Origin: Candidatus Bathyarchaeota archaeon
Lineage (GTDB): Archaea > Thermoproteota > Bathyarchaeia > Bathyarchaeales > Bathycorpusculaceae
Direction of reading: 5' to 3'
Assembly (NCBI GenBank): GCA_963775685.1
Contig: CAVZJV010000014.1
Location: 352,001-416,000, forward strand
DNA: 64,000 nucleotides
Shown here in pieces: positions 1 through 64,000 of this stretch. The notes beneath the pieces were generated by a model that was given only the letters and a program-made list of their open reading frames with translations, ran no database searches and was not told the origin of the DNA. Position numbers and translations under genes: made by a program. How positions within the stretch are numbered: the first letter of the stretch is position 1; each line of letters starts with the position of its first letter.

Positions 1-1433
1 CCGTTGTTCTTCAGTGCTTGGATGTAATCAAGATTTACTTCAAATCGGTGGCGGTGGCGTTCATGGATCTCTTCCTGTGCATACATGCGGTAAGCCAAAG
101 AGCCTTTCTGCAAAACCACTTTGTGCGCACCCAATCGCATCGTTGCCCCCTTAATTTCTATGCCTCGTTGCTCAGGCATTAAATCGATGACTGGGTGAGG
201 CGAATCAGGGTTTATTTCTGTGCTGTTTGCGTCTTTTAAGCCGCAAACGTTTCGGGCAAACTCGATTACTGCCAGCTGGAAGCCGTAGCAGATGCCTAGA
301 AAGGGAATGTCTTTTTCTCGGGCAAATCGGGCTGCGGCTATCTTGCCTTCTGTTCCTCTTGGACCAAACCCGTAGGGAACAAAAACCCCGTCGAAATTCT
401 CCAGGTCCTTGATGCATGGGGGTTCACGCTCAAATTTTTCAGCTTCTAAGTAGGAGATGCAGACTTTGGTTTTGCAAGCTGCTCCGCCATGTCGTAGTGC
501 CTCAGTCATACTAACGTAACTGTCTGATAATCCAGCGTATTTGCCAACCAACGCAATCTTTACCTCATTCTCAGGATGAATCATTCCTTCGACGAAGATT
601 TGCCATTCACTGAAGTCTTTGCCGTCGCATTTGAATCCTAATCGTTGGCAAATGAAGTCGCCCATGCCCTGTTTGTCAAGGATAAGCGGCACTTGATAAA
701 CAGTTTCGGCGTTATAGCTACAGAAAACTGCGCTTTCAGGGATGGTGCCGAACAATGCGATTTTTCTCAGCGCCTCTGCATCTATCATCTGTGGACTTCT
801 TGCAACGATTGTGTCGGGTTGGATACCAATTCGCCTTAATTCGTTAACGCTGTGTTGGAGCGGTTTAGTTTTCATTTCTCCTGTTACATCTAAAATAGGC
901 ACAAGTGCAACATGCACGTAAAGCGTGTTTTCGTAACCTTCTTCCACACGCATTTGACGTATGGCTTCCAAAAACGGCAAACCTTCAATGTCGCCTACCG
1001 TTCCGCCTACCTCCGTCAAAACAATTTCAGCGTTGACCATTTTGGCAGCATTTCGAATTCGGTTTTTTATTTCGTTAGTCACGTGGGGAACAATTTGGAC
1101 GCAACGACCCAAGAAGTCACCATGACGTTCCTTTTCGATTACAGAACGATAGATTGTACCAGTGGTTAAGTTGTTTCCTTGTTTTAAACTTAAATCAAGA
1201 AAACGTTCGTACCATCCGAGGTCCAGGTCGGTTTCGCCTCCGTCGTCAGTGACGAAGACTTCGCCATGCATGTAGGGATTCATTGTTCCAGCGTCGATGT
1301 TAACGTAAGGGTCAATTTTTACTACGGTGGGTTTTAATCCTCTGGCTTGGAGCATTTTGCCTATAGAGGAAGTTAAGATGCCTTTGCCGACTGAACTTAG
1401 CACGCCGCCTGTTACGAAAATATACTTAACCAT
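1..1433 (-). CDS. pyrG: CTP synthase (3' end runs off the window)
   Basis: Minus-strand translation from ATG at 1433 gives MVKYIFVTGGVLSSVGKG...DPYVNIDAGTMNP, later TMRLG and ERHRHRFEVN. Missing from the ORF track because there is no stop in the window. Confidence 0.95.
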   Translation of the reverse strand, partial: MVKYIFVTGGVLSSVGKGILTSSIGKMLQARGLKPTVVKIDPYVNIDAGTMNPYMHGEVFVTDDGGETDLDLGWYERFLDLSLKQGNNLTTGTIYRSVIEKERHGDFLGRCVQIVPHVTNEIKNRIRNAAKMVNAEIVLTEVGGTVGDIEGLPFLEAIRQMRVEEGYENTLYVHVALVPILDVTGEMKTKPLQHSVNELRRIGIQPDTIVARSPQMIDAEALRKIALFGTIPESAVFCSYNAETVYQVPLILDKQGMGDFICQRLGFKCDGKDFSEWQIFVEGMIHPENEVKIALVGKYAGLSDSYVSMTEALRHGGAACKTKVCISYLEAEKFEREPPCIKDLENFDGVFVPYGFGPRGTEGKIAAARFAREKDIPFLGICYGFQLAVIEFARNVCGLKDANSTEINPDSPHPVIDLMPEQRGIEIKGATMRLGAHKVVLQKGSLAYRMYAQEEIHERHRHRFEVNLDYIQALKNN

Positions 1434-1539
1434 GCTTTTCCCCATTATAACTACTCTTTTCATGGCGATTTAATATAACTCTTTTGTGTGAAGGGCTGCA
1501 AGAATGAGCAATCAATTATGTCAAATCCTAAGAAACTGC

Positions 1540-1906
1540 ACAAGCTATTGGGACGGTGACTTTTGGCTATATCTAAGTTTCGCTTCAATCCTCAAATCAA
1601 AAACCAAACACCAATAATAACCAACACAAAGGCCAGAAGTACTGACCAGAACAATGTCAAAGACTAAGTTAATGCAGCATAAGCCAGGAAAAAGAAAGAA
1701 TAGACATATTAAAAGAGGACCAATTCCGTTTCCTCTACGGCGGTAACCGTATTAGTCCTCGTAGTATCAACGCCCGTTCATACTTGGAATAAAGCTTGCT
1801 TTCGACTGGTGAAAGTGGTGCGCCACAGTTAGAACAGTTGTTGGATGTGTATGGGTTAAGAAGGCAGCATCTTGAACAATAAACCAACTTTTTCGACCTC
1901 AGCCAT
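1540..1906 (-). pseudogene. Degraded zinc-ribbon membrane protein
   Basis: After ATG at 1906 and a frameshift: VYCSRC...NCSNCGAPL, then hydrophobic fragments with stops and shifts. 3' boundary approximate. Confidence 0.4.
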
Positions 1907-2018
1907 TTCCTAAAACGTATTAAACCCGTATAATTTTTGTTAGCCGAAGCAAATCATGGCTTTTAATACATAAAATATTAATTACAAGCGTTGTACTAAG
2001 TATACTTGGAGACTCTAA

Positions 2019-2252
2019 ATGCCACAAGCCTTTGTGTTAATAAATGTTGAATCTGGAGCAGAAGAAGATCTTGTTAAGGAACTGAAAAAGCTAGAGGGCG
2101 TAGAGGAAGCATACTATTCGTACGGTGTTTACGACATTATTGCTAAAATTAAAGCTGACTCGATGGAAAAACTTAAGGAAATGGTGACACGCAAGATAAG
2201 AATTCTAAGCAGGGTCCGCTCTACTTTAACGTTGATAATGATGGAAGAATAA
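2019..2252 (+). CDS. Stand-alone Lrp/AsnC ligand-binding (RAM) domain protein
   Basis: AFVLIN...GVYDIIAK...VRSTLTLI signature, 77 aa, no HTH. Confidence 0.9.
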   Translation: MPQAFVLINVESGAEEDLVKELKKLEGVEEAYYSYGVYDIIAKIKADSMEKLKEMVTRKIRILSRVRSTLTLIMMEE

Positions 2253-2608
2253 GCTGCTTTCAGCAGTTTCACTCTATTTTTTACACCATTAGATTATTTT
2301 TCAATTAACACTGACCAAGTTTCACAAATTCGAGACAACCCGAACAATAGTTTTTGCTTCTACTAAAACAGAATGTCTATATCTGGACCAAGTTTTCGGG
2401 GTGAGCTGAAAAAAGCTAAAGGAAACCCTATTCGGCCAGATTAAGTGAATGCACGCAATTGTGCCATTGAATAGGTCTTAGTCCTGATTTCTGGTAGGAT
2501 AGAAAGACATATAAAGTTCAGAATTTTAGCTAAAAAAAGCTTGCCGATTTAATATAATCCTTAAAAGTTAATCTACTGACTGCTTACGTTAAGGCTTGAA
2601 ATCTCGTT

Positions 2609-3646
2609 ATGGAAAATGTCAAAAAACCTCTCCGCTTAAACGCGATTATGCTTGTTTTAGTCTTTGGTTTGATAGCCTTCATACTCTACATTTATTTTTA
2701 CATCAACCCAGCACAAGTTTCCGATATTCTTTTAAAAACAAAACTTGAATACTACATATTTGCCTTTGTCTCTTACTTTTTCTTTGCGTTCTTCTCGTCT
2801 TTGGTATGGTACCAGTTACTAAGGAACCTGTCAATTAGAGTTAGCAAACGCAAAATCTTTCTATTCACCTGGGTAGGCTTGTTTTTTGATGCCACTGCCC
2901 CTCAACTTGGATGGTCTGGAGAAATCTCCAAAACGTACCTATTGTCCAAAGATTCAACTGTTGATGTTGGAAAAATCGGAGCTTCTGTTGTGGGACAAAA
3001 ACTTTTCACGATGACTATGACCGTTGTCGCATTGAGTTTAGGTTTAGGTTTGGTTTTAGTCAACTATTCTTTGCCAACTACAGTAACCCTGCTAATCATC
3101 ACAGTTTTAGTTCTCTCGATAATAGCATTGTCCTTAGTTTATTACGTAAGCAATAAACCAAAAGCCACCGCAGCATTGGTTAATTGGGCTATAAAAATAA
3201 CGTTACTTTTCCGTAAACGTTGGAACCCTGAAAATTTCAGATTAAAAGCTGATGAGTTGCTAAATGAATTTCATCAGAGCATTCGAATGTTGAAATCTGA
3301 ACCAAAAGCACTTTTGCAGCCCATTGTTTTTGCAATTGTGAGTTTCATTTGTGAAGTTTCGGTTATTTTTATCACCTTTGTTTCTCTAGGGTTACCAGTT
3401 CCAGTTGATAAGGTTCTGATTGTTTTTACCTTGACAGGTACGCTTCAAACTGTAGGTATCACTTTCTTTGGTTTTCCTGAATTGATAATGACTGTTTCGT
3501 TTAGTGCACTATTGATTCCGGCGCCTCTGGCTTTTTCAGTTACTTTATTGACAAGGATTGTAAACTTATGGTTTAGAATATTCGTGTCCTACATTGCGTT
3601 GCAATGGGCCGGAATAAAAATCCTAAGACAAAACCATGTGAGGTAA
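2609..3646 (+). CDS. Lysylphosphatidylglycerol synthase TM / flippase-like membrane protein (UPF0104 type)
   Basis: 345 aa, many TM segments, 'GLFFD..P..GWSGE' and 'LLTRIVNLW' motifs. Confidence 0.8.
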   Translation: MENVKKPLRLNAIMLVLVFGLIAFILYIYFYINPAQVSDILLKTKLEYYIFAFVSYFFFAFFSSLVWYQLLRNLSIRVSKRKIFLFTWVGLFFDATAPQLGWSGEISKTYLLSKDSTVDVGKIGASVVGQKLFTMTMTVVALSLGLGLVLVNYSLPTTVTLLIITVLVLSIIALSLVYYVSNKPKATAALVNWAIKITLLFRKRWNPENFRLKADELLNEFHQSIRMLKSEPKALLQPIVFAIVSFICEVSVIFITFVSLGLPVPVDKVLIVFTLTGTLQTVGITFFGFPELIMTVSFSALLIPAPLAFSVTLLTRIVNLWFRIFVSYIALQWAGIKILRQNHVR

Positions 3647-3698
3647 GCAAGGAAACATTTTAATGCAAACTATGCCTAAGTTATTATAGAGGATTGTT

Positions 3699-3935
3699 AT
3701 GCCTACAGCGTTTGTATTAATAAATACTGAAATAGGCTCTGAATCGGACGTTCTAAAGGAACTAAAAAAAGTTGAAGGCGTAGAAGAAGCCTCAGCCGTT
3801 TACGGAGTCTACGACATCGTAGCAAGAGTCAAAGCAGACACTATGGATAAGCTAAAGGAAATAGTAACTTGGCGAATTCGGCGACTCGACAAAGTTCGCT
3901 CAACATTAACGATGATAGTGGTAGAAGACAAGTAA
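3699..3935 (+). CDS. Stand-alone Lrp/AsnC RAM domain protein
   Basis: MPTAFVLINTEIG...VYGVYDIVARV...VRSTLTMIV. Confidence 0.92.
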   Translation: MPTAFVLINTEIGSESDVLKELKKVEGVEEASAVYGVYDIVARVKADTMDKLKEIVTWRIRRLDKVRSTLTMIVVEDK

Positions 3936-4281
3936 ACATCATCTTCCCTTCTTTTGAATAGTACATATTTTTACAAATACAATGTCGCATTTGTGACTAG
4001 CTAGATACAATCACAAATTTTTAAATTATTTTTGACTGATTATCACTCTGTGCATCGGTAGTGATAAAATGATAAAAATCCTGCAAATTCCAGGTAAGCC
4101 CAAAGAGAGCTACACGAAAATAGAAGGTCCCAATATATTGCGATGCACCGAATTTTTAATCGGTTGGACGGAGGAGGTTTGGACGACAATGAATCTTTTT
4201 GTGTTCCCCTCAAACAATAAAGAGCACCCCAACCTCTGAAGCCAACCAACCCACCCATCCAAAAATAGAGGCGAGAAAAAA

Positions 4282-4566
4282 ATGCCCGCAGCTTATATTC
4301 TCGTAAATACTGAAATTGGAGCCGAAATCCAAGTTCGAAAAGCCCTAAAACGTATCGAAGGTGTTGAAGAAGTCCACAACCTATGGGGTGTTTATGACAT
4401 AATTGCTAACGTCAAGGCAGATAGCATGGAAGCATTAAAATCAATCATAGCTAATCAAATCGAGAAAATCGGTAAAATAAACTCAAAATTAACTATGATA
4501 ATTGCCGAAAAGCCCCCCAGTGCATTTCGAGAACAAGTTCTTTTTGAAAGCCCAATGATCCAGTAA
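4282..4566 (+). CDS. Stand-alone Lrp/AsnC RAM domain protein
   Basis: MPAAYILVNTEIG...WGVYDIIANV; RBS-like GAGG upstream. Confidence 0.88.
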   Translation: MPAAYILVNTEIGAEIQVRKALKRIEGVEEVHNLWGVYDIIANVKADSMEALKSIIANQIEKIGKINSKLTMIIAEKPPSAFREQVLFESPMIQ

Positions 4567-4649
4567 ACCTTCAGCCTAAACATGTTTTAGGCTAACAATA
4601 TTTTTTACTCTCCACCCCAATTCTTAATTCAACTTTGGAGTGCAACTCA

Positions 4650-5990
4650 TTGACTAAGCAGACAATGCATATTGGACTCGACGACACAGACTCAACAAAA
4701 GGAGGTTGCACCACTTACCTTGCCGCTGTTCTTATCGAAAAAATTGAAAAATTCAAAGTGCAATTTAGTGATTATCCCGGTTTGATCAGGCTTAATCCCA
4801 ATGTGCCTTGGAAGACAAGAGGCAATGGAGCACTTTGCCTTCGATTCACATATGACTCAACTTTTGAAGAAGAAATAAAGGAAACAGCAATGGAGCTGTG
4901 GGAGGCGTATTCAGCTGTTCAAGAAAGAGGAACCGACCCGGGGATTGTCTTCTATAAAAGCCCCAAAATTCCGGCTGAGCTGACGGCTTTTTCTAAAAAA
5001 GCAGAAACAGCCATCGTCACACTCAAAGAAGCTACTTTGCTAATCAAGAAACTGGGTGCTGAAGCTGCAGGATTTAACAGTTGTCGGGGTATCATCGGTG
5101 CCTTGGCAGCGGTTGGCGAAACCCTAAACGATGACCATACTTATGAATTAATCACTTATAGGACTCCCGAGAATTTAGGCTCAAAGCGACGAGTTGATGC
5201 GGCAACGATTTTTGAAATGGATAAGTTGACGATACCTTACACATTTAATAACGTAGATTGGGAGAAACGCCGGGTGATCATTACCCCTCGAGGTCCTGAC
5301 CCGATTCTGTTTGGAATCAGAGGAGAAACACCCAAAGTCGTGAGGAGAGCGTTTGGAACTGTTAAGCCACTTGAACCTGTGGAGCGATGGGTGATTTTCC
5401 GTAGCAACCAAGGAACAGATGCCCACCTGAAACGTGTTGAAAAATTAAGTAAACTTGAGCCATATAGTTCAGTTATCGCTAAAGGTATCGTTTCAAAAAA
5501 TCCGCGTATAGTTCCCCTGCGTCACGTTATTTTCTCCATAAAAGACGATTCAGCGGAAGTGGATTGCGCAGCTTACGAGCCAACAGGAGATTTGCGAAAA
5601 ATAGCGCGAGAACTAGTGATAGGCGATTATGTTGAGGTTTATGGTGCAGTACACAAAGCGTCGGCAACTAAACCACTAACAATCAACTTAGAGAAGATAA
5701 ACATCATAAACTTGAAACAACAAATCATACTTGAAAACCCGCTGTGTCCCAAATGTGGAAAACGACTAAAATCAGGCGGCAAAAAACAGGGTTTTCGCTG
5801 TGAAAAATGCGGTGGCAAATATGCTGATCTAAAAAAGAAAGAAACAGTCGCGCCTCGTACCATCAAAGCAGAATTGTATGTAACTTCAACGAGGTCCCAG
5901 AGACATCTTACTAAGCCTCTTCGCCGATATGGACAGGAAAAACATGATGCTTCAGATTGTCGAATCATTGAGGAGTGGCATTATCCCTAA
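4650..5990 (+). CDS. tiaS: tRNA(Ile2) 2-agmatinylcytidine synthetase
   Basis: HIGLDDTDS..GGCTTY, RLNPNVPWKTRGNGA, OB fold, C-terminal CxxC..CxxC and RHLTKP. TTG start after GGAG. Confidence 0.95.
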   Translation: MTKQTMHIGLDDTDSTKGGCTTYLAAVLIEKIEKFKVQFSDYPGLIRLNPNVPWKTRGNGALCLRFTYDSTFEEEIKETAMELWEAYSAVQERGTDPGIVFYKSPKIPAELTAFSKKAETAIVTLKEATLLIKKLGAEAAGFNSCRGIIGALAAVGETLNDDHTYELITYRTPENLGSKRRVDAATIFEMDKLTIPYTFNNVDWEKRRVIITPRGPDPILFGIRGETPKVVRRAFGTVKPLEPVERWVIFRSNQGTDAHLKRVEKLSKLEPYSSVIAKGIVSKNPRIVPLRHVIFSIKDDSAEVDCAAYEPTGDLRKIARELVIGDYVEVYGAVHKASATKPLTINLEKINIINLKQQIILENPLCPKCGKRLKSGGKKQGFRCEKCGGKYADLKKKETVAPRTIKAELYVTSTRSQRHLTKPLRRYGQEKHDASDCRIIEEWHYP

Positions 5991-6336
5991 ATATGAATTA
6001 GTTCGGGTGTTTGCTTGCTTCATAATTCTGAGCGAATCTGGTGTTCGATAATCAAATAGGCGAAGTTGCACCAAAATAAGCTTAAATTGACGTCTGAATT
6101 TTGGTAAAAGCACAATCATTAATAGGTGCTATAACATAGTTATAGTGAGGCAAAAACAAAGAAAAAAACCCCTAAACCTCACAGCGCTTAGTCGCTTCCG
6201 CTTAGCAAAGAGTATAATACGTTTAGCCTAATTTGCTGCAACCAGGTTCGTTCTGAAAGCAAGCCAAACTCCAAAGAAAAGAGAACACTACATCTTTCAC
6301 AATTGCTTTTGCCCAGAAAAATAGGGAGTAAAAAGT

Positions 6337-6705
6337 ATGGCGAAAATATCCCCCATATTTAAAAAAGTAGTATCTTTTGTTTTTACTAAGCCCGCCACAA
6401 GTGGGTATCCCAACAAAAAACCATTGTTAGCAGACGACTATCGAGGTCAAATGCAAATAGACCTCAAATCATGCATCGGTTGCGGATTATGCAAAAAGGA
6501 CTGCCCTGGAGGAGCCATTGAAATGGTTGATTTTTGCGGGAAAAAACGACCCCAATTCAGACTAGACAAATGTCTCTTCTGCTACCAATGTGCTGAAAGC
6601 TGCCCCAAAAAGGCCATAAATAACTCAACAATATACGAATTAGCCACAGTCGACAAAGCCTCATTAACCATGAAACCCAGACACGTAATTGTGTGCCAAG
6701 CATAG
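6337..6705 (+). CDS. 2x[4Fe-4S] protein, NuoI/hydrogenase subunit-like
   Basis: Two CxxCxxCxxxCP motifs and N-terminal 'KPATSGYP...YRG'; no neighbouring complex subunits. Confidence 0.85.
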   Translation: MAKISPIFKKVVSFVFTKPATSGYPNKKPLLADDYRGQMQIDLKSCIGCGLCKKDCPGGAIEMVDFCGKKRPQFRLDKCLFCYQCAESCPKKAINNSTIYELATVDKASLTMKPRHVIVCQA

Positions 6706-6972
6706 GACAAGTAGAAAACCGTTTGCTATCTTGCGGTTCTTTTTTTTAAAGTTAAAATTATTGAAAAGTGTCGCCTTTTCGATTTTTAAGGTGTATTTTT
6801 CAATTTATGTACAGAATTTTTAGCCGTTTGATAGAACAGAGAAGAGCAACTTGTGAAGTAAATCGAATCCTTTTTTGAGATAAATAAATAGGCATTCTAT
6901 TGAAATCCTTTAAATCCGCGAAACCCATAAACCCTCCAACAACAAACCAACTCACAACAAAGGCGACTCTTC

Positions 6973-9789
6973 ATGGTTGAAAAAACGTTCCCCCCAGAAG
7001 CATACCAGCTTCCATTCTTTAGAGAGGAAGGCTTCGTTAGGAAGCATTGTCCAAAGTGCGGCGAATATTTCTGGACCCAAAACGCAGAGCAGGAAACCTG
7101 CGGAGAATCTAGCTCAGACGAATGCGGATGCTACACTTTCCTTGGCAACCCAGCCACAACCCAAAAGTTTAGCCTCTCCGAGATGAGGGAAGCATTCCTC
7201 TCGTTCTTTGAAAAGAATGGTCATACACGCATCAAGCCATATCCCGTTGTGGCGCGTTGGAGAAAAGACATCTATCTGACCCATGCGAGTATAATTGATT
7301 TCCAACCTTATGTAACGGAGGGCATCGCGCCTCCGCCAGCCAACCCGCTAGTCATTTCTCAACCCTGCATTCGACTCACCGATATTTCTAACACTGGACC
7401 CACCTTTGGCAGGCACCTTACCATTTTCGAAATGGGCGGAGCACACGCTTTCAACTATCCTAACAAAGAGGTTTACTGGAAAGATGACACCGTCCGTTTC
7501 CACCATCGCTTTGCAACAGAATGTCTTGGTATAAAGTCTGAGGAAGTCATCTACAAGGAGGGTGTGTGGATTGGCGGAGGAAACGCTGGTCCAGATGTGG
7601 AGTGTATCTGTCGTGGCCTAGAAGTGGGCACGCTGGTGTTCATGCAGTATAAAGTTGTGGGCAACGACTTCGTCGAATTGCCCATCCGCACCGTAGATAC
7701 AGGATATGGCATAGACCGTTTTACTTGGATAAGCCAAGGTGTACCAAGCCTCTTCCAAGCAATCTACGGAGACTTGCTCGACAAAGTCCTGGGAATGGCG
7801 GGTATAACTAATATTGATAATGATTTTTTGGTGCGGGTTGCCAAGTATTCTGGTTTAGTCAGCGTTGACAAACGAGCAAACAGAATGGTTGCCAGAAAGA
7901 GGGTGTCAGAACTTACAGGTATTGAATTGCCCATGTTGGAGAAGGTTCTTGTCCCTATTGAGAATGCTTGGGCAGTAACCGACCATACAAAAACCCTTAT
8001 CTTCATACTTAGCGAGGGAGTAGTGCCATCTAACATCCAGGAAGGCTATCTAGCAAGGCTGTTGTTCCGACGGGTTTACCGCTTAATGCGTTCCTTAAAC
8101 ATGGAGCCAGCTAAACTCTATAATATAATTGACATGCAAGCTGATTACTGGGCAAAAGACTTCCCACGTATCAAAGAAATGCAAAACGAAATAATCGAGA
8201 TGCTTAAGGTTGAAGAAGAAAAGTTCGTTGAGACGCTAAAACGGGGCGAAGGCATGGTTAAACGGATCGCTGTTGACCTCAAAGCTAAGGGTACAGGCAA
8301 ACTATCCAATGATATGCTGGCAGAACTGTATGATTCTCATGGATTGCCACCAGAAATAGTCAAGCAGGCAGCAGAGAAGGAAGGTGTCGAAGTTGAAGTA
8401 CCAGAAAACTTCTATGCGTTAATTGCTAACCGTCACATGGCTACACTCAAACCAGTTGAGGAAGAGGAAGCACAAGCGGAGAAGACGCTTAAGGAAGTTG
8501 CCGAGACGCTGCTTGCAACAGAACCTCTCTACTACGCCGATGTTTACCAGAAAGAATTTGACGCCAAAGTCGTCAAAGTTATCAACGGCTACTATGTTGT
8601 GTTGGATGGCACCTGCTTCTATCCTGAAGGCGGCGGCCAACCCAGCGACTTAGGCTGGATAGTGAGCGATAACGTTAAAATTGAAGTTGTCGATGTCAAG
8701 AAAATCGGCAAAGTCATCTTCCACAGACTCCGCACGCCTGAAACATTCAAGGAAGGCAGCACTGTACATGGCATACTGGATTGGGACCGACGCTACAGTC
8801 TAATGCAAGCGCACACCGTTACGCATCTAATAAATGGTGCAGCGAGACGTCTCTTAGGAGAGCATGTTTGGCAATCGGGCACACAAAAAGGACTTGAGAC
8901 TTCACGACTCGATATTTCCCATTACCGAAGACTAACACAAGAAGAAATCCACAAAATCGAGACCCTAGCAAACCAAGCAATAGCCGCTAACATGAAAGTT
9001 GAAACCGCATGGTTGCCACGTAACGAAGCTGAATCGCTATACGGTTTTAGGCTTTATCAGGGTGGTGCGGTTCCAGGTAAAGAAATCCGTGTGGTCAAGA
9101 CTGGCGATTGGGATGTGGAAGCCTGTGCAGGAACACACTTGGGAACAACCCGCGAGGTTGGCTTTGTAAAAATCGTTTACACGGAACGTGTGCAGGATGG
9201 CGTAGAACGGCTTGGCTACGCGGTTGGGCTTAAAGCTCTAAAAGCCGTGCAAGACCAGGAAAGCCTGCTCTGGAAAGTCTCAGAAGTACTAACTGCACCT
9301 ATAGAAAAGTTGGATAAGACGGCTGAGAAAGTTGTGAAGGAACTTAAAGAAGCCAATGTTGAGAAACGCAAGCTAATCAAAGAGCTTGCGGAAAAGGAAA
9401 GCACAGTAGGAAACACAGAAGCCTGCGAGCCGACAATTGAAGTTGAAGGGGTCTCAATTGTTAAAAGGGATTTTGGAGAATCAGTCGAGGTTGACCGCAT
9501 GCTAAGAACTGCAAGCGAAATAATAAAACGCAACGAAGCCTCAGTCACGTTGTTTTATGGTTCCGACGGCAAAGCTTGCAAACTCATAGTTATGGCTGGA
9601 GAGACCGCGGTCCAGAAAGGCGTCAACGCAAATCAAATTGTGAAGAATGCAGCGCCAGTTTTTGGCGGTGGTGGCGGTGGTAGACCCAACTTCGCTCAAG
9701 CTGGCGGAACAAAACCTGAGAAACTCAAGGATGCAGTGGCTGTTGCTGAGGAAGCAGTAAAGAAACAACTGAAACACTTGTGCTCTTAG
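6973..9789 (+). CDS. alaS: Alanine--tRNA ligase (archaeal type)
   Basis: YPVVARWR, ASIIDFQP, GGNAGP, editing HxxxH and CAGTH, C-terminal GGGGGRPNFAQAGG. Confidence 0.97.
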   Translation: MVEKTFPPEAYQLPFFREEGFVRKHCPKCGEYFWTQNAEQETCGESSSDECGCYTFLGNPATTQKFSLSEMREAFLSFFEKNGHTRIKPYPVVARWRKDIYLTHASIIDFQPYVTEGIAPPPANPLVISQPCIRLTDISNTGPTFGRHLTIFEMGGAHAFNYPNKEVYWKDDTVRFHHRFATECLGIKSEEVIYKEGVWIGGGNAGPDVECICRGLEVGTLVFMQYKVVGNDFVELPIRTVDTGYGIDRFTWISQGVPSLFQAIYGDLLDKVLGMAGITNIDNDFLVRVAKYSGLVSVDKRANRMVARKRVSELTGIELPMLEKVLVPIENAWAVTDHTKTLIFILSEGVVPSNIQEGYLARLLFRRVYRLMRSLNMEPAKLYNIIDMQADYWAKDFPRIKEMQNEIIEMLKVEEEKFVETLKRGEGMVKRIAVDLKAKGTGKLSNDMLAELYDSHGLPPEIVKQAAEKEGVEVEVPENFYALIANRHMATLKPVEEEEAQAEKTLKEVAETLLATEPLYYADVYQKEFDAKVVKVINGYYVVLDGTCFYPEGGGQPSDLGWIVSDNVKIEVVDVKKIGKVIFHRLRTPETFKEGSTVHGILDWDRRYSLMQAHTVTHLINGAARRLLGEHVWQSGTQKGLETSRLDISHYRRLTQEEIHKIETLANQAIAANMKVETAWLPRNEAESLYGFRLYQGGAVPGKEIRVVKTGDWDVEACAGTHLGTTREVGFVKIVYTERVQDGVERLGYAVGLKALKAVQDQESLLWKVSEVLTAPIEKLDKTAEKVVKELKEANVEKRKLIKELAEKESTVGNTEACEPTIEVEGVSIVKRDFGESVEVDRMLRTASEIIKRNEASVTLFYGSDGKACKLIVMAGETAVQKGVNANQIVKNAAPVFGGGGGGRPNFAQAGGTKPEKLKDAVAVAEEAVKKQLKHLCS

Positions 9790-9956
9790 ATTATTCCCCT
9801 TTTATTTAGCTCTCAACCACGGCTGAGCCTTTACGTTAGCTCAACGGACCCTTCGGTTTAGATGCGATGTCTGGGGCTATGGTGTGTTGGAAAATATTGG
9901 TGGATTAATCATGGTAATTTATTTCTTCTCTCAAGGCTGCAGGCATAACGAGCCCA

Positions 9957-10528
9957 TTATGTTAAGGCGTTTAGGTTTATGCTGATAAAGAATGATATGT
10001 ACACTAAAAAGAAAACTGCGAAGAATTTATGGTAAGTCTGGTTTTTCGTTAACGATGCAACAGCGCTTAAAGCTGTAATCAAAACAATGGTGATTATGTA
10101 GAGTGGACCCTGCGCCAACAAATGTGGAACCCCTTTGAGAAGTGTGTCTACAAAATCAAGTGGTCCAAGCAAAGCGGCAAGAGTAAAGAAACCAGCGGCG
10201 GTCCTCGAAGAAGTGTCGTTTGAACTCCATTTTTTCGTCAAATGGGTCAGGAAACAGAATTACGGATAGCAGGAAGCATACTGTCGGCGTTAAGAGGAGG
10301 AATATGAAGAGCGGAAAGACTCCATGTTTGCCAAGGCTCCCATCTGAACATGACCCACCAATTCAAACCCATGTACAAAAATACGTTAACCGACCAAAGG
10401 ATGTGGACCCAGTAATTTTGGATTTTGTCACGCCGTTCCAGAATTTTGCCGACGCCAGTCAGCAGCCTTGTGATGCCTAAAGCGATGATTAATGAAGGAA
10501 CGATGGAAATGTATGAGAAAGCATCCAT
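9957..10528 (-). pseudogene. Frameshifted integral membrane protein
   Basis: ORFs 10247-10528 and 9957-10241 join into one hydrophobic protein across frameshifts. Confidence 0.55.
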
Positions 10529-10649
10529 TCCCTAACTCAGCCAATTAACGCAAAAATGTGTACTTTAATTATTTAACGATTACTCAAGATCGGTTCTTAA
10601 TAATCTAATTCTACAAATAAAAGGGAGAAACTTCGGTTTTGGAAGTTGA

Positions 10650-11070
10650 TTATGGTATGTTCCATTCGTAGACCGTGATGTTGAGTTCTTGCCACATTGG
10701 GTCTAATGCTTCAAAAACTACAAGCGCTATTAAATCGTTGAGCCAGCTTAGTTTTTCAGATATGGTCATGAAGCTCCATAGGCCGACACTCTTGCCTTTT
10801 CCTTCAATCATTTTTGCCATGTCGTAGCCTTTTAGAACCACAATGTCTTCAGTCAAGGTGTTAAAAACGCCCTGATCTTCTGCAACGCCTAATCCCTTCG
10901 GAGGCGTCATTCCTTTAGCCGTTACTGCTATGAAGGCATCTATTCCTGCAGCCTTCCCCTCACCTTTAACTTGTGCCGTCCATTGTAGACTTGTTTAACG
11001 CCTTCCACACCGATTGATTTGATAAAGCTGGCGACGCTTTTGCCTTTTCCTTCAAAAAGTTTTTCTCCTA
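10650..11070 (-). pseudogene. Hypothetical protein, interrupted 5' part
   Basis: ORF 10650-10910; coding-like sequence continues upstream with a stop/shift. 5' boundary approximate. Confidence 0.4.
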
Positions 11071-11119
11071 AAACAAAAATTTTCACCTAAAATAATTGTA
11101 GGTTTGGAACTTTAAACGT

Positions 11120-12243
11120 ATGTGGCATACATGCAACAACAACAATCAACCATGCTTAAACGATGACCTCGCTAATCTTATGGACAACATTGATACCGCA
11201 ATAGTCATTGTAGATACCGACCTCAAAATAAAACGATTTACCACTTCAGCTAACCAACTCCTACGCCTTATGCCCTCTGATGCAGAACATCCAATCACTG
11301 AGGACCGCTTGGCAATTCACGTAGAAGACTTGGAAAATCAGCTTCTGATGTCGATTTCCAAGTTAAATATTGTTAGCGCGGAATTTGCGACAGAAACCGT
11401 TGGTACCAAATGCGTATCCGACCCTACATAACTGGAGACAAGAAAATTTGTGGCGCCGTTCTATCCTTTTCAGACATAACTGAACTGAAAAAATGGGAAG
11501 AGGATAAGAGGCTTCATACCGAGGATTTGAAGAAACTTGTGAAAGAGCAAGCGCAAAAGATGGCGCAATCTGAAAGCTTAGTTACAATCGACGAAACTGC
11601 GGGGATGTTTGGTCATGACATTAGAAACCCGCTTCAATCGATCGTCAGCGAGCTTTACTTGGTAAAGGTGGAAGTGGCGCAGTTGCCTTACGGTAACGTT
11701 AAAAAAAAATCTGAATGAGAGCATTGCATGCATTGAGGGACAGACATTTTATATAAACAAGATAGTGGCTGAACTTCAAGACATTGCAAGACGACGGCTC
11801 CACAATTAGAAGAAATTGATGTGGAAAAAATTATTAAAGGAGTCCTAAGTTCTATCCCATTAACTCCAGACATTACATTTACCTTTAGTGTCCAGAACGA
11901 TTGCCCTAAACTTGTACTGGACGCATCCTACTTAAAACGAATTCTAACAAACCTAATTTCCAACTCCATGCAAGCTATGCCAAAGGGAGGAAAAATAACC
12001 GTTTTGCCGCATGCCACGTTAGATAAAAGCGTTAATCTGCGTTGCGGATACTGGATTTGGCATATCTGAGGAAGCTAAAGCTAAAATTTTCACGCCCCTG
12101 TTCACTACAAAGGCCAAAGATCAAGGCTTCGGTTTACCTGTAGTCAAAAATTGACTGAAGCGATGGGTGGCACCATAAGTTTTGAAAGCGAGAAAGGTAA
12201 AGGTTTAACGTTCACCTTAACATTTCCCCTTCCCCAGAAATAG
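11120..12243 (+). pseudogene. PAS + histidine kinase remnant
   Basis: Pieces in different frames: PAS (LNDDLANLMDNIDTAIVIVD..LKIKRFT), H-box (GHDIRNPLQSI), N-box (ILTNLISNSMQAM), then FTPLFTTK..GFGL. Confidence 0.8.
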
Positions 12244-12251
12244 CATAAGAG

Positions 12252-12542
12252 CTAAACTGGTTTGTTTTCGTTTTTTGTTTCCTTTTCGTATTCTTTAACC
12301 ATGCGTTTTACTTTCTTTTCAAGCTGCAATTCGTAGGCGTGCTCAGGTACCATCGGTGGCAAATCGTCATTTTTCACTAAATCGTTTGGTTGTACAATGC
12401 GCCTTTCGCCAACCTTAACTGGAATTTTTTCTCCTTCAAGACAATCCTTAAAATCTTCCAGCGCCTCCACGATCCAGTATCCTTCACTTTCCGTTACTAC
12501 TTTGACTTTGTACAACCCCTTGTATAAGAAAAAGTCGCTCAT
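12252..12542 (-). CDS. Hypothetical protein
   Basis: 96 aa ORF, ATG with RBS-like AGGA upstream. Confidence 0.65.
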   Translation of the reverse strand: MSDFFLYKGLYKVKVVTESEGYWIVEALEDFKDCLEGEKIPVKVGERRIVQPNDLVKNDDLPPMVPEHAYELQLEKKVKRMVKEYEKETKNENKPV

Positions 12543-12647
12543 TAAAATCCTTCAATACTATTCTGGTTTTTAACTAAATAACTCTTGCTTTGAAACAGAG
12601 TTGTCTAAAGCTTCTTGCTGTTGGTTCTGCTCTTAAAATTCAATCAA

Positions 12648-13991
12648 TTAAAGTTGGTATTCTTTGTTTTTCTCTACAAGCGTCACTTGATCTCTGGCAT
12701 TTCCCATGAACTTCTTGAATAACTGAGCGTTTTCTGTGTGGACAGGGAAAATTTGTTTGGCATTAATTTTTCTTAGAGCTGATTTAAGTTGTAAAGGCAT
12801 CATGTGACCTGAAACATGAACGTGGTATTGGGGCAAACCGTAGTGGCTTAGCCAATTCACCAAGCGTTCATAGTCAATCTCCATCTCTTCGTTGAAGGGT
12901 TCCGACGCGGACAAAACATAGCAACTTCCCGCTGAAGGCTGAATCGCGTTTAATTCTTCAAAATCATAGAAAGACACCGCTAAAACCATGTTGCACTGTT
13001 GCTTCGAAACTTCGAACACATCGAAAATCTTGCCTTCCCCTTCAAATCGTTCAAGTAACTTGGTTTCCCACTTGTCATACCGCTTCTTCGACCTTCGAAA
13101 AATCAATATACCCTCATCCTCAAGCGAAGGAATCTGTAGATGCTTATCGCAGTGAAGTGCATCCAGCAGATAAGCTTGTTTTAGTGAAACAGCTAAGCGA
13201 CGATTGTTCTTTTTGGCAATTTTATAGACTGTGTTGAAACGATCAATATCTGAATAGCCAAACTCGGCAAGCATTATTCCATCAACTTGTGATGTAATCT
13301 TGTCAAGTTTCGCTTCAACTTCCACTTCGTTGCTAACAGTTGCTCCAGTCATGTTGGTGGCTTCAGTCACAATTGCAACTGGTTCAGTTTCCTTGGCTTT
13401 CTCCACAAATTCGTGTGTCATCTCGGGTTTAGCACCGTGGTCCCGAAAGTCTCCGGTGTATACAATTGCACCGTTGGATGTGTGAATCAAAAACCCGTAC
13501 GCGCCAGGAATGGAATGATCAACATGGATGGGCTCAACCTCTAAACCGTTAACCTTGATTTTTGTGCCTGTGCGAAAAATGTTGAAATTGATGTCTGCGA
13601 CGTTGAACTCCAAGTCTACACGTCGAATTGTGCTTAATGTTTGTAGAATTGTTTGTGTTGTTTCGCCACAGTATACGGGGATTTCGCGTTTAATAAAAGA
13701 CAAATAGGCCGAATGATCCAAGTGGCCATGAGAAAGAAACACAGCATCTATTTCGGCAGTTGTTTGATCAAATTTGTAAACTCCATCAATTTGCGGGAGG
13801 ATGCCGAGTTCTTGTAGGCTTCTTTCATTTTTTGGCGAAAGAAATGGCGGAGAATAGAATTGCTTTTTTGCGGTAAAGGACATGCCGAAGTCAAAGAAAA
13901 CCTTGATGTCGCGGTCTTGTAGCAGGATTTTGTTTCCGCCTATCTCGTTGACTCCACCATAGAACGTTAAAGTTGTCTTATTTTCAACCAA
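12648..13991 (-). CDS. MBL-fold beta-CASP hydrolase, RNase J-like
   Basis: YGGVNEIGGN, SHGHLDH, VDHS, YTGDFR, HVSGH, PVH motifs. Likely TTG start at 13991 overlapping the upstream stop. Confidence 0.88.
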   Translation of the reverse strand: MVENKTTLTFYGGVNEIGGNKILLQDRDIKVFFDFGMSFTAKKQFYSPPFLSPKNERSLQELGILPQIDGVYKFDQTTAEIDAVFLSHGHLDHSAYLSFIKREIPVYCGETTQTILQTLSTIRRVDLEFNVADINFNIFRTGTKIKVNGLEVEPIHVDHSIPGAYGFLIHTSNGAIVYTGDFRDHGAKPEMTHEFVEKAKETEPVAIVTEATNMTGATVSNEVEVEAKLDKITSQVDGIMLAEFGYSDIDRFNTVYKIAKKNNRRLAVSLKQAYLLDALHCDKHLQIPSLEDEGILIFRRSKKRYDKWETKLLERFEGEGKIFDVFEVSKQQCNMVLAVSFYDFEELNAIQPSAGSCYVLSASEPFNEEMEIDYERLVNWLSHYGLPQYHVHVSGHMMPLQLKSALRKINAKQIFPVHTENAQLFKKFMGNARDQVTLVEKNKEYQL

Positions 13992-15699
13992 CCGCTCTTC
14001 CCTCAGTGTCTTTGGTTTTTTTGCAAACATCCGAAATAACATGTAATATCGATGGCTGAGTGAAGATGCTGAAAACCCGAGTGTACTTAGACAATGCAGC
14101 TTCTCTTATTTCATGTACGCTTCCGCCGCCTCTTAAGTAGCCATCTATGAAGGCTTTGGTAACTACTTCAGGTTTAACGTTGCTGTAAAATGGTTGAAGA
14201 TAGTGTCCACTGTAATAAAGGAAGACAGATATATCCCAGGCTTTATCGCCGCCTTGCGTAGCCTGTTCAAAATCAATAAGAAAAATGGTGCCGTCCTGCT
14301 TAATTAGTACATTATCGGGTTTAGTATCGCCTAAGCAGATGTTGCTTAAGTGAACTTTTGCAAGTACTTCGCCAACTCTATTTATTGTAGAGACTACCTT
14401 TTTATTAGTAGCTTTGTCTGTTGAGGTTGCAAATGTTTTAATTGCTTCACTAAGATTTTCTCCCTCAATATACTCCATGAACACTATGCGTTCAGCGTTG
14501 CTTACATGCAAAATCTTAGGAACGTTAAACCCTTCGTTGCGCAAAAACTCATTAATCGCCCATTCCTTCGCCAGTCGTGCCTGACCTGAAACCGCAAATG
14601 ACCTCGCTCCAAAAGACCACAAAGTCAAAGGGAACCATTTAAGGCCAGACCAATCCTTAAAACGCTTAGCTAAAACTTTGGCTTCCCCCTCGTTGCCATG
14701 GGCATTGATTAGGTAAACGTCGTTTAGCATGCTACCGAGGTGTTCTACTTCAATGTTGTCATTCTTCCCCTTGGGAAGCATTCTTTTGGCAAACCCTTTG
14801 ATATCAATCTTATCGGCAAGCGAAACCATCCCTTCCGAGGTTGGAAAGAGAATAAATTTCTTAGGATCAACAAAACGGCAGTTAGGGTCAGGCTGCCTTA
14901 TCCAACTGATTTTTTGGCTTTTAAGAATGAGTTCGGTGTTTTGCGAAATTATGTTCATTAGTTGTGGGAAGACACCGAATAGTGATGTGAAAAGTCTTCG
15001 AGGCATATTTTTAGATAAGTTTACTATTTTTATTCGCGGGTCTTGATTTTGAGCTATGAATTTTCTTGTTATGACTATGTAATCTTTTGTTTTGATTATT
15101 TTTTCTTCAGCTTCAAGTTGTTTTAGGGCTTCCAGGTAAACGCTGAGTGCAAGATCTTCATCTTGCTGAAGACAACGGACCAGGTTTGCGATCTCATAGG
15201 CGATTAGAGGAAAAACTCGGATACGGTTAGAAAACACTTCATATAGGAAGTACTCTGGTTTAATTTGTATGCTTTGCGCAAGCTCAGGAAAATTCACTAC
15301 TAAATTCTCAAGCAATTCAAGAATTAGACGTTTCTTTAGGGCAACTTCTTTCTCATGCAAATAATCGTTGCCTTGAAGCGTTAGATAAGGAAAAATAAGC
15401 TTACTTGCAATAGCCTCACCCAGAAATCCCCTATCGATGTCACGCTCAAAAATCCACTGATTAACTGCCGTAACAAAAATAGTCTTGTTCTTGACTGTTT
15501 TTAAGTAACGCATTAGTCGAGGCTGAAAATCATGAACAACCAGCATTACTTCATAGATTGAGCGATCGTTTAGTTTTTTTACCGAATAGTTGTCCACCAA
15601 GGCGATGGCTGTGATTTTGGATGACCCGGCGACGTGTATGCAAAAATCAAGAATTTGGTTGGTTAACCCGAAAGTTTCACTGTTGTTTACCCGCTTCAA
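13984..15699 (-). CDS. Protein kinase-like (Bud32/RIO/Kdo-like) C-terminal domain fused to an uncharacterised N-terminal domain
   Basis: VLAKRF, MEYIEGENL, H...GDTKPDNV, IDFEQ, WDI motifs. Confidence 0.8.
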   Translation of the reverse strand: MKRVNNSETFGLTNQILDFCIHVAGSSKITAIALVDNYSVKKLNDRSIYEVMLVVHDFQPRLMRYLKTVKNKTIFVTAVNQWIFERDIDRGFLGEAIASKLIFPYLTLQGNDYLHEKEVALKKRLILELLENLVVNFPELAQSIQIKPEYFLYEVFSNRIRVFPLIAYEIANLVRCLQQDEDLALSVYLEALKQLEAEEKIIKTKDYIVITRKFIAQNQDPRIKIVNLSKNMPRRLFTSLFGVFPQLMNIISQNTELILKSQKISWIRQPDPNCRFVDPKKFILFPTSEGMVSLADKIDIKGFAKRMLPKGKNDNIEVEHLGSMLNDVYLINAHGNEGEAKVLAKRFKDWSGLKWFPLTLWSFGARSFAVSGQARLAKEWAINEFLRNEGFNVPKILHVSNAERIVFMEYIEGENLSEAIKTFATSTDKATNKKVVSTINRVGEVLAKVHLSNICLGDTKPDNVLIKQDGTIFLIDFEQATQGGDKAWDISVFLYYSGHYLQPFYSNVKPEVVTKAFIDGYLRGGGSVHEIREAALSKYTRVFSIFTQPSILHVISDVCKKTKDTEGRAVG

Positions 15700-15831
15700 T
15701 TAGTCACCCTGAGGATTAACCTACCAATTGCGCGCAGATGTATTTAAAACAGGTTTATGTACTGGCAAAAATGCCTGGGATTTCAAAGTTTCAAGGATAT
15801 GTTTCTAGCAAGCGATAAAAAAGTGCCAATT

Positions 15832-16236
15832 TTATGGGACGTGTATGGTTAAGCTGCCTCTGCTTTTGGAGTTTACCATGGTGACATTTGTTTGTGTTAT
15901 CTCCGGGGTTGTGGTTGCTATTTTCCTGCAGATCAAATTGAGGGAGTCTTCGGTAAAGTTGAGCATGTTTTGTCCGTCGTTTGTTAGGCTGTAGACTTTT
16001 CTTGGGCGTTCAAAATTCATGTTCCAATGACTGTTTACATAGCCTTTCTTTTCTAGGGCGCCTAGTAGTGGGTATATGGTGCTTGGTCCGAAGTATACCC
16101 CGAAGTTTTTGCGAATTTTGGTGATGACTTGGTAACCATGCATGGGCTCTTGCTGCAAAAACTGCAGGATTATCATGTCTAATAATCCTTTCATTAGTTT
16201 TGTTGATACTTCTTTTTGTGAGCTTGGTTTAAACAT
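15832..16236 (-). CDS. PadR family transcriptional regulator
   Basis: MHGYQVI...STIYPLL..LEKKG...RPRKVYSLT. Confidence 0.9.
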   Translation of the reverse strand: MFKPSSQKEVSTKLMKGLLDMIILQFLQQEPMHGYQVITKIRKNFGVYFGPSTIYPLLGALEKKGYVNSHWNMNFERPRKVYSLTNDGQNMLNFTEDSLNLICRKIATTTPEITQTNVTMVNSKSRGSLTIHVP

Positions 16237-16475
16237 TTTTTTCTCCTCGACTTGTATCCTTGTTGAACAGTTTTTCTGTTATACCTGTATACAATATGTC
16301 CATATTCGGACATATCTTGAGTACTTAGTATCCTTAAACCCTGATATAAACCCTCACACATACCCAAAGCATACTAAGACATACTACAGCATACAAACAT
16401 TCAAAAAAATTAACATAAACCTAATTAATCCAAACATCAACCCCATACACAAAACAAGCCCCACAAGGAAGAACC

Positions 16476-16793
16476 ATGTCTGAAACCTACAAAAAACAAA
16501 TTGTACAACACATAATCAGAAACTTACTAGACATCCAACTCCTACGCATCATCCAAGCTCAACCAACATGGGGCTATAAAATAAAAAAACAGGTAGAAGC
16601 AGATTTTAATGTGAAACTAAGACACGGCGCGCTCTACCCAACCCTGAACCGCCTTGAAGAGAACGGCTTTGTAGAAAGCAGCATACAGCAAAAAGATGGT
16701 CGTGCCAGAAAAGTATACACCGTAACTGAAAACGGTAAAATCTACCTGGAAACCTACTACAGCATCTTGAAAGGGCAGCTGGAAAATACATAA
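16476..16793 (+). CDS. PadR family transcriptional regulator
   Basis: WGYKI...GALYPTLNRLEENG...RARKVYTVTENG. Confidence 0.9.
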   Translation: MSETYKKQIVQHIIRNLLDIQLLRIIQAQPTWGYKIKKQVEADFNVKLRHGALYPTLNRLEENGFVESSIQQKDGRARKVYTVTENGKIYLETYYSILKGQLENT

Positions 16794-16934
16794 CAACCAG
16801 ACCAAGCGTTTTTGCATTTTTTTATTTTATGAACACTTTTGATACATACTTTTAATTACTATTTTTCGAAGGCTATGGACCTGTATGAAAAAGTTTTTAT
16901 CCTAATACCCGTGACAGGAACTCGAGGAAAACAC

Positions 16935-17576
16935 ATGATTTTAGAAACGAGCAAAACTTTAGGTGGCATTGGCGCAATATTAATGTTTATCGGCATTTTC
17001 CCATTCATAAGCTACTATGGCATAATAGAAATTGTAGGCGCAATACTTATCCTGTTTTCTCTGCGTGGCTTGGCTAATCACTTTCGACAAAGCGGCATTT
17101 TCACTAACGCCCTCTATGGAATCTTTGCTGGTATAATCGGCGCCGTCATCGCAGCAGTAGCAACCGTTGTAACAATTCTGACGTCACTAACTGATCTAAT
17201 AAAACAGATATATCCTGGTTGGAATGGTGACTGGTCTACAATTCAAGGCATGACTCCAAACACAGGCAACCTCGACTACTCCGCGATATATCCTCTTGTC
17301 GCTGGAATAATTTCAGTTTTGGTTATTGTTTGGATCTTTGCAATAATCGCAGCTTTCTTTGTTTGGCGCTCGCTAAAGCAGGTTTCAAATAAATCAAATA
17401 CTGGCTTGTTCGGAACAGTTGGATTATTGTTACTAGTTGGCGCAATTATCCCCTTAATTGGATTATTACTGATGTGGATAGCTGCCCTGCTCTTGGCAAT
17501 CGCTTTCTTTACTATGAAGACAACAGAACAGCCCATGGTAGGCGCAATGTCTCCTCCACCACCTACAGCAGTCTAA
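16935..17576 (+). CDS. DUF996-like membrane protein
   Basis: KTLGGIGAIL..., 'LFGTVGLLLLVGA', 'ILLAIAFF'-like end, Pro-rich tail. Confidence 0.75.
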   Translation: MILETSKTLGGIGAILMFIGIFPFISYYGIIEIVGAILILFSLRGLANHFRQSGIFTNALYGIFAGIIGAVIAAVATVVTILTSLTDLIKQIYPGWNGDWSTIQGMTPNTGNLDYSAIYPLVAGIISVLVIVWIFAIIAAFFVWRSLKQVSNKSNTGLFGTVGLLLLVGAIIPLIGLLLMWIAALLLAIAFFTMKTTEQPMVGAMSPPPPTAV

Positions 17577-17650
17577 AAATAAATCATCTCCCCACTTTTT
17601 TTCTTTTAATATTTCAAAGCAGACATCATTTTGGCGGACGAATCTCTTTT

Positions 17651-18126
17651 ATGAAATTACCTCAGGACCCTAGCAAATTTAGTTTTGGCGCCACTTCCTC
17701 CACTGTCACTAGTTCGGAATAATTTTTGGACTGTTATCCTCTGGCAACCCTCAAGCCAGCGTAATTGGCTCTTTGCTTGTGATAGCTGTCGCAGACAACA
17801 TCGCAGACTCTCTTGGGATTCATATTTACAGAGAGACAACGTCAACAAAAAAAGAAAACACAAGAATGTTCACCATTAGCAACTTTTTAACCCGGTTCAG
17901 CATCACCCTTACCTTTGTTGGGTTGTTTGCTTTCTTGCCTGTTGATTACGCTGCAACATTTTGTGTAGTAATTGGGTTTGGAATCTTGGTTTTCCTAAGC
18001 TACCTCATCGGTGTTCAACGCAGAACCAGTACGATTAGAGAAATCCTCATCCATCTTGGTATAGCTATTCCTGTAATCGTGATAAGCCACTTTTTGGGCC
18101 AACTAATATTTAGCATATTTGGATAA
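17651..18126 (+). pseudogene. VIT1/CCC1-like membrane protein, interrupted near the N-terminus
   Basis: MKLPQDPSKFSFGATS then stop/shift, continuing IAVADNIADSLGIH. Confidence 0.6.
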
Positions 18127-18224
18127 ACTCGAAAATGCTGAGTAAGTTTTTGTTTGTGGAAAAAAGTTGGTCCTAACAACAATTAATAGTTAGGATCCCA
18201 TTTTAAATTAACAGAGATAAAAGT

Positions 18225-18653
18225 ATGGCACTTGATTTTCAAGGAAATATAGTTTCTATTATTCAAGTCATCGCATTAATCCTACTTATAATAGGAGTTT
18301 ATCCTTATAGAATAAGGACTAAAAACAGAAACCTCATAATGCATGGCTTTTTAAGCATTTTAGCAGTTGGACTTAACCTTGCCACAGTAATTTATGTAAT
18401 GATTCCTGTTTTTAATAAAAACATCACCTTTATCAGTGGATTGTCAATTTTGCAGTCAACGATTGTTTGGCTCCATGTTGCTTCTGGAATAACAGCAATC
18501 GTTTTGGGTTTTGTTATCATTGTTTCATGGATAACTCATCCTTTAGGGGAACTCGGATGCTCCAGAACGTGGAGACTAATGATACCTACATTCTTGATTT
18601 GGACCCTAGCATTGATCTTAGGTTTAATCATACATATTTATACCATAGTTTAA
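18225..18653 (+). CDS. Four-TM membrane protein with His residues (DUF420/cytochrome b-like)
   Basis: 142 aa; HG..., WLH..G motifs. Confidence 0.65.
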   Translation: MALDFQGNIVSIIQVIALILLIIGVYPYRIRTKNRNLIMHGFLSILAVGLNLATVIYVMIPVFNKNITFISGLSILQSTIVWLHVASGITAIVLGFVIIVSWITHPLGELGCSRTWRLMIPTFLIWTLALILGLIIHIYTIV

Positions 18654-18899
18654 TAGACCAAATGTTCAAAAAATAATTTGAACAAGTTGATTTGCTAGTT
18701 TTAAGGCATAACAGAGTTAAAGTAAACTAACTGAAAGATTTTGCAAACTATGGCAAGGTTTTTTCAAAAGAATATGTCAAAGGCTGATACATTTTGGTTT
18801 TTGATGTGTAAAAATTGTAGAAATAAGTCCCTTATATTAGAAATTTGTTTATTAAGAATTAATATAAAATAAAAACTTTGAAAAAAGGTGAATTAAAAG

Positions 18900-19691
18900 A
18901 TGAAAAAAACATTAACAATATTCCCCATCTTATTGCTTGTTCTATCTTCTTCTTTATTTGCAATAGCTACTGCTTCTTGCAATGAATCCCGTGCAGCTAT
19001 AACTTTGTCTCCTCCACAAGGATTTGCAATGACTATGATAACAGGCACAAGATTCGACGAATCTAAAACTATAACAATCGCATATGACGGCGCTGTTCAG
19101 TCAACAATACCTGCTGCGGTCAAAACTGATAATAAAGGTTCTTTCACTGCCATAATTTCGATTCCCGATGAACTTGCAGTCGGCCTTCACAGAATAACCG
19201 CTACCGAATCACATGGAGACTCAGCCTCAACAACCTTCACAGTTGTTGACATGACAGGACCACAAGGAATTCAAGGCGTCACCGGACAGAATGGCAAAGA
19301 TGGCATTAACGGAATTAATGGTTTGGCGGGTCAGGACTTTAATGTGACAGGACACTTGTTTATTTATAATGGCACCGACGGCTTAAATGGTAAAGATGGA
19401 ATCAATGGAACAGATGGAATTGACGGTTACAACGGAATAGATGGAATCAATGGAGCCAATGGAATTAACGGAATCAATGGAAAGAATGGCACTAATGGAG
19501 TAAATGGAGCCGACGGCGCTCAGGGTCCACCAGGCTCTCAAGGTTTGCAAGGCGCAACTGAACAAGTAATCGTCACTAAACCACTCACAACGGGCGGAAT
19601 AGACTTTCAAAGCTTCATAGCTATCATCGTTATTGCACTAATTGCTTTCGCTACCGCAATGATTACCCTTTATCGCAAAAGTAACAGCTAA
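18900..19691 (+). CDS. Secreted/anchored collagen-like protein with Ig-like N-domain
   Basis: Signal peptide, beta-rich domain, Gly-X-Y repeats (GING, GKDG, GPPG), C-terminal TM plus basic tail. Confidence 0.8.
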   Translation: MKKTLTIFPILLLVLSSSLFAIATASCNESRAAITLSPPQGFAMTMITGTRFDESKTITIAYDGAVQSTIPAAVKTDNKGSFTAIISIPDELAVGLHRITATESHGDSASTTFTVVDMTGPQGIQGVTGQNGKDGINGINGLAGQDFNVTGHLFIYNGTDGLNGKDGINGTDGIDGYNGIDGINGANGINGINGKNGTNGVNGADGAQGPPGSQGLQGATEQVIVTKPLTTGGIDFQSFIAIIVIALIAFATAMITLYRKSNS

Positions 19692-19820
19692 GCGCTTCTA
19701 CTGTTTAGAGCGTAAACGCCATTCTTTTCTATTTTTGTTTCCTAATTTTGCAAAGATAGAGGCTGTTCCCATAGCGAGCTATATTCGTCTTTATCAAGCA
19801 AAGGTCATAATATTCGTATT

Positions 19821-19870
19821 AGGTTGGGCAGATGTTCTTTCAGCGAGGATTAACCGTCCCAGCCTTAGGG
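19821..19870 (+). repeat. Degenerate attL-like site
   Basis: Shares TGGG, TCAGCG (19840-19845), CCGTCCCAG (19854-19862) and TAGGG, in order, with 25803-25859; also folds (AGGTTGGG/CCCAGCCT). Confidence 0.6.
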
Positions 19871-20058
19871 CAAAGTAATTTTTTAACGGCTTTAATCCTG
19901 TAGTCTTATTGTAGCTTTCTAGTTATATGCTTTTGGAGTTCTGCTTTCTCGCAACAAGAAAAACTATTAGTATCCGTTCTTGAACTTGTATCCATGTTGA
20001 GAGTTAGGGGTTTTAAATAACTTTTTATATCCTTTTCCCAAGTTAAATTAGAGGATTT

Positions 20059-20562
20059 TTGTTGAATTTCAAAGAATCTGAGTTCTTGTTGGCACTCTTA
20101 ATCGTTGTAGTAGCGGGGTCGCTCATGGTTGCTGCATACCTGCATTTGATAAACGTGAGTTTTTTTGTAGGTCCTCTACGTTTTAGCCATTGGCTTTCGA
20201 TAATTGGCACAAGCTACATTGCAATCGATACTCCTGCATTCGTGGTTTTAAAGCGTTATTATTCTGAAAAGTATACTGGTCTTCTTAAATACCACATTTT
20301 CGGAAACCTTCTATTCTTTTCGTTAATTTCGATTCATTTTGCAGCTCAACTTGGCAGACCAATAGCATTCTACCCAGCGTTGGGAACAGGCTTAATCTTA
20401 TACATTGCATTAACTTTAGAAGTGACAACAGGTTTCGCAGAAAGATTCCCTTTAGTAAAACAAATAGACCATAAAACTAACCAATTTATTCACGCGGCCT
20501 TAGTTATGGTGTTTTTCTTGGTGATAATTTTTCATGTTCTTACAGCTTTAGGTATTCTTTGA
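20059..20562 (+). CDS. Membrane protein with several His residues (cytochrome b-like)
   Basis: 167 aa, about 5 TM, His in SHW, YHI, IHF, IHA, FHV. Confidence 0.65.
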   Translation: MLNFKESEFLLALLIVVVAGSLMVAAYLHLINVSFFVGPLRFSHWLSIIGTSYIAIDTPAFVVLKRYYSEKYTGLLKYHIFGNLLFFSLISIHFAAQLGRPIAFYPALGTGLILYIALTLEVTTGFAERFPLVKQIDHKTNQFIHAALVMVFFLVIIFHVLTALGIL

Positions 20563-20870
20563 AATATGGTCCTTTAAAACTTAGATTTTCCAATGCATGT
20601 AACAACAATTTTTACTTGGTCGTTTGCTTATTTCTATTTTTGAAGGTCTCACGAAATTGTGCAAAAACAGAGTTCTTAGGTTCGAGCGAGGGTGCCCTTT
20701 TGGGAGTGTACTCGCTATCCGAAGAATTTTCACTTAAAGTCCCTTATTTTCCTCAAGTTGGGAAAAGGGGACTTAGGAATTTGGTCGGCGGCAACCCTTG
20801 TGGTTGCTCGCTTCCCACTTTCTCTCTACGCTTCGGAGCTCTGCCAATCTCTAACTGGTTTAGTTTAAAC

Positions 20871-21459
20871 TTATTCATCGAGATTCTTTTTCCATTCTTT
20901 TAACATTGCTTTTGATTCTGGAAATAACTTCAGTGCTTCTTTGACGTTTCTTTTTCTATCCTTGGGGTCTATTTTCTTCATTTCTTCCAAAATTATCATA
21001 AATAGATAGGGCATTGCTACATCAGCGCCGTCTTTTTGAACAACGGGCAAGAATTTGCCAACGTCTTTAAGGTACGTTGCGAAGTGCTCTTTTCCCCAAA
21101 CATCATAGAGTTTTCTAAAGGACTTGCAAAATTCAACTCTCGATTTGTAAGCATCTAAAACTTCAAGGATGTTGTCCGATGAATGTGTCAATGTATAAAA
21201 AACGCCTGATTCAGTACAAGAATAAATTTTTATTTTTACTTTCTTTTGTGAAATTCCTTCTTTGGATTCAACAAAACCTATCTTTTCTAGGCATGTCTAC
21301 GGCTTTAGAGATAGAACCGTATTGGTCGGATGGGTGTTTTATGCCTTGCTGGATTGCTTGTTTATGATTGTCGGGGTTTTGGGCTAAGTGGAATAGGACT
21401 TTTTCTTGTAAGCTTCCAAGTTCTTTGAAGATTATGTCTTATGAATTCTTGTAGGTCAT
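20871..21459 (-). pseudogene. Degraded winged-helix regulator of the element
   Basis: Joining frames upstream of ORF 20871-21191 gives ...QYGSISKAVD.LEKIGFVESKEGISQKKVKIKIYSCTESGVFY (wHTH-like). Has stops and shifts; divergent from rep. Confidence 0.55.
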
Positions 21460-21473
21460 TGCAATTACCATAC

Positions 21474-21515
21474 TGTGTAAGTATAGTGTGTAAGTGACAT
21501 ACTATATTTACTCAC
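21474..21515. promoter_or_regulatory. Candidate operator between the regulator and rep
   Basis: TGTGTAAGT at 21474 and 21487 (13-bp period) plus an imperfect inverted copy ending TTACTCACA. Confidence 0.4.
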
Positions 21516-21563
21516 AATAGAGCATTATTAGTCCTTGCTTATTAGATTTTCAAGTGAATAAGC

Positions 21564-22571
21564 ATGATAATAACACAAGAAACAGTAAACATTCAAGAAA
21601 AAGAACTTACTTTCAAACAAACGAACCCAGAAAACTGGGCAAATTATGGAGATTATCAACTTGCAGGGCACGGAATACAGACAAGCCCTAAATGCGGAAC
21701 GTTCAACAAATACATGGGGTGCCTAAACTATAAGGCACATAATCAAACTCGTTTCTTTAATGAGAGTTTAGCGAAGGATTCTGTTTTTGTTAAGCCGATT
21801 TATCACTCATGTGATAAACCCTGTTGCCCCGTATGCTTCAAATAAGGCTGGGCTGTTCGCGAAGCCTATCGCATGGAAGAACGCCTAAAAATAGCTTCTA
21901 ACCGCTTTGGGCTTCCAGTAGAACACATAGTGGCTAGCATCAGAACCGAAGATTACGGTTTAAGCCTCGATTCGCTTCGCAAAAAAGCAGTCCGACTCAT
22001 GGCTAATCGAGGAATAATCGGTGGCTCCATAATCTTTCACGGCTTCCGCTATGCGAACCGAAAAGAAGCAAAAATAAAAAGCGTTCCCTTTGGCTGGCGG
22101 TGGAATCCACACTTTCACATACTCGGTTTTGTTGGTGGCGAAGGTTATGGTCTTTGCCGAAAATGCAAAGGTGGTGACTGTTATGCCTGCAAAGGCGTTG
22201 AAGGAGTCACAAGACGTGAAAACAAGAAAGACGGTTGGGTTGTCAAGGTCTTAGATAAGCGAAAAACTGTTGGCGGAACTTGTTGGTATCAGTTAAATCA
22301 CTGCTCGATTCGCAGAGGTTCTAAAAAATCTCATGCTACAACTTGGTTTGGCGCTTGTTCCTATCGAAAGCTGGAGATAATTAACGGTGATGACGTTGGA
22401 ATTAAACATAAGTGTTCTATCTGCAATTCCGAGTTAGTTCATGTCCGATACTTAGGCGGTTCAAAACTATTGCTTACTCGAAAAGGCGAAGTTTTAAGCA
22501 TGTTTGCTGATGATGGGACACCCCTTTGGGAAGTTGTGCATGAAGGAACTTGTCATGGGGGCTGTGGATAG
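21564..22571 (+). pseudogene. HUH rolling-circle replication initiator (IS91-like), one in-frame TAA at 21843
   Basis: The two ORFs are in the same frame (335 codons). Zn motif CG...C...HSCDKPCCPVC, motif 1 EHIVAS, HUH WNPHFHILG, Tyr motif WYQLNH, C-terminal CxxC. Confidence 0.8.
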
Positions 22572-22573
22572 CT

Positions 22574-22885
22574 ATGATTCGTCAACAAAGAAGAAGAATT
22601 GAGCGACAATGGAGCAAAATCAAGGTAGGCGATATCTGCACCAACTTTATTGAGCGTAATAGTTTGTTTTCTCTTCCTCATGTTGTCGCTTTCCAAGCGG
22701 TCAAAGTCTCTGACGAATTGGTTTGCGTGTATAATGTTGGTCTCTTTGACTTCAAAAAAGATAGAGGTCATGGCGAATACGTTACCATATGCATGTTCTT
22801 AAATGGTTTTTTCAGAAGCATAGATTCCATACAGATTGCCTTCATCCCCGAAGGTGACTTGTGGGAGAATGAAGAAATCGATTAA
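22574..22885 (+). CDS. Hypothetical protein downstream of rep
   Basis: ATG 2 nt after the rep stop; 103 aa. Confidence 0.55.
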   Translation: MIRQQRRRIERQWSKIKVGDICTNFIERNSLFSLPHVVAFQAVKVSDELVCVYNVGLFDFKKDRGHGEYVTICMFLNGFFRSIDSIQIAFIPEGDLWENEEID

Positions 22886-23059
22886 TAGCTCAGCGCATCG
22901 TTTGGTTCTTGCGGAACATTCGGCAAGGGTGACGCGGAGCGACCCGCGAAGCGGGAGCGTAGAGAGCACGCAAGCGCAAGTGAGTGAGCGAATAATACGG
23001 TCAATCATCGAGAATTGTAAACCATGGCAAATGATGTAGTCTTCCGTCTATTTCCACTG

Positions 23060-24742
23060 CTAATTCTTTGGTGGTGTCATCTGCATTTGGATTCCAATCT
23101 TTAGAGACCAAGTCTTAAGTTCTGAATAAGTGATTAGTGGTGCTCCTTCAAAATTGTCTATGTTAACTAGGGTATTTGAAACCACTAATGGAAAAAGCAA
23201 TAATTTATCTGACAGATTGATTCCCAAAGCATCGCAATTGTTTTGAACATAAGAAGTAAATTTCTCAAAATTTTCGCTTATCCATTTTGCTCTATAATAC
23301 TGCTCAACAACAAAATTCTTAAATTTGTTTCCTTGTTTTGATAATGAAGATTTGAATTTTGACTCCTTGCATTCAATAATTAAAAGAGCATTCTCTTTCA
23401 AAGCAATTATGTCTAAATCTGTTCTGTTTTTTTCCTTACCCCATAATATATGAGCGATGTCTTTTGGAATCATAGGCTCAAAAATCTCAACGCTTTCGGG
23501 AAGAACCAGTAAACCCATTTCTTCTAATAGTTTTCTCGTTGCGTTTTCGAATTTCTTTCCTTTCAAATCATTTTCATAAATTGTATTGAAGCATTTATCG
23601 AGAGTAAATAAAGTTGAATATGTTAACCTTTCGAAAGTTGAAAAAATCGTATCATTAATAACGAGCATCCCATGAAAAACACTACTTCTATTTAAGTTGG
23701 ACAAAATATTGACGACTTTTTCTACTTCGATAATTTTGTGCTTCTTGCATATTGCACCTTTGCTCAATTCACTTAATTTCCATATTCCAAGTGTGTTGTC
23801 ATTCGGATAGCATTCAAAAATGAATTCATTAACGATGTCGAGAAATACTTTTAACTGAATTCCATGAATATCCTCAAATATTTTAGAAAAACCTGGTAGA
23901 CTACCATAAGCGAGGTATATTTCGTTGAATTCTAGTTTAAGATTGACAATATTTTTTTTGCCCTTTCCTTCCTGAATTGTTCTTATTGTTTCTTGAACTT
24001 GATTAGGCAGATTAGAGTTCCAAAAAGTCAGGTGAGTATAACTCTCGATTAATCTGTGAGATAATCCCCTTTTCTTATACGCTGTTTCAAAAGTGAAGCC
24101 TTCAGGATATTTAATGAAAGTTCCTTGTTCATTAAAATTAACTTCAGTTCCTATTGGAGCCAAATAAATCATTGTTTCCAAAAGACCTTTTTTATACATT
24201 AACTGTCTTAGCGCAAGGATTTTATCAAGGGTCAGAACGATTTTTTTATCGATATTACTGTCCAATATAATGAACATTGCGCCTGGATAACGACCCAAGA
24301 ACAGTCTTTCTTGAATTCGGATGATGTACTTATTGCCAATACTCTTCTCTTTCTTCAATTTGTCAACGAAATCAATAATGTCATTTTTATAATCTTGTTC
24401 GATTGACACTCCAATCGAAATTCCATTTTTTGTGTTCTTAGTTGTGTAATCAAGAAATCCCTTTTCTAATATGTTTTCGAACATGGTTTCTAAGAACTGA
24501 AACCATTCCATTAAGAAGCTAACTATACCCAGATTTCTTGGTTCGATATTGTTCTCTTTTTCCATTTTGGTTCTTTGATAGTCTATGTTAAGGGCACCGA
24601 TGGCATCCTCTAAACACAACATTGTAGGAATCGTTCTTAAGATATTGAACTTTGAATAGCTTTTCTCTATGTTTTCGTTGATTTGTATAAGTTCCTTTTT
24701 TGCTTGGGCTTTGTCGTTTGTTTCAAACATAAGTAACCTCAT
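23060..24742 (-). CDS. Cargo protein with C-terminal PD-(D/E)XK / NERD-like nuclease domain
   Basis: KGKKFE...TDLDIIALKENALLIIECKES...EQ motif; AT-rich; intact 560 aa. Confidence 0.7.
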   Translation of the reverse strand: MRLLMFETNDKAQAKKELIQINENIEKSYSKFNILRTIPTMLCLEDAIGALNIDYQRTKMEKENNIEPRNLGIVSFLMEWFQFLETMFENILEKGFLDYTTKNTKNGISIGVSIEQDYKNDIIDFVDKLKKEKSIGNKYIIRIQERLFLGRYPGAMFIILDSNIDKKIVLTLDKILALRQLMYKKGLLETMIYLAPIGTEVNFNEQGTFIKYPEGFTFETAYKKRGLSHRLIESYTHLTFWNSNLPNQVQETIRTIQEGKGKKNIVNLKLEFNEIYLAYGSLPGFSKIFEDIHGIQLKVFLDIVNEFIFECYPNDNTLGIWKLSELSKGAICKKHKIIEVEKVVNILSNLNRSSVFHGMLVINDTIFSTFERLTYSTLFTLDKCFNTIYENDLKGKKFENATRKLLEEMGLLVLPESVEIFEPMIPKDIAHILWGKEKNRTDLDIIALKENALLIIECKESKFKSSLSKQGNKFKNFVVEQYYRAKWISENFEKFTSYVQNNCDALGINLSDKLLLFPLVVSNTLVNIDNFEGAPLITYSELKTWSLKIGIQMQMTPPKN

Positions 24743-24835
24743 CGTTGGTTCAGATTATTGATATTAAATTATGTCTTACTAAGATTTAAGATAAAATGGA
24801 ATCGTTTTAGCAGATTATTAATTACATAGAAAGTA

Positions 24836-25783
24836 TTATGCTGCTTTCTTGAAGTATGTTATTCCATCTACTTGGCAGACTAATTCACAATCTTCTTTGA
24901 TAGCTTGCTCAATCTCTGTTTGGTTGTGGCATATTACGGGTATCCAAGTTATGTTTTTGTCGTCAAATAGGCTGATGTATTTCTCGGTGCTTCGGCTGTC
25001 TTTGTGTCCTAAAATTTGTTTTACCCAAAGGAAGTTGTGTCTGGATAATTTGTATTCTTTGCTGGCTTTGAAGCGTCTAAAATCGTATAGCTGAATTTGC
25101 TTCAGTTCTGGCATATTGTAATCTTGGGCTATTCTGTTTCGAGTGTGTCGATAATCATTTGATAGATTATCGCTTGAGCTATTGTATAAGTGGCTGTTTG
25201 CGCTGAAGTTTTTCTTTTGGATGAAGATTTTTAGAAGTTCTAAGCTTTTTACTCGAAGTTTTCCTTCTCTTCCGATTGTGTGTTTAGCTCCTGTGATTGA
25301 TACTAATCCTGTGGTTAGGTCAATGTCTTTGATTGTTAGCCATGTTAATTCTATTGGTCTTTGTCCTAAGTCTTTGCTTATGGATAGTTTAGTTGCCATT
25401 TCCATTCTGCAATGGTTGATTAAAAAATCTAGATGCTCTTCTTTTGGTGCTTTTCGTTTCTTATCATATCTTTGGTAAAAAGGTTGATTCCATGTTCAGC
25501 TTAACGATTTAATTATTATTGCGTATGCTTCGATTAGGTTCTCTTTGTGTCCGTTTGAGCATGTTTTTCTTGCTATGTATAATTTTACTTCTTCAGGGTT
25601 TGCTGTGTTGCAATTCCGTTCTAAATGCCTAAGGAGCTTGGCTGTTTTCTTAATTGTTGATTGCTCATAAGCGTTTTTCATCATCCAAAGCATAACGTTT
25701 GGAATATTTATTTTTCCTATGTCTTGGGGCTGTTCGTTTATATTTTGGGTTTGTGTTTGTTGTTTCTTCATTTTTTTCCTCAT
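24836..25783 (-). pseudogene. Tyrosine recombinase/integrase, one in-frame TGA at 25496-25498
   Basis: Read-through KSLS*TWNQPFYQRY...; catalytic set LGQRPIEL (R), GAKH (K), LYDFRR (YxxR), LGHK (H), TEKYI (Y). Confidence 0.88.
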
Positions 25784-25823
25784 CTCCACGAAAGCCCTTA
25801 AGAGACTGGGACGGTGCATTATC

Positions 25824-25892
25824 AGCGGGGGATGATGTCGCCGTCCCAGTCTGATAGGGAAGATGAAGAACGAAATATTGACAGACCCCACT
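25824..25892 (+). ncRNA. Box C/D 2'-O-methylation guide sRNA; D' guide predicted for 23S rRNA G2251 (E. coli numbering)
   Basis: Box C ATGATGT 25832-38, guide CGCCGTCCCAGT, D' CTGA 25851-54, C' ATGAAGA 25863-69, second guide, D CAGA 25882-85, terminal stem GGGG/CCCC. Confidence 0.8.
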
Positions 25893-26000
25893 TTCATTTG
25901 CCATCAATTTTTTTGCGGCTGGGTGTTCCGCTAAGAGAACAAGGTGTTCTTTAGGGAGAGTAATATCTCAGAGCTGTCAATATCCTCATAGGTGACTTGA

Positions 26001-27900
26001 ATGAGCTTTCGCAGAAAAAGGGTGGGAACATTGAAGAAAAGAGAAATCCTTAAAGCACTTATACTCACAGTAATTTTGATTTCGGCTGTTTGGATGTGTA
26101 ACCTTCAGACAAGCCAGGCTTCTAAGACTATAGTTGTTCCACAAGATTATCCAACAATAGGTCAAGCAATCATACACGCCTCATCAAGCGACGTTGTATC
26201 GGTGAAGCCGGGGGTTTACTATGAAAACCTTCAAATTAACAAGTCCTTAACGCTTATGGGTGAAGACAGTGAAAACACCCTTATTATCGGCGAAGGTGGC
26301 TCCGATGAACCTGCTGTCCTTACGTTGGCAGCGGCAAACATCAGAGTTTCAGGATTCACCATCCAAAGCGTCAATAGCACAAATCCCTCTCAAAACGCCA
26401 TAGGCATAAACCTCCAGGGCGATGGCTGCACAATCCACGACAACATCATAAAGAGCAACTATTTCGGAATCTTTTGCGCCGTCCAATCATCTACAACCAT
26501 AACCAATAACATAATCACCCTGAGCATTAAAGACGGGATACGATTCTATGCTGGCTCCCAGAACAAAATCTCCGACAACAGCATCATCTCAAATGCGGTT
26601 TCAGGTGTTGCTTTAGGCGGCTACTCAAACACGGTTGAGGGAAACAACTTTCAGGGCAATACCCGCGGGTTAGGTTTGGGCGCATCCAACTCGGTCGTGT
26701 TCCATAATACGATGGTGTCTAATTCTGAGTCAGGTATTTTCCTCTCAGGATCAAAAAATGTAATCGCTTGGCAATGAGGTTGATTCCAACAAGTATGGAG
26801 TATACATTACGACTCAGGGAGCTTCTCCAAGCGCAAACGAAATTTATCAAAATAACTTGTTGAATAATTTCTATAACGCTTTTGGCAACTCTTCTTATCT
26901 TGTTGAGAGTTGGGACAGCGGGTCTAAGTCAGGCGGAAACTATTGGAGCGACTACCAAACAAAGTACCCCGCCGCAGTTGAAGATGGGAATTCAGGAATA
27001 GAAAATACCGCCTACATCATTAACTCAAACAACATGGACAAATATCCATTAACTGCGCCCTTCAACATCGCCAATTTTGACAAGGCGCCAATCGCAATCC
27101 CTCCAAGTCGGGCAAAGCCCAACAGCGTTGTTGCTTTATGGTCATTTGATAATGTTGACCTTGATCTTGTGGCTCCAGATTTAATAGGCAATAACCCAGC
27201 AGTTTTAGGGTCAGTTACAGGTGTTTACAACTACACTCCAGCGCGGGTTCAAGGCAAGTTTGGCGAAGCCTTAAGCTTCAACGGGAACACCTATGCTGCA
27301 GTGCAGCCTTCGCCCAGCCTCGAAACCCCAAACGACATAACCGTTGATGTTTGGGTAAATGTGCCCGAAATCAAAGCTGACGTGCCATACAACAACATTC
27401 TCATCGAAGCCGTTAGGTCTACCGCTGCTCTTCCAACGCGAACTCTTGGAGTAGCAATTAACGGAGAAACACCCAGTAATGAGAGTTCGCCACCAATAGG
27501 TGTCCTCCGCGCTTACGTAATGACGTCAAACGAGTTCAACGAAATAGACAGCAAAGAGCCCCTTCCATTTAACACGTGGGTTCACGTGGTTTTCGTCCGA
27601 AGCACAACAACTGGAATGCACCTCTATGTTAACGGAAAAGAACAAGCCGTAACAGTTGCCGCTGGAACATCCAACCCCACAGGCCCCATACAGAAACCAA
27701 CCGACATCTACATCGGACACGACTCAATAATCGAAATCGATCAACTCCAAATCAGCAACACTGCTCAGCAACCGTCTCAGCCGCTTTGGATGCAATGGTG
27801 GCTTTGGGCCGCGATAATATTTACCAGTTTGGCAGGAACAGGGTTGATGCTTTATTTCAAGAAACCGAAAAAATGGCAAGAACGAGTGCCCCAAGCATAG
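26001..27900 (+). CDS. NosD-like beta-helix + LamG domain surface protein (frameshift near 26770)
   Basis: VVPQDYPTIGQAI, beta-helix repeats, GGNYWSDY, LamG (WSFD, GKFGEALSFNG, WVHV), C-terminal TM. Confidence 0.8.
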
Positions 27901-28103
27901 AAAAACCTTTACTTTTTTACCCCACATTTTTTGTTTTATATATTTGGAGCGGCGCCAGCTCTGAAAGGTCGATAGGTTCCAAATTTAGAGTTTCCCAAAT
28001 GCAAAATCATTTTTAACACCAAAGAACCAAGCGAAAAGTGTCTTATTATATTTATTACTCCTCAATATAACATAACATAGCATTCACTGGTTGCATCATA
28101 GGC

Positions 28104-28361
28104 ATGGGAAAAAACCGGAAAAGCGCTGTTCAAATACGATTCGAAATCTTGGAGTATCTATTTTTCAACTCAAAAAACCAGCTGAGAACAATAATTTGGC
28201 GCAAATCCACAAACGTTTCTTACGATGACTTTCTTAAGCATCTGGCTTTTCTGAAGGAAAAACAATTAGTGAAAGAAACCCCTGAAGGATACTCCATGCT
28301 TACTGAGCAAGGAAGAGCGCTATACATTGAACTTCGCAAGTCCCTCCCCTCCATCCTGTAA
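28104..28361 (+). CDS. Winged-helix transcriptional regulator
   Basis: RKSAVQI..EIL...NVSY...HLAFL...LTEQG; 85 aa. Confidence 0.75.
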   Translation: MGKNRKSAVQIRFEILEYLFFNSKNQLRTIIWRKSTNVSYDDFLKHLAFLKEKQLVKETPEGYSMLTEQGRALYIELRKSLPSIL

Positions 28362-28371
28362 GCTGCCAAAC

Positions 28372-28386
28372 TTCATCTATGGTGCA
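28372..28386. promoter_or_regulatory. Candidate operator TTCATCTATGGTGCA (copy 1)
   Basis: Exact 15-bp repeat of 28794-28808; intergenic, pseudo-palindromic. Confidence 0.6.
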
Positions 28387-28429
28387 TCAAGTATAAAACC
28401 AAAAAACACTCAAATAATGAGGAAGAACA

Positions 28430-28792
28430 ATGACTCAAGAACCCGATGAAAACAAACAGTACCCAGTAAAATCCCTTCATGACTTTCTATTCGAACTCGA
28501 CCGAGAATGGACAAAATTCCGAAACGGCACCCTAATCGGCCTTGTATCTTCGGGTATCCTGTTTCTGCTAGTTGTTTGGCTTATTCTACGCGTCAGACAT
28601 TTGGGTTTGGGTTTACTGGATTTTGTTTTACTGATTTTCGCAGGTGCCTTTTTAGGTTACAGCATCTACGCGATGTACTCACAGTATCGATTCTTTAACA
28701 GGTGGGAACGGCGAGTAGGCTTACTTTTACACATGGAAGAACGAATTTTAACTGAAAAACTAGACGAAACCAAAGCTCCCAAAGTTACTTAG
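28430..28792 (+). CDS. Two-TM membrane protein
   Basis: 120 aa, GAGG RBS. Confidence 0.7.
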   Translation: MTQEPDENKQYPVKSLHDFLFELDREWTKFRNGTLIGLVSSGILFLLVVWLILRVRHLGLGLLDFVLLIFAGAFLGYSIYAMYSQYRFFNRWERRVGLLLHMEERILTEKLDETKAPKVT

Positions 28793-28793
28793 G

Positions 28794-28808
28794 TTCATCT
28801 ATGGTGCA
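28794..28808. promoter_or_regulatory. Candidate operator TTCATCTATGGTGCA (copy 2)
   Basis: Exact repeat of 28372-28386, upstream of the next gene. Confidence 0.6.
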
Positions 28809-28883
28809 CATCAAAAGTGCGGCTTTCTTTTTAAAGAGCACACCAAAGAAATCATAGATGAAGAAAAACTGAGGTGATATATA

Positions 28884-29388
28884 ATGAATAAACTACACAG
28901 TAAAACCAAAATCCTCATCATATCACTCGTTGCAACGGCATTAATCTTGGCAATAGCGGTTCCTTATGTAAGTGCTCAAACTCTCCGCTAACCCGATCGA
29001 CAACACAAAAACCCTAACCGCCAAAGGATACGCATATCAAACCATAGATAGCCAGACCATCAAAAAATATCCTGCAAGCTTTTCCCTCACGCTAGCACCA
29101 ACAGGCACTGACAGATCGGTTAAGCTATTCGATGTTACGGGCGGAACAGTAATGGTAAACGGCGTCTCATACATCGTTACAAACGGAAAAGGCGGCGTAT
29201 TGATCGAAAAACATTCGGTTCTGTTGCAGGCCCAGGGAACAAGCCCTGATGGGCAAACCCTGACATTCAAATTGGCTGGTCGATACTTCTGGGTGGGCGC
29301 AAACAGCTATGTCGTTCGCATCAGTGCTAAACTGCAAACAGATGACGAAAATTACACTTTACTTATGCGTGCTACAATACGCCGATAA
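28884..29388 (+). CDS. Secreted beta-rich hypothetical protein (frameshift after the signal peptide)
   Basis: GAGGTGA RBS; MNKLHSKTKILIISLVATALILAIAVPYVSA signal, then shift into ORF 28972-29388. Confidence 0.65.
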
Positions 29389-29718
29389 TTCATTTATCTA
29401 AAAAGCCTCATTTTCTATTCTTTTTTGGTTCTTTAAAATTGTGAAAATAAAAGTGATCTTTAAGAAAAATGTTTCTCAGGCAACTATTTTTTGCCTTTGC
29501 CCTGGTGTTTAGCTGGAAGTGAAACCTGTTTTCTCTCTTTTCGTTTCTGCTCTTTTTCACGAATCATTTGCTTGTGCTTTTCTAATCCTTCAGTTTTCTT
29601 TGCTTTCTTAGACAATATCTTCAACCTTAGCCAGCAATAGAAAACATTGATACTCAAAAACATTTTCCTTCGATACATGGTTGTCGTAATATTTAATAGC
29701 AAAATTGTTCAAGCTAAA

Positions 29719-29889
29719 GTGAGGATATGGAAAACGCCTAAAGTTGAAATCGTTTGCCCGAAATGTAGTTCATCAGCGGTTGAGCGGCGCAATAATCAGG
29801 AGTGCCATTGCACTAAATGTGGGTCAATTTTTTATTTTGTTACTCCGCAATGTGGTTCTCAAACTGACTTGGAAAGATACAACCTGTAA
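29719..29889 (+). CDS. Small zinc-ribbon protein
   Basis: CPKC...CTKC motif; start uncertain. Confidence 0.5.
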   Translation: MRIWKTPKVEIVCPKCSSSAVERRNNQECHCTKCGSIFYFVTPQCGSQTDLERYNL

Positions 29890-29950
29890 GGCAGTGAGCT
29901 TTTTTAAGTGAGGTTTAGCTGGATTTTTGTTTTTTGACCATTAACTTTAT

Positions 29951-29983
29951 ATGAACAAAGTATTCATATGAATTATAATTCAT
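29951..29983. promoter_or_regulatory. Tandem ArsR/SmtB-type operator
   Basis: Two adjacent inverted repeats, ATGAA-n7-TTCAT and ATGAA-n6-TTCAT, just upstream of an ArsR gene; resembles SmtB/CzrA boxes. Confidence 0.65.
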
Positions 29984-30008
29984 GCTATCGAAAGGGTGGA
30001 TAACACAA

Positions 30009-30336
30009 ATGAAAAAAGGGCTAACAAAAATCTGCTACCGCTTCTTCATCAAACCTAGCAAACCCCACTAGACTCGCCGCCATCGAACAACTAATGAACA
30101 AATCTATGAGCGTAAACGATCTCGCCACAGCGCTGGGTCAAGAACAAAGCATGATATCCCACAACCTCAAACCCCTCCTCGATTGCAACCTCATATCCAT
30201 CAAAAAACAAGGCAAAAAACACATCTACACCGCTAACCAAGAAACACTCAACCCAATCTTTGAAGCCATCCAAACCCACGCACAAAAATTCTGCCCCACA
30301 GGCGGAAAATGCACTAAAAGGAGAAGATTAACATGA
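30009..30336 (+). CDS. ArsR/SmtB family regulator (frameshifted 5' part)
   Basis: CYRFF..LANPTRLAAI..SVNDLA...QSMISHNLK.L...GK..IY. Confidence 0.8.
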
Positions 30337-30977
30337 AAAGAAAAATCGTAAACATAAACGAAGACCTATGTAACGGATGCGGAAACTGCATCCCCAAATG
30401 CGCAGAAGGCGCCCTCCAAATCATAAACGGAAAAGCAAAAATTATTAAGGAAACCTACTGCGATGGCCTAGGCGCTTGCTTAGGGCAGTGTCCTCAAGGG
30501 GCGATTACGCTAACTGAACGTGAAGCCCCTGCTTTCAGCGAGGCCGAAGTGCATGAGCATCTCAAAACCAAAACAGCCACGCCAGCATCAACTACTCAAA
30601 TCAACCACACACCCCAAAAGCCGCAGTGGCCAGTAAAACTAAACCTTGTCCCCGTGAAAGCACCGTTCTTCGAAAACGCCGAACTACTTTTCGCTGCTGA
30701 CTGCGCCCCTGTTGCGCTCAAAAACTTCCATGACCTACTGAAAGGTAAACGCGTAATCATCGGTTGCCCCAAATTCGACGATGCAAGAGCTTACGCTCAA
30801 AAACTAACCGAAATCTTCCAGCAAAACAACATCGCCTCAATATCCGTTGTCCACATGGAAGTTCCCTGTTGCACAGGATTAAAGTGGGCGGTAAACAAAG
30901 CGCTCGAAGACTCGGGAAAACAAATACCAGTTAAAGAATGCGAGGTCAAAATCGGAGGTGAAGTAGTTGAGCTCTAA
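30333..30977 (+). CDS. 4Fe-4S dicluster protein with C-terminal Cys domain
   Basis: CNGCGNCIPKCAEGA, CDGLGACLGQCP, QWPVKL, AADC, GCPKFD, MEVPCC. Confidence 0.88.
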   Translation: MKRKIVNINEDLCNGCGNCIPKCAEGALQIINGKAKIIKETYCDGLGACLGQCPQGAITLTEREAPAFSEAEVHEHLKTKTATPASTTQINHTPQKPQWPVKLNLVPVKAPFFENAELLFAADCAPVALKNFHDLLKGKRVIIGCPKFDDARAYAQKLTEIFQQNNIASISVVHMEVPCCTGLKWAVNKALEDSGKQIPVKECEVKIGGEVVEL

Positions 30978-31221
30978 AGACAAACAAATACAAAAAAACC
31001 CTGAAACCTGCCCCGGACTACGTGACTTACTTCAGCCCAAACCCGCCTACATCAAATGCCACGTTTGCGGAGGAGACCTAGAAATTTGGACCGACGAGGA
31101 CAAAACAACCTGTCCCGAATGCGGAGCCGAATGGAAACGCCCTGACAAGTCAGCCACATGCCTAGAATACTGCCAATTCGCCGACAAATGCAGAGGCATA
31201 ATAGAAACACGTAAGCATTGA
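30967..31221 (+). CDS. Small Cys-rich metal-binding protein
   Basis: CPG..CHVCG..EIWTDE..CPECG..CLEYC..ADKC. Confidence 0.75.
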   Translation: MSSKDKQIQKNPETCPGLRDLLQPKPAYIKCHVCGGDLEIWTDEDKTTCPECGAEWKRPDKSATCLEYCQFADKCRGIIETRKH

Positions 31222-31385
31222 TAAAAAGAAATTAAGTTATTTTTTTATTTTTCTTTACTTCAGAAAACTAAATTAGAATACCCAAAAACCATTATTTTAG
31301 AAAAACGTTTAGCCAACTACTAAATGCCATATTTAAAGGTAAATTAAAAGGTAATTGTAACCAAACAATGAAAGGTTAAGACCAA

Positions 31386-32260
31386 ATGAGCAACCAAGTA
31401 CTCAAAATGTCCGATAAACGCCAGCTTGGATACGCAGTGGAAGGCGAAGGCAAACCAGTTATCTACTTTCACGGCACCCAAGTAGTAGATTGGAAATTCT
31501 TCTCTTAAAAGACTTCGCCCATGCCAATACAATCCAACTGATTGGCATAGATCGACCCGGATATGGCTTATCAACTTTTACATCCAGAATCGGACTACAA
31601 GAGTTTGCCAAGGACGTCAAGGTGCTGACGGATTACTTGAAGCTGAACAATTTCGCAATTTTGAGTTGGTCAGGCGGTGGACCTTTCGCCTTGGCTTATT
31701 TTGCGCTATTCCCCAAACAGGTAACTCGTGGAGTTGTTGTGGGCTCACCTGCTTTGCCTTTCGATGCCTCACAGGCACACAACGGTAATCTACTCGCAAA
31801 AGTCGCCATGAAAAATGGCTTCCTTGCATTGTTGGGACTTAGGTTCTTCCGAAAATCAATTCTCCAAGCAAATCAAGACATTAATCGGTACCTGAAGTCC
31901 AAAGGTGGCAAAAACATGGTTACGGATTGGCCTAAACCCTATAGAAAATTCTTTGCAAATGAAGATTGGTTAAAAGGAATGTATAGCGCCATGGCGGAGG
32001 GTTTTAAGCAAAAGAGCAGTGTGAAAACAATTTACCAAGAACACCAGTTATTTCTAAAGCCCTGGAGCGAAAGTCTATATCAGATTCCAAAGGAGAAACT
32101 TACCCTGTGGCAGGGGGCACAAGACAAAACATGTCCAGTTGGCAATGCACAAAAAATCGTGCAAGTTATCAAAGGTGCGCGTCTGAAGATTTTTCCATAC
32201 GAAGGACACTGTGTACTTTTCAACCAATTCCAAGAACTCAATATCGAACTTTCCATGTAA
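31386..32260 (+). CDS. Alpha/beta hydrolase (frameshift near 31480)
   Basis: YFHGTP...IDRPGYGLS, WSGGGP, QGAQD, EGH. Confidence 0.82.
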
Positions 32261-32470
32261 CCAAAACTTCAACAAAGGTTAACTGCACCACATTTTAATC
32301 CCGAACCCAGACATACTACTACCCCCACTATTTCAATCTACAAAAACTGAGTTCAACTTCTTCATTAAGCCGACTTGGAATAATCAAAATTAGCCGCTGT
32401 CAAATATGATTGAATAGCGGCAATATTATTTCGCTTTTGCCACATTAATTAATAGAAGAAAAGGAATTCA

Positions 32471-32896
32471 TTAAAACACGGCGTTAACCTTGACTTCAAT
32501 TCCTTTCATAACGCTTTGAGTTACTGTACAATAGTTCTCAAATATACTCAAACACCTTGGAACCCGCAACTTGTCCTCTTCCTTAACTTCAAGGTGAATC
32601 TGAACATCTAACCATGCAACTCTGAAATAACCTTCTTTGTTCCGTTCAACATTTGCCTTGACTACTGTGTCGAGCTTCTGGACTTTGACCTTAGCTTTGC
32701 CAAGACAGTACAAAAGACTAGAACTAAGACAATGACCAACAGCAGCCGACAAAAGTCTCGTGGGATTTGGACCCAAACCCTCTCCAATAGGCTTCATTTC
32801 ATCCACCACAAGATTTGTAACACCATCTTCGTCAAATTCCACTTTGAACTTAAACCCTTCAAGAAGCCCCAATTTTGTAAAAATAACCTCAGACAA
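32471..32896 (-). CDS. OsmC family protein
   Basis: DE..PIGEG.GPNP..LL.AAVGHC...FENYCTVTQS. Confidence 0.88.
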   Translation of the reverse strand: MSEVIFTKLGLLEGFKFKVEFDEDGVTNLVVDEMKPIGEGLGPNPTRLLSAAVGHCLSSSLLYCLGKAKVKVQKLDTVVKANVERNKEGYFRVAWLDVQIHLEVKEEDKLRVPRCLSIFENYCTVTQSVMKGIEVKVNAVF

Positions 32897-33174
32897 TATA
32901 AATCGCCCTCAAACATTCCTTCTATATTTTAAATTTCTATTAGCTAGATCAACAATAATTTAGTTTTGTTGCTATAATTTACTTTTTTGTTTTCCCAAAC
33001 ATTCATTCGCGTATTTTGAGGCAGGTAGCTTACCGACCCCATCGTTTGGGTTTCATTAACGTTTTATCATATTTTAAAAAATTAATGGTCGTCACTTCAT
33101 TGGAAAACGCGTGATTAAGCAGTAGAACTCGCTCGCTTCCATGTTTGCTTAAAATTATCTGGAGTGAGTTTGAG

Positions 33175-33249
33175 TGGGCCGGACCGGATTCGGACCGGCG
33201 ACCTTCTGCACGTCAAGCAGATGTCCTAACCAGGCTAGACGACCGGCCC
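33175..33249 (-). tRNA. tRNA-Val(GAC)
   Basis: Cloverleaf GGGCCGG...CCGGCCC-A; anticodon arm TCTGC-TTGACGT-GCAGA; CCA not encoded. Confidence 0.95.
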
Positions 33250-33450
33250 ACACTTTGCACATTTTTCTATGACGTTTTCATATATTGGTGCTTAGTCTGC
33301 TACTAGCATTGCAATACTTGATTTCCAGCTGGTATTAATCTGTTTCCTAACTCCTAAAAAATAAGATCGTGAGGTTAGCTGGTTTCTTGTTATGAGAGCA
33401 GTTTTAAGGTACTTCACGCATAATAATAAATTAAGACTTGGGTAAGGGTT

Positions 33451-34698
33451 ATGGCAACCGACGAAGTGCTTACACTACTAGTTGAATTCATAAACAAAAA
33501 CTCCAATGTGGTCGATGTTCAATGGGACCGCCGCATGAGCCCAAGGTTACTCTTTAACCCGTACTCCGAAAAATTTGAAGAACGAAAAATCGCCGCCCAC
33601 TACTTTCTGCTTGCTGCATCAATTCTTGACGACACCATAGTGGGATATCCGGAAAATGCGCGCATGCTTCTTGTCTACTTGCATGAAGCTTTTGGCAATG
33701 CATTCTTTGAAATTAAAAAGGCACATTTATTTGAAGAAGAAATCGAAAAAGCCAACTTCTACCACGATTTGGGCCCCAACAAGAAAGCAGCTTCAGAAAT
33801 TCTCGCTCAAATAAACCTCTTCGTTAAACTTAAGGCAGAGCGAAACCTTTTGCAGTACGCACAGAAATTCAGCAAACCCAAAGACTTCATAGACGACCTT
33901 GCCCAAAACATTCCGGCGTTGGCTGGTCCTCATAAAGATAAACTCTGGATTTACATGAGGTGGATGGTTCGCCCCCAACCTGATCTGCAAATATACGACC
34001 ACTTCTTGCCCGAAGACCTGTATGTGCCTCTCACAAAAGAAAACGCCAACGTTGCAGCGAGCCTTGGCGTTATAGAATCCGCTTCACCCTATATTTGGCG
34101 AGACGAAAAGACTGCAGCTGAAGCACGCCAAAAATTAACAAACTTCGCTAAACGTCTTTTTTCGCAGGATCCCGCTAAAGTTGATTACCCATTTTTCCTC
34201 CTAGGCAGATGGCTAAAACAAAAAACCCTCAACCGCTATACACTCAAAACAGCCCTTGACTTTTTGGAACGGATGCAGAAAATAACAGGGCAATCCCAGG
34301 CTTATTACCAGAAGATGAGCCGGTACAAGAGCGGATGGGAAAAAAAAACCGCACTGACTCTGCTTAGAATGCATATTCCATACGGCTATGAGACAATTAG
34401 TTTTCCCTTGCCAAACGAAGTCTATACCCCAGATTTCATTTTGGAGAAAACGGTTCATGGAAGAAAAATCATTCTTGAACCACATTTTGAAATGACCAAA
34501 AAACAAGCACGTAAATATGCACTTTTTAAAAGAACCTACGGACACAAATTCGTTCTGATTCTTCTCTTAAAAAACGATTTAATCTCTATGTATCATAAAC
34601 GCAAAATTTTAACTGACGACGTTTGTGACGATGTTTGGCCTATTGAATTTGTGCATCTGTTGGCTGAGAAAATTCGAAGAGGAACCTACGGCGAGTAG
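33451..34698 (+). CDS. DUF2400/HhH-like domain fused to a PD-(D/E)XK endonuclease-like domain
   Basis: KLWIYMRWMVRP.PDL, LYVPL, DPAKVDYPFF; C-terminal YKSGWE...YE...YTPDFIL...ILEPH. Confidence 0.7.
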   Translation: MATDEVLTLLVEFINKNSNVVDVQWDRRMSPRLLFNPYSEKFEERKIAAHYFLLAASILDDTIVGYPENARMLLVYLHEAFGNAFFEIKKAHLFEEEIEKANFYHDLGPNKKAASEILAQINLFVKLKAERNLLQYAQKFSKPKDFIDDLAQNIPALAGPHKDKLWIYMRWMVRPQPDLQIYDHFLPEDLYVPLTKENANVAASLGVIESASPYIWRDEKTAAEARQKLTNFAKRLFSQDPAKVDYPFFLLGRWLKQKTLNRYTLKTALDFLERMQKITGQSQAYYQKMSRYKSGWEKKTALTLLRMHIPYGYETISFPLPNEVYTPDFILEKTVHGRKIILEPHFEMTKKQARKYALFKRTYGHKFVLILLLKNDLISMYHKRKILTDDVCDDVWPIEFVHLLAEKIRRGTYGE

Positions 34699-34745
34699 GC
34701 AAGTAGTTAATTAAGCTGAAGAGATTTTTGTATTGTTGAATTTGG

Positions 34746-35111
34746 ATGGCGCAAGACAACTTTAAGCCCTTAGTGGTTTGGCTTATTCTCAACGGCAAAA
34801 CAGAGGAAGCCCTCGTACTTTTAGCTAAAACCTATCGAGTTAGTGTACCAGCACTAAAAGTTGGCTTACCCAAGAAACATAAAATTAAAGCGTACGGCTG
34901 CTACACCGCCAAAAACCAGACCATCTCCGTCCAAAACAGCGACATACTGATTAACCCCTTTGTGGTTATTCACGAATTTTACCACCATTTACGCAGTAAA
35001 GGGGTAGATAAGATACATCGCGGAACAGAAGGAAATGCAGACAAATTTGCGATAGATTTTCTGACGCATTATCAATTATCTGCCAGAAAAACTCAAAATT
35101 ACATCTCATAA
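34746..35111 (+). CDS. Small HExxH zinc metallopeptidase-like protein
   Basis: VVIHEFYHH...E..AD.FA. Confidence 0.7.
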   Translation: MAQDNFKPLVVWLILNGKTEEALVLLAKTYRVSVPALKVGLPKKHKIKAYGCYTAKNQTISVQNSDILINPFVVIHEFYHHLRSKGVDKIHRGTEGNADKFAIDFLTHYQLSARKTQNYIS

Positions 35112-35524
35112 AAATCTTCATCTTCACATTTGGTGGCCTCAGTCACTTCTATTGGTACCTTCTCTCCCTCTGAATCATATGCAGCAATGCAGCGTCCTCC
35201 TTCAAATGGGTAACCAACAATCATAAGAATTCTCCCAAAAAAATAGTTCAAATCTGTATCGCTAGGTGAGATGTTTCCAGAAGGATGAGAATGCACCGTT
35301 CCAACCAGTGAATAATCTCCCGTAAACATGTAAGGGTTGAAGTGCGCAAAGCCTTCGCCGTGCACTGCAAACGGAGCTAATACCAAGTCAGTTACCTGGA
35401 TAATGCCTTTGCTCTTTTTGCCGCGCAGCATAAGAAAGCTTTCACGCGGGTAGAGTTCTTTGGCACCAGCGTAAATGGCATCTAAAATGTTGCTTGGGAT
35501 ATGCACAATTGTGTTTGTTGGCAT
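35099..35524 (-). CDS. JAB/MPN/Mov34 family protein
   Basis: YPRE, GTVHSHPSG...PSDTD. Confidence 0.9.
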   Translation of the reverse strand: MPTNTIVHIPSNILDAIYAGAKELYPRESFLMLRGKKSKGIIQVTDLVLAPFAVHGEGFAHFNPYMFTGDYSLVGTVHSHPSGNISPSDTDLNYFFGRILMIVGYPFEGGRCIAAYDSEGEKVPIEVTEATKCEDEDFYEM

Positions 35525-35633
35525 GCAAACAACGGTTATAATTGTTAGTTAAGAACTTTTGCCCAATGCCACCTCAATAAAGTATTCGGTAAACATTTAA
35601 GACACAATGAACTAGAACTGTTGACTTGGTAGT

Positions 35634-35718
35634 GCCGAGGTGGCAGAGTGGTTAACGCGCGGGCCTTGAGAGCCCGTGGAACATCCGTTCCGCATGGGTT
35701 CGAATCCCATCCTCGGCG
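35634..35718 (+). tRNA. tRNA-Ser(TGA)
   Basis: GCCGAGG/CCTCGGC acceptor stem, G discriminator, CGGGC-CTTGAGA-GCCCG anticodon arm, long variable arm, GGTTCGAATCC. Confidence 0.93.
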
Positions 35719-36043
35719 CCCTTTGTTTCTTTAACCTTTTGGATAAGATGGACATGTTCACTCTATTTCTGAGTATGATTCAAAATGTAAGAACATTAAA
35801 TAGAGAACACAAAAAATTTCAAAACTAACCTGGAAAAAACAATTAAAAATGAAATATAAACTAACAACAAAAATAAAAGACCCAGCACCTTTTGTCTTTT
35901 TAGCTTTTTGAACTCACAGCCTTACTGCCTAATGTATCCACCTGTGAGTTTCTTTTAATCCCTTCGGATTCGGATTATGAATTCATAATTTATTTATAAG
36001 AAAAACTCAAAAAGCCTACAGAAATTACAAGGTGAAATTATAC

Positions 36044-37541
36044 TTGGCAAATGAAATCCAGCAGAAGAAAGCCTCTGAAAACGAAAAAACAATCGATATC
36101 CTTGAAAGAGAAAACAAAAAACTAAAAGCAATCAACATGGAACTAATAAAATCGCAGGTCAAAGTACTCGAAGACGCGATTGAAGGAGCTAAAGATATCG
36201 TCGCTAGTACGAAGAAACAATAAAAACCAACCGCCAAATGGCCGAAATCTCAAGCAACGTCGAAAAATCCGCGGTAATAGTTTCAAAACTCGCAACAAAC
36301 ACAAGTCGCACAATAGACAAAGTAGTTACCACAGCCAAGAACGTTGGAAATGCCGCTGGAATAGTTATTGCGAACGCTGACAATGCAACAAAAGCAAGTA
36401 GCCGCGTTCTTGAAATGGGAAGACAAACGGCTAGTGTTATAAACCAGATGGCAATCGGTATGCAACAAGTCAGCAAAGCATCGCAGCAGGTATCTACAGG
36501 TGCCCAAAAACTAGCAGATCTCGCTCAGGGAGCAGCAAGAAATACAGAGTCATTAAAGAAAGTAATGGATGACGCAGGGGTAATTGCACGTGATGCTACA
36601 ACCGTGACCGATGAAGCTCTAAGAAAATCCCGGGACGCCAATGAGAAAAGCCAAAAAGGTCTCCAAGCAATTGAAGTGATTAAAAATGATATTACGCGGG
36701 TTTCTGATGCGGTTACTTCTATGGTTAGTTCTGTAGAGCAGGTTGGGCAGATGGCAAATTCGGTTTCGGATATTGCTAGTCAAACCAACATGTTGGCGTT
36801 GAACGCCGCCATCGAGGCTGCCCGAGCAGGGGAAGCTGGACGAGGATTCGCAGTTGTCGCCGACGCCGTTAAAGGCCTAGCAGGGCAATCAAAAACGGCT
36901 GCAGGCTCAGCCATCAACTTGGTAAAGAACATCAAAGATGCAGGCGTTCAAACAAGCAGCATTTCCAAGCAGTCACAATTAGGCGCCGAGCAAGGAGCCA
37001 ACATAGTTTTAGGAGCAATCAAAGAATCTGAGGGAATAGTGAAAATAATGGGTGACATGACTGTTAAAGTAAGCAATCTAACTAATGGCGTAGAACGCGG
37101 GCTTGAAGCTATCAGTTCAGTAGCAAAAACAATTGAGGAAGTCGCCAGCATAACAGAAGAAAGCTCATCAGCCTCTGAAGAAGCCTCCTCAGCCGTAGAA
37201 GAACAAACTGCATCGGCACAGCAGTGGCAGCAATTGCTAAAGATGTCTCTGAAACGGCCGAAAATCTTGAAAGTATGTCTAAAACCGTCATAACCAGTGC
37301 ACAAGAAATGGAGCAACTTCCAGTTATAGTTGGCAACGATGCGACAAGCGTTGAAAAATCAAACAAGATAATTGGGACGCAAATAGAGAAAGTTACCACA
37401 GCATCACAGGCGGTTCGTGAACAAGCTTTGTCAGCAGTGGGTGCAGCAGAAAAAACTAATATCAACCTGCAAAAACTCATTGATCACCACACCGGTCTTC
37501 TCAACGACATCAAATCAAAATATGACTTTGTGGGCGAGTAA
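36044..37541 (+). CDS. Soluble methyl-accepting chemotaxis protein (frameshifted)
   Basis: [30 protein letters not shown] hairpin tip; no TM; shifts near 36220 and 37225. Confidence 0.85.
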
Positions 37542-37542
37542 C

Positions 37543-38065
37543 ATGCAAACTGTAATGCAAAATGGGGACATGCAAATTGTTAACTTCACCATAGGCGAAG
37601 TTAACTATGGAGTGCCCGTTGAACAGGTCCGTGAAGTTCGAGATATGCAAACGGTGACTCCAGTTCCCCGTTGAACAGGTCCGTGAAGTTCGAGATATGC
37701 AAACGGTGACTCCAGTTCCAGGTGCTTCAAGCTTTGTTGAAGGTGTCACAAACCTTAGAGGTCAAATAATCACTGTTATGGATCTTCGGAAACGTTTAGG
37801 TATGGCAGAAAAAGATGGTTTAGGCGAAAAGATCATCATCATAGATCTGGGCAAACATGCAATAGGAGTGGTTGTGGACGCAGTTACAGAAGTTTCCACG
37901 ATAAGAGGACCCTACATCGAGAGAAACTCGGAAGTCACAACCACCCTTGATGAATCCATAATAGGCGTCGGAAAACAAGGCAACAACCTTACCATCATTC
38001 TGGACATAGCAAAAACAATTGCTAAAACAAAAGACCAAAACAAATTAGTACAAACAGCTAAATAA
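37543..38065 (+). pseudogene. cheW: CheW, disrupted by a tandem duplication
   Basis: VNFTIGEVNYGVPVEQVREV...TPVPGA..FVEGVTNLRGQIITVMDL. Confidence 0.85.
37616..37719. repeat. Exact 52-bp tandem duplication
   Basis: CCGTTGAACAGG...CCAGTTCC at 37616-37667 and 37668-37719. Confidence 0.95.
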
Positions 38066-38342
38066 GAAACCTTAAATTACCTTCACCAAAGCGAGGCCAA
38101 CCCAACTTTAGTTTTTTTTCTTTATCCTTTGAATCTTGAGTCTGCAGGATTTTCGAACAAACTCGTCGTTTAAAGGTTGAATTATGCACAATTGTGGTAA
38201 TTACTTCGCCATGTTTCGTTAGTTTGGAGAAAGTATTTTGTTTAAATTTATTCAATCGTACTTTTTGGTTCTCGGTTACGTACTTTTATAAGAAAGAGTG
38301 TTTTTAATCGCTCCTTGTTTTTAAACGATTTGTCCTAGGACT

Positions 38343-40452
38343 TTATTGTTTGTCAAGTAATTGAAGCATTTTTTGAAGATCGTTTGTAGGAGGCATGCAT
38401 GTTTGGTTGCGGCAAACATAAGCTGTGGCTTTTTCATCTATTTTTTCGTAAACGACTCCGGTGATAGGCGCCTGGGCTTTTTCGGGTGTCCATATTGTCA
38501 CCGTAAAGTTTGCCAAGTAATTTTTTCTTAAAGCTGCAAGCATTGCAATTGTGTCATTATCCGATGGGTTACCGACTAAAACAACATTAAATGTTGGTCC
38601 GAGTGCAAACTCTAAGCCCACAAGCAGGTATAAATGCCCAAGCGGTTGCCGTTTAACTTCTTCAGAGACCGTTTTTAGCAGTTTTGCAGCATAATTCTCA
38701 AAGGATAATTCTCCGCTTAAACGTGCCAAACGCAGCAAATTATGTAATGCTACAGAGTTTCCAGAAGGTACCGCTCCATCATAAGTCTGCTTTAGCCTCG
38801 GCACTGCTTCATCATTGCTATTTTCACTAAGGAAGAAGCCGCCATTTTTCTTATCCCAAAACTGCCCAATCATGGTTCGAGTTAAACTTACTGCAAATTG
38901 CAGGTATTTTTCGTTAAACCCTGCCTCGTAGAGCTCAATGAGTCCTAAAACAAAGTAGGCATAATCGTCTAAAAATCCTGAAATAGCCCTCTCACCTTTC
39001 GCATACCTATGATAAAGCAAGTTGTCATCAGTTTTCATTTCTTGGAGTATAAACTCTGCTGTTTTAATTGCTGCTTCAAGATACCTTTGTTTACCAAAAA
39101 CTTGGCTTGCACGAGCTAATGCAGCAATAGTTAGGCCGTTCCAATCAACAAGTACCTTATCATCTTTTGCAGGATGAACCCTTCGCTCTCGAACTTGAAA
39201 AAGAGCATTTCTGATTTTCCCAAGCCTCTCTATAAACTCATCAACCGTCAAGTTGGATTGGGATGCTAACTGTTCTATTGGCGCTGAGAAATGAAGTATG
39301 TTTTTTCCGTTTCTGCCCTTTGGCGGCTCAACGTAGTTGCCTTCAGGTTTAACTTCAAAGATTTTAATTGCCAAAGCTGCATCTTGCTGGGATAGGGCTT
39401 GGGTAATTTCCGCTTGTGTCCAAAGGTAAAACTTACCTTCTTCACCTTCACTATCTGCGTCTTCTGCCGAGTAAAAGCCGCCCTCTGAAGACAATAAATC
39501 TCTCAAAACATAGTCTAAAGTTTCTTTAGCAGTTAACATGAATTTTTCCTTGCCCGATGCTTAGGTAGGCTTCAACGTAGACTAAAGCTAACAGTGCTTG
39601 GTCGTAGAGCATTTTTTCAAAATGAGGAACCAGCCACTGCGCATCAGTTGAGTATCGGTGGAACCCAAAGCCTATTTGGTCAAAGATGCCGCCCAACCTC
39701 ATAGCACGCAGGGTTTTTTCCACCATAGTCCACGCCGTTTTTTCTTTTGTTCTATTGAAGTATCTTAGAAGGAAGACAAGGTTATGTGGAGAAGGGAACT
39801 TTGGGGCGTGTCCGAATCCACCGTTTTCTTGGTCAAAACGCAAGAACATTTGCTCATATCCGTCATCGAGTGTGCTTTTGTCAAGTTGATTTTCTATTTG
39901 TCCTTCTACTTCGGATGTTATCTGCTCCTTTATTTCTTTCCCAATTGATTCCATTTCTGCTCTTCTGGTTTTCCAAATTTCCCCTATCTGCGGCACAAGA
40001 TTTAGCATGCCAACAGTGCCATAACGATTATCTTTTGGGATGTAGCTGGCCACAAAAAAGGGGTTTTTGTCAGGAGACATTATTACGTTTAGGGGCCAAC
40101 CGCAGCTTCGCCCCATTGATTGACAAACAGCCATGTATGCGGCGTCAAGGTCAGGGCGCTCTTCGCGATCAACTTTAATGCAGATGAGAGCTTGATTCAT
40201 TAGCCCAGCTACTTGGTGATCTTCAAAAGATTCTTTTTCCATAACGTGACACCAATGACAAGTCGAGTAGCCTATGGAAACGAAAACAGGTTTATCTTCT
40301 GCTTTGGCCTTCTCAAAAGCCTCCGCGCCCCAAGGGTACCAGTCAACAGGGTTGTAGGCGTGTTGAAGTAAGTAGGGACTTTTTTCTTTAATTAGCCTGT
40401 TTGGTTTTCTTTCGTTTCCCGAATTGATATGCATAAATGAAAAGTCTCCCAT
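38343..40452 (-). CDS. Thioredoxin domain-containing protein, YyaL/SSP411 family (one frameshift near 39550)
   Basis: [55 protein letters not shown]. Confidence 0.92.
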
Positions 40453-40503
40453 TCTACATTTGATGTTGTGGCTTATTTAGCTGTTAACTAAAAAGAAAGA
40501 AAT

Positions 40504-41133
40504 TTAGTAGTAGTATGTTGCGGTCACGTTCACAGTATTGGGATCAGCTTGGTTTGTGTTCCCAATATTGATTTGAAGTGCACCCGGCAGAACTGGAAAT
40601 ACGGCGCTTCCCACGGTACCTATTTCTTGGGAATAGTCAAAGTTGAATCCAGCGTAAGCATAGATTACCTCTGCGTAGGTTGTGTTCGCTGTGGCTGTTG
40701 CTTCAATAACAACATATCCGGCATAGTATATTTCATTGTTGAAAACTTGAGTGGTTGCATTGGCATCTTGGGTTACAGGTTGCTCGGAGATTAAGAGGCC
40801 TGATGAGGCCATATTTGCGATGTTGTAGTAGCTTTCTAATTGGTCATTTAAGGTTGCAATTTGATCGTTTAGTTCAGAAATTTGACTAACTGAAGCGTTA
40901 GAGTTTTGAGAAATCTGAGCTTGTAAACTTGCAATATTTGCTTGTAAAGCGCTGATGGTATTATCCTTTTGGATAATTTGCGCTTGTAAGTCCGATGACG
41001 GGTTCCCCCTCGATAAGTAAAGTGCAAGGACACTAACTAAGCCCGCACCAAGAACAATACATACAACTACAAGTGCGATAACTTTCATGCTCTTTTTCTT
41101 TTGACCTGGATTAAAGACACCCATAGGCTTCAT
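40504..41133 (-). CDS. Membrane-anchored coiled-coil hypothetical protein
   Basis: N-terminal TM, heptad repeats, beta-rich C-terminus. Confidence 0.7.
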   Translation of the reverse strand: MKPMGVFNPGQKKKSMKVIALVVVCIVLGAGLVSVLALYLSRGNPSSDLQAQIIQKDNTISALQANIASLQAQISQNSNASVSQISELNDQIATLNDQLESYYNIANMASSGLLISEQPVTQDANATTQVFNNEIYYAGYVVIEATATANTTYAEVIYAYAGFNFDYSQEIGTVGSAVFPVLPGALQINIGNTNQADPNTVNVTATYYY

Positions 41134-41233
41134 CTACTTTTCATACCTAACACCTTTAGGTATAAATAATTTTTTCCATATTGAACCCTAACTAATGTCA
41201 AAATAAAAAACCTGTAAAACTACAGGGAGAATT

Positions 41234-41680
41234 TTAGTATTTTAGGCTCAAGTACAGCAGCACCGACAATGCGGTGAACTCGAAAAGACCTGGCAGAAAA
41301 GCGAATGGCCCCAGACCGTACGCCCTAAAACTAAAGAGACCTACCACGAATGGATGTGATGCAATGTCTTTTAGTAGGAAGGCTAAGGCGAAAATTATCA
41401 AACCGATTGTAAAGGGTGAACGTGTTTTACTGAAGATGTTTATGTACGTTAAAAGTACAATTACGAGTAAAGCAATGTTTATGGTTGAAATGATTGTAAA
41501 GGCTAAATAGAAGTATTCGAAGTCGCCCGGGACAAAGCCGCCTGGAGGAGGCAAACGCCTTATCTCAAAAGGCGGCTGTTGCAAGATAATCGTTGCCCAA
41601 TAAGCCGTCAAAAGCGCTGCAGCTACAACTATTGCAAGAATTAACCCGATTCTTAGTCTGTTATTCATCTGTTTCTCCAA
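41234..41680 (-). CDS. Membrane protein associated with an ArsR regulator
   Basis: 4 TM; 'S.FTIGLIIFA', 'P.LFEF.AL' motifs. Confidence 0.7.
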   Translation of the reverse strand: MEKQMNNRLRIGLILAIVVAAALLTAYWATIILQQPPFEIRRLPPPGGFVPGDFEYFYLAFTIISTINIALLVIVLLTYINIFSKTRSPFTIGLIIFALAFLLKDIASHPFVVGLFSFRAYGLGPFAFLPGLFEFTALSVLLYLSLKY

Positions 41681-41698
41681 CTTGTTTTTCTCCTTTTT

Positions 41699-42002
41699 CT
41701 ACTTTTTCCCGATTTTGTTCACAATCTCCTCAAATAGGGAATAGTTGTCTTCCATTGTTTGAGATAGAAAGTATGTTGCGCCATACCTGTCTCCGACAGA
41801 TGTTATGATTTTGTTTTTCTCCAAAACTTCAAGGTGATGGCGCATCGTTTTATAATCCATCTTTAGAAAAGTGGCGAGCTGATTTGCGTTCTAGAGGAGT
41901 TTCATTTAGCGAAACAATTATTTTGGCACGGGTTGGTCCGCCTCTGGTGCCTGCGATTAGCCATCCTAACAGGTATTTTAGCGAACGAGCATTTGCAGCC
42001 AT
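41699..42002 (-). CDS. ArsR-like winged-helix regulator (one frameshift)
   Basis: WLIAGTRGGPTRAKII...NANQLA...DYKTMRHHLEVL...YGATYF by manual translation. Confidence 0.8.
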
Positions 42003-42166
42003 TTTCCTAACCATTCCGTGCAAGATTCTTGGTCACTGTTAATCGGAGTTTAGTAATAAATGTGTGCTTCCCAAAGCTTAGGTCTAAGCGGTTTGGGCTA
42101 AAATTAGGAAACAATTTGGGTGTAATCCTGAAAAATCTCTTAATAATCAAATGGGCACGAGGGTTT

Positions 42167-42748
42167 ATGGAACAGGAGGTGAAAAATCAGGATATGATCA
42201 TAAAAACAAAAGCTTCAGTTTTACTTTCAATCATGGTTGTCGGCGCAGTTGCTGGCGTAATAGTTTTTGCAATACAACCAACTGCTAACGCAAATGCAAT
42301 CAACTCCATAGCAGATGATGTAGAGACGACTCCTTCACTTTCAGCTATAAACGCAACCAATAATGGTCTAATCGGCTTTGGAGGATTTAGGGGACCCATT
42401 ATGATGGGAATGGATCATATATTTGGTGGCGGTCACAGAGCAATGCAACGGGGCTTTGGAGAATTCGGCGCGATTCAGGTAAGCAGTGATTTCACCGCAA
42501 ACGTTACAAACATCGCTCAAAGTGATAGTGATGTCCAAACCCTTCTAACTCAAGGCTACAACATAACCTTAATCCGCCCAGTGATCACCACAACAGTTGA
42601 CGGCAACGGTAACATAGTGACCAAAGCTTCAACTGCAGACATGACTTTGTTAGGTAACAACGGCAGCAGAGCATTTGTAGTCATTGACCTCACACAAGCA
42701 AAAGTTACGAAGATAATAACCATAGCAATGACAGAAATCAACAAGTAA
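42167..42748 (+). CDS. Secreted/membrane-anchored hypothetical protein
   Basis: Signal-like segment, Gly/Met-rich linker; start uncertain. Confidence 0.65.
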   Translation: MEQEVKNQDMIIKTKASVLLSIMVVGAVAGVIVFAIQPTANANAINSIADDVETTPSLSAINATNNGLIGFGGFRGPIMMGMDHIFGGGHRAMQRGFGEFGAIQVSSDFTANVTNIAQSDSDVQTLLTQGYNITLIRPVITTTVDGNGNIVTKASTADMTLLGNNGSRAFVVIDLTQAKVTKIITIAMTEINK

Positions 42749-43032
42749 TCAAAATTCAACCAACACTTTCTTTTTAATTTTTTTTTAAAAAAATACTGAT
42801 TCTAAAAGTACCTTCCAAATATCTAAGACGCGCTTGGCAATTAGGGAAAGATTTGGGTAAGATTTTGAAAAATTATTTAATAAGACTTTAGAGTTTTGGA
42901 TTGCAAGGAGACCGAGAAGGGATTTGAAAATGAAACCAAAGGCCATAAGCCCAATAATTGCCCAATTATTGAAAACCCCCATCAGGTTCCTTCTCGGTCA
43001 CCTGTTATTTTCAATATTTAAAGGTGTAATTT

Positions 43033-44484
43033 ATGGGAATAATTAATAGAGCTATACGGAACATCTCACGAAGAAAAATTCGAGCATTGTTAGTCATTAT
43101 TGCGTTAGGTTTCTCCATGGCAATCATGATATCCATTCCAGCAGGAGTAATAGCTAACCAGCAAACCGCCAATGATTTAGCGGCAAACCTAGGAAATACT
43201 ATAACTCAAACCGGACAATCGATCAACCAAACGTTAACGCAGATTGACTGTAGTTTAGCGCCGAGTTTTTCAGGCTTTGGATTCCGCGCACCCAGCTCAG
43301 GCAACTTTAATCCTAGTCAATTTAATCAGGGCGGCATTGGTAGCGGTAGAGGTTTTGATCCTAGCCAGTTTGGAGGTGGTGGTACCCCTGGGCAGTTTGG
43401 CGGCGGCGCATTTGGTGGCGGAGAAGCAAGTCCCATGAACGAGAGTCTCTACGTTGACATAAACAACTCCATTTCAGGTATTGCGGCAGTCGTGCCTATG
43501 CTGCAAGCTTCGGAGGGCCAGAACATTACGATGGAAATGTTTGACCGAACATTCACTCGATTATTGACAGATTATACAATTGATGGTATACCATTAACTT
43601 CAGATCTTATCACCACCTACCCAATATTAACAACAAACATAACTGCAGGACGAAACCTACAAGCAGGCGACAGCGGAGTGGTTCTGTTAAGCGAAAACAA
43701 CTCAGTATACTTCAACGCAGGCGTAGGCAACACGATTCAAATCCTTGGCCAAGACTTCACCGTAATAGGAATCCACGGCACTTCTTCAGCTTCCGACAGC
43801 CTTACTCTTTACATGAATCTATCTGACGCTCAATCATTAACCAACAACACTGGCTATATAACCAGCCTTCGAGTGTTTGCCCAAAGCAGCGACATCGTGA
43901 CGCAAGTAGCTAACTCCATAAGTACCCTGCACCCGGAACTCACAGTAACAACAGGTCAGGAACGTTTAACCCAGCTTGAAAACCTGCAGACAACATACAA
44001 TAGTGCACTAACGAATGCACAGAACTCCATAGGACAAACCCAAACAACTGCATTTGAAGAAATTATCGTTGTAGTAGCGGCAACAAGTCTCATAATTCTC
44101 TTCGTTATGCTCTACACCGTTAGGGAACGAACCAAAGAAATTGGCACACTAAAAGCGATAGGGTTCAGCAACGCAACCGTTATGGGACAATTCATCCTTG
44201 AAGGTATCCTTCTTAGCTTAATTGCAGGAATAGTCGGAGTAACAATCGGAACATTAGCTGCACCTACTCTTTCAGCTCTTCTGCTTCCCAGCTTAAACCT
44301 GTTTGGAACCCAAGGCACAAGCTTTGCAAGTAGCAGTACGCTTCCGACAGCTGCTGCATCAGTAAACTTGGAACTTGTTTTGATATCCTTTGGCGCAGCC
44401 CTGTTGCTTGGCACATTAGGGAGCATATACCCAGCATGGAGAGCCGCAAAAATTAGACCCGCAGAGGCGATGAAGTATGAGTAA
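43033..44484 (+). CDS. MacB/FtsX-type ABC transporter permease
   Basis: AIRNISRRK.R, VRERTKEIGTLKAIG, YPAWRAAKIRPAEA. Confidence 0.92.
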   Translation: MGIINRAIRNISRRKIRALLVIIALGFSMAIMISIPAGVIANQQTANDLAANLGNTITQTGQSINQTLTQIDCSLAPSFSGFGFRAPSSGNFNPSQFNQGGIGSGRGFDPSQFGGGGTPGQFGGGAFGGGEASPMNESLYVDINNSISGIAAVVPMLQASEGQNITMEMFDRTFTRLLTDYTIDGIPLTSDLITTYPILTTNITAGRNLQAGDSGVVLLSENNSVYFNAGVGNTIQILGQDFTVIGIHGTSSASDSLTLYMNLSDAQSLTNNTGYITSLRVFAQSSDIVTQVANSISTLHPELTVTTGQERLTQLENLQTTYNSALTNAQNSIGQTQTTAFEEIIVVVAATSLIILFVMLYTVRERTKEIGTLKAIGFSNATVMGQFILEGILLSLIAGIVGVTIGTLAAPTLSALLLPSLNLFGTQGTSFASSSTLPTAAASVNLELVLISFGAALLLGTLGSIYPAWRAAKIRPAEAMKYE

Positions 44485-45208
44485 ACCTATATTGCAAATA
44501 GAGAACCTGAACAAGACATTCATACTTGGAAAACGAGACATCAATGCCTTGTCCAATCTGAGTCTAACTGTTAACACTGGCGAATTCGTGGCAATTATGG
44601 GTCCGTCAGGTTCAGGCAAAACCACCCTGCTAAACGTCATTGGGTGCATTGACAAACCAACCAGCGGTCAAGTACTTCTAGATGGCATAGATGTTGGAAA
44701 AATGCCTGAAAACCAACTCTACAAGATACGCCGAGACAAGATGGGCTTTGTATTTCAAACCTTCAATCTGCTACCATACCTAAACGCACGAGAAAATGTA
44801 GAGCTCCCAATGGAAGGCAAGATCAAATCCAAGACCGAACGCAAAAAACGCGCAAGCGAACTTTTAGCAATGGTTGGGCTTTCAGGCAGAGAAAACCATC
44901 GTCCTCAACGCCTCAGTGCAGGGGAACAACAACGTGTCGCCATCGCACGTGCGTTAGCCAACAATCCAGCTTTCATTCTTGCAGATGAACCAACAGGAAA
45001 CCTGGACTGCCAAAATAAGCAAGAAATCATCAAGTTGCTTGCAAACCTCAACCTCACGAAAGGAACTACAATTATTATGGTCACGCATGACAGTCAAGCA
45101 GTAAACCATACTGAACGAATGCTACTGCTTAAGGATGGAAAAATAATCAAGGAGAAACAAGGGCTTCATTTGGCAAAAAAGAATAATGAAAGTCCCAATT
45201 GCAACTGA
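44477..45208 (+). CDS. ABC transporter ATP-binding protein (LolD/MacB type)
   Basis: [38 protein letters not shown]. Confidence 0.95.
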   Translation: MSKPILQIENLNKTFILGKRDINALSNLSLTVNTGEFVAIMGPSGSGKTTLLNVIGCIDKPTSGQVLLDGIDVGKMPENQLYKIRRDKMGFVFQTFNLLPYLNARENVELPMEGKIKSKTERKKRASELLAMVGLSGRENHRPQRLSAGEQQRVAIARALANNPAFILADEPTGNLDCQNKQEIIKLLANLNLTKGTTIIMVTHDSQAVNHTERMLLLKDGKIIKEKQGLHLAKKNNESPNCN

Positions 45209-45267
45209 GAAGTATTTCTCAGCGTAAATGAACAACGGACAAATATACTTTAACTTGAGGATTTTTA

Positions 45268-46470
45268 ATGGAAACTTCATCTATTCCTTCCCTTCCACTT
45301 CCAACAAAAACAGGCGTTTTTCAGCAGTCATGGTTTTAGCTCTTCTGTTAGTTTGTTTAATCGCAGGCGGATTAATCGGATACGCAGTAACCTACTCGGA
45401 CTTCAACCAAAAACTCAACACCTTAGAAGGCCAAATAGGGCTTAATCAAGGAGCAGGCAACGGTTCTGGTCAGACATTCATACTTAACGATAATATCTCG
45501 CTATCAAACCTCTATCAACAAGTTAAGTCTTCAGTTGTGGTAATCCAAGACCTTGTGCCTGTGCAAACTTTCTTTTTAGGAAAGGCTTACAGTTTGCAAC
45601 AGGGCTCAGGTTTCATAACGCAACTAAACGGACAACTCGTCATCGTTACCAACGAACACGTTATAGCCAATGCAATCAACGAAACCGTAACCTTCGCAAA
45701 CGGAGATGCTTACCCTGCCAAAGTGATAGGTTCAGATCCGCAAGCTGACCTAGCCGTCCTCACGATTTCCTCCATGCCCATCGGACTAACACCGCTGACT
45801 TTTGCCCACTCCGACTCCCTGCAGGTCGGACAACCAGTTGTTGCAGTCGGTTCACCCTACGGGCTATCAGGAACCTTAACCACAGGCGTCATCAGCTCAT
45901 TGGAGAGAACCATAATTGAAGATTCAAGCACAAACCAAAACGGTCAAATCATCGCAGACATAATCCAAACCAGCACCGCCATCAACCCCGGCAACTCAGG
46001 CGGCCCCCTCATCACCTACAGCGGCGAAGTCATCGGCATAACCACCGCAGGCATCAGCAACTCCCAAGGCTTAGGCTTTGCCATTCCTTCTGACACTATT
46101 ATTCGGGAACTCAGTTCATTGGTTTCTTCAGGTTCTTACACCGACCATCCATCCATTAATGCTCAGGGCACAGACATGAACTATAAAATCGCCCAAGCCA
46201 TGGGCGCCCCCGTCACCTACGGCTGGATAGTCGAGAGCGTCTCCGCAAACAACGGGCTCAAAGGCGGCAGCACCCAACAGTCCATCTTAGGCTCAAACTT
46301 CCAACTCGGCGGCGACATCATAATAGCCATCAACAACCAAAGAATAACCAAACACCGACGACCTTCTATCCTACCTCGAACAACACACCTTGCCAGGCCA
46401 AACCATCAACTTCACGATAATCAGAAACAGACAGCAGCAAACCCTCTCAGTCACCATAGGAAAAGCATAG
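45268..46470 (+). CDS. HtrA/DegP-like serine protease with PDZ domain (frameshifts near both ends)
   Basis: GSGF, VTNEHV, DLAVL, INPGNSGGPL, GDIIIAIN. Confidence 0.88.
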
Positions 46471-46714
46471 ACACCATCAGTCTTCTATCTGAGGCACTCA
46501 ACAGGGGAAGCGACAAAAATATTTTTAAAATAAACAATGCCAAAACAAATGCTAAAAGAAGTAATCAATCAATAAATTAAATTCTATAACCTGATTCCCA
46601 GAGCATTTAATTGCTGTAATCGCTGCTTCTATAAATTGATGGGTCTATTCTCGATAAAAAAAATAACAGGATAAGACACTATTTTTATAAGCTCAACGCT
46701 TGCAGTTAAATGTC

Positions 46715-47500
46715 ATGCAAGCTGAATTTGGAGTTATCGGTGGAACAGGACTTTATGACCCTAAGCTTCTCAAGAATGTTCAGGAAGTCTCGATGGATAC
46801 GCCTTACGGTAAACCCTCAGACGCTATCACCATTGGCGAGCTTAGCGGCAAATCTGTAGCGTTTCTGCCCAGACACGGAAAAAAACATACGATAAGACCG
46901 ACAGACATTAACGTTCGTGCCAACATCTTTGCCCTAAAAAAGTTAGGTGTAAAACGGATTTTAGCGCCATCAACGGTTGGTTCTTTACGAGAAGAGTATC
47001 ATCCGGGAGAAATCGCCTTCGTTGATCAATTCATAGATCGAACCACACGACGCGAACAATCATTCTACACTGAAGAAAGGGTATGTCACATATCTGTAGC
47101 TGAACCCATGTGCCCCGAAATCAGAAAAACTCTAATTGCCATCTCCAAAGGTATGGGCATAAGGATACATGAGACGGGAACCTACGTTTGCATTGAGGGT
47201 CCCCGTTTTTCAACTAAGGCTGAATCCAAAATGTACCGGCAATGGGGTGCAGATGTTGTTGGTATGACTTTGGTTCCTGAATGTGTACTTTCACGTGAAG
47301 CGGAAATCTGTTACGCAAACATTTCAACTGTTACTGACTATGACGTTTGGAAAGACCATGTTGTTAGTGTCGACGATATCTTGGCTACTATGAAGAGTAA
47401 TGTTGAGAACGTAAAACGTATAATTGCCGAAACCGTCGCCAAAACGTCAGCCGCATGTAGTTGCGGATGTGACCAAGCTTTGACAGGAGCATTCGTATAG
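46715..47500 (+). CDS. mtnP: S-methyl-5'-thioadenosine phosphorylase
   Basis: GVIGGTG, TPYGKPS, RHG, EGPRFSTKAES, VGMT, VTDYD. Confidence 0.92.
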   Translation: MQAEFGVIGGTGLYDPKLLKNVQEVSMDTPYGKPSDAITIGELSGKSVAFLPRHGKKHTIRPTDINVRANIFALKKLGVKRILAPSTVGSLREEYHPGEIAFVDQFIDRTTRREQSFYTEERVCHISVAEPMCPEIRKTLIAISKGMGIRIHETGTYVCIEGPRFSTKAESKMYRQWGADVVGMTLVPECVLSREAEICYANISTVTDYDVWKDHVVSVDDILATMKSNVENVKRIIAETVAKTSAACSCGCDQALTGAFV

Positions 47501-47515
47501 AAGGAGGATAAACAA

Positions 47516-48058
47516 ACGAACAAAACCGACAAACAAATTGATTTAAAGTCAAAAGTCCGAAGAATTCCTGAGTTCAAAGGTGTGGTCTTTTGGGATATAA
47601 CCCCTCTTTTAAAAGACAAAACTTGTTTTCAAGAATGCATCAAACAGTTAGCGGACCATTATAGGGACAAACCCATAGATATTGTCGTCTCAAACGAGGC
47701 AAGAGGATTCATCATCGGTGCTCCTTTGGCGTACGAACTTGGGGTGGGCTTTGTTCCCATACGCAAAAAAGGGAAATTACCCTACAAATGCGTGGATTTA
47801 ACCTACAAGAAAGAATACGAATGCGACACCATTGAGATCCACCAGGACGCCATAGAAAAAGGCCAGAATGTTTTGCTCGTTGACGATTTGCTGGCAACCG
47901 GGGGAACAGTGAAAGCTAACATTGAATTGGTAGAGACTTTAGGCGGTAAAATTGTTGGCATAGGTTTCCTTATCGAGCTTGGCTATTTGGAAGGCCGGAA
48001 AGCCTTGGGAAAAAAACACGAAATCTTTTCGCTGATTCAGCTACCAACCACAAATTGA
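47516..48058 (+). CDS. apt: Adenine phosphoribosyltransferase
   Basis: RIPEF.GVVFWDIT, EARGF, RKKGKLP, VDDLLATGGT. Start codon uncertain (see findings). Confidence 0.92.
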   Translation, partial: TNKTDKQIDLKSKVRRIPEFKGVVFWDITPLLKDKTCFQECIKQLADHYRDKPIDIVVSNEARGFIIGAPLAYELGVGFVPIRKKGKLPYKCVDLTYKKEYECDTIEIHQDAIEKGQNVLLVDDLLATGGTVKANIELVETLGGKIVGIGFLIELGYLEGRKALGKKHEIFSLIQLPTTN

Positions 48059-48343
48059 TAAATAACCAGGCAGAAACTAAACCATTTATTTTGGCCTTGA
48101 TATTAGAAAGCATAAGTCAAGCACATTTCCTCTACTGCCTTTTTTGAGGAAGAAATTTTTTGTGAATAGACACATGTTTTTTTGCGCCTTTCTGCGGAAA
48201 AAATCAGGTTGCGCTAAGCCCCCGGTTCCTCCGGCCGACATCAGAAACACTTCAACCAATTTATTATGATTTGTTGTTGTATTATGACTGCAACTTAAAT
48301 TTAATAACTAATTCAGGAATATATTTAATTTGGAAATTTTGAG

Positions 48344-48655
48344 GTGGATTTTTTGGAGAATGTTTTTGTAGATATTGAAGCAAAAGTTAGCGACAAATAT
48401 TATGAAGCAAAAACTCCTAAGAAAACCCAAAGAAGCGCTTATGTCTTTATGACCACCGAATCTGCTGCAAACCAAATTGCGGTTGAAGAACTAAAGAAGA
48501 TTGCTGAGGTTAAAGAGGTATATCTTGCTCACGGCGCCTATGATCTTGTCGCGAAGGTTAGTGGCGAATCTTTTGATCATCTAAAGGAGATTGTTCATAA
48601 AAGAATAGGAAACCTTAGCAACATCAAATCGACTTTGACCTTAACTGTGATCTAA
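48344..48655 (+). CDS. Stand-alone Lrp/AsnC RAM domain protein
   Basis: AYVFM...GAYDLVAKV...IKSTLTLTV. Confidence 0.85.
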   Translation: MDFLENVFVDIEAKVSDKYYEAKTPKKTQRSAYVFMTTESAANQIAVEELKKIAEVKEVYLAHGAYDLVAKVSGESFDHLKEIVHKRIGNLSNIKSTLTLTVI

Positions 48656-49044
48656 ACATTAGGCAGCATATTTCGCCAATATAGGTACTTTCGCATTTCT
48701 TCTAAGTATTCGGCAAACAACATTTCCTTACTTTTCGATTTATAGCAAAAGCCTTTTACTTTATTTTGCAGATTTTCTATAATTTTTAACTCAACAAGTT
48801 TAGCAGCGTCGCCGAAAATGGATTCAATAGCATTAGTGAAGCCTTCAATGTGGTAGGGGATTTGTTCTTTTTTGATCCCATCATTGGTTTCTATGTAGCT
48901 GTATGTGGCTCTCTTAACGTTCTCTCCGAATGAGGTGAAGATTTCGTCGATTGCTTCTGCGACTGTATTTTCAAAAGAGGTCGAGGGCTCTTTTTTGATT
49001 GATAAATCGATTGTTGCGGTTAGGGAGGTTAATTGTTGGGTCAT
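48652..49044 (-). CDS. Hypothetical protein (small helical, archaeal)
   Basis: EAIDE...GE...IE.F..AIESIFG.AAKLVELKI. Confidence 0.65.
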   Translation of the reverse strand: MTQQLTSLTATIDLSIKKEPSTSFENTVAEAIDEIFTSFGENVKRATYSYIETNDGIKKEQIPYHIEGFTNAIESIFGDAAKLVELKIIENLQNKVKGFCYKSKSKEMLFAEYLEEMRKYLYWRNMLPNV

Positions 49045-49499
49045 TTTATTTTTTCATCCTTGTTCGGCTTAGTTACCATTGTATCTTGATTGTTAATATA
49101 TCAGTTATTTTTATTTCGATATATTCCCAAAGTCGATATATACAAAAAAGAGTGATTAACAGAAAAAGAGAAAGAACCAAAAAACTATGAGTTTGCCTCA
49201 GAGCTCAACATTGTCTTCAGATCGATTTTGCAGCTTTCTATTCTATGGCTTTTTCCTAATGCTTTCATACTTGTGATTCCAAAACTCATCCGAAGGGACC
49301 GCAAAAAAGTTAACAAGGAAAAATTAAAGGCATTGAAGCCAAAACTTGCTATTGATGTGGTCCAGAAAATCGGGTGGCGCTTTTAATAAAAGTCCAAGCG
49401 AAGAGTCCGTTTTGCAGGTATATCAGAAACAACTTGACATTTCCTGAGCGTTAATTATGGAAGCAGAAGAAGTTTCAGTTATCCCATAAAAACACGAAG

Positions 49500-50051
49500 C
49501 TAATTAAAAACGTCGTTAGCTGCCTTAGCATAGACTTCAAAGTCTCTCTGAGAGAACAATACAAATGTGACCTTCTCTATTCTGTCTTCTTTCTCCAAAA
49601 ACGTCTTAACCGTAGCTAAAGCTATGTGGCTGGCTTCATCAATTGGGTATCTATACGCTCCGGTACTGATCGATGGAAACGCAATTGTTTTAAGTCCTTT
49701 AGAAACGGAAAGTTTCAATGTATTCCTATATGCTTGTTTTAGAAGTTCTGCCTCAACATGTAAGCCGCCAAGCCAAACAGGGCCAACCGTGTGAATAACA
49801 TGTTTAGCCTTCAAATTCCCGCCTGAGGTGATGACTGCTTTTCCAGTAGGCAATCCATCAGGCCACTCCGTTTCCCGTATACGTTTGCATTCTTCAAGAA
49901 TTTTAGGTCCTCCCTTCAGGTGTATCGCTCCGTCTACTCCTCCGCCTCCTAAAAGGGTCGAGTTAGCCGCATTCACAATGGCGTCAGCTTTAACGTCTGT
50001 AATGTCACCAACGATTAGCCGCAGAATAGCTTCTCCGACTTTAAATTCCAT
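49500..50051 (-). CDS. Macro domain O-acetyl-ADP-ribose deacetylase (YmdB-like)
   Basis: GDIT, AIVNAAN, GGGGVDGAIH, HTVGP, FPSISTGAY. Confidence 0.93.
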   Translation of the reverse strand: MEFKVGEAILRLIVGDITDVKADAIVNAANSTLLGGGGVDGAIHLKGGPKILEECKRIRETEWPDGLPTGKAVITSGGNLKAKHVIHTVGPVWLGGLHVEAELLKQAYRNTLKLSVSKGLKTIAFPSISTGAYRYPIDEASHIALATVKTFLEKEDRIEKVTFVLFSQRDFEVYAKAANDVFN

Positions 50052-50270
50052 AAACAAATGTTACCTTGTAAGCATATATAACTTTGACATACAAGTAACT
50101 AGAAACGATTCGCCCTTCCAACTTTATTTCACTTTTTCCTAACTACGTACTGACGCTGAAAATTCCGATTCAAAAAAAAACAATATCAATAAAACAAGTC
50201 ATGAGATTTCTGCAAAAAACTTATTTCTTTTTTCAGACAAATATTCCATTAAACCTTTTGTTAAAATGGA

Positions 50271-50909
50271 TTAAATTCCTGTCCAAAGGGTCCACAATGC
50301 TGAACTCATGAAGTATCCACCAAATCCGATGAACACCGTCACACAGAAAAATGTAATTACCATATTTACCCTCTCTGTCCAGAACTTCTGAGACTTAAAA
50401 ATCAATAAAGCCACCCCAGTGTACCATGAGAAATCTGTTAGCCAATGCACCCCTGCGAAAACAGAAAAACCCAGTAGCCCAAACAGTTTAGCATTCAAAA
50501 TGAGTGTAGTACCGATGGTCAGCCACCAAAGTATGAAACCGGCATTTGCAGCCGTTGTCCATGCACCTGCAAGCACAGAATCTCGTTTAAAACTCACAGA
50601 TGTAGCTTCTTGTTTGTGTCTGTTGTGAAAAGCTTGTAATCCCATTAGAATCATGAGCAAACCACCAATCAAACCGACTGCAATTTGCACAACACTTGGT
50701 ATGTCAAATTGACTAAGCAGAAAGAAAATCAGAAACATTAATGGAAACTCTACAATACCATGACCGACTGCGATCAGCGCACCCGCTGTCTTGCTTTTCG
50801 CAGATTTTTTCAGGGTAACAGCGAACAATGGTCCAGGCAACAGAACACCTGAAAGCGAAATTAGCAGAACTGAAGCTAAGAACAAGTAGAAACCTGTAAT
50901 GTACTCCAT
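50271..50909 (-). CDS. LysE family translocator
   Basis: SLSGVLLPGPL, GHGIVE, N.GFILWWLTIG, HW..D..WY. Confidence 0.88.
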   Translation of the reverse strand: MEYITGFYLFLASVLLISLSGVLLPGPLFAVTLKKSAKSKTAGALIAVGHGIVEFPLMFLIFFLLSQFDIPSVVQIAVGLIGGLLMILMGLQAFHNRHKQEATSVSFKRDSVLAGAWTTAANAGFILWWLTIGTTLILNAKLFGLLGFSVFAGVHWLTDFSWYTGVALLIFKSQKFWTERVNMVITFFCVTVFIGFGGYFMSSALWTLWTGI

Positions 50910-50976
50910 GCTTCAGGTCTTCCTATACCTTTTTGAGTAAATTTTGCATGGTCGGCAATAAGCGTTTTTGGATCCT

Positions 50977-50998
50977 GTATACAAAAGCATCAACAAAC
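50977..50998 (+). repeat. Dispersed motif copy 1 (degenerate)
   Basis: GTATACAAAAGCATCAACAAAC. Confidence 0.7.
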
Positions 50999-51003
50999 AC
51001 ATC

Positions 51004-51561
51004 TTATTCGCATTTTTTGCTCTTAAGAAGCCTATTTTGCATTTCAACGATACCAGCGCTATCTTTAGCGGTCACGTAATTGTCCAGCAACATGCCATTA
51101 AGCTCAAGGAAGGTGTGTCCCCAAGTAAAAATCGACAACAGCTGCGCTGCCTCCTCTTCAAAACCAGCAATATACAATGCGGCAGCGATCGCTTCAGCTG
51201 TAGTTAACTTGGTAAGCTTGCCAAAATTCACCGGGTTACCCGCAATCAGAATGGGCAAGCAACGGCTCGTACCTCTAACATGTACACCCATAACCTTTTG
51301 GGCGTGTTCCCAACTGCAATCCAAAGCAGCTAAACCAAAATGCTCAATCCGCTCCCTGTCTGCGGGGGAAAAAGCAATTTCACTAAAAGGGTTCAGCACT
51401 ATTGCCCGATTCGGTAAAAACCTTATCCGCGTGACTATCCTGGCAAATCCTCTACGTTTCAGCCTCAAGGCAGTGTTTTTTTTAGGGTCATCTTGGGCGG
51501 CATGGTAAATCGTAATCCTTACAGGCAAACTTGTTTTTACGGCTTCCTTATCAGTTTCCAC
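51004..51561 (-). CDS. tsr3: 16S rRNA aminocarboxypropyltransferase
   Basis: DDPKKNTA, LDCSW, LPILIAGNPVNFG, LTTAEA, FTWGHTFLELN. Confidence 0.93.
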   Translation of the reverse strand: METDKEAVKTSLPVRITIYHAAQDDPKKNTALRLKRRGFARIVTRIRFLPNRAIVLNPFSEIAFSPADRERIEHFGLAALDCSWEHAQKVMGVHVRGTSRCLPILIAGNPVNFGKLTKLTTAEAIAAALYIAGFEEEAAQLLSIFTWGHTFLELNGMLLDNYVTAKDSAGIVEMQNRLLKSKKCE

Positions 51562-53092
51562 TTGTTTTGCGCACCTTCAAATGGCTCATTGGGTCATCAA
51601 GAATCCTGGGAACCCACTCAATTATGTCCGTAGCAACCATGTGAAAACCAATCTCAGATGCAACAAAATCACCTGCAGCACCGTTAACAAACGCTCCAGC
51701 CACTGCAGCCTCAAACGCATTAACTTTCTGAGACATAAAGCCACCAACTATTCCACTGAGAACATCACCTGTTCCGCCAACGGTCATTCCTGGATTGCCC
51801 GTAAAATTCAGCTTCAAACGCTCAGCATCGCATATCACGTCAACTTTGCTCTTCACCAAAACAGTAGCATTTAGTCTTTTGGCAGTTTTCTGAATTGCAA
51901 CAATTCGTTCTTCTTGGTTTTCAGGCAACTCTTCACCCGTTAATATGGTGAATTCGCCCACATGAGGTGTTAAAACAAGCGGCACTTTTAGCTGGCGTTT
52001 GAATTTGGCGAACGCTTTCAGTCCGTCCGCATCCAAAAGCAACGCTATTTTAGCTTTTTCAATTTCTTCCACACATGATTTAACAAATTTTGCAGTTTCA
52101 GGGTTCACACCCAAGCCCGGACCTATAACAACTGCATCAACCATGCCCAAGTAAGGTCTGAGGGTAACCATGTTTTGGAGGTTAAGGTTGTCACCCTCGA
52201 GTTTTATCGTTATCAAGTCAGGAGACATAGACGAAATCGCATAAGCCGTCTTTGCTGGAGCGGCAAGATAAACGATGTCTACGCCCGTTCGCAAGGCAGC
52301 CAACGAAACCAAAGTGGGAGCACCAGAGTAAACTTCGCTGCCGCCGATAACGAGTAGTCTTCCGAATTCTCCCTTGTGGGCTGTTGGGCTGCGTGGTTTA
52401 GTGGCAAGTAACACATCGCCTGGACCTACAAACCGTTCAATCTCTGATGGCAAACCTATGTCGACAACAGCAAGTTCGCCTACGTATTTCTTTGCTTTAT
52501 CCAGACCAGACTTTGCCTTATGGAATGTTATTGTAAGGTCTGCTTTTACAGCTGTACCTAACACTTCTCCAATGTCTGATTCGATTCCTGTAGGTACGTC
52601 AACAGCTATTTTGAAGCCGCTTAAGGAGTTGATGTAATCAACTGTCTTGGATATTGGAGGTTTTAGCTTTCCTTTTGTCCCTGTTCCAAGAAGGGCGTCA
52701 ATAACTATGCCAGCGGTCACTTTAGGGATAAGTGAACTATCCGTTACTTCAAGCAATGTGACCTTACCCTCAAGTGACTCAAGAATACCCCAGTTTCTGA
52801 ATGCAGCCTCATGGTTGATGTTGCGACTCTTGCCAACCAAAATCACTGTAACATCAAACCCTTCAGCTAAAAGATGCCTGGCAGCAACAAAGCCGTCGCC
52901 ACCGTTGCCGCCTAAACCACAGAAAATCACGGCTTTCTTGTTCTTCTGGAAGCGTGTGATGATTTCTTGAGCCACGCTTCGGCCAGCGTTCTCCATAAGT
53001 TGAAGTAGGCTAATACCGAAGTATTGTGCGTTGACTTCTAAAGCACGCATTTCTCGGCTAGTGATGTTGAGAGTTTTGTTTTTTGGCTGCAT
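51551..53092 (-). CDS. nnr: Bifunctional NAD(P)H-hydrate epimerase/dehydratase
   Basis: LMENAG, GGNGGDG, HKG.FG, DADG, TPH.GE, GGTGDVL. Confidence 0.93.
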   Translation of the reverse strand: MQPKNKTLNITSREMRALEVNAQYFGISLLQLMENAGRSVAQEIITRFQKNKKAVIFCGLGGNGGDGFVAARHLLAEGFDVTVILVGKSRNINHEAAFRNWGILESLEGKVTLLEVTDSSLIPKVTAGIVIDALLGTGTKGKLKPPISKTVDYINSLSGFKIAVDVPTGIESDIGEVLGTAVKADLTITFHKAKSGLDKAKKYVGELAVVDIGLPSEIERFVGPGDVLLATKPRSPTAHKGEFGRLLVIGGSEVYSGAPTLVSLAALRTGVDIVYLAAPAKTAYAISSMSPDLITIKLEGDNLNLQNMVTLRPYLGMVDAVVIGPGLGVNPETAKFVKSCVEEIEKAKIALLLDADGLKAFAKFKRQLKVPLVLTPHVGEFTILTGEELPENQEERIVAIQKTAKRLNATVLVKSKVDVICDAERLKLNFTGNPGMTVGGTGDVLSGIVGGFMSQKVNAFEAAVAGAFVNGAAGDFVASEIGFHMVATDIIEWVPRILDDPMSHLKVRKTSGN

Positions 53093-53147
53093 ATTAACGC
53101 CTAGTTACTATTGTAACATGGTTAAAAGATAAGTATATCCTTGAGCG

Positions 53148-53170
53148 GTATACGAAAGCATCCCCCAAAC
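53148..53170 (+). repeat. Dispersed motif copy 2
   Basis: GTATACGAAAGCATCCCCCAAAC; identical to copy 5 over 27 bp. Confidence 0.9.
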
Positions 53171-54113
53171 ACACAAAATCTGCCTCTGATCCATACCGCA
53201 ATATTCAGAAATTTAAAAAAATTCGAAGTTAAACGAACCTTATATATTCATGGCAGCCATCTGAACTAAGTGGAGGAGTATACATACTTATAACTCCTCA
53301 ATACAACGATCTGTGAAGAAAATGTGGGCTACCTTTTGCGGTAAATCTCAAAAATCCTAAAATAATGGCCAACAATGACTATTTTTTGTGGGCAGCAAGG
53401 TATAGAAGCTATGCAGAAGGCAGATTTAGTTCCAAAACTCGACCACAGCGATTGTTCTATTCTGTTTATCCAAAACTTTGTTCTACTTGCGGTGGTTTGT
53501 TGTGTCTCTTTGATCCAATAGTTTGGCTTACAAATCAGAGTCTGAACGGTTTTAGGTTAATTTCCTTTTTGGTTCAGGCGGAAAAAAATCGAATGGTCAT
53601 TTTTTACATTATAAAGTTAAAAAACCCTTTAATTATATGATAAAAATTAATGATATAATTAAAAATGTCCCTTGTCTGGCTTGATTAAAGGGTTATAGAC
53701 GACGAAGGACAACAGTGTCAATTGCCCCAAAAATTGCATACCCTTAGATTTTTTAAAAAAATTTTTAAATTGGATTTTAGAAAACGCTTACTTATTTTTT
53801 GATCAAGCGCTCTTTAAATTGTCATGTCGGGAGATAAATATTGTTGAGGTGACAAGCAATTCGGAAACACGCCTATGTTCTCCGAAACGAATTCTTCTAT
53901 ATTATCCAAATCCTCAGTTGTTAACCTCGAAATACATCGTACTCACCGAAAACAATGTTTGCTTTGGGATTTCCTTGAACTCAATGAGTTTTTGGGCAAC
54001 TTCTCTTTCAATTCCAGAACCAACTTTAAAAAGGACATATAGCATCGCAAAAAAGTTTATCCATATCTTCAATCTTATTCTAATTCAGGTTCAGTAACTT
54101 CTGAAAGGAATCT

Positions 54114-54863
54114 ATGATTTTTAAAATGGTGACTTGTTTGAGTAAAAACTTTGTTGTAGTAAACTCTGATGCACTTTTAATAACCGACATACAGAAAGAT
54201 TTTCTGCCGGGCGGCGCTTTACCTATTGAAAACGGCGACGAAATTATCCCGGTTCTCAATGATTACATACGGCGTTTTCAGAATGCTAAAGCACATATTC
54301 TAGCGTCCAGAGATTGGCACCCTTCTAACCATATCTCTTTTAGGGCTCAAGGCGGTCCATGGACACCTCATTGTGTTCAAGAAACATCGGGAGCAAAATT
54401 TAGTCCAGATCTAAAACTGCCAGACCACACAGTAGTTATCTCGAAAGCAACTAACCCCGAACATGAAGCGTATTCTGCTTTTGACGGAACAAGCCTTGCT
54501 CATGATTTGCGCGCTATGGGAGCTAAACGCCTTTTTGTTGGTGGATTAGCAACCGATTATTGTGTCGTAAATACTGTTGTTGATGCTCGCAAACTTGGTT
54601 TTGAGGCTGTGGTTCTTATGGATGGAACGTTGGGTATTAATGCTGAGCCAGGTGATGTGGACAGAGCTCTTGAAACCATGCTTCAAAATGGTTCACAACA
54701 GGCAACAGCAGACGATTTTCCTGATGCCGTCGATGAACTCCCCCTGGACGAAGCTCGTCCTGACGCCTTAGAAGAAAAACCCCTACAAAAAGCTGAGGTC
54801 AAGAAAAAAGCTCGAATGCGACCTAAAGGATCGGCTAAACGGATTCGAACTGAGCGAGGGTAA
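54114..54863 (+). CDS. pncA: Nicotinamidase/pyrazinamidase
   Basis: DIQKDF.PGGAL, DWHP..H.SF, W..HCVQ, YSAF, GLATDYCV. Confidence 0.9.
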   Translation: MIFKMVTCLSKNFVVVNSDALLITDIQKDFLPGGALPIENGDEIIPVLNDYIRRFQNAKAHILASRDWHPSNHISFRAQGGPWTPHCVQETSGAKFSPDLKLPDHTVVISKATNPEHEAYSAFDGTSLAHDLRAMGAKRLFVGGLATDYCVVNTVVDARKLGFEAVVLMDGTLGINAEPGDVDRALETMLQNGSQQATADDFPDAVDELPLDEARPDALEEKPLQKAEVKKKARMRPKGSAKRIRTERG

Positions 54864-55412
54864 CTACTCCGAAAAGTGACGAACCTTATATAGTCATGAA
54901 AATTTGTGCTTGAGAAAAAAGCCGAAAGCCCTTTGCAGAATTTACTTATACTTTTTTTCTCCTCTTGCTTAAAGCTGTGTGGCATGTCCAGTTTTTTTGT
55001 TAGTTAAGTCGTTAAAACTTGGCTCATTTCGCTGTCGCATAGTGCTAAACGCACGAGCAAGTTTTGAATAGTTTTCCGGGGTCTCTTTTTTTGCAACTAC
55101 TTAGTCAATTTGTTTTTTTTTGATTGCTTATTGAGCGTTTTTTCAGGTTAAGGATGGTATCTAATGCAGTCATCTTGGAATTGGCTCCTTTCTTTCCTCA
55201 ATTAATTTGTTGTGGTTTCTGCGAAAATTATTCGAATGGAAACTTTTTACAATAAATAGTAAAAATGCCGCTTAAGATGTTGAAAGTTTATATATAAATA
55301 GTTAATTTTCAACGTTGACTACGTTATTTTTCCAATAAGAGAAGCGAACAACGGCAACTTCTTCAACGTGAAGTTGACTGAAAACGTTTATCAATGAATT
55401 TAACGAGTAACC

Positions 55413-55829
55413 TTACGTCTCGCCCAGAATCTGAATAATAATAGTTCTTTCTCTAGGATAAACATCAGTTTCAACAAAAAGCAGCGACTGCCACGTTCCC
55501 AAAACAACCCGTCCATTAATAATCGGCAGAGTCTTGTCCGGCGGGAGAAGCATGGAACGCAGATGCGAATGTGCATTAGAAGGGTGCTGGTATTTCCCGT
55601 TTTTTGGAGCCATCTTTTCAAGAAAAACTTTGATGTCGTTGAGTAAGGCATCATCATTTTCTGTTAAAATAATAATGCCTGTGGCATGGGGCGAGAAGAT
55701 GTGGACTATGCCGTTTTTGATTTCTGATAGGGAAACTTCTTCCGTGATCTTGTCGGTTAAGTCAATGAATTCTATTTCTCCTTGTGTAGTGAACCTGTAA
55801 GTTTTGTTTAAAACCTTAAAGTTTTGCAA
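55413..55829 (-). CDS. YjbQ/UPF0047 family protein
   Basis: PHAT, NAHSHL, LGTWQ, E.D. Confidence 0.92.
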   Translation of the reverse strand: MQNFKVLNKTYRFTTQGEIEFIDLTDKITEEVSLSEIKNGIVHIFSPHATGIIILTENDDALLNDIKVFLEKMAPKNGKYQHPSNAHSHLRSMLLPPDKTLPIINGRVVLGTWQSLLFVETDVYPRERTIIIQILGET

Positions 55830-55898
55830 TTCCAGCTATCCTCATGTTTTATCTGTTTTTTTGGTTGAAAAAGGTTTCGAGTTTGCCTAAAAGCTGTG

Positions 55899-55921
55899 GT
55901 TTGGGGGATGCTTTTGTATAC
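55899..55921 (-). repeat. Dispersed motif copy 3 (reverse)
   Basis: Plus strand GTTTGGGGGATGCTTTTGTATAC. Confidence 0.9.
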
Positions 55922-57769
55922 GAGCCACAGGTTTTCTTGGCACGATAAAGGCTTTTTAGTTGATCTCCTATTCACGATGTTGCTAAAATTATTTCACTGA
56001 TTCCTGTGAGGCTACTTCTGATTTAAGTTGAAACATCTAAAACACAAAAACAAACAGACCAAAAAGAATGATGCTTTAAGGTACAGAAAACCTCAAGTTT
56101 CCGCCATAATTACCATTGAACACTTTCCAACTTTAGAGACGATAGCAGCTAAAGTCTTAAACAGACGAGTGAAAGTCCAACCTCTCAGAAAAAACGCTAT
56201 TGTAGTAGTTGAAGCTCTACGTGGCTTATCGGGAAAGTGAGAAATTCTATCTTTTGTCACACCTTTTTAGAATATTTGGGGGTTTTTTGAACCTTTCGTT
56301 GTGTTGGTTGTCCGTCATGATGTCATTTTTAATGCAATATATTTGTCACAAATCACGCAGGAGGATGTTTTTTTAATCAACTAGACGTGACAAAATTGTT
56401 TGGTTTAGGATAAGGTTAGTTTATCAAAAGTAATATCAAAACTTGCCCAAAAGGAAATTTCATATCCTGCTAACGCCACCCTCTATTCTGGCTAACTTAT
56501 AACGTTTAAGCTCCCAAACGCTCAAATCAAACTTGAACTCTTGATGCATAGCATGACGGTTTCAAGAGACACTTGAACTATCTATAATCCTTCCCTAAGT
56601 TATAAGACGCAACACTCTTCGTTAAAGAAAGAAATAAAAATGTTTTCCAGACGAGAGAAGTTAAAAATTAAATGCCACATTTAGGCAACCATCCAGGCTA
56701 TCTTTTAGTTGTCTGGCCTCTAAATACACCACCAGCCAAAGAACAAAAATATGTAGGTTACAGTTGACAAGGGGCAGTGTGATTATGTCCCCCATCCTTC
56801 TGAGAAAACATTTTGTTTGCCTGCCTGCTGAGGTATTCTCTTTCGATGAGAGAGCGAGTTTTCTAAAGCAAACATTTCTTAGGGGAACAGCTGGTTTTGT
56901 TTAATTCAAAATCATATTTCAAAGCACAGGTTAAAAATTTTTGTATCTTCTTAAATTTGAAATAATTTCGAGATCCTAAAAACAACGACTATTCGTTGAC
57001 CTTTTTTTATCAAAATAGTATATTATTAAGCTTGTTTTAAATTTATTTAAGAGAGGCGCCTTTGTTTAGGTTCGAAAAGCGCTATATACAAAAACCAGCG
57101 ATTTTTTTCTATGGAAACCATAATCTAATCAGCCTATTTGAAGCTAAAATTCAAAAATAACCCCGATTACGCCTTAATCGCATTCACCTCAACAGGTTGG
57201 CATGGACATTACCGGAGCCTCATATAAGTACCTCTGAAAATCTCCATGCGAAGCAAACACCGGTTTTTTCGGCTATCCTTCGAGGGTAAACTCTGTTTTT
57301 TTGACAATTTAGCAAACTTTTACAATTTTAGCTCATATTTCTTTTTTCAGAAATATTTTGTCAGGTGTCGGTAATTTTTTGTCACTTTGTTTTTGTTTTG
57401 TGGTGTTAACTTTTAAGCTTCAGGTTCTTTGATTTGGATCCTTTTGTTTATGCCTTGTGCAGTTGGTGTTTGATTTTGTATGATCCATTTTGCAGTGGGA
57501 ACGCTAAAAGTTTCTATTTTGCAAACGGTGCTTCTTTTCAGCATGAGGTTTTGGGGTTGCAAGCCGATTTTTTGGTGTCTAAGGACCGCTTTTTTTCTGT
57601 CTCTTTTGAGTCAACACTGATATTTCAAGCGCTTATGGTAGTCTAAATAGCGGATATTTCAGTCATGTTAATGTTGAAAAAGGCGTAATCGGTGGCTTTG
57701 GTTGTATTGGTAATACTCATGATTCCTACATTTACCAGCATGCACCAGTCACACCAGCCTAAACTAGCT

Positions 57770-57791
57770 GTATACAAAAGCATCCCCAAAC
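57770..57791 (+). repeat. Dispersed motif copy 4
   Basis: GTATACAAAAGCATCCCCAAAC followed by CACAG; inverted partner of copy 3. Confidence 0.9.
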
Positions 57792-57868
57792 CACAGTTTT
57801 CGGGTTCTCCTAAAGAACAATTTTTATCCCAAGACACCGATAATAGGCATCTTAGAGAAGGGAAATTG

Positions 57869-58306
57869 TTGACTACAGAGATTGACCGAATCAAACTTAG
57901 GCGATGGCGCAAAAGAGGGTTCTACAGTGAAACTGTCTTAGTCAAACTCCTGCAGAAAAAAGGCTACAACGCCGTACGTGTCCCCGTCAGCAATCCAAGC
58001 CTCAACCCCCTGCCAGACCTCATGGCTCGAAAAGGCAAACACGTCTACGCTTTTGAAGTAAAAAACGCCAGCTACTACGCCTACTTTCCCAAGCCCCAAA
58101 TCGACAAACTCTTCCAGTTCCTCGTCCAATTCATCCCCACAGGCAACGAAAACAAACACGCCATCGTAGCCGCACATCTGGGTAAACGGTGGCTGTTCAA
58201 GGAAATCAGCTGGAACGACTGGGAAAAAAATAAGCTCCCCGACAAAGTACGAATCCTAAAACGCGACCGAGGAAACTTTAACATCGACACCAGCTACCAA
58301 CAATAG
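57869..58306 (+). CDS. Hjc-like PD-(D/E)XK nuclease (archaeal Holliday-junction resolvase-like)
   Basis: RG..SE..LV..L...GY.AVRVP.S...PDLMA...AFEVK. Likely TTG start after GAAGGGA. Confidence 0.8.
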   Translation: MTTEIDRIKLRRWRKRGFYSETVLVKLLQKKGYNAVRVPVSNPSLNPLPDLMARKGKHVYAFEVKNASYYAYFPKPQIDKLFQFLVQFIPTGNENKHAIVAAHLGKRWLFKEISWNDWEKNKLPDKVRILKRDRGNFNIDTSYQQ

Positions 58307-58389
58307 CAGTAAACGAATGTACCTCAAGCTTATTATTACTTTGAAGCTGCTTCAAGCTAACCTAACATTGAGGTAAAGAGCAGGAAGGC

Positions 58390-59048
58390 TGAGCAAAAGC
58401 CATAGTTGTTTCAACACAAGGCATAACCAAAGCTTTCCAAGTCGGCGACAGAAAAATCACCGTCCTAAAAGACATAAACATACAGATTCACAGAGCCAAC
58501 TTTACCGTTATATGTGGGCCGTCAGGCTCAGGAAAAACCACTTTACTCAACATCATAGGTGGAATTGATCGACCTACAAAGGAAAAATCTTTGTTGCAGG
58601 GAAACCTTGACGGATAAAAATGAGAATTTTCTCTCTGATTTTCGCTGTAATCATGTTGGTTTTGTTTTTCAAGCGTACAATTTGGTTTCAACGCTAACGG
58701 TTGAGGAGAACGTTGCTTTTCCTATGGAGAGAACCCGAAAACCGCCTGCAGAAATTGCTAAAAGAGTCGCTGAGCTTCTAAAAACAATAGGGGTTAGAAC
58801 ATCGAGCACACCATTTCTCAGCGCAATTAAGCGGTGGCGAGCAACAACGGGTCGCTTTCGCTAGGGCTTTAGCTAACTACCCTGAGGTGATTTTGGCAGA
58901 TGAACCCACAGGTAATCTGGATCTGAAGAAGCTCTAAAAATTCTCCAGGTGTTCCAACTCTTGAAGACAAATGGAAAAACTGTCATTGTTTCTACTCAAG
59001 ACTTGCAGATCAGGGAGACTTAGCGGACCAAGTTTTATGCTTAGATGA
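58390..59048 (+). pseudogene. ABC transporter ATPase pseudogene
   Basis: [35 protein letters not shown] in different frames with stops. Confidence 0.85.
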
Positions 59049-59068
59049 GGGTAAATTGGCGGATAATT

Positions 59069-60936
59069 ATGAGTAGCGAATTGTTTTCCAATTAACGATT
59101 TGATTAGGCGAAGGCTGCAAACAAGCTTAACAATCATCACTTTAACGTTAAGTATTGCTTCAACATTGTTTCTTTTGTTGTTTAGTACTCGTTTAGTGGT
59201 GGGTATTGCATCTGCATCGGGTACTCTAACATTGGGGTTAAATATGGTCTTTAGCCAATTTATCCTATTCATCGCGTCCTGATTTTTGTGATTGGCGCCG
59301 TATTGACAGCGTTTATTTTTTTTGATGTTCTCTCAGAGGACCCATGATTTTGGTCTAATAAAAGCGGCTGGATGCCCAAATAGCCTGTTGCAGGATACTT
59401 TATGACAGAACTCCTAACGGTAACTTTCGTCGGCTGCGTCTTAGGCATAATACTTGGTTTTTTTAATGGATTTTGCGGCAGCTCAGCTTATTTTTTCCGC
59501 CTATATTTTACCGAATTTCAGGTTTGCGCCCTTAGTTTTGTTGTCTTTATTATTCTTTCAATTTTTTTGGTTTGAGGCCTATCTTTAAAGCAGCTAATAT
59601 GTCAGCTATAGATGCGCTTTCACCAGTATATTATTACGGTTTAACATGCGAAAGTAAACATAAGCCGCTGTCAAGGAGAGCGATAACTTGGCGTATTGCT
59701 CTACGAAGCCTATACCGGCGTCAATCAGCAAGCCTGCGCAATGTTTTTTTGTTGCCAATGGTATTTATTTTATTGACAGTTTCGATTGCAGGTGGAACAA
59801 TCGCGAGCGACACCACAATTTCATCGATTGAAACCCCCCGTTGGTAAAGACACCATTGCAATTTCTCAAAGCACAATGATAAATGAATACAAAACACAGC
59901 TGTTGAAGTTCTCAAAAACCCAAGAATACCGTATTTAACTATTCAGACCCTCATTTGGCCTTTCCGCAAGCACTTATTCAACAACTTAAAAAGATAAATG
60001 CAGTTGAGACGGTTGATCCAAGGTTGGTTTTAGTGGAAGCTGTTCGGGAAATTCTAGGCTTCGAATTAGGGCAAGACAGTTCCCAGACGCAGTTTGTCGG
60101 TGGCCATCGCCAAGGTCAATCCCTTGTAGTAGGCATAAATCCGGCTGATTCTATTAGTTCCTGGTCGCTAAAAGGAAGATTTTTAAGCAATAGTTCCACC
60201 GCGGAAGCATTGTTGGAAATTCAATTGCTAACACAATGTACGCGAGAGACCCAAAAAATAAGGTCAGCTAGCTGAATCCCTTGTAGGAAGGCATTGGACT
60301 TGAAAATGTAACTTTCAAAATTGTTGGGGTATGTGTTGATCCTCTAAATAATGGTTATGTCGCCTAGTTCCCATCGAGAAAATGCAAAATGCAACGGGGT
60401 TACATGAAGATAATTTGTTGCTTGTTAAACTCAACGATTCCAGTACCCGCAATTCTGCTATTGACGCAATAAAAAGCGTAGTTCAAGCATCTGGTTGCGA
60501 TTTAGAAGTGTTCGATTTAAGCGCAGTAGTTGACCAGAATACAGTTTTTCTATCTTTGACGTGGCAAACTATTATGTTGCTGCCGATTTTTACTTTGGTA
60601 TTTGCTGCTATTTGTCTAGTGGGTTTTATGGTGTTATCGGTGGATGAAACAGCATCAAAAATTCGCCATATTACGTACTATAGGCGCTAAACCGGCCATA
60701 ATTATCAATATTTCAGCGATTCAAAGTGCAATTGTGTTTTTTCCAGTTTTGCATTGGGCATTTCGTTGGGTGTAATCACAACTTTGCTTATTTTGATGAC
60801 AGCCCCTCTAGTTAAGAGCTTCACTGTTGTGAAAATAGCTGTTTGGTTACTCGCCGCCTTGATTGGAATGTTCCTCTTTAGCCTTTACTTGACGTTTAGG
60901 CTTGCTAAACCTTCAATCCTTAAAATTATGACTTAA
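59069..60936 (+). pseudogene. FtsX-like ABC permease pseudogene
   Basis: Many fragments (RRRLQT, DFGLIKAAG, ALRSLYRR, AKPSILKIM) with numerous stops and shifts. Confidence 0.8.
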
Positions 60937-61627
60937 GGGTTTTGAATGTTTTGGAGAAAAACTTTAGCGTTTCTGTGTATGCTGGCAGTTGGCATATGAA
61001 GTCTTGGAGCTGGAGGACGGGTACTACGGGTACTTTTTGATAGAATTTGTAGTCGCTGGGAATTAGGGAGAGTACGGCTGGCATGAACTTTGCTTTTTCC
61101 CATTTGACACACTCAAGTTTTGTGTTGATGCTGGGTAACGAATCGGCCAACGCTCGGGCTCTTTGCGTTTGCAGGTCAACAATCTTTCTTAGAGCTGATG
61201 GTGAGATTGCCCTTTGCCAATGCTTGCAGTCGATGCAGATGACTATGGGTTTTTTGCAACCCACCACGTCGATTTCCCATCTTTTTGGCCCATTTTTGAA
61301 CCGAAAGTTTTTTTGTACTACGTAGCCGTTTTTTTTTAGTGCTATGGCTGCGATTTCTTCAAACTCTTGCCAGCAAAGCAAATCGCTGATGTGTTCGATG
61401 TCTGCACCTAAAGATGCTGCTTTGATGGCTAGTTTAAGTCTACTACTGCTATCTATTTCTACGGTGTAAGTTTTCAAATAAATGAGGTTTTCATTTTGCA
61501 GTTTTTCCAGCAACTTCCACGTAATAACTGAAGGTATCTTTGCGTCTCTATTGACACTTTCAATTAAAACAGGTTCCTCTTTTGTTAGTTTTAGAAGAGA
61601 AATTATGAGATTTCTTTCAACAATCAT
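60926..61627 (-). CDS. wHTH + restriction endonuclease-like (Mrr/NERD) protein
   Basis: WQEFEE...GY...EIDVVG...IDCKHW...Q. Confidence 0.8.
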   Translation of the reverse strand: MIVERNLIISLLKLTKEEPVLIESVNRDAKIPSVITWKLLEKLQNENLIYLKTYTVEIDSSSRLKLAIKAASLGADIEHISDLLCWQEFEEIAAIALKKNGYVVQKNFRFKNGPKRWEIDVVGCKKPIVICIDCKHWQRAISPSALRKIVDLQTQRARALADSLPSINTKLECVKWEKAKFMPAVLSLIPSDYKFYQKVPVVPVLQLQDFICQLPAYTETLKFFSKTFKTLKS

Positions 61628-61721
61628 AGTTGACCCTCAGAGAAGTTGACATGTAACTAGCAAAAAACAGCCAAATTGAGCGTTTGTTTGAGCTTTCACC
61701 TAAACTGAATGCTGGAAAGCC

Positions 61722-61744
61722 GTATACGAAAGCATCCCCCAAAC
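61722..61744 (+). repeat. Dispersed motif copy 5
   Basis: GTATACGAAAGCATCCCCCAAAC. Confidence 0.9.
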
Positions 61745-62417
61745 ACACTTCTTCCGAGCGCATCAGCTATCAAGACTTCTCCCAAATGGCCTTATCATTC
61801 GATTTTTCGTTATCTATGACTGCCCGATGAAATAACCTTTGTGTTAATTAGGAAACTAAAAAGTCATCATCTTCGCTAATCGCAGCCTCAAAAATCGGCT
61901 ATAATATGGTCATATAGACATGTTCCAGCTATTTTTTTAAAATGGACAAATGGTTGTTTAACTATTTAATGTAAAAAATGACCATTCGATTATTTTTCGA
62001 ACAGGTAACTGTCTTTTTAGTTGAAAACAGAAGAAGCCTGACTAAAGAAAACGATAAAGGCTCAGGAAAACTAAGTTGAAAATGCAGATTTGAAAATACA
62101 ATCAACAGATTTCATCGTCATCAAAGACAAAATCTTGTAATTCAGAGATCTTTTTAGTACTACCGCTCGTTATTTTGTATTTTTTGTTTTTGCGAAGTGC
62201 CTAATAGGTCTTATAAGGGCTATTCTTGGTTAAATTATGTTTTCTTTACTTGCTGAACTGGGTGTGAAAGAAACGCTTTCTCAAAAATGATCATTCTTAT
62301 TGTTTGGTCAGGGTTGATTTTCGTTTGTCAGGATTAGACGTAGCATGAATATATAAGGTTCGGTTAAGTTTCGGTGGTTGATCCTGTTTTAAGAACTTTT
62401 TTGGTAGAAAAAAGTTT

Positions 62418-62440
62418 GTTTTGGCGATGCTTTCGTATAC
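62418..62440 (-). repeat. Dispersed motif copy 6 (reverse)
   Basis: Plus strand GTTTTGGCGATGCTTTCGTATAC. Confidence 0.85.
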
Positions 62441-62509
62441 AAAAACGAATTTGTGGCAAAAAGACCATCTTTAAATATTAAAGGATGGTTAGCCAGAATA
62501 GGTATTCTA

Positions 62510-63529
62510 ATGTCCCAAATGAAAGCGATCCAAGTCAATGGACCCGGGCAAGACTTTGTGCTGGTTCAAAAGGAAATTCCTCAACCAAAAGAACACGAGG
62601 TTCTCCTTAAAGTTGAAGCCTGCGGAATCTGCCATGGTGACGCCATCGCCAAGTACGGAGGGTTCCCCGGTTTATCTTATCCGAGAACACCTGGCCATGA
62701 GGTTGTTGGAACAATAGCCAAATTAGGCTCGAAATCGCATCACTGGAATGTTGGGCAAAGAGTTGGGGTGGGTTGGCGTGGAGGTCACTGTCTTAAGTGT
62801 AAGGCCTGCCTTAAAGGCGACTATTGGGCGTGTGAAAGTCCCTTAGCAACAGGCATTTCAACCGACGGCGGATACGCCGAATACATGATTGCTCGTATGG
62901 ACGTGCTAACCGCTATCCCCGATGAGCTTACTTCCGTTGAAGCAGCGCCGCTTCTTTGTGCAGGTGCAACAACTTTAGGTGCAATTAAAAATAGTGCTGT
63001 AAAAGGCGGAGACTTGGTTGCAATTCAAGGATTAGGGGGGCTAGGGCACTTGGCACTGCAGTTCGCTGTAAAATTTGGTTTGAAGACCGCTGTTGTTTCC
63101 CGTGGCAAAGAAAAAGAGGCGCTCGCCCACAAGCTTGGAGCCAACTTTTACATATATGCTCAAACTTCTAACGTAAGCCAAGAACTAATAAAACTTGACG
63201 GTGCGAAAGCTATTTTCTGTACTGCACCCAACAGTAAAGCCATCGGAGAGCTAGTGGATGGGCTTGCCTGCAATGGGCAATTAATCATCGTTACCTTCGT
63301 TAATGAGCCAATGCAAATTTCTCCGTCTCAACTAATGCGGGCTGTACGATCTGTTAGCGGTTGGGTCGGAGGAAACACCGACGACGCACTAAGCTTTAGC
63401 GTTTTTGCACACGTTGTTCCAATGGTAGAAGTTTTCCCGCTTGAGCAAGCCGCTATCGCTTTTGACCGCATGATGACTGCCAAGGTTCATTTTAGGGCAG
63501 TTCTAAAAATGATGGATGAATTAAAATGA
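62510..63529 (+). CDS. Zinc-dependent alcohol dehydrogenase
   Basis: ACGICHGD, PGHE, CxxCxxC...C, LLCAG, GLGGLG. Confidence 0.93.
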   Translation: MSQMKAIQVNGPGQDFVLVQKEIPQPKEHEVLLKVEACGICHGDAIAKYGGFPGLSYPRTPGHEVVGTIAKLGSKSHHWNVGQRVGVGWRGGHCLKCKACLKGDYWACESPLATGISTDGGYAEYMIARMDVLTAIPDELTSVEAAPLLCAGATTLGAIKNSAVKGGDLVAIQGLGGLGHLALQFAVKFGLKTAVVSRGKEKEALAHKLGANFYIYAQTSNVSQELIKLDGAKAIFCTAPNSKAIGELVDGLACNGQLIIVTFVNEPMQISPSQLMRAVRSVSGWVGGNTDDALSFSVFAHVVPMVEVFPLEQAAIAFDRMMTAKVHFRAVLKMMDELK

Positions 63530-64000
63530 ACGAAGTTATTAGAATAATTCAAGAGAGACAATCAGCAAGGGTACCCTTTGATCCGAATCGAAAAGTATCT
63601 AAACAAAACCTTCAACAAATTTTGGAGGCAGCCCGATGGACACCTACAGCTCACAACATGCAAAACTTTGAGGTAGTGGTCGTTGATGACTTTGAGGTTT
63701 TAGGGATAATTGGATCTGTGAAATCCTGTATTTCAGAGGTCTTTCTTAGGGAAAATTATGAGCAGCTTTCATTCTCAAAGGAAGAGTTGATTAAAAAGAA
63801 AACAGGCATTTTAGGCTCCACGTTTCCTCAGGCGTGGGTGGATCCTTCTAAAATGGCGGAAGCCGCCCGTGATAGTATGCCTATGCCGATGACCCAGTCA
63901 ATTCGCGGAAGTCCTTGCCTATTGATTGTGGTTTACGACCCTCGGAAGAGGGCGCCTGCATCTGAAGGAGACGTTTTGGGATTCATAAGTATAGGCTGTG
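63526..64000 (+). CDS. Nitroreductase family protein (partial)
   Basis: MNEVIRIIQERQSAR.PF...ILEAARWTPTAHNMQNFE; ATGA overlap with the adh stop. Confidence 0.85.
   Translation, partial: MNEVIRIIQERQSARVPFDPNRKVSKQNLQQILEAARWTPTAHNMQNFEVVVVDDFEVLGIIGSVKSCISEVFLRENYEQLSFSKEELIKKKTGILGSTFPQAWVDPSKMAEAARDSMPMPMTQSIRGSPCLLIVVYDPRKRAPASEGDVLGFISIGC

Follow-up and report, generated by a model that had tools for sequence, protein, structure and literature searches.

The stretch of DNA analysed here, referred to below as the window, is 64,000 nt long and corresponds to C14:352001-416000 of the 3.06 Mb assembly of a Bathyarchaeota archaeon. On the plus strand, window positions 25824-25892 have the anatomy of a box C/D sRNA gene, with C, D′, C′ and D boxes, two 12-nt guides and a terminal stem. 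An earlier note on this DNA had described the four boxes, the two guides and the stem, and all of them are present. Read from the 5′ end, the order is AGCGGGGG-AUGAUGU-CGCCGUCCCAGU-CUGA-UAGGGAAG-AUGAAGA-ACGAAAUAUUGA-CAGA-CCCCACU, in which the 8-nt UAGGGAAG is the gap between the D′ and C′ boxes. Upstream of the gene lie a promoter-like region and a tyrosine integrase gene. The features and their coordinates are collected in Table 1.

Table 1. Features of the box C/D sRNA gene and of the adjoining putative integrated element (window coordinates)
Feature	Position	Strand	Basis
Decayed attL	19840..19884	+	Sequence; junction common to relatives' partial copies
Putative integrated element, ~6 kb, between attL and the sRNA (attR)	19863..25850		Flank synteny, differing cargo
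560-aa protein with NERD / PD-(D/E)xK-like domain	23060-24742	-	Pfam/PADLOC analysis
Tyrosine integrase gene, divergent from the sRNA	24836..25771	-	PF00589 match, homology
Promoter region: TATA-like box and inverted copy of the sRNA 5′ half	25796..25823		Inverted repeat search
sRNA 5′ end and 5′ strand of the terminal stem	25824..25831	+	Sequence
C box AUGAUGU (consensus RUGAUGA; 6/7 bases)	25832..25838	+	Sequence
D′ guide CGCCGUCCCAGU, 12 nt	25839..25850	+	Sequence
D′ box CUGA, canonical	25851..25854	+	Sequence
C′ box AUGAAGA	25863..25869	+	Sequence
D guide ACGAAAUAUUGA, 12 nt	25870..25881	+	Sequence
D box CAGA (consensus CUGA; 3/4 bases)	25882..25885	+	Sequence
Terminal stem 3′ strand (CCCC) and 3′ end	25886..25892	+	Sequence, alignment
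Run of 7 T, possible archaeal terminator	25908..25914	+	~20 nt past the stem, inference from sequence

In the terminal stem G25827-G25830 pair with C25886-C25889, and the outer pairs are G25825-C25891 and A25824-U25892. The 3-nt bulge of the K-turn would consist of G25831, A25832 and U25833. Both K-turn GA steps are present. The C box departs from the consensus at its last base and the D box at its second, and possible Watson-Crick partners are available for both: U25836-A25883, where the consensus has U-U, and U25838-A25881. These positions are U-A in 51 and 40, respectively, of 53 aligned copies. The earlier note had described the departures as still allowing pairing in the K-turn stems; the D′ box, which it gave as 'tCTGA', is the canonical CUGA. 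With normal spacing of the four boxes, the sRNA locus is the sole match to the pattern in the 3.06 Mb genome, and the reversed genome gives none. A looser scan for C and D boxes combined with rRNA complementarity gave 36 real matches versus 9 in the control and was too noisy to be of use. No second copy of the sRNA was found in the assembly, which is 96.9% complete.

Conservation was examined at the level of the genus and of the class. A BLAST search with 131 nt around the locus (E ≤ 10) found a match in all 36 genomes of the same genus, two of them weak, and reached beyond the genus to several other families of the order. The C, D′, C′ and D boxes and the stem do not vary among the 29 same-genus orthologs that were aligned, and all 29 of these BLAST-derived copies have an identical guide, CGCCGTCCCAG. 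At E ≤ 0.01 a covariance model, made from 53 diverse copies without forcing the guide, matched 67 of 151 genomes of the class, among them 50 of the 95 good-quality ones. Among the distant class-level copies examined from these matches, GUCCCAG is kept in 25 of 26; the changes lie further 5′ in the guide and are either C to U, which still pairs with G, or a one-base bulge. The conservation of boxes and guide in relatives, which the earlier note had named as a check on its proposal, is thus borne out. An exact-pattern scan of one genome per species gave at least 124 loci. Since this pattern forced GCCGTCCCAG, the scan is silent on guide conservation. Among the matches listed, the archaeal loci carry the label Bathyarchaeia or Bathyarchaeota, the exceptions being a few labelled 'uncultured archaeon' and one labelled 'Nitrososphaerota', and about 20 are chance matches inside a bacterial gene.

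The boxes were tabulated over 102 distinct full-length copies; the loci behind them include the 124 from the GCCGTCCCAG-forcing pattern. The C box is ATGATGT in 93 copies, ATGATGA in 7 and ATGATGC in 2, and the D′ box is CTGA in 77, CCGA in 16, CGGA in 7 and CAGA in 2. The C′ box is ATGAAGA (63 copies), ATGAGGA (21) or ATGACGA (18). The unusual D box, CAGA, is found in 100 of the 102. The D′ guide spacer measures 12 nt in every copy, while that of the D guide ranges from 10 to 15 nt with a mode of 12. Among the 53 aligned copies, two of the GGGG/CCCC pairs are kept in all 53 and one in 52, and 94.8% of the cells of the terminal stem are paired. The covariation score of stem and K-turn was reached by 28 of 500 shuffles; because nearly all of these pairs are invariant, the covariation test is uninformative either way. 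Within the D′ guide, counted from the D′ box, the 29 orthologs and the 102 copies share a constant N+2..N+11, and variation is confined to N+1 (U or A) and N+12 (C, A, U or G). Crystal structures of archaeal C/D RNPs show that the guide-substrate duplex is limited to 10 bp, and this limit predicts just such a fixed core with variable ends.

Targets of the guides were sought in the organism's own 23S, 16S and 5S rRNAs and 41 tRNAs (7.9 kb); the assembly contains one 23S gene, at C14:2234059-2237091. In this set the D′ guide matches best at 23S 2367-2377, GCUGGGGCGGC, with 11 contiguous pairs (9 Watson-Crick and 2 G-U). The guide core N+2..N+11, positions 25849..25840, pairs with 23S 2368-2377 (CUGGGGCGGC) through 9 Watson-Crick pairs and one G-U. 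N+5 is C25846, and N+7 is U25844, the G-U wobble of the core. The motif GGGGCGG starts at 2250 in E. coli MG1655 rrlH and at 2370 in the organism's own 23S rRNA, so the partner of N+5 is its G2371, the equivalent of E. coli G2251. The earlier note had proposed that the D′ guide addresses the P-loop with N+5 at G2251, and had recognized that a 23S rRNA lacking the complementary sequence would speak against this. The complement is present, positions 2367-2378 being GCUGGGGCGGCA, and the proposal stands.

The strength of this match was gauged with 20000 composition-matched shuffles of the 10-nt core, of which 1450 (7%) also reach a 10-bp rRNA or tRNA site with at most one G-U. Since the guide-target match taken alone is weak, the case for the sRNA rests on its conservation. 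We consider it probable that this is a functional C/D sRNA aimed at the equivalent of G2251. That the predicted 2′-O-methyl group actually occurs at this nucleotide we regard as likely also, with somewhat less confidence.

The D guide, ACGAAAUAUUGA, was found to have no 10-bp site in the organism's own rRNA or tRNA, in agreement with the earlier note, which had left it unassigned. It differs in both sequence and length among same-genus orthologs. In 40 of the 102 copies the D guide is of the NCUCAUGACGG(A/G) type or a close variant of it, and these guides pair with positions 2713-2722 (CCGUCGUGAG) of the 23S rRNA of the window organism. The relatives' guide CUCAUGACGG forms 10 bp there at exactly N+2..N+11, with mismatches at N+1 and N+12. 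Its N+5 lies opposite U2716, which is E. coli U2593, in helix 93 beside A2602. At N+7 it has U within the same order and mostly C in distant orders, both of which pair with G2718. Because the relatives' D guides match helix 93, the ancestral RNA would have been a double guide, with two targets in the peptidyl-transferase region that lie 345 nt from each other. In many species of the genus, the window species included, drift has turned the D guide into an A/U-rich sequence, and the D guide of the window copy is best described as a decayed remnant of the ancestral 23S helix 93 guide. Pairing of this orphan guide with the leader of the neighbouring gene, through a 10-nt inverted repeat (25875-25884/25974-25983), was considered as well and rejected, as the repeat is not conserved in relatives.

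Upstream of the sRNA a TATA-like box, TTAAGAGA, occupies 25798-25805; its counterparts in relatives are TTTATAG, TTTATTTG or ATATTAG. It ends about 23-26 nt before the G-run of the 5′ stem, and from this position we place the start of transcription at the G-run. The same segment, 25796-25823, is an inverted copy complementary to 25831-25859. Were 25796-25892 to be made as one RNA, the predicted fold would have -42.9 kcal/mol (z -6.4), with a hairpin that would lock the guide. A guide complement of at least 7 nt is found at a fixed upstream offset in 21 of 29 same-genus copies and is absent from copies with the helix 93 guide, and the palindrome's inner part differs among relatives. In most same-genus copies the inverted guide copy sits between the TATA box and the start site, and because of this location we favour a role at the DNA level, for example as an integrase arm. 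We also considered AGCGGGG as the 7-bp overlap of a classical recombinase core; the inner parts of the palindrome vary in relatives.

A C/D sRNA can be genuine without its D′ guide directing methylation of G2251, for instance if it acted as a chaperone of rRNA folding or on another target carrying A, the perfect complement of the guide being ACUGGGACGG. The wobble invites this reading: U25844, the base facing E. coli G2253, is unchanged in all copies seen across the class, though C would pair better with the G of the P-loop. In addition, perfect complements of 10-12 nt exist in the promoter region of the gene itself and at three other genomic sites, and the 7% of shuffled guides that reach an equally good rRNA site point the same way. 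However, no Rfam RNA was found at the three other sites, and the complement in the promoter region precedes the inferred start site. No site among rRNAs and tRNAs is better than the P-loop, which is matched in the exact N+2..N+11 register. In relatives the sister guide repeats both this register and the N+7 wobble on a second site of the peptidyl-transferase centre, 345 nt away. G-U pairs are, moreover, tolerated in guide duplexes. We therefore think it unlikely that the D′ guide does not direct methylation of G2251, and retain the P-loop as the probable target. One decayed copy has C at the wobble position, and its CCCC then pairs with the 5′ G-run; our guess is that the invariant U avoids a misfold of this kind.

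The proteins required for such an RNP are encoded in the assembly. The fibrillarin (518613-519290) and Nop5 (519589-520269) genes lie side by side at C14:518613-520269, and the L7Ae gene is at C14:1739722-1739991; the matches of L7Ae, Nop5 and fibrillarin to PF01248, PF01798 and PF01269, respectively, are all over the Pfam cut-offs. Small shares of the query sequence were detected in 20 sequencing runs. Short contigs from two RNA-labelled and two doubtful runs cover the sRNA, and as contigs they cannot show RNA ends. Since some of the metatranscriptome contigs carry the relatives' promoter or upstream sequence, they may be DNA.

The integrase gene of the window starts ~60 nt upstream of the C box and contains one in-frame TGA, at 25496-25498 (codon 92). 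It is collinear with, and 71% identical to, the intact 315-aa integrase of a relative. An open frame on the minus strand, 25496-25897 (133 aa), spans the whole sRNA feature, so the region might instead be the N-terminal coding sequence of this ORF with the boxes arising by chance. Homology, however, places the integrase start at 25771, the point from which the intact 315-aa relatives align, and the relatives' integrase genes likewise start ~60 nt upstream of the C box. The sRNA is also conserved where the ORF is absent, and its four-box pattern is unique in the genome. A coding origin of the feature is thus extremely improbable, and the ORF is an artefact, an N-terminal piece of the integrase joined to a spurious 5′ extension. 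A split integrase of the SSV type was likewise rejected: the gene is collinear with its intact relatives and starts outside the att core discussed below.

The integrase belongs to a segment that we interpret as an integrated element whose right end lies in the sRNA gene. At its left end the window contains what appears to be a decayed attL, in which a leader-like TCAGCGAGGATTAA is followed by CCGTCCCAG (19854-19862) and then by the left end of the element, CCTTAGGGCAAAGTAATTTTTT (19863-19884). Identity with the sRNA has degraded here to the 9 bases of CCGTCCCAG, accompanied by the element-end motif. The same junction, CCCAG followed directly by CCTTAGGGCAAAG, recurs in the partial copies of relatives. 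Most of the cargo consists of ORFs to which Pfam and PADLOC assign no family. The left (14060-18640) and right (28003-31209) flanks in the window match the flanks of relatives. The window element is, to judge from its sequence, decaying.

Loci of relatives show the same arrangement. Eight of them have, 0.9-7 kb upstream of the full sRNA, a partial copy in direct orientation, with variable cargo between the two; one relative's locus holds three copies in tandem. The truncated copy consists of the leader, G-run, C box and D′ guide, followed by CCTTAGGGCAAAGTAATTTTT. In nine pairs of partial and full copies the identical block is GGGG(G)ATGATGTCGCCGTCCCAG, with a length of 21-23 nt in five pairs, 12-18 nt in three and 29 nt in one. 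In seven of the nine it ends exactly after CCCAG, one block being shorter through a substitution and one 7 nt longer. The flanks keep their synteny, but the segment enclosed by the repeats differs. At two loci a 315-aa tyrosine integrase is encoded inside the repeat-bounded segment, divergent from the full sRNA and ~60 nt from it, and another locus retains an integrase fragment. At 10 of 29 same-genus loci the sRNA is immediately preceded by DNA homologous to the window integrase, which also borders it at two loci from other genera. In one relative the element is absent: the left flank is found 0.6 kb upstream of the sRNA, which is followed directly by the right flank. The 3 kb examined there contain no integrase and no partial copy; this is a different species, whose junctions are not comparable base by base.

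Further truncated copies occur elsewhere in the assembly of the window organism, at C5:10009-10055 and C14:856515-856593. The truncated-junction motif was found in 88 metagenome stretches, and in 13 of the 80 examined a full copy lies within 2 kb downstream. Integrase sequence directly upstream of a junction of the partial type, seen in 8 of these 80 metagenome loci, fits either attP or a tandem array. Scans of IMG/VR for a free or circular element gave 0 matches in one case and 78 in another, none of the latter resembling the sRNA. We conclude that the 5′ half of the sRNA, 22-23 nt comprising the 5′ stem, C box and D′ guide, is quite likely the att core. Given the geometry of the repeats, the element would supply the 5′ core together with the promoter side, leaving the host to contribute the 3′ half of the sRNA.

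These observations could also mean that the conserved sequence is nothing other than a site of DNA recombination, consisting of an att core and inverted arms, from which no RNA is expressed. The 22-23 nt core repeated as attL and attR, the long palindrome centred on the G-run and the integrase next door would all be expected of such a site. Yet the repeated core does not include the 3′ half, with the C′ box, CAGA and CCCC, although this half shows class-wide conservation and complementarity to the 5′ stem. Copies that have no upstream palindrome keep all the boxes and two guides matching 23S rRNA, the spacers measure 12 nt, and the attL copies, which have no 3′ half, decay. We regard a recombination site without an RNA as very unlikely. 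A C/D sRNA gene whose 5′ half also serves as the att core accounts better for the locus.

Methylation of the G2251 equivalent (there G2520) by a C/D guide has been predicted in three of seven archaea by Dennis et al. 2015 (PMC4644070), and the target is therefore not new for archaea. The sRNAs of that study are served by the same L7Ae/Nop5/fibrillarin machinery, follow the same N+5 rule and address the same P-loop nucleotide of helix 80. Bathyarchaeia lie outside the seven species named there. The window sRNA further differs from those sRNAs in having AUGAUGU and CAGA in place of the consensus boxes and a fixed G-U at N+7.

In Rfam searches at the gathering level nothing was found in the window except two tRNAs, and none of the existing C/D families (e.g. 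RF01275 sR22, RF00095 snoPyro_CD) reached its gathering threshold there. At E ≤ 10 the C/D matches all fell far below threshold, the best being RF01275 sR22 with 20.8 bits versus a gathering score of 40. In the consensus of sR22, a Pyrococcus RNA, the D guide CCGUUCCAGU-CUGA is one base off CCGUCCCAGU-CUGA. With only one base different, sR22 may address the same P-loop sequence. The two RNAs are not collinear, because the similar guide is the D guide in sR22 and the D′ guide here. With a known target, the sR22 guide in the other half and a score of half the threshold, the window sRNA is best classed as a new family of a known kind. Our literature search, beyond which lay most subscription journals, found no paper on the C/D sRNAs of Bathyarchaeia.

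Outside the archaea, the same universally conserved nucleotide is 2′-O-methylated under RNA guidance in eukaryotes, where PMC11542601 lists the snoRNA-guided Arabidopsis 25S Gm2620, yeast Gm2619 and human Gm4196. In bacteria, according to the same review, G2251 is methylated by RlmB, a stand-alone SPOUT enzyme. The review also equates H. marismortui Gm1950 with Gm2251, which is doubtful because the offset in the paper's own table is 35 (U2587 = U2552).

Integrative elements with tyrosine recombinases are known to target archaeal tRNA genes (reviewed in PMC8371274). Other small RNA genes can serve as well, such as the bacterial ffs gene for 4.5S RNA (PMC12540744). As in the elements of these sources, the integrase at the sRNA locus is at the edge of the element, a conserved RNA gene contributes part of its sequence as the direct repeat, one end has a reconstituted intact gene and the other a truncated copy, and tandem arrays occur. 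Unlike them, the element here would use a box C/D sRNA gene as its target and the 5′ half of that gene as the repeat, and would bring the promoter side with it. The text of PMC8371274 does not contain the terms 'sRNA', 'snoRNA' or 'non-coding RNA', and that of the Pyrobaculum sRNA paper does not contain 'integrase'. No report of an archaeal C/D sRNA gene as an att site was found in the same limited literature search.

Taken together, we favour the explanation that the locus is a C/D sRNA gene that directs methylation of the organism's own G2371, the G2251 equivalent, and that also serves as the att site of integrase-bearing elements; we put its probability at roughly 0.8. What the analysis shows is the anatomy of the RNA, its conservation, the guide-target complementarity and its numbering, genes for the protein partners, and the pattern of repeats, integrase and synteny; transcription, RNP assembly, methylation and recombination activity are all steps that we infer from sequence. 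L7Ae would bind the terminal K-turn formed by the C box AUGAUGU and the D box CAGA, as well as the internal K-loop formed by C′ (AUGAAGA) and D′ (CUGA), and Nop5 and fibrillarin would then assemble on the sRNA. The D′ guide would pair with the P-loop of 23S rRNA over 10 bp (N+2..N+11, including the G-U at N+7), and fibrillarin would methylate the 2′-OH of G2371. Elements with a tyrosine integrase would insert just upstream of the sRNA and leave a truncated 5′ copy at their far end.

A more far-reaching reading, which we offer tentatively and consider somewhat less likely to be right than wrong, is that the gene of the P-loop guide RNA is a standing landing pad for a family of integrative elements of Bathyarchaeia. 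The attP would carry the promoter, the 5′ stem, the C box and the guide, and therefore each integration would rebuild the sRNA with 5′ sequence brought by the element and leave a dead half-copy behind. The inverted copy would be the second arm of the integrase site, and the guide, its invariant U opposite G2253 included, would be held fixed by both its ribosomal target and the recombinase.

The 2′-O-methyl group of G2251 touches the CCA terminus of the tRNA in the P site and is the work of a protein enzyme in bacteria and of snoRNPs in eukaryotes. The sRNA described here would provide a predicted class-wide, RNA-guided route to this methyl group in Bathyarchaeia, a large uncultured group of archaea. 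The covariance model and the more than 100 copies are available for annotation. Both guides pair over 10 bp at N+2..N+11, have their wobble at N+7 and are mismatched at N+1 and N+12, and together they form a natural data set for the rules of guide pairing. Use of the 5′ half of the sRNA as an att core would explain the variable cargo that flanks the locus, and would carry the strategy of integrating at a conserved RNA gene over from tRNA genes to the gene of a C/D sRNA.

The integrase gene of the integrated element carries one in-frame TGA (window 25496–25498, minus strand), at a codon for leucine in relatives, and is otherwise full-length and well conserved. It may be either a pseudogene or a gene translated by read-through. 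In genome G029, a relative in which an element lies at the same sRNA locus (L055), a DDE transposase is inserted among the cargo of that element, whose integrase gene is fragmented into a set of small ORFs. The 560-aa cargo protein encoded in the window (Pfam E 5e-4; PADLOC NERD E 1.4e-6) is possibly the product of a defence gene borne by the element. The collagen-repeat ORF lies immediately left of the decayed attL.

Features in the window, elsewhere in the source genome (contigs C5, C13 and C14) and in the relative
Feature	Location	Strand	Evidence or remark
263-aa ORF, collagen triple-helix repeats	window 18900–19691	+	PF01391, E 9e-14
560-aa cargo protein	window 23060–24742	-	weak NERD / Card1-like / CARF-associated PD-(D/E)xK nuclease matches
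beta-helix/NosD-like gene	window, start 26001		
tRNA gene	window 33175–33249	-	Rfam gathering-level match
tRNA gene	window 35634–35718	+	Rfam gathering-level match
truncated 5′ sRNA copy	C5:10009–10055	-	element-end motif CCTTAGGGCAAAG
truncated 5′ sRNA copy	C14:856515–856593	+	element-end motif CCTTAGGGCAAAG
likely second box C/D sRNA	C14:646039–646109	+	outside window; boxes, stem, guide complementarity
5S rRNA gene	C14:829055		
23S rRNA gene	C14:2234059		
16S rRNA gene, two copies	C14:2431328 and C13:15805		
DDE transposase (PF01609)	L055 6145–7608	+	amid element cargo, genome G029

Two truncated copies of the sRNA 5′ half are found elsewhere in the genome, both distant and neither with a full copy nearby. 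Each is probably a remnant left by another integration or by a rearrangement. The C5 copy, whose guide has C in place of U, folds on its own G-run.

The orphan D guide and D box of the sRNA also form one arm (window 25875–25884) of a perfect 10-nt inverted repeat, the other arm of which (25974–25983) lies in the leader of the beta-helix/NosD-like gene. We looked for conservation of this repeat in relatives and did not find it.

At the Rfam gathering level, the whole window yielded two tRNA genes only. The rRNA genes of the assembly are unlinked, with two copies of 16S versus one of 23S. Outside the window, a second sRNA of the box C/D type is likely from its sequence. It has a C box AUGAUGA and a GCCGG/CGGC stem, and 11 nt of its D guide are perfectly complementary to positions ∼2030–2040 of the organism's own 23S rRNA; Rfam gave no match at E ≤ 0.1. 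Since its D box is CAGA, as in the window sRNA, this second locus suggests that CAGA is a usual form of the D box in this lineage.
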